Below are positions 1 to 12,706 of a DNA stretch of 12,706 nt, one piece after another. This DNA comes from an uncultured Gemmatimonadaceae bacterium. Its GTDB lineage: Bacteria > Gemmatimonadota > Gemmatimonadetes > Longimicrobiales > RSA9. The stretch lies in the NCBI GenBank assembly GCA_964430275.1, contig CAYSGF010000374.1:1-12706 (forward strand). Direction: 5' to 3'. Positions within the stretch are counted from its first letter, which is position 1; each line of letters begins with the position of its first letter. Below the pieces are notes generated by a model that was not told the origin of the DNA, made no database searches, and was given only the letters and a program-made list of their open reading frames with translations. A program made the translations under genes and the position numbers.

Positions 1-1338
1 GGCGAAGACCATGCGCTTGGGGCTGGCGCGCACGCGATCGATGATCAGCTGCATGCGGCTGGCGGTCGGGTCGAGCCGGGCGCGCAGCTGATCGGCGTAG
101 CGATCGCAATCGACGATCGGCTTTCTCGCCACGCCGCTGTCCATGGCGGCGCGCGCGACCGCGGGCGGCACCTGGGTGATGAGCCGCGGATCGAAGGGCG
201 TCGGGATCAGGTACTCCGGGCCGTAGCGCAGCCGCTGCCTGCGGTAGGCGGCGCTGACCTCGTCCGGCACCTCCTCGCGGGCGAGCGCCGCGATCGCGTA
301 GGCCGCGGCGATCTTCATCTCCATGTTGATGGCGCGCGCGCGTACGTCCAGCGCGCCGCGGAAGATAAAGGGGAAGCCGAGCACGTTGTTGACCTGGTTC
401 GGATAATCAGAGCGGCCGGTCGCCATGATCACATCGCTGCGAGCGGCAGTCGCTTCCTCGTAGGTGATCTCGGGGTCCGGGTTGGCCATGGCCATCACGA
501 TCGGGCTCTCCCCCATCGAGCGGATCATCTCGCCCGTTACGGTGTTCGCCTGCGAGACGCCGACGAAGACGTCCGCTCCCTTCAGCGCCTCGGCCAGGGT
601 GTGCCGGTCCGTTCGCCGCACGTACTTCTGCTTGTACGGATTCATCTCCGCATCGCGGCCCTCGAACAGCACACCCTTGCTGTCCGTCATCAAAACGTTG
701 GCCGGATCGACACCGAGTGCCACCATCATGTTCGCGCATGCGATGCCGGCCGCGCCCGCGCCCGCGAACACGACCCGCACTGCGCCGATCGACTTGCCGG
801 CGATCTCGAGCGCGTTCAGGAGCGCTGCACTCGAGATGATCGCCGTCCCGTGCTGATCGTCGTGAAAGACCGGGATGTCCATCATCTGCTGCAGCTGCTC
901 TTCGATGTAGAAGCACTCCGGGGCGCGGATGTCCTCCAGGTTGATCCCGCCGAAGGTCGGCTCCAGCAGCTTCACCGCCCGGATCAGCTCATCCGGGTCG
1001 GTCGTGTCCATCTCGATATCGAAGACGTTCACGTCCGCGAAGCGCTTGAACAGCACGCCCTTGCCCTCCATCACCGGCTTGCCGGCGAGGGCGCCGATGT
1101 TGCCGAGTCCGAGCACGGCCGTGCCGTTCGTCACGACGCCGACCAGGTTCCCCCGTCCCGTGAAACGGAACGCCGCATCGGGGTCCTTCTCGATGAGCCG
1201 GCAGGGCAGGGCGACGCCCGGCGTATAGGCAATGGAGAGGTCGCGCTGCGTAAGGCATGGCTTCGACGCGATGACCTCGAGCTTGCCCGGGCGCTGGCCC
1301 TCGTGGTACTCGAGTACCTCGTAATCTCGGATCTTCAT
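1..1338 (-). CDS. maeB: NADP-dependent malic enzyme (malate dehydrogenase, oxaloacetate-decarboxylating), N-terminal ~446 aa; gene continues beyond the window start, probably as the long MaeB form with a C-terminal PTA-like domain
   Basis: Reverse-complement translation from ATG at 1338..1336 reads [22 protein letters not shown]...[13 protein letters not shown]...[33 protein letters not shown]...[17 protein letters not shown]... These include the malic-enzyme signature (YTPGV), the GLGNIG divalent-cation/substrate region and a GAGAAG NADP-binding Rossmann motif. The frame stays open to position 1, which is codon-complete, and the end ...ASPKRMVFA resembles the start of the PTA-like domain of MaeB. 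It is not in the ORF track because it lacks a stop inside the window. Confidence 0.9.
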
Positions 1339-1664
1339 GGGCTCTCTACGTTTGTGGCGCTCCGCCAGGCGCGGCGCGACCCACGCTCATCGTACGGGCC
1401 GGTGCCCGTCCGCTCAAGGCGACCCCTCGATTCCCGCAGGCGCCACGCGTCGGATCCGGCTGCCAGACGTGCGCATGTGGCTCGCGCTGCGCGGGGCGGG
1501 TCGTCCCCGCATCGCGGACGGGTATCGCCTGCGCATTGACGCGCCCGGCTCCTGTGGCAATCCTCAGAGGACCACACCGTTAAGAATCACTTCGATGAGA
1601 TCGCGGCGCAGCGCCGCCGCCCTGCTGGTCCTGAGGATGTGTTCCATCAGTCATGAGAGGTGAG

Positions 1665-3095
1665 ATGATGCGCAGCATACGCGCGTTCTGGCTTGTGATC
1701 GCGCTGGCCGCCTGCGCCAGCAACCCGCAGCCGGTTGCGCCGGGCTCCACCGGTGAGCCGGAGCGCATGCCGCCCGCCGATACGGAGGCCGTGGTGGCCG
1801 GCCGTGCACCGTCGGCGGTGTCCATCCCGATCGACTACTACAAGCTCGACAACGGCCTGCGGGTCGTGCTGTCGCGCGACACGAGCGCGCCTACGGCCGC
1901 AATCGCGGTCTACTACAACATCGGCTTCCGCATCGAGCCGCGCGATCGCACCGGCTTCGCGCACCTGTTCGAGCACATGATGTTCCAGGGCTCGGAGAAT
2001 CTCGGAAAGAACGAGTTCATTGCGCTGGTGCAGAAGCATGGCGGCAACTTGAATGGCTCGACGCGCTTCGACTTCACGAACTATTTCGAGCTGGTGCCCT
2101 CGAATGCGCTGGAAACGATGCTGTGGGCGGAAGCCGACCGGATGAAGGGGCTGGCAATCACGCAGGAGAACCTGACGAACCAGCAGGGCGTGGTCAGCAA
2201 CGAGGTGAAGGTGAACGTGCTGAACCAGCCGTACGGCGGGTTCCCGTGGATCGACATGCCCATGGCGGCGAACGAGAACTGGCACAACGCGCACAACTTC
2301 TATGGCGACCTGGAAGACCTCGAAGCGGCGACGCTCGAGGACGTGCAGCGCTTCTTCCGCCAGTACTACGCACCGAACAACGCAGCCCTCGTCGTGGTCG
2401 GTGACCTCGATCCAGCGCAGACGAAGGCGTGGATCGAGGAGTACTTCGGGCCGATCCCGGCGGTCGAGCTGGCCGCGCAGCCGGACATATCCGAGCCGCG
2501 GCAGACGGCAGAGAAGGAGCACGTCCGGGTCGATCCGCTCGCGAACCGCCCGGCCATTGCGGTGGGCTACAAGGCGCCCGAGCCGGGTACGGCCGAGTAC
2601 TACGCGCTCGGCCTGATCGAGCAGATCCTCTCCCAGGGCCGTGACAGCTGGCTGCACCAGGAGCTCGTGCAGGAGCAGGCCCTGACCGGTGGCGTGTCCT
2701 CGAGCATGAACCCGCTCGGCAACATGCACAACATCGACGGGCCGACGATCTACCAGATCTGGATGTTCCACGACCAGGACAAGCCGGCCGACGCGATCAT
2801 TGCGGCGATCGATGAGCAGGTGCAGCGGCTGCAGACGGAGCCGGTCGACCGCGCCACACTCGATCGCGCTCTCGTGAAGATCCGCTCCAGTCTCTACAGC
2901 ACGCTCGAGAGCGGACTCGGCCGCGCGGACCTGCTCGCCTCGTTCGCCCTGTTCGACGACGATCCCGCGAAGATCAACCGGCTGGAGGACGAGTTCCGCA
3001 AGGTCACGCCGGAGCTGATCCAGCAGGTCGCGCGCGAGTACCTGCGGCGCACGAACCGCACGGTCGTGAAGGTCGAGCCCGCGAGCGCATCATGA
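1665..3095 (+). CDS. M16-family (pitrilysin/insulinase-like) zinc metallopeptidase, catalytically competent subunit, predicted lipoprotein
   Basis: ORF 1653..3095. The SD-like AGAGGTGAG (1656-1664) sits immediately upstream of tandem ATGs at 1665/1668, so the start is more likely 1665 or 1668 than 1653. The N-terminus MMRSIRAFWLVIALAACASNPQ is a signal peptide with an LAAC lipobox. The inverted zincin motif HLFEH (HxxEH) lies in FAHLFEHMMFQGSENLG, with the downstream NGSTRFDFTNYFE motif (M16 N-x-x-T-x-x-D/E-x-T-x-Y). At ~480 aa it is typical of M16B. Confidence 0.85.
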   Translation: MMRSIRAFWLVIALAACASNPQPVAPGSTGEPERMPPADTEAVVAGRAPSAVSIPIDYYKLDNGLRVVLSRDTSAPTAAIAVYYNIGFRIEPRDRTGFAHLFEHMMFQGSENLGKNEFIALVQKHGGNLNGSTRFDFTNYFELVPSNALETMLWAEADRMKGLAITQENLTNQQGVVSNEVKVNVLNQPYGGFPWIDMPMAANENWHNAHNFYGDLEDLEAATLEDVQRFFRQYYAPNNAALVVVGDLDPAQTKAWIEEYFGPIPAVELAAQPDISEPRQTAEKEHVRVDPLANRPAIAVGYKAPEPGTAEYYALGLIEQILSQGRDSWLHQELVQEQALTGGVSSSMNPLGNMHNIDGPTIYQIWMFHDQDKPADAIIAAIDEQVQRLQTEPVDRATLDRALVKIRSSLYSTLESGLGRADLLASFALFDDDPAKINRLEDEFRKVTPELIQQVAREYLRRTNRTVVKVEPASAS

Positions 3096-3193
3096 CTAGG
3101 GCTGCGATGCACCGAACGATTACCGCAGGTTTGCACCGCTGTCGCATACGTCAGTCACCGCGCAGGACGAGCGCGAGCGAGAGGGAATCTCAG

Positions 3194-4612
3194 ATGAATA
3201 TGCCAGGGACACTGCGTCGCACGTGCGCCTCACCGCTAGCGCTGGCGCTAGCCCTCGCCCTGCCGGCCGGCACGGCCGCGCAGCAGAGCCCGCCCGAGCC
3301 GGGACCGGCCAAGGACATCACCCTGCCCGCGCCGTACACCTTCACGCTGGACAACGGACTGGACGTCAAGCTGCTGCAGTACGGCGACGTGCCGAAGGCC
3401 GGTGTGCAGCTCGTCGTGCGGGTCGGGAACGTGGACGAGGCCGGGGATGAGGTCTGGCTCGCGGATCTCGTCGGCGACCTGATGCGCGAGGGCACGACGA
3501 CTCGCACGGGCGAGCAGATCGCGACCGAGGCCGCCAGCATGGGCGGCTCGCTCAATGTAGGTGTGTCCTCCGATGAGACCACGATTGGTGGCGATGCGCT
3601 CGCCGAGTTCGCGCCACAAATGGTGGCACTCGTCGCGGACGTCGCCCGGAACCCGTCATTCCCGGCGTCCGAGCTCGACCGGCTCAAGGCGGACCGGGTC
3701 CGCTCGCTCGCCATCGCGAAGAGCAGGCCGCAGTCGCTCGCCAACGAACGCTTCGCGTCGCTGCTGTACGGCAACCACCCGTACGGCATCACCTACCCGA
3801 CCGAAGCGATGGTCATGAGCTACACTCTCGAGCAGATCCGGCAGTTTCATGCGGAGCACTTCGACGCGGCGCGCGCGCGTCTGTACGTGATCGGCCAGTT
3901 CGATCGCGCTGCGGTCGAACGTGCCGTGCGCTCCGCGTTCGGCGCCTGGACCGCCGGTACCGAGTCCGCACCGCGCCTTGCACAGCCGCAGACGAACACG
4001 ATGGGGCAGCCGGTCATCCACATCATCGACAGACCGGGCGCCGTACAATCTTCGATGTTCATCGGTCTGCCGGTCGTGGATCCGACGCATCCGGACTACG
4101 TGCCGCTGCAGGTCACGAATACGCTGCTGGGCGGCGCGTTCGCGTCGCGCATCACCCGCAATATTCGCGAGGACAAGGGCTACACGTATTCTCCCTTCAG
4201 CTTCGTGAACAGCCGCTATCGTTCGGCGTACTGGGCCGAGGTCGCTGATGTGACGACCGCCGTCACCGGCGCATCGATCGAGGAGATCTTCAAGGAGATC
4301 GATCGCCTGGCCGCGGAGCCGCCTCCGGCCGAGGAGCTGCGCAGCATTCAGAACTATCTCGCGGGTACGTTTACGCTCAGCTCGTCATCGCGCGGCGGAC
4401 TGCTCGGCCAGCTCCGTATGCTCGACCTGCACGGCCTGCCGCAGTCGTACTTCACGAACTACGTGCGGAACGTCTATGCCGTCACGCCCGCCGAGGTGCA
4501 GCGCATCATGCGTGAGTACCTGCCGAAGGACGAGATGGTCATCGTGATCGTCGGCGATCGCGAACAGATTGCGGAGCAGGTCGCTGCGCTCGGCGACGTA
4601 ATCACCGACTGA
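3194..4612 (+). CDS. M16-family peptidase, non-catalytic (HxxEH-less) partner subunit, secreted
   Basis: ORF 3092..4612. The likely true start is ATG 3194 (MNMPGTLRRTCASPLALALALALPAGTAAQQ, a signal peptide), preceded by GAGGGAA at 3182-3188. It has the M16 domain architecture and length (~470 aa), with the same N-terminal strand as subunit A (YYKLDNGLRVV in the first gene, YTFTLDNGLDVKLL here), but no HxxEH. It lies directly downstream of the active subunit, the typical M16B heterodimer arrangement. Confidence 0.8.
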   Translation: MNMPGTLRRTCASPLALALALALPAGTAAQQSPPEPGPAKDITLPAPYTFTLDNGLDVKLLQYGDVPKAGVQLVVRVGNVDEAGDEVWLADLVGDLMREGTTTRTGEQIATEAASMGGSLNVGVSSDETTIGGDALAEFAPQMVALVADVARNPSFPASELDRLKADRVRSLAIAKSRPQSLANERFASLLYGNHPYGITYPTEAMVMSYTLEQIRQFHAEHFDAARARLYVIGQFDRAAVERAVRSAFGAWTAGTESAPRLAQPQTNTMGQPVIHIIDRPGAVQSSMFIGLPVVDPTHPDYVPLQVTNTLLGGAFASRITRNIREDKGYTYSPFSFVNSRYRSAYWAEVADVTTAVTGASIEEIFKEIDRLAAEPPPAEELRSIQNYLAGTFTLSSSSRGGLLGQLRMLDLHGLPQSYFTNYVRNVYAVTPAEVQRIMREYLPKDEMVIVIVGDREQIAEQVAALGDVITD

Positions 4613-4630
4613 GCCAGGGCAAGGCAGCAT

Positions 4631-4665
4631 CTGCCCCTGCCGGGGCGCGGCAACGGCAGGGGCAG
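4631..4665 (+). terminator. GC-rich hairpin downstream of the M16 pair (putative intrinsic terminator or transcript-stabilising stem-loop)
   Basis: CTGCCCCTGCCG (4631-4642) pairs perfectly with CGGCAGGGGCAG (4654-4665), giving a 12-bp stem and an 11-nt loop. It starts 19 nt after the TGA at 4610-4612. No U-tract follows. Confidence 0.4.
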
Positions 4666-4763
4666 CAGCTCACCGACACCACACCCGGTCTGATTCCGTA
4701 AGTACCCATACACGCGTTCCGCAGCGCGTGCACACAACGCAGACGCTCCGAACCGGAGTAGAC

Positions 4764-5330
4764 ATGCACGCTCTCTTCATCGTATGCCTGCTGGCGGGCG
4801 CGGTCGTGCTCGCGGCGCAGGTGCTGTTCGGCGCCTTCGGCATGGATACGCATCTGCCGGACGTCGACGCGTCCGGGGTGCCGGGCGGGAGTCCGCTCGT
4901 CGCCGGCGCAGAGCTGCTGAGCGTGCGCTCCGTGTCCGCGGCCGCAGCCGTGTTCGGCGCTACGGGAATGGCACTCGAGCCGCACATGCCGGCCCTGCTC
5001 GCGGGTGTGCTCGCACTGCCGGCCGGCTATGCGGCTGCCGCAGCGAACGCGTACCTGAATCGGCTCATTTTGCGGGCGCAGAGCGACGGTTCGCTCCGCC
5101 TTTCCGGTGCGGTCGGGGTTACGGGGCGGGTCTATCTCCCCGTGCCGAAGGCCAACGAAGGCAGCGGCCTGGTGCAGCTGACACTGCAGGGCCGAACCGT
5201 CGAGCTGCGAGCCGTGACGCGCGAAGCAAGTGAGCTCGCGACCGGCGCAGCCGTGTTCGTCGTCGCCGTCGATCCCGAGCGTGAGACGGTCGAAGTCGTG
5301 TCCACCTCCAGCATCGAGGCACTCTCATGA
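4764..5330 (+). CDS. nfeD: NfeD-family short membrane protein (YuaF/YqiJ-like; N-terminal TM helices plus C-terminal OB-fold), flotillin-associated
   Basis: ORF 4728..5330. The probable start is ATG 4764 (MHALFIVCLLAGAVVLAAQVLFGAF...), preceded by GGAG with a 5-nt spacer. There are two to three hydrophobic helices, then a C-terminal beta-rich segment GAVGVTGRVYLPV...GLVQLTLQGRTVELRAV...AAVFVVAVDPERETVEVV typical of the NfeD OB-fold. Its stop overlaps the start of the downstream flotillin gene (ATGA at 5327-5330). Confidence 0.8.
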   Translation: MHALFIVCLLAGAVVLAAQVLFGAFGMDTHLPDVDASGVPGGSPLVAGAELLSVRSVSAAAAVFGATGMALEPHMPALLAGVLALPAGYAAAAANAYLNRLILRAQSDGSLRLSGAVGVTGRVYLPVPKANEGSGLVQLTLQGRTVELRAVTREASELATGAAVFVVAVDPERETVEVVSTSSIEALS

Positions 5331-6964
5331 TCCCTGTTCACGCAATGCTCGGCGTCGTCCAGCTGCCGGCGTCACTGCCGCCCGCGGCGATCCTCGGCGG
5401 GGTGATTGCGCTCCTGCTGTTGAGCGCAGTCATGCTCTTCGTCAGCCGCTACCGTCGCTGTCCGGCCAACCGTGTCCTGATCATTTCCGGTCGTGTAGGG
5501 ACTGGTCAGTCGGCGCGCGTGATCAGCGGGGGTGGCGCATTCATCTGGCCGGTCATCCAGGAGTACGCGTTCCTGGACCTGGCACCGCTGCAGATCGACA
5601 TCAACCTGACGGACGCGTTGTCTCTCGAGAACATCCGCGTCAAGGTACCGAGCCAGGTGACCGTCGCAGTGGGCGACACCCCCGAGTTCCAGCAGAACGC
5701 GGCAGCGCGCATCCTGAACCTGAAGCCGAATGATGTGAAGGAGCTGGCTGCGAACATCATCTTCGGCCAGATGCGCCAGGTGATCGCGTCCATGCGGATC
5801 GAGGACATCAACCGGGACCGCGATCAGTTCCGCGCGAATATCGAGCACGCGCTCGAGCCCGAGCTCAAGAAGATCGGCCTGAAGCTGATCAACGTGAACA
5901 TCAAGGATCTGAACGACGAGTCCGGTTACATCGAGGCGATCGGTCGGGAAGCCGGCGCGCGCGCTGTCAACAAGGCGAAGGGTGACGTAGCCGAGCAGGA
6001 GAAGCTGGGCGCCATCGCCGTTGCGCAGGCGGAGCAGGCGAAGGACATCGAGGTGTCGAACGCGAACCGCGAGCGCGAGATCGGTGTGAAGACCGCCGAG
6101 CGCGACACCGCGATCCGCATCGCGGACCTCGATCGCGAGACGGCCGTCGCACAGCAGCGCGCCGAGTACTCGCGCGACACCGAGATCGCACAGGCGGACC
6201 AGTCACGCCGGGTCGCGGTATCGGCGGCGAACGCGGAGGCGATCTCCGGCGAGACTGAAGCACAGGCCAGCATCGCCGGCGCGAAGGCACGGCTGCTCGT
6301 GAAGGAGGCCGAGGCATACGAGGTCGGTGAGACGCGTAAGCGCGTTGCGTCCGCCGCCGTGTCCGAGGCGGAGAACCGCGCGCAGGCCAAGGCCGCACTC
6401 GCCGAGGCGGAGCGCATCGAGGCCGAGCGCCGCGCCGAGCTGGAAGCGCCGGCCAAGGCGGAGAAGGCGCGTCGGATCGTGGAAGCCGAGGCCGTCGCCG
6501 AAAGCCGTCGGCTGGAAGCGGAAGGAGAGGCGTCCGCGATCTTCGCCCGGCTGGAAGCCGAGGCGCGCGGCGAATTCGAGATGCTGTCGAAGAAGGCCGA
6601 CGGTCTCCGCAGGATCGTCGAGGCGTGCGGCAGCGCCGACGAGGCGTATCGCCTGCTCATGCTCGAGAAGATCGAGCACCTCGCCGACAAGGCCGCCGAC
6701 GCCGTCAGCAACATCAAGTTCGACAAGGTGGTGCTGTGGGGTGGCGGGGGAGCAAACAGCAATGGCGCGGCCAGCGGCGTCAGCAGCTTCGTCGCGGACC
6801 TGATGGGCACTCTGCCGCCCGCGCTGCACACCATGCTCAACATCGGCGGCGTTCGCATTGCCGAGAACGTCGTGAAGCTGGAGGAGGAGCCTGCGAACGG
6901 CGACTCCGCGCCTGCAGCCAGGAAGCCGGCGCCGCCCACGCGCACCGTCGAGCTGCCCAAGTAA
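5327..6964 (+). CDS. floT: Flotillin-like SPFH/Band-7 domain protein (FloT/YqiK family) with a long Ala/Glu-rich coiled-coil (EA-repeat) region
   Basis: 545 aa. There is an N-terminal TM segment (AAILGGVIALLLLSAVMLFV), then the SPFH core (RCPANRVLIISGRVG...GGGAFIWPVIQEYAFLDLAPLQIDI...), then ~250 aa of AEAEA/EAER-rich coiled coil and a Gly-rich tail. It is translationally coupled to the upstream NfeD, the classical nfeD-flotillin operon organisation. Confidence 0.9.
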   Translation: MIPVHAMLGVVQLPASLPPAAILGGVIALLLLSAVMLFVSRYRRCPANRVLIISGRVGTGQSARVISGGGAFIWPVIQEYAFLDLAPLQIDINLTDALSLENIRVKVPSQVTVAVGDTPEFQQNAAARILNLKPNDVKELAANIIFGQMRQVIASMRIEDINRDRDQFRANIEHALEPELKKIGLKLINVNIKDLNDESGYIEAIGREAGARAVNKAKGDVAEQEKLGAIAVAQAEQAKDIEVSNANREREIGVKTAERDTAIRIADLDRETAVAQQRAEYSRDTEIAQADQSRRVAVSAANAEAISGETEAQASIAGAKARLLVKEAEAYEVGETRKRVASAAVSEAENRAQAKAALAEAERIEAERRAELEAPAKAEKARRIVEAEAVAESRRLEAEGEASAIFARLEAEARGEFEMLSKKADGLRRIVEACGSADEAYRLLMLEKIEHLADKAADAVSNIKFDKVVLWGGGGANSNGAASGVSSFVADLMGTLPPALHTMLNIGGVRIAENVVKLEEEPANGDSAPAARKPAPPTRTVELPK

Positions 6965-7003
6965 GGCTCTCGCGGGCGGGTAGCATCCGTACCGGCAGAA
7001 TCA

Positions 7004-7043
7004 GAACGGCGGGCAGCCGATGCCACTCGGCCGCCCGCCGTTC
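7004..7043. terminator. Bidirectional intrinsic-terminator-like hairpin between the convergent floT (+) and M14 peptidase (-) genes
   Basis: GAACGGCGGGC (7004-7014) pairs with GCCCGCCGTTC (7033-7043), an 11-bp perfect stem. An inner GCCGA (7016-7020) / TCGGC (7027-7031) helix and a 6-nt loop sit inside it. The hairpin lies in the 101-bp gap between stop codons at 6962-6964 and 7066-7068, with T-containing tails on both sides. Confidence 0.6.
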
Positions 7044-7065
7044 CTTCACAGACTGCGTGACCTCG

Positions 7066-9372
7066 TCAGGGCGCCATCGCGGCCCACAACATCGGCCAGG
7101 TCGCCACGGTCTGCCCCCGGTAGTTCGGCTGGAATCCGAACAGCACCACGCTGCCATCGCCGACCTCCGCTTCGACGAGCGCGGGTTTCCCGGCGAGGTG
7201 CTCGGGTCCGAGAATCCAGCCGGATACCTTCGGATTCCCGGCTGCGTAGCGCGCGACCACCGTCACGTTCTCACCCTCGATGTCGAACGCGCGCGAATCG
7301 CCCCAGTACCAAACGTGCGCACTCGAGCCGACCCCGCCCGACAGCGGGTTCGATGCATCCACGTCCACGCGCAGGATGGACCCGGGTACGTAGAAGTCCT
7401 GTGGGCGCAGGTCCTCCACCGCGCTCGTGATCGGCAGGTCGAAGAGCTCGGCCGCGAACTCCGTCGCCTGCTCGATCGCGACGAGCCTGCCGCCGCCGCG
7501 GACGAACGCCTCGAGTGCCGCGACGCCGGCATCGCCGATGCCGCCCGTGTACTGTTCGGGTAGCGTGCCCGGCTCGTTCCCCTCGCGGATGGAGCGCGCA
7601 CTCTGCGACTGCAGCACGATCACGTCGTAATCGCGGCCCAGGTTGCCCTGCCGGATGCGCGCATCCTTGAGCGTGTCGTAGCGCAGCTCGTGCATGTCGA
7701 AGACCCAGCGTGTCCAGCCGGCCTCCATCGGCTCCTGCGCGGACTTGTACAGGGCGATGCGCGGCGCATCCCCGCCCGTCAGCACGTCGGGAAGCTCGAA
7801 GCGCCATTCGACCTGGCGGATCGGCTCGGACAGGGTTGGCTGCGCACCCGCCCATTCGTCGACCGCAATCGCCTCGACATCCATCAGCAGTGGCAGCGTG
7901 TGCGCCGTTACGTCGTACGGACGACGCGGCGGGCCGCCGGGATACTCGCGCAGGTCCGGGTACTCCTGGACCTCGAGCATGGTCTGAGCGAACGACGCAT
8001 ACGGCTGCTGCATGGGAATCACGTACGTGCCTGCGGCATAGGAGCGTCCGCCCGTCGTGAACGGCGCGCCTGCGCGGTGCACCTCGACATCCGCCATGGT
8101 CAGGATTCGCAGGATGTGAGCGAGCCCGACCTCGTTCGCCTGGTCTGCAGGGATTACCCACGCCGCCGGCCAGTCGTCCCATCCCTCGACTGCGCGCCGG
8201 TTGATGCGGTAGAAGTTCTCGACCCAGAACTTCCGATTCCTGGCCGCATTCTCGAGCAGAGCAAGCGCGCCCGCTTCCATGTAGTCGACGATGTCGCCGA
8301 CGCCCCATTCACCGCCTTCCCACGGCAGCGGAAAGTTCCAAGTAGCAGTGGCGGCATCGTAGGCGCGGCCGCCTCGCACGCGCTCGGGCGGGATGTCCAC
8401 GGGCGTCGCCAGCCGCGCAGAGGCCGTCTCGCTCAGGATCCGCACACCGCCGTGGTAGTGCTGGTAGGCGCGCGCCGGCGTGAACGCGTCGTAAATCGCA
8501 TTGATGACTACACCTTCCTTGCCATCCGCCGTCAGGCGCGCACCCATGTATGCGCCCAGCTGGTTGAGTGCACTCACGACCGCCGGATCGACGTTGTGCT
8601 CGACCGGGTCGATGTAGGGCGGGAAAAAAATGCGCGCACCCGTCGCACCCATCTGGTGGATGTCGTGCACGATGTGCGGTCGCCAGACATTGTGCGCGTG
8701 CTCGATCGCGAGCTGCGTCTCCTTCTGCGTAAACGCATACCAGTCGCGGTTGTTGTCGTGGCCGATGTAGAACTGGTACAGCCACGGCGGCGATGCACCC
8801 TCGTACGCCGTGCCGACATGCTCCATGTAGAATTCGCTGACCCAGTCCGTACCGTCCGGATTCAGAGAGGGGATGTCGAGCAGGATCACATTGTCGAGGA
8901 TCTCGCCCGTAGCCTCGTCCGTTCCGGATGCCAGCTTGTAGAGCATGCGCGCGGCGGTCAGCCCACCGCCGACCTCCGTGGAGTGGATCTGGTGCGTGAT
9001 GAGCGCGACCGTCCGGGCGTCCTCGAGCAGCGTCGCGAGCTCCGCGTCGCTCGCGATCGTCCGCGGGTCCGCGAGCTTCTGCTGCATGGCGAGCAGCGCG
9101 TCGAGCCGGGCATGATTCTCCGGGCTCGTCACCGTCAGCATCACGAAGGGCCGGCCCATCGTCGTCGTTCCGATGGTGTCGAGGGCTACGCGCGGACTCG
9201 CCTGCGCGAGCTTCTCGTAGTACGCGAGGAGCTGGTCCCAGTCTGCGAGGTGGCGGTCGGCGCCGATCTCGAAGCCGAAGTGGGACTCCGGCGTGGGGAC
9301 CTGCTGCGCCGCGGCCGGTAGCGCAGGGGCAGCCAGGCAGAGCAGTGCCGGCAGGAGGAGACGACGGTTCAT
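7066..9372 (-). CDS. Secreted M14-family zinc carboxypeptidase-like protein (768 aa) with a large C-terminal extension
   Basis: N-terminal signal peptide MNRRLLLPALLCLAAPALPAAAQQ, with an HxxE zinc-ligand motif in ITHQIHSTEVGGG. The M14-like core runs over roughly residues 60-330 (NPDG, HDNNRDW-type motifs), followed by ~400 aa of additional domain. There is a GGAGG SD 5 nt upstream of the ATG (rc of 9373-9385). Confidence 0.8.
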   Translation of the reverse strand: MNRRLLLPALLCLAAPALPAAAQQVPTPESHFGFEIGADRHLADWDQLLAYYEKLAQASPRVALDTIGTTTMGRPFVMLTVTSPENHARLDALLAMQQKLADPRTIASDAELATLLEDARTVALITHQIHSTEVGGGLTAARMLYKLASGTDEATGEILDNVILLDIPSLNPDGTDWVSEFYMEHVGTAYEGASPPWLYQFYIGHDNNRDWYAFTQKETQLAIEHAHNVWRPHIVHDIHQMGATGARIFFPPYIDPVEHNVDPAVVSALNQLGAYMGARLTADGKEGVVINAIYDAFTPARAYQHYHGGVRILSETASARLATPVDIPPERVRGGRAYDAATATWNFPLPWEGGEWGVGDIVDYMEAGALALLENAARNRKFWVENFYRINRRAVEGWDDWPAAWVIPADQANEVGLAHILRILTMADVEVHRAGAPFTTGGRSYAAGTYVIPMQQPYASFAQTMLEVQEYPDLREYPGGPPRRPYDVTAHTLPLLMDVEAIAVDEWAGAQPTLSEPIRQVEWRFELPDVLTGGDAPRIALYKSAQEPMEAGWTRWVFDMHELRYDTLKDARIRQGNLGRDYDVIVLQSQSARSIREGNEPGTLPEQYTGGIGDAGVAALEAFVRGGGRLVAIEQATEFAAELFDLPITSAVEDLRPQDFYVPGSILRVDVDASNPLSGGVGSSAHVWYWGDSRAFDIEGENVTVVARYAAGNPKVSGWILGPEHLAGKPALVEAEVGDGSVVLFGFQPNYRGQTVATWPMLWAAMAP

Positions 9373-9517
9373 TGCGGCCTCCGAATGTGTTGTGACGGTA
9401 TTGCGCGATCCTAGCCGACGCGCCGCGGGCAGGCAAGCTGGGGCACCCGTATTCTGACTGGCGGAAACGATTGCACTCCGGCATGGTACTACTCCGCTGC
9501 CCGGTCAATCACAGGAG

Positions 9518-9985
9518 ATGTCCATGCCGACACGGAGAGAATGGCTGGCCGCCGCGGCGGCCGGTATCGCGGTGACGCTGGCTGCACCACGCGAGGCGCT
9601 CGCACGCATATCCGCGCGGCCGATGCTGCGCGTCCGCAAGAACCCCGGCTGCGGCTGCTGCGACAAGTGGGTCGACCACATGAAAGAGCTCGGCTTCGAC
9701 GCGACGGTCGTCGAGGACCCGAACATCTACGAGTACAAGCAGAAGCTCGGCGTTCCGGGCGAGCTGGTGAGCTGCCATACGGCCGAGGTCGACGGCTACG
9801 TCCTCGAAGGACACGTGCCCGGCGACCTCGTGCAGCGCATGCTCCGCGAAATGCCGAAGATCACTGGCCTCGCCGTGGGCGGCATGCCGATGGGATCGCC
9901 GGGGATGGAGGGACTGCGCAAGGATCCGTACGACGTCGTCGCCTTCACGAAGAACGGCGACACGATGGTCTACGCCCGTCGCTGA
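9518..9985 (+). CDS. DUF411/CopG-family periplasmic metal(copper)-binding protein with a Tat signal peptide
   Basis: MSMPTRREWLAAAAAGIAVTLAAPREALA has a twin-arginine motif (TRREWL), a hydrophobic core and AxA. The CGCC (CxCC) motif is followed by DKWVDHM and the Met-rich GGMPMGSPGMEG segment characteristic of DUF411. An AGGAGA SD lies 5 nt upstream. Confidence 0.85.
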   Translation: MSMPTRREWLAAAAAGIAVTLAAPREALARISARPMLRVRKNPGCGCCDKWVDHMKELGFDATVVEDPNIYEYKQKLGVPGELVSCHTAEVDGYVLEGHVPGDLVQRMLREMPKITGLAVGGMPMGSPGMEGLRKDPYDVVAFTKNGDTMVYARR

Positions 9986-9989
9986 CCGC

Positions 9990-10610
9990 GTGCCGTACGC
10001 GCAGAACGGAGCCGCCCCGAAGACATACGACCGCGACTATTTCGACCGCTGGTACCGATCACCGCGTGCCGTAGTGCGCCGTACCGTGGTCGAGCGCAAG
10101 GCGCGCCTCGCCCTGGCGGCGACCGAGCATCTACTGGGGCGCGAAGTCCGCACCGTGCTCGATGTAGGGTGCGGCGAGGCGCCGTGGCGCGGAATGCTGC
10201 GGCGCATCAGGAGCGACGTCGACTACACCGGCATCGATCCGAGCGACTACGTCGTGCGTCGGTACGGCCGCCAGCGCGACGTCCGCCAGGGAACACTCCA
10301 GTCGCTCGACCGCCTCGACCTGTCCCGCAGCTACGATCTCGTCGTCTGTTCGGACGTGCTCCAGTATCTCCCGAACGCGGAAGTGAAGCAGGGGCTGCGC
10401 CTGCTCGCGAAGCGCGTAGGCGGTGTCGCGTTCATCGAGGCGTTCACGGCGGGTGACGACATGGTGGGTGATCGCGAGCTGTGGCACGCCCGGTCCGCCG
10501 GATGGTACCGCCGCGCATTTGCGGATGCCGGCCTCATACCCGTCGGCCTCCATCTCTACATCGGCCCGCGCCTGCGTTCCGCCACGAACGAGCTCGAGCG
10601 CCTGGGCTGA
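9990..10610 (+). CDS. Class I SAM-dependent methyltransferase (~206 aa)
   Basis: GTG start 4 nt after the DUF411 stop. Motif I VLDVGCGEAPW (GxGxG-type SAM-binding loop), with an acidic residue at the end of beta-2 (YTGIDPSD) and motif-II-like DLVVCSDVLQYL. The exact start is uncertain. Confidence 0.7.
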   Translation: MPYAQNGAAPKTYDRDYFDRWYRSPRAVVRRTVVERKARLALAATEHLLGREVRTVLDVGCGEAPWRGMLRRIRSDVDYTGIDPSDYVVRRYGRQRDVRQGTLQSLDRLDLSRSYDLVVCSDVLQYLPNAEVKQGLRLLAKRVGGVAFIEAFTAGDDMVGDRELWHARSAGWYRRAFADAGLIPVGLHLYIGPRLRSATNELERLG

Positions 10611-10620
10611 CGCGGCTGTG

Positions 10621-11874
10621 TCAGGGCCGCCGCCGGAGCAACCTCAGCGCGATTCCCACTGCGAGTACCAGCACACCGGTCGCAAGCGTGCGCGCATCGA
10701 GTGCGAGCGCGAGCAGTGCACACGCAGCGACCCCGAATGCCGGTATAAAGGTCGGCAGCCAGCGTCGATCCGCGGGCATGCGCAGCGCTGCAACGTTCGC
10801 AATGCCGTAATACACCAGTATCGTGAATGACGCAGCCGCAACGACGGCGTCGAGTGCACCGGTCGCAGCCACGGCGCCGGCTGCGATGCCGACGGCGATG
10901 ACTGCGGCGCGCGGCACACCCCGGTCGTCGACGTGGCCGAGCAGTTGTGGCAGGTCCTTGCGACGCGCCATCGCAAAGCCCATCCGGCTGAGTCCGAGGA
11001 TCTGGGAAAGCACGACCCCGAGCATTGCGGTCAAACCGCCGATCGCCACGACATGCGGCAGCCAGGCCGACGGTGTCGCATTCGCTGCGACGTAGAGTGG
11101 CGCAGCCGTGCGAGCCAGCGCGGGTGCACCCGCGGTGCCGACCGCGACAGTGGCGACGGCGCCGTAGAGCAGGAGCGCTCCCACGAGCGTAATGCCGACC
11201 GCGCGCGGGATCGTGCGGCGCGGCTCGCGCACCTCCTCGCCGAGCGTCGCAATGCGGGCATAGCCGGTATACGCGAAGAAGAGCAGTGCAGCGGCGCGCG
11301 CAGTGCCGCTCCAACCGTCGGGTGCAAAGGGTGCGAAGGCGGCACGTGTCATCGAGCCCGCGCCGACCACGACGAAACAGAGCAGCGCGCCAACCGATCC
11401 CGCAACGATCAGCAGGTTCACTGTGCTCGTGCGGCGTACGCCGAACAGGTTCAGCACCGTGAAGAGCACGATTGCGCCGACACCGACCGCGCGCTCGGGC
11501 AGTCCCGGCAGCAGCGCGCCGAGGTAGCCGCCGAGACCGATCGCGATCGTGCCCGCCGCCGCCGTCTTGCTCGCGAGGAACATCCAGCCGGCGACGTAGC
11601 CCGGCCACGGTCCGAGCACGCGATAGCCGTACTCGTAGGTGCCGCCCGCATACGGGTACTCCGCTGCCAGCTGAGCGGAGGAGAGCGCGTTCGCCGTAGC
11701 CGCGAGGCCTGCGATCAGTAGTGCAACGACGAGCGCCGGGCCGGCCACTCCTGCTGCGACGCCGGTCACCACGAAAATGCCACCGCCAATGATGGCGCCA
11801 AATCCGATTCCGACGGCGTCGAACAGGCCGAGCTCGCGGCGGAGCGCCTGGGGCGGAGGAGTCGCTGGGCTCAT
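10621..11874 (-). CDS. APC-superfamily amino-acid permease (~417 aa, 12-TM type)
   Basis: The ORF track gives 10621..12084, but the first 70 codons are Arg-rich low-complexity and would overlap the divergent gene's start. The likely start is ATG 11874 (MSPATPPPQALRRELGLFDAVGIGFGAIIGGGIFVVTG...), the typical APC N-terminus preceding TM1 with its GxG motif. The protein is hydrophobic throughout with multiple TM helices. Confidence 0.75.
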   Translation of the reverse strand: MSPATPPPQALRRELGLFDAVGIGFGAIIGGGIFVVTGVAAGVAGPALVVALLIAGLAATANALSSAQLAAEYPYAGGTYEYGYRVLGPWPGYVAGWMFLASKTAAAGTIAIGLGGYLGALLPGLPERAVGVGAIVLFTVLNLFGVRRTSTVNLLIVAGSVGALLCFVVVGAGSMTRAAFAPFAPDGWSGTARAAALLFFAYTGYARIATLGEEVREPRRTIPRAVGITLVGALLLYGAVATVAVGTAGAPALARTAAPLYVAANATPSAWLPHVVAIGGLTAMLGVVLSQILGLSRMGFAMARRKDLPQLLGHVDDRGVPRAAVIAVGIAAGAVAATGALDAVVAAASFTILVYYGIANVAALRMPADRRWLPTFIPAFGVAACALLALALDARTLATGVLVLAVGIALRLLRRRP

Positions 11875-12017
11875 GTGCGGATCTGAACCCGTCGCGGCCG
11901 ACTCCGCAACCTGCTGCGCGACGGCGGCGGGGCCATATGTCCGGACGCGACGCGACACGGCTGGCGCCCTCGGCGCCAGCGCTGCATCTTGGGCGCAGCC
12001 CCAGCCACGGAGCTGCC

Positions 12018-12593
12018 ATGAAACACTGGATGCTGCCCCTGAGCGCTGTCGGTGCGCTCGCCCTCGCCGCACCCGCTGCTGCACAGGAGCCGGAGAACCC
12101 GCCGCCCCTCGAGATCGGCGCGCTCGCGCCGGACTTCGAGCTGCCCGGCGCGACGCGCTACGGCGTGCTCGCCGAGCCCATCCGCCTCAGCGACTTCAAC
12201 GGCAAAACTGTTGTGCTCGCGTTCTTCTTCAGGGCAAGGACGAAGGGCTGAACGATCCAGATGCATGCGTACCGTGATCAGTACGCTCGGATCTTCAACA
12301 ACGGCCGCGGAACCATTCTCATCGCGATCAGTGCGGACTCGATCGGAGAGCTCGCCGCCTGGGCGCGCGACGACGAGTTCCCCTTCCTGATGGCGAGTGA
12401 TGCAGGCACTGAAGTCGCACGCCAGTACGGCGCCCTCGCGTCGCGCCCCGGCATAACGAACCGCAACCTGTTCGTAGTGGGGCCCGACGGCCGGATCGCC
12501 TATCGCGCTGTACCATTTCGCGAGATCGACCCCACGGCGTACGACGAGCTCGCCGAGGTCGTGGACAGCCTGATGCCGGTGGAGGAGAATTAG
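12018..12593 (+). CDS. Periplasmic PrxQ/Bcp-type peroxiredoxin with an in-frame TGA (12249-12251) at the peroxidatic-Cys position; candidate selenocysteine-containing peroxiredoxin (1-Sec Prx). Alternative reading: a nonsense-mutated pseudogene
   Basis: The track ORFs 11937..12251 and 12261..12593 are in the same frame (both starts are 0 mod 3) and are separated only by a TGA. The joined translation from ATG 12018 (GGAG SD, signal peptide MKHWMLPLSAVGALALAAPAAAQEP) aligns along its length with E. coli Bcp: ALAPDFELP...LSDFNGKTVVLAFFFRARTKG-[TGA]-TIQMHAYRD...GTILIAISADS...FPFLMASD...YGAL...NRNLFVVGPDGRI, versus Bcp IAPKFSLP...[31 protein letters not shown]...VLGISTD...FTLLSD...FGV...RISFLIDADGKI. 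The TGA falls exactly where the catalytic Cys lies in T-x-G-C-T. There is no other Cys in the protein. A stem-loop starts 3 nt downstream. Confidence 0.6.
12254..12293 (+). other. Candidate bacterial SECIS-like stem-loop immediately 3' of the in-frame TGA
   Basis: Outer helix GATCC (12254-12258) / GGATC (12289-12293). Inner perfect 6-bp helix GCGTAC (12267-12272) / GTACGC (12281-12286), closing an 8-nt apical loop CGUGAUCA (12273-12280). A possible G12274-C12279 pair would leave a UGAU tetraloop. The loop G/U residues sit 25-29 nt after the UGA, within the 16-37 nt spacing used for bacterial SECIS prediction. Confidence 0.4.
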
Positions 12594-12601
12594 TTCGGAA
12601 A

Positions 12602-12706
12602 GCCGGAATCCGGAGTGACCGGAATCCGGAGTGCGGAGTGACCGGAATCCGGAATTGCGGAGTGCGGAGCGACCGGAATGACCGGAATGCGGAGTGACCG
12701 GAATGC
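12602..12706. repeat. Composite short tandem repeat array of 9-mer GACCGGAAT and 7-mer SCGGAGT units, running off the window end
   Basis: GACCGGAAT occurs at 12617, 12640, 12671, 12680 and 12696. CCGGAGT/GCGGAGT/GCGGAGC occur at 12610, 12626, 12633, 12657, 12664 and 12689. (G)CCGGAAT occurs at 12602 and 12649. That is ~14 units with no spacers, starting 9 nt after the peroxiredoxin TAG stop. The + strand has stop codons in all frames, so it is non-coding there. Confidence 0.8.

Follow-up and report, generated by a model that had tools for sequence, protein, structure and literature searches.

Does an in-frame TGA at the catalytic position of a peroxiredoxin-like sequence mark a broken gene, two separate genes or a selenocysteine (Sec) codon? 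The question is raised by a locus close to the end of the window, that is, the whole 12,706-nt stretch of DNA analysed here, in which a preliminary description had proposed a Sec-containing peroxiredoxin gene (hereafter prx). On the basis of comparative sequence analysis, we hold with high confidence that positions 12018-12593 form one functional gene, the product of which is a secreted 1-selenocysteine peroxiredoxin of BCP/PrxQ-AhpE type. The gene is almost certainly intact rather than broken, and the internal TGA very probably encodes selenocysteine, directed by a conserved RNA hairpin.

Gene layout and start site

The complete prx gene is placed at 12018..12593 on the forward strand, with 191 codons including Sec78 and a stop TAG at 12591-12593 (forward strand); the translation and the N-terminus and length of homologues agree with these limits. 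Direct reading of the sequence identifies a Shine-Dalgarno-like GGAG (12009..12012, forward strand) 5 nt upstream of ATG 12018, inside the 143-nt intergenic region which separates prx from a divergent amino-acid permease gene (10621-11874, reverse strand). This GGAG and the matching N-termini of homologues make ATG 12018 the likely start, as had been placed in the preliminary description, and on the same grounds ATG 11937 was ruled out.

The in-frame TGA (12249..12251, forward strand), which we read as selenocysteine codon 78 at the peroxidatic position from its alignment with an invariant Cys, interrupts what pipelines call as two ORFs, 11937..12251 and 12261..12593. These lie in one common frame with only the TGA and three codons between them, and the joined product matches the Pfam AhpC-TSA family across the TGA, which bears out the initial view that they are one gene. 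A pipeline mis-call had also been predicted, and in a public protein collection the prx halves of this same 12,706-nt contig are indeed stored apart, as 77-aa and 110-aa products.

Apart from these pipeline calls, an invariant ATG four codons past the TGA could point to a split gene, in which translation would stop at the TGA to give a 77-residue N-terminal fragment and restart at ATG 12261, with or without assembly of the two polypeptides. We consider this very unlikely. The Met after the TGA is as invariant in the Cys forms (QM) and is hence a structural residue, and the three codons between TGA and ATG vary only synonymously or conservatively (only ACN, ATY/GTN and CAR were seen), which indicates that they are translated in frame. 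Moreover, a Shine-Dalgarno is absent 5-10 nt ahead of 12261, the catalytic residue would be lost entirely and the signal peptide would be carried by the first fragment only.

Predicted fold, active site and export

Read as one product with Sec at the TGA, the protein matches Pfam AhpC-TSA (PF00578) over residues 33-162, spanning the TGA, at 1.3e-27 and 96.7 bits (cut-off 26), and its best solved-structure matches in a PDB profile search are BCP/AhpE proteins (E = 4e-23 to 2e-13). Together these matches fix the predicted fold. The NCBIfam scores for the E. coli-type Bcp equivalog (NF006960, 53.7 bits, cut-off 140) and for the PrxU equivalog (NF040737, 55.6 bits, cut-off 270) lie far under both cut-offs, and therefore the product is taken to be an orthologue of neither, with a predicted subfamily that is BCP/PrxQ-AhpE-like. 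The PrxQ/Bcp identity proposed earlier holds in this sense and does not extend to orthology with E. coli Bcp.

The motif at the TGA reads F-F-F-R-A-R-T-K-G-[TGA]-T-I-Q-M, as compared to FFPRARTxGCTIQM in homologues with Cys, and the TGA aligns exactly with the invariant, catalytic Cys of the full-length Cys-containing homologues. In the alignment, the active-site motif F71-R-A-R-T75-K-G-U78 (12228..12251, forward strand) is a variant of PxxxTxxC with Phe for Pro. The T/S-x-x-C (Cys or Sec) motif and the conserved Arg of the peroxiredoxin superfamily are both found in the product (T75-K-G-[TGA]78 and R149), while the first position of PxxxTxxC, for which Pro is the criterion, is occupied by Phe71. 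The Arg of NRNLF (Arg149 codon, 12462..12464, forward strand), already picked out as catalytic in the preliminary description, is invariant among homologues, and both Thr75 and Arg149 align with their counterparts in the solved BCP/AhpE structures. The BCP/PrxQ and AhpE enzymes (E. coli Bcp; archaeal 2ywn, 3hjp and 2cx3; M. tuberculosis AhpE, 1xvw) share this Thr and Arg, and the 1-Cys nature of M. tuberculosis AhpE is comparable with the putative 1-Sec prx product; however, these enzymes are cytoplasmic and Cys-based and retain the Pro.

A Sec-type signal peptide (MKHWMLPLSAVGALALAAPAAA / QEP; 12018..12083, forward strand) is predicted from its sequence features (K2, a hydrophobic core and AAA/Q), and all homologues aligned begin with a comparable hydrophobic stretch that closes with A-x-A-Q. 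The protein encoded in the window has no Cys, and the mature part is Cys-free in 153/153 unique TGA forms. Both the signal peptide and the lack of any other cysteine had been noted at the outset.

Conservation of the TGA among relatives

Relatives were taken from the 80 best-matching species-representative Gemmatimonadota loci and from the best 80 metagenome loci, the latter with a Cys-only alignment as the query. The codon 78 site is TGA in 80/80 of these genome loci and, despite the Cys-only query, in 74/80 of these metagenome loci; on the Cys side, the comparison comprises 107 full-length proteins of Cys/Pro type and 7 DNAs of the Cys form. A comparison of this codon in close homologues had been proposed earlier, and these carry either Cys or TGA plus a similar hairpin. 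The counts point to Sec as the majority state of this peroxiredoxin clade in Gemmatimonadota, the rule and not the exception, and the earlier remark that Sec peroxiredoxins are rare is wrong in this lineage.

As a single base change is enough to turn TGC or TGT into TGA, a pseudogene or a sequencing or assembly error in this contig has to be weighed, and errors or null alleles do arise, as seen in one relative with TTA (Leu) at the site on a contig of 1.6x coverage (P0006). This explanation is nevertheless effectively refuted. In a Logan assembly made independently from the source run, SRR10083322, the codon is again TGA, which answers the concern over sequencing error, and >150 unique sequences carry it, the samples, sequencing centres and assemblers behind them being independent. 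Downstream decay is absent: with pS at about 0.5, the pN/pS ratio is 0.28 before the TGA and 0.42 after it, at least 173 of 180 loci have an ORF of 109-120 codons 3' of the TGA, and a relative with the same TGA and a degraded downstream frame, which had been named as a possible refutation, was not seen among the 180 loci. The TGA is further accompanied by Phe or Tyr as residue 71 and by hairpin codons that are frozen (see below), a coupling beyond what random error would produce. Both halves of prx are under purifying selection, in agreement with the earlier statements that conservation continues undiminished past the TGA and that this is not a decaying pseudogene.

For two further proteins that differ at this site, P0038 (Val) and P0039 (Leu), no contig is recorded. 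A genome-wide reassignment of TGA was ruled out by stop-codon usage, with TGA ending 5/6 Pfam-supported genes of the window and terminating the same prx gene in 55/180 loci.

A candidate bSECIS hairpin downstream of the UGA

Immediately 3' of the UGA lies a predicted SECIS core hairpin, GCGUAC-CGUGAUCA-GUACGC (12267..12286, forward strand), identified from an RNAalifold consensus, pair counts, shuffles and codon freezing. In the window it has a 6-bp stem and an 8-nt loop with G26 and U27 (numbering from the U of UGA); it starts 15-16 nt 3' of the UGA and its apical loop CGUGAUCA is spaced 21 nt from it. In an independent RNAalifold consensus prediction, the stem has 7 bp and the loop 8 nt. The bSECIS criteria demand a loop of 3-9 nt, an upper stem of 4-16 bp, a G at loop position 1 or 2, a distance of 16-37 nt from the UGA and an MFE <= -7.5 kcal/mol (PMC13188914). 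The hairpin agrees with all of these: it has an 8-nt loop, a stem of 6-7 bp, a G as the second loop nucleotide and 21-nt spacing, and its MFE is -8.2 kcal/mol for 12266-12287 in the window and -7.8 to -10.3 kcal/mol across the TGA forms. In the 142 unique TGA forms, the nucleotide after this G is U in 139 and G in 3.

Taken by itself, the window sequence does not fold with unusual energy (z = -0.92), and hence the significance of the hairpin rests only on the comparative data. The closing pair 18:39 covaries (UA 38, CG 37, GC 6, AU 1, UG 1), and none of 500 shuffles came up to the real alignment in covariation score or in paired fraction. On examination of the hairpin codons in the 142 unique TGA forms, GCG (142), TAC (142), CGT (139, with CGG in 3), GAT (136), CAG (142) and TAC (142) were found, whereas the Cys forms (n=7), whose encoded peptide, AYRDQY-A/E, is identical or nearly so, use GCC, TAT, CGC/CGG and GAC. 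The hairpin synonymous sites are frozen in the TGA forms and drifting in the Cys forms, as exemplified by CGT at the hairpin Arg codon in 139/142 TGA forms versus 0/7 Cys forms (Fisher p = 4e-10); in the codon usage of the window, CGT makes up 12% of Arg codons and GAT 26% of Asp codons. The palindromic peptide A-Y...Q-Y-A forces part of the hairpin, so that some Cys forms can fold it too, such as L179 at -9.4 kcal/mol.

In MFE folds, the window shows in addition an extended lower helix (12254..12293, forward strand), in which GAUCC at 12254-12258 pairs with GGAUC at 12289-12293, with -14.1 kcal/mol for positions 4-48. Outside the window, this helix is confined to its two closest relatives, L014 and L015, where the sequence is the same. 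The window has a U.U mismatch at 12266:12287, which is the covarying pair, and in the modelled fold the lower helix would compensate for it.

The E. coli fdhF SECIS and the bSECIS consensus resemble the prx hairpin in being hairpins in the coding sequence directly past the UGA with G and then U/G near the start of the loop. The fdhF element has its GU at positions 23-24. The prx hairpin shows no sequence similarity to it and has an 8-nt loop, GU at 26-27 and no evident bulged U. An Rfam search of the whole window in E-value mode returned no bacterial SECIS family match at the site, and a match to the eukaryotic SECIS_1 at 4336-4396 on the reverse strand (E = 3) is weak and was put down to chance.

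By the standard comparative-genomics criteria for a bacterial selenoprotein gene, the locus has a TGA/Cys pair, conservation of coding on both flanks and a predicted bSECIS. The Cys/TGA pairing, the conservation of the TGA, the bSECIS fit, the covariation and the frozen synonymous sites all argue for the Sec-peroxiredoxin reading of the preliminary description.

Coupling of the TGA to residue 71

Residue 71 is Phe in 100 and Tyr in 42 of the 142 unique TGA forms, and Pro in none; it is Pro in 7/7 Cys-form DNAs and in 107/108 full-length Cys proteins. The TGA is thus strictly coupled to Phe/Tyr in place of the Pro of PxxxTxxC, which suggests that the pocket may have been retuned for selenium. 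The motif of this clade, [F/Y]xxxTxxU, differs from PxxxTxxU, which a review calls highly conserved for Sec peroxiredoxins. A midpoint-rooted NJ tree, built from short sequences and without support values, tentatively indicates that Sec/Cys switches happened multiple times.

A wider hypothesis, to which we give somewhat less than an even chance, is that an exported 1-Sec peroxiredoxin is near-universal in Gemmatimonadota with selenium obligatorily tied to Phe/Tyr for Pro, each of the repeated Sec/Cys switches flipping the residue. It would imply a distinct, selenium-adapted active site and an undescribed extracytoplasmic CcdA -> TlpA-like -> Sec-Prx pathway. The association of Sec with Phe/Tyr, as against Cys with Pro, may be viewed as a natural experiment in retuning an active site for selenium.

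Sec machinery and specificity of the site

No selA, selB, selD or tRNA-Sec was found within the window or 1.16 Mb of relatives' flanks. ARAGORN found no tRNA-Sec in the window and 83 loci, and tblastn with E. coli SelA, SelB and SelD gave no match in the 1.16 Mb of Gemmatimonadota flanks, a result that is uninformative because, for unlinked genes, chance alone would put only about one match in that much DNA. Of the dereplicated MAGs of class Gemmatimonadetes in Table S2 of a published study (PMC9727886), 13/13 have selA and 12/13 have selD.

These searches bear on SelB-independent read-through, whereby a near-cognate tRNA (Trp, Cys or Arg) would place a residue other than Sec at the catalytic site and the hairpin would be a generic stimulator. 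Besides the lack of sel genes and tRNA-Sec in the DNA searched, the W reported at this codon by some gene callers for P0005 and P0092 could be cited in its favour; however, the DNA reads TGA, and the W calls are therefore code-4-type artefacts. Trp or Arg would abolish catalysis, yet the Thr/Arg active site is subject to strong purifying selection, and the loop is restricted to G-U or G-G where the SelB-type bSECIS model demands, at the canonical distance. With selA and selD also near-universal among the MAGs of that table, an independent data set, we consider read-through of this kind improbable, and decoding of the UGA as Sec remains the preferred reading.

When ~1.6 Mb of related DNA was screened blind, covering 7,386 in-frame TGAs, the peroxiredoxin site was the only broadly supported candidate, and a second selenoprotein family was not found in that DNA. 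Two further flagged TGA/Cys clusters, of 5 loci each, were antisense shadows of real genes, and others were genuine TGA stops at gene ends. The searchable literature, which left the BSepDB tables outside, yielded nothing specific on Sec in Gemmatimonadota, and the selenoproteome papers that could be searched make no mention of the phylum.

Proposed mechanism and redox partners

In the mechanism we propose, the UGA at codon 78 would not be read as a stop; the hairpin would act as a bacterial SECIS element recruiting SelB with Sec-tRNA(Sec), thereby placing selenocysteine at the peroxidatic position, and the signal peptide would direct the product to the cell envelope. In that compartment, Thr75 and Arg149 would activate the Sec78 selenolate, which would reduce peroxides and be converted to a selenenic acid, the internal resolution of which is impossible in a cysteine-free protein.

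Conserved synteny in relatives suggests how the enzyme may be reduced. A TlpA-like thioredoxin gene and a DsbD_TM (CcdA) gene lie within 6 kb of prx in 66 of the 89 loci with enough flank, and they also adjoin the Cys forms of prx; in the window they would be out of view because the contig stops 113 nt past the prx stop. The TlpA-like periplasmic thioredoxin, with the motif WCPLC, probably reduces the enzyme, and the CcdA/DsbD-type membrane electron transporter, a short CcdA-like DsbD_TM protein of about 240 aa, would keep the thioredoxin reduced. The functional link between the three is thus drawn from gene neighbourhood in relatives.

A similar relay, ScsB -> TlpA -> PprX, reduces peroxide in the envelope of Caulobacter crescentus, where an exported peroxiredoxin has a TlpA-type periplasmic thioredoxin as reductant and electrons arrive via a DsbD-family membrane protein (PMC3322552). 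The likeness of the prx loci to this relay is one of genes alone, with the short CcdA-like protein and no ScsB, and unlike PprX the prx product would be a Sec peroxidase with no resolving Cys. Known Sec peroxiredoxins, with PrxU of Eubacterium acidaminophilum as the prototype, have in common with prx the AhpC/TSA fold, a peroxidatic Sec in T-x-x-U, a SECIS hairpin within the coding region just 3' and widespread Cys homologues (PMC13188914, PMC1088965, PMC5029168). Apart from not being an orthologue of PrxU, prx differs from them in its putative signal peptide, its complete lack of Cys, its TlpA-like and CcdA neighbours and its restriction to Gemmatimonadota.

Implications for selenium use and annotation

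Gemmatimonadota, a largely aerobic soil phylum, would gain a selenoprotein, which in turn implies that the phylum can decode Sec. A selenoperoxidase that lacks Cys, works in the oxidising envelope and apparently draws its electrons from CcdA/TlpA would contradict the generalisation that selenoproteins are rarely kept by aerobic bacteria (PMC13188914), and it would tie the availability of soil selenium to oxidative-stress defence in this phylum. As for annotation, prx is mis-called, either as two hypothetical ORFs or with Trp, in hundreds of genomes and metagenome contigs of Gemmatimonadota, and the near-invariant 20-nt SECIS core offers a handy marker for locating such genes.

Structure and conservation of the prx gene

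Translation of positions 12018-12593 (plus strand) gave a single frame of 191 codons, with the TGA at 12249-12251 (codon 78) as its sole interruption, in the local peptide A-F-F-F-R-A-R-T-K-G-[TGA]-T-I-Q-M. Mechanical ORF calls divide this AhpC/TSA peroxiredoxin gene (prx) into 11937..12251 and 12261..12593, which share one frame. The Pfam AhpC-TSA match to the joined product (1.3e-27) covers residues 33-162 and the domain is thus continuous across the TGA, confirming the preliminary description of the two ORFs as one gene. Its expectation that pipelines would split the gene is borne out by a public protein collection, where the halves are entered separately, as 77 aa and 110 aa, from the same 12,706-nt contig. 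ATG 12018 is the likely start, considering the GGAG 5 nt upstream and homologues that begin at the equivalent position. An amino-acid permease gene (10621-11874, minus strand) is divergent from prx; the rest of the window codes for a tandem M16 peptidase pair (1653-4612), an SPFH/Band 7 protein (5327-6964), an M14 carboxypeptidase (7066-9372, minus strand), a DUF411 protein (9518-9985) and a methyltransferase (9990-10610). No sel gene occurs among these other genes (1653-11874), nor does any of them have an obvious link to prx. Upstream synteny varies among relatives, with penicillin amidase, for example, in locus L010.

A homology search returned two groups. Full-length proteins (51-76 % identity) carry Cys in the motif FFPRARTxGCT, in agreement with the proposed location of the TGA at the peroxidatic Cys. 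The closest relatives (83-88 % identity) occur only as C-terminal fragments beginning MHAYRDQY, and are therefore split at the same place as the window gene. In the corresponding JGI, ENA, NCBI and Logan assemblies all of them carry TGA at the equivalent codon, which argues against an accident specific to this contig. Scanning a single genome for each species yielded 570 relatives; the best 80, which were examined, all belong to Gemmatimonadota (Gemmatimonadales, Longimicrobiales, Gemmatimonadaceae) and all have the TGA (80/80). Despite being seeded with a Cys-only alignment, a metagenome scan showed TGA in 74 of the best 80 loci examined. Selenocysteine (Sec) appears to be the majority state within this clade, and the earlier characterization of such proteins as rare does not hold here.

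Some database entries obscure the codon. P0005 was entered with Trp at the site, and its DNA reads TGA. The JGI calls for this protein's locus (L016) and for P0092 translate TGA as Trp, as if by a code-4/25-type table, so that both look like full-length 'thioredoxin-dependent peroxiredoxin' with W at the catalytic site; the L016 call also runs past the real TGA stop of prx. In locus L183 (P0006), on a contig with 1.6x coverage, the codon (locus 332-334) is TTA (Leu) and the hairpin described below is intact; the substitution probably reflects an error or null allele. Other residues, Leu in P0039 and Val in P0038, are known from protein entries alone.

Read-through or termination at the TGA

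In 156 unique TGA genes, the 42 upstream codons have a pN/pS of 0.28 and the 100 downstream codons one of 0.42 (pS ~0.5), and in 173 or more of 180 loci the downstream ORF is 109-120 codons long, in keeping with the conservation without decay noted earlier. Of the three codons separating the TGA from ATG 12261, the first occurs only as ACN (Thr), the second only as ATY or GTN (Ile/Val) and the third only as CAR (Gln), which indicates that they are translated and that this ATG is an internal Met. This Met is equally invariant in relatives with a Cys codon (Cys forms), and no Shine-Dalgarno sequence was found before 12261 in the window. Genome-wide reassignment of TGA is excluded by its use as a normal stop: it terminates five of the six Pfam-supported window genes, prx itself in 55/180 loci, and the adjoining tlpA-like and ccdA genes in several relatives.

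A conserved hairpin downstream of the TGA

Taken by itself, the window sequence folds unremarkably (z = -0.92), and the hairpin matches no Rfam model; the comparative signal is, nevertheless, strong. With positions counted from the U of UGA, RNAalifold on 86 unique sequences gave a 7-bp stem (18-24 pairing with 33-39) with the loop CGUGAUCA. Six of the seven pairs are invariant, and the closing pair 18:39 is U-A in 38 sequences, C-G in 37, G-C in 6, A-U in 1, U-G in 1 and U.U in 3. The covariation score and the paired fraction were each unmatched in 500 shuffles, and the pairing is lost when the partner column is shifted. Both positions are third-codon sites: 39 is fully synonymous, and 18 is synonymous so long as the residue is His, Asn or Gln, as it is in all but 7 of 142 sequences.

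On comparing 142 unique TGA forms with seven Cys-form DNAs whose encoded peptide (AYRDQY then Ala/Glu) is identical or nearly so, it was found that the hairpin codons are frozen in the TGA forms, whereas the Cys forms drift at every such site but the Gln codon. Ala (position 21) is GCG in all 142 against GCG 6 and GCC 1 in Cys forms; Tyr (24) is TAC in 142 against TAC 5 and TAT 2; Arg (27) is CGT in 139 and CGG in 3 against CGC 5, CGG 2 and CGT 0; Asp (30) is GAT in 136 and GAC in 6 against GAT 4 and GAC 3; Gln (33) is CAG throughout (142 and 7); and Tyr (36) is TAC in 142 against TAC 6 and TAT 1. The CGT contrast is significant (Fisher p = 4e-10), and both CGT (12 % of Arg codons) and GAT (26 % of Asp codons) are disfavoured in the genome (GC3 0.85).

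For the bacterial selenocysteine insertion hairpin (bSECIS), a 2026 review (PMC13188914) gives a loop of 3-9 nt, 4-16 bp for the upper stem, a G within the first two nucleotides of the loop, a distance to the UGA of 16-37 nt and an MFE no higher than -7.5 kcal/mol. The prx hairpin lies within all of these, with an 8-nt loop, a stem of 6-7 bp, G at loop position 2, a spacing of 21 nt and an MFE of -7.8 to -10.3 kcal/mol over TGA forms (window -8.2). Loop position 3 tolerates U and G only, the two options of the published pattern G[G|U]. A U.U mismatch at the covarying pair is shared by the window and its two closest relatives, which add an outer helix GAUCC/GGAUC; with it, positions 4-48 fold at -14.1 kcal/mol. 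Since the hairpin peptide A-Y...Q-Y-A is partly palindromic in its codons, Cys forms are also able to adopt the structure, though less stably (mean -6.2 kcal/mol), and this palindrome may have eased SECIS acquisition. On the comparative data, the hairpin behaves as a SECIS element. A match to the eukaryotic Rfam model SECIS_1 at 4336-4396 (minus strand), in the second M16 peptidase gene, was dismissed as chance (21.5 bits against a gathering threshold of 35, E = 3).

By every comparative criterion tested, prx has the character of a genuine selenoprotein gene: the conserved TGA, the coding flanks and the hairpin all agree with the Sec-containing peroxiredoxin initially proposed, and Sec decoding of the TGA is highly probable.

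Specificity and the Sec machinery

A blind screen of ~1.6 Mb of Gemmatimonadota DNA considered in-frame TGA codons with at least 35 open codons on either side, and kept those that aligned with TGA or Cys of a different locus and had both flanks under purifying selection. Amongst 7,386 candidates, the Prx site alone was broadly supported (159 loci with TGA and 10 with Cys; pN/pS 0.27 and 0.28). Remaining clusters were off-frame or antisense shadows, or real stops, and these flanks yielded no further selenoprotein family. The window contains no tRNA or sel gene, and the flanks of the relatives no tRNA-Sec or SelA/B/D, which is uninformative if these genes are unlinked to prx. Indirect support comes from Table S2 of PMC9727886, whose sheet 01 lists KOs by class for dereplicated MAGs: class Gemmatimonadetes has 1.0 for K01042 (selA) and 0.923 for K01008 (selD), fractions that imply 13 MAGs (13/13 and 12/13). 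The Sec pathway is evidently common at the level of this class and may be present in the window's own genome.

Active site and type of peroxiredoxin

The best solved relatives are archaeal BCP-type peroxiredoxins (2ywn at 4e-23, 3hjp, 2cx3) and M. tuberculosis AhpE, with whose catalytic residues Thr75 and Arg149 of prx align. The suggested PrxQ/Bcp assignment holds as far as this BCP-type resemblance goes, but not as orthology to E. coli Bcp (53.7 bits vs 140); prx is likewise no orthologue of PrxU (55.6 bits vs 270). The mature region has no cysteine in 153/153 unique Sec forms, as had been claimed for the window protein, and exactly one in Cys forms; such a 1-Sec/1-Cys enzyme would have to be reduced by an external partner. 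A hydrophobic N-terminus ending A-x-A-Q is present in every homologue, from which we infer export through a Sec-type signal peptide.

The Pro position of PxxxTxxC is Phe in 100 and Tyr in 42 of the 142 unique TGA forms and never Pro, while Pro is kept in 7/7 Cys-form DNAs and 107/108 full-length Cys proteins. Sec is thus coupled, in these alignments, to loss of the active-site Pro, a feature absent from the preliminary description. The sole exception, P0054 (known as a protein), combines Tyr with Cys inside a Sec clade, and its hairpin peptide has decayed to DTYRDRYP. It has the look of a protein that recently reverted from Sec to Cys and was then released from the SECIS constraint. In a midpoint-rooted NJ tree, Cys/Pro clades are interleaved with Sec clades, tentatively suggesting more than one Sec/Cys switch, as the tree has no support values. 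The 'highly conserved PxxxTxxU motif' ascribed to Sec-Prx in the review (PMC13188914) is a description from which the Gemmatimonadota clade, with Phe/Tyr at the Pro position, departs.

Two loci show further variation. On a complete 4.8 Mb chromosome (L028, CP070812.1; TGA at 10208) the active site reads AFYFRARGRN-[TGA]-TVQ, with Gly for the Thr of TxxU, Asn for the Gly before Sec and an intact hairpin; lack of the conserved Thr would be unusual for a Sec-Prx. L059 (CAVROI010000002.1) has two TGA-containing paralogues, a Phe-type and a Tyr-type, lying 4.7 kb apart (TGA at 10226 and 14940), with the hairpin core intact in both.

Redox neighbourhood and the contig end

Downstream sequence of 3.5 kb or more was available for 89 loci. 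Next to prx on the opposite strand, 66 of these have a gene for a thioredoxin-fold protein (WCPLC; Pfam Redoxin/Thioredoxin_8) together with a DsbD_TM/CcdA gene, a pair also present beside Cys forms. This conserved redox neighbourhood, which the preliminary description lacked, resembles the Caulobacter envelope pathway ScsB -> TlpA -> PprX (PMC3322552). An envelope relay serving prx is somewhat favoured, at lower confidence because its basis is synteny and a signal peptide read from sequence.

Sec-containing peroxiredoxins are a known family (PrxU in 2001, 43 genes in a Sargasso Sea survey, 78 organisms in a 2016 survey; PMC13188914, PMC1088965, PMC5029168), so prx does not represent a system of a new kind but would be a distinct variant that is Gemmatimonadota-wide, putatively exported and cysteine-free, and further set apart by [F/Y]xxxTxxU instead of PxxxTxxU and by its apparent link to a CcdA/TlpA module. 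Our literature search found no paper describing this variant; BSepDB (2026) may list it.

The window's own prx partners are not visible, as the contig ends 113 nt past the prx stop within degenerate short tandem repeats (12602-12706; units CCGGAAT and GCGGAGT[G]; TRF periods 7, 16, 23 and 31). The repeats begin 9 nt after the stop, extend to the contig end and probably caused the assembly break; in relatives, the TlpA-like and CcdA genes take their position.

Follow-up and report, generated by a model that had tools for sequence, protein, structure and literature searches.

The window (the whole stretch of 12,706 nucleotides analysed here) carries on its forward strand a gene for a Bcp/PrxQ-like peroxiredoxin whose reading frame contains a TGA codon and closes on TAG at 12591-12593 (Table 1). 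Other genes in the window encode M16 peptidases, an SPFH protein, an M14 peptidase, a methyltransferase and an amino-acid permease. With the residue at the TGA site (U) replaced by C in the query, Pfam AhpC-TSA (PF00578) matched residues 33-162 across that site (1.3e-27), and Bcp-type peroxiredoxins from the PDB also align to the protein across the UGA residue. In the alignment to PDB Bcp 2ywn, U78 matches the peroxidatic Cys and T75 the conserved Thr. The protein has the features by which the family is recognised, namely an AhpC/TSA domain with a putative selenocysteine (Sec) at the peroxidatic position, three residues past the conserved Thr. Both halves of the gene, before and after the TGA, are conserved with synonymous variation among 158 orthologues.

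Table 1. Features of the peroxiredoxin gene and of the stem-loop within it, in positions of the window.
Feature	Position	Strand	Remark
Selenoprotein gene, Bcp/PrxQ-like AhpC/TSA peroxiredoxin (predicted)	12018..12593	+	191 codons, one in-frame TGA
Putative Sec-type signal peptide, MKHWMLPLSAVGALALAAPAAA followed by QEP	12018..12083	+	predicted from sequence
TTC (Phe71) in place of the conserved Pro of PxxxTxxC	12228..12230	+	F/Y in all 159 TGA forms
UGA at the peroxidatic-Cys position, predicted to be read as selenocysteine	12249..12251	+	aligned to Cys/TGC of homologues
Spacer between UGA and conserved upper stem	12252..12265	+	21 nt when extended up to the apical loop
5' arm of outer helix, GAUCC	12254..12258	+	partner 12289-12293 in the window's minimum-energy fold; lineage-specific
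5' base of the pair (seventh) that closes the consensus upper stem, U in the window	12266	+	partner 12287
5' arm of upper stem, GCGUAC	12267..12272	+	invariant in 131/131; in the RNAalifold consensus
Apical loop CGUGAUCA, with G12274-U12275 as candidate SelB contact	12273..12280	+	identical in 122/131
3' arm of upper stem, GUACGC	12281..12286	+	invariant in 131/131
3' base of the seventh pair, U in the window	12287	+	partner 12266
3' arm of outer helix, GGAUC	12289..12293	+	lineage-specific
UUCA, possible partner of UGAA (12249-12252) at the hairpin base	12294..12297	+	base-pair potential

The peroxiredoxin is putatively exported, as judged from its predicted signal peptide. Hydrophobic N-termini ending in A-x-A-Q also occur in its homologues, and related loci have neighbours encoding a TlpA-like redoxin and DsbD_TM, which fits an extracytoplasmic location. 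The protein contains no Cys at any position and hence has no resolving Cys. It also departs from the PxxxTxx(C/U) motif at the conserved Pro. This position is F or Y in 159/159 TGA forms and is P in the Cys forms (16/16 DNAs and 108 of 109 database proteins). The Pro/Cys and Phe/Tyr/Sec pairings switch jointly, even among close relatives.

Of 161 related Gemmatimonadota loci, 159 share this TGA; outside the hairpin described below, their mean nucleotide distance is 0.38. The carriers include a complete genome, CP070812.1 (locus L013), and the long contigs CAWCUU010000002.1 and CAVOSV010000002.1. Cys homologues have TGC at the site. Because TGA is the ordinary stop codon of five of the six genes neighbouring the peroxiredoxin, recoding would be specific to the UGA at 12249-12251, and a genome-wide reassignment of TGA was rejected on the same ground. 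No selA, selB, selC or selD gene lies within the 12.7-kb window, and no tRNA-Sec was found in the window or in 174 related loci (694 kb, confined to the neighbourhood of the gene). Outside the peroxiredoxin gene, the DNA of the window and related loci holds no further selenoprotein gene that shares the loop motif; a scan for that motif returned two chance stem-loops, both without an upstream TGA.

A sequence-only reading of this DNA had proposed a SECIS-type stem-loop within the reading frame, closely following a Sec-encoding UGA, in the form of a two-tier helix with G and U in an apical loop about 25-29 nt from the UGA. The arms that it named, GATCC/GGATC for the outer tier and GCGTAC/GTACGC for the inner, are present at the positions given in Table 1, and the helix is both the minimum-energy and the centroid structure of 12249-12300 (RNAfold, -16.7 kcal/mol), with additional UGAA/UUCA pairs at its base. 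The same hairpin is also formed in a 111-nt context. Its loop, CGTGATCA in the DNA, is 8 nt long with the bases C-G-U-G-A-U-C-A, and the G and U at 12274/12275 lie 25-26 nt beyond the first base of the UGA. The upper hairpin of the window alone has an energy of -8.2 kcal/mol; its stem has 6 bp, with a U-U mismatch at 12266/12287. The fold signal of the single sequence is modest (z-score of -2.37, with 4 of 200 shuffles folding as well, and z-score of -0.14 in the 111-nt context); the comparative evidence for the hairpin is strong. Rfam contained no matching SECIS-like family, either for the whole window at gathering thresholds or for 12150-12400 at E <= 10; the only match, isrA (E = 4.3, opposite strand), was dismissed as chance.

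Orthologous hairpins were compared in 131 distinct sequences, in which positions 18 and 39 correspond to 12266 and 12287, and codons were counted in 158 distinct TGA genes. The upper stem occurs in the minimum-energy fold of all 131 sequences, the RNAalifold consensus is exactly a 7-bp stem with an 8-nt loop, and the distance from the UGA to the hairpin shows no length variation. The core GCGUAC-CGUGAUCA-GUACGC is near-fixed across the 158 genes, synonymous sites included (67% GC genome), with codon counts of 158 for GCG, 158 for TAC, 154 for CGT, 152 for GAT, 158 for CAG and 158 for the second TAC. Other invariant Ala columns have a codon entropy of 1.1-1.6 bits, and Fitch counts on one tree give 0 changes for the hairpin Ala against 36-56 at seven other conserved Ala columns. 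Among these 158 genes, the freezing of synonymous sites is confined to the hairpin. In the loop, G12274 is invariant, and the third-codon bases U12275 and U12278 are present in 128 and 125 of the 131 sequences, respectively. Both are kept against the GC bias of the genome, since the codons that they complete, CGT and GAT, are minority codons in neighbouring genes (12% of Arg and 27% of Asp codons).

Only one of the seven stem pairs varies, and it supplies the evidence from covariation: 12266/12287, both members of which are third-codon (synonymous) positions. This pair is formed in 129 of the 131 sequences, as C-G in 66, U-A in 55, G-C in 7 and A-U in 1, leaving 2 mismatches. On a neighbour-joining tree, position 18 undergoes 18 changes, position 39 undergoes 19 and the joint state about 19. 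An unbiased mutual-information scan from -60 to +120 placed 12266/12287 far ahead of all others and revealed no other RNA pair within that range; the next-ranked pairs are non-Watson-Crick and reflect amino-acid or clade differences. G-U wobble is absent from the seven conserved pairs, so pairing specific to RNA cannot be proved from the pair types.

The outer helix GAUCC/GGAUC is restricted to the window and a sister locus (L081). Lower-stem pairs are formed in few sequences (8-43 in 22%, 10-41 in 1.5%, 12-40 in 14% and 13-39 in 1.5%), and the full two-tier structure was rejected as a family consensus, its pairs being rare and its covariation score no better than that of shuffles. Allowing for register shifts, no signal of selection on any lower stem was detected: the native contribution of the lower stem is -3.5 kcal/mol, versus -3.4 with chimeric arms and -4.1 with shuffled arms. 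At the base of the hairpin, pairs 2-48, 3-47 and 4-46 are possible in 98-100% of sequences and 1-49 in 82% (108/131). These UGAA/UUCA pairs are part of the minimum-energy fold in 74/131 and are absent from the RNAalifold consensus; the conserved UGA-A and Phe-TTC keep them constant, which leaves no covariation to be read from them. The conserved element, as delimited by this comparison, is the inner stem with its loop, and the outer GATCC/GGATC tier lies outside it. The proposed two-tier helix thus describes the fold of the window, both tiers being present there, but extends beyond what the family conserves, and the inner helix, 6 bp in the window as proposed, is a 7-bp stem in the consensus.

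Homologues with a Cys codon that encode the same AYRDQY peptide served as controls (12 distinct DNAs, from 16 Cys-form DNAs). Seven Watson-Crick pairs are formed in 1 of the 12 and the CGUGAUCA loop in none, and the mean hairpin energy is -5.3 kcal/mol in Cys forms versus -9.1 kcal/mol in TGA forms. Of the 16 Cys-form DNAs, 15 encode the Arg by CGC or CGG. The Fisher tests of Cys against TGA forms ignore phylogeny. Three Cys forms, L161, L169 and L174, are the closest to a Sec form, L082 (protein distance 0.11-0.13); CGT>CGC is found in all three, and TAC>TAT in L169 and L174 only. The sequence-only reading had argued that codon choice in the loop region is free to build the structure, given that Bcp has another peptide there. 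This is borne out for the third codon positions but not for the peptide, since AYRDQY is invariant in Sec and Cys homologues alike. The two comparative expectations of that reading, compensatory changes among TGA orthologues and a hairpin not kept by Cys-codon homologues, agree with what was observed, the former at the pair 12266/12287. The distinguishing mark of the SECIS, as read from these alignments, is the set of frozen third codon positions together with the loop U's, which occur only with the TGA codon.

The model of the bacterial SECIS (bSECIS) element (bSECISearch; Zhang & Gladyshev 2005), as summarised in Fig. 2 of PMC13188914, allows apical loops of 3-9 nt and upper stems of 4-16 bp, sets the spacing from UGA to loop at 16-37 nt, expects a G within the first two loop positions that is usually followed by G or U, and limits the minimum free energy to <= -7.5 kcal/mol. 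The hairpin agrees with the model on all four criteria of that summary. Its loop of 8 nt caps a stem that has 6 bp in the window, as against 7 bp in 129/131 orthologues, the invariant G is second in the loop and is followed by U in 128/131, 21 nt (12252-12272) separate the UGA from the loop, and the energy is -16.7 kcal/mol for the window and -9.4 to -19.9 kcal/mol for 159 orthologues. The loop is one base longer than the commonest pattern given in the same summary, N(0-1)G[G|U]N N(0-1)N(0-2) (PMC13188914), and the hairpin family differs from the model in having no conserved lower stem. The core at 12266-12287 lies in the coding region right after an in-frame UGA that aligns to Cys; TGA orthologues show compensatory changes at its one varying pair, and the structure is not kept in Cys orthologues. 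On this combination of position, geometry and conservation, we regard the hairpin as very probably a bSECIS element with its functional core at 12266-12287. The sequence-only proposal of a SECIS is accordingly upheld by the fold, the orthologues, the Cys controls and the bSECIS criteria, including the invariant loop G and the spacing, and the element would be a clear further example of an already known mechanism.

SelB recognises the apical stem-loop of SECIS elements, and the SECIS elements of E. coli fdhF and fdnG are SelB-binding hairpins that have been characterised by experiment. Like these, the hairpin is a stem-loop directly 3' of the UGA, with a loop G-U about 22-26 nt away and with the possibility of pairing by the UGA at the base of an extended hairpin. 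Unlike them, its upper stem in the window has no bulged U, its loop is CGUGAUCA rather than of the GGUC type and also differs in length, and its G-U is about one codon farther from the UGA. By analogy, SelB carrying Sec-tRNASec and GTP would bind the apical stem-loop, probably through the loop G-U, and would thereby stay anchored at the spacing needed to bring Sec-tRNASec into the ribosomal A site as the UGA gets there. Such delivery would outcompete RF2, placing Sec at the peroxidatic position and allowing translation to continue to the TAG at 12591. In the lineage of the window, where the closing seventh pair has been lost (U-U), the extra outer helix GAUCC/GGAUC adds stability.

The stem could be a coding by-product with no function in the RNA, as the peptide A-Y-R-D-Q-Y-A encodes a partial palindrome (GCN-TAY ... 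TAY-GCN). The invariance of AYRDQY in Sec and Cys homologues is in keeping with this idea, as is the residual pairing of the Cys forms, which retain 4-7 of the seven pairs because of that palindrome, with an 8-bp stem in L161. A by-product of the peptide, however, would not account for third codon positions that are frozen in TGA forms only, for a synonymous seventh pair whose covariation takes in four Watson-Crick types and about 19 independent events, or for unpaired loop U's that are retained despite the GC bias, and Cys forms drift at just these places, namely the frozen codons, the seventh pair and the loop U's. An incidental hairpin is thus already largely refuted, and we consider it very improbable. 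We give equally little credence to an inverted repeat acting at the level of DNA, such as an operator for a dimeric regulator, or to a regulatory or stability hairpin unrelated to recoding. The stem repeat is a perfect DNA palindrome, and the absence of G-U wobble from the seven conserved pairs would suit such a role, but the element strictly accompanies the TGA codon, is in decay where close relatives have changed to TGC, and lies at an invariant distance from the UGA. Moreover, a position open to every Watson-Crick combination is what one typically sees with base pairing and not in a half-site read by a protein, and the asymmetric loop is conserved at synonymous sites.

Slightly less remote, but still improbable, is that the UGA is passed without Sec, through near-cognate insertion of Trp or Cys or through slowed RF2, or that it is a true stop followed by a restart at ATG 12261, making this a split gene. 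No sel gene was found in the window and no tRNA-Sec in the related loci, gene callers report two ORFs (78 aa and 110-116 aa), and some database entries have W, L or V at the site. Against this, the codon coincides precisely with the catalytic Cys, a position at which activity requires Cys or Sec, and a split thioredoxin fold lacking its catalytic residue is unlikely to be under purifying selection in 159 lineages. Furthermore, the hairpin has bSECIS geometry and the loop G-U, and TxxU Sec peroxiredoxins are already an established family.

If the UGA is read as Sec, as we favour, the gene joins a known selenoprotein family, the TxxU peroxiredoxins, which are listed as such in PMC13188914 and were reported from 78 organisms in PMC5029168. 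Like the Sec peroxiredoxins (Prx, PF00578; PrxU of Eubacterium acidaminophilum), the window protein has the AhpC/TSA fold, Sec for the peroxidatic Cys and a TxxU motif, here T75-K-G-U78. Unlike PrxU, it is Bcp/PrxQ-like, has a putative signal peptide and contains no Cys, and the Gemmatimonadota forms depart from Sec peroxiredoxins in that Phe or Tyr replaces the Pro of PxxxTxxU. Assignment to the PrxU equivalog (NCBIfam NF040737) was rejected, the score of 55.6 bits being below the curated cut-off of 270. The searchable literature on Gemmatimonadota/Gemmatimonadetes, with the supplements of Peng et al. 2016 among it, yielded no report of Sec use. We see in the element a possible marker of an undescribed, phylum-wide Gemmatimonadota clade of exported [F/Y]xxxTxxU peroxiredoxins with a single Sec and a near-fixed SECIS, a reading that we rate slightly short of an even chance.

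Since the bSECIS and the mechanism of Sec peroxiredoxins are textbook knowledge, the conceptual gain is modest. In practice, the peroxiredoxin gene, publicly split into 78 aa and ~110 aa, should be annotated as one selenoprotein, and the same annotation problem affects ~160 further cases in Gemmatimonadota metagenome-assembled genomes and in soil and sediment metagenomes. The frozen 22-nt stem-loop provides a defined candidate SelB-binding motif for Gemmatimonadota, and the interleaved Sec and Cys forms offer a natural experiment on the decay of a SECIS following a switch from TGA to TGC. The coupled change of the active site from Pro to Phe/Tyr could inform on how the pocket adapts to selenium. 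If such a clade exists, the near base-for-base fixation of its SECIS would suggest a very narrow specificity of SelB in Gemmatimonadota. The spread of the TGA form among the sequences compared indicates that the decoding of selenocysteine is widespread in Gemmatimonadota, a phylum abundant in soil.

Joined across its TGA, the ORF at 12018-12251 and the frame at 12252-12593 encode one AhpC/TSA peroxiredoxin, here prx (Pfam PF00578, 1.3e-27 over residues 33-162 with U replaced by C). Bcp-type peroxiredoxins from the PDB align through the TGA; in these alignments U78 takes the place of the peroxidatic Cys and T75 that of the conserved Thr. Cys residues are absent from the protein, whose N-terminus resembles a signal peptide of the Sec type. 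Genome GC content is 67%, and TGA, which ends five of the six neighbouring genes, is thus an ordinary stop here. The best NCBIfam match was the selenoprotein PrxU model, at 55.6 bits far under its cut-off of 270. The mechanically extended amino-acid permease ORF (10621-12084, minus strand) overlaps the prx start (12018, plus strand) by 67 nt; since its Pfam match starts only at residue 85, the permease probably begins at a more internal start, which would leave two divergently transcribed genes. Degenerate tandem repeats (12602-12706; units CCGGAAT and CGGAGTG; periods 7, 9, 16, 23, 25 and 31) run from just past the TAG stop to the contig end and probably explain why the assembly ends there.

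Protein searches returned many full-length homologues (60-76% identity) as well as 110-118-aa "proteins" (83-88% identity) that start at a Met directly after the TGA and are truncated gene calls. DNA was fetched for 160 loci from genomes and metagenomes; taxon names accompany the 80 genome loci, every one of them Gemmatimonadota, but not the 80 from metagenomes. With the window included, the catalytic codon is TGA in 159 of 161 (Sec forms) and TGC in two (Cys forms), and 14 further Cys-form loci were added via exact-protein look-up. Public gene calls cut the selenoprotein into a 78-aa and a 110-116-aa ORF (12018-12251 and 12261-12593 in the window; also loci L175-L181), and the database protein P0042 is the NCBI call on the window's own contig. 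In some entries (P0005, P0006, P0038, P0039 and P0092) the Sec position reads W, L or V, probably because pipelines translate TGA differently.

The two-tier helix proposed in the sequence-only reading is both the minimum-energy and the centroid fold of 12249-12300 (RNAfold), with UGAA additionally paired with UUCA at its base. This fold has an energy of -16.7 kcal/mol (z-score -2.37), and 4 of 200 dinucleotide shuffles were equally stable; the hairpin is retained in a 111-nt fold whose total energy is ordinary (z = -0.14). Statistical support from the window's single sequence is therefore only modest. The E. coli fdhF hairpin has a bulged U; the prx element has none, and its loop is different.

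Hairpin features, codon usage in TGA and Cys forms, and neighbours of prx
Feature	Window position	TGA forms (158 distinct genes)	Cys forms (16 loci)	Remark
TGA	12249-12251			
Outer arms	12254-12258, 12289-12293			GATCC complementary to GGATC
Inner arms	12267-12272, 12281-12286			GCGTAC complementary to GTACGC
Apical loop	12273-12280			CGTGATCA, 8 nt; separates inner arms
Ala codon		GCG 158/158	GCG 8, ACG 4, GCC 3, TCG 1	
First Tyr codon		TAC 158/158		
Second Tyr codon		TAC 158/158		
Tyr position			TAC 10, TAT 6	
Arg codon		CGT 154/158	CGC 11, CGG 4, CGT 1	
Asp codon		GAT 152/158	GAT 8, GAC 7, GCG (Ala) 1	
Gln codon		CAG 158/158		
TlpA-like and DsbD_TM genes		L175-L178	L163, L165, L171, L172	3' of prx

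Comparative evidence points to a constraint acting on the RNA. Position 12266 (third position of a His, Asn or other codon) pairs with 12287 (third position of an Ala codon) in 129 of 131 distinct sequences, as C-G (66), U-A (55), G-C (7) or A-U (1). Fitch parsimony gave 18 changes at 12266, 19 at 12287 and 19 for the joint state, so that nearly every change was a simultaneous double change. An unbiased mutual-information scan from -60 to +120 ranked this pair top by a wide margin, and in the RNAalifold consensus a 7-bp stem capped by an 8-nt loop is the only structure.

In a codon alignment of 158 distinct TGA genes, codon choice is frozen throughout A-Y-R-D-Q-Y (12267-12284); outside the hairpin these genes lie at a mean Jukes-Cantor distance of 0.38. 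The same alignment shows a codon entropy of 1.1-1.6 bits at other fully conserved Ala columns and a preference for CGC or CGG at other Arg columns. On a neighbour-joining tree, no change is needed at Ala 12267, versus 36-56 at seven other conserved Ala columns. CGT and GAT are minority codons in the window's genes (27/227 Arg and 41/153 Asp codons, respectively), which indicates that loop U's 12275 and 12278 are held against compositional bias. Codon preferences are also odd beside the UGA (12237-12239 and 12258-12260; alignment columns 41 and 48). Four codons 5' of the UGA, 83/158 Sec forms use CGA for Arg, a codon that no Cys form (0/16) has there; for the nearby Gln, 118/158 Sec forms use CAA and 14/16 Cys forms CAG, CAA being rare in the window's genes (4/112 Gln codons). 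The mutual-information scan gave no pairing partner for either preference; codon context might here influence Sec insertion or the competition with RF2.

By the sequence-only reading, the same hairpin in orthologues with Cys codons would mark it as incidental. The AYRDQY/A peptide does encode a partial palindrome, and 4-7 pairs persist in Cys forms. However, the 12 distinct TGC-bearing DNAs (some of the 16 Cys-form loci share sequence) encode this peptide with varying codons; seven Watson-Crick pairs occur in 1 of the 12 and the CGUGAUCA loop in none. The 7-bp hairpin averages -5.3 kcal/mol in Cys forms and -9.1 in Sec forms; without correction for phylogeny, Fisher tests between them gave p = 1e-12 to 1e-17. 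The earlier statement that codon choice is free needs correcting for the palindrome within the peptide. In the protein tree, the two forms intermingle. Cys forms L161, L169 and L174 lie closest to Sec form L082 (distance 0.11-0.13); all three have CGT>CGC, and L169 and L174 each have a TAC>TAT change, the pattern that would be expected if constraint were released once the UGA was lost.

The outer GATCC/GGATC tier, which had been read as part of the element, is not conserved, its pairs forming in just 1.5-22% of sequences. As a family consensus, the full two-tier structure scored no better than shuffles. Lower-stem stabilisation in any register was -3.5 kcal/mol for native sequences, equal to chimeric arms (-3.4) and weaker than shuffled ones (-4.1). 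UGAA/UUCA pairs are possible in most sequences but, being dictated by the codons they lie in, yield no covariation evidence. Among the 131 distinct sequences, only the window (U-U) and its sister L081 (U-C) lack the seventh pair, and only these two carry the outer helix; one lineage may have exchanged the pair for the helix.

The Sec or Cys codon is coupled to the residue at a second active-site position. Where PxxxTxxC has its conserved Pro, 159/159 Sec forms have Phe or Tyr (Phe71, 12228-12230, in the window; same column in L001-L181), and 108/109 Cys-form database proteins and 16/16 Cys-form DNAs have Pro, the sole exception, P0054, having Tyr plus Cys. This holds even among close relatives, with FFF in L082 (Sec) and FFP in L161, L169 and L174 (Cys). 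At several Sec and Cys loci, prx adjoins a convergent downstream TlpA-like Redoxin/Thioredoxin gene followed by a DsbD_TM (CcdA-like) membrane protein gene; the window's contig stops short of this position. These neighbours suggest that prx may encode an extracytoplasmic peroxidase reduced via a thiol relay.

The bSECIS model, as drawn in Fig. 2 of a 2026 review (PMC13188914), has a loop of 3-9 nt whose first or second base is a G, mostly with G or U next to it, an upper stem of 4-16 bp, a UGA-to-loop spacing of 16-37 nt and a minimum free energy of at most -7.5 kcal/mol. The loop of the prx element has 8 nt, starts C-G-U and lies 21 nt after the UGA; the stem has 6-7 bp and the energies range from -9.4 to -19.9 kcal/mol, in agreement with the model on every count. 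That review lists peroxiredoxin (TxxU) as a selenoprotein family, known in 78 organisms by 2016 (PMC5029168); on both grounds the element belongs to an already known type. We consider it highly probable that the element is a bSECIS with its functional core at 12266-12287. The SECIS interpretation is thereby supported, with the outer tier limited to one lineage and codon choice not simply free. No Rfam family matched the hairpin, no sel genes or tRNAs lie within the 12,706-nt window, and the fetched prx neighbourhoods contained neither a tRNA-Sec nor another gene carrying this loop motif. The literature searched yielded no paper on Sec use in Gemmatimonadota. General interest is modest, the type of mechanism being already known; the value of the element lies in re-annotation and in a defined candidate SelB target for a phylum without documented Sec use.
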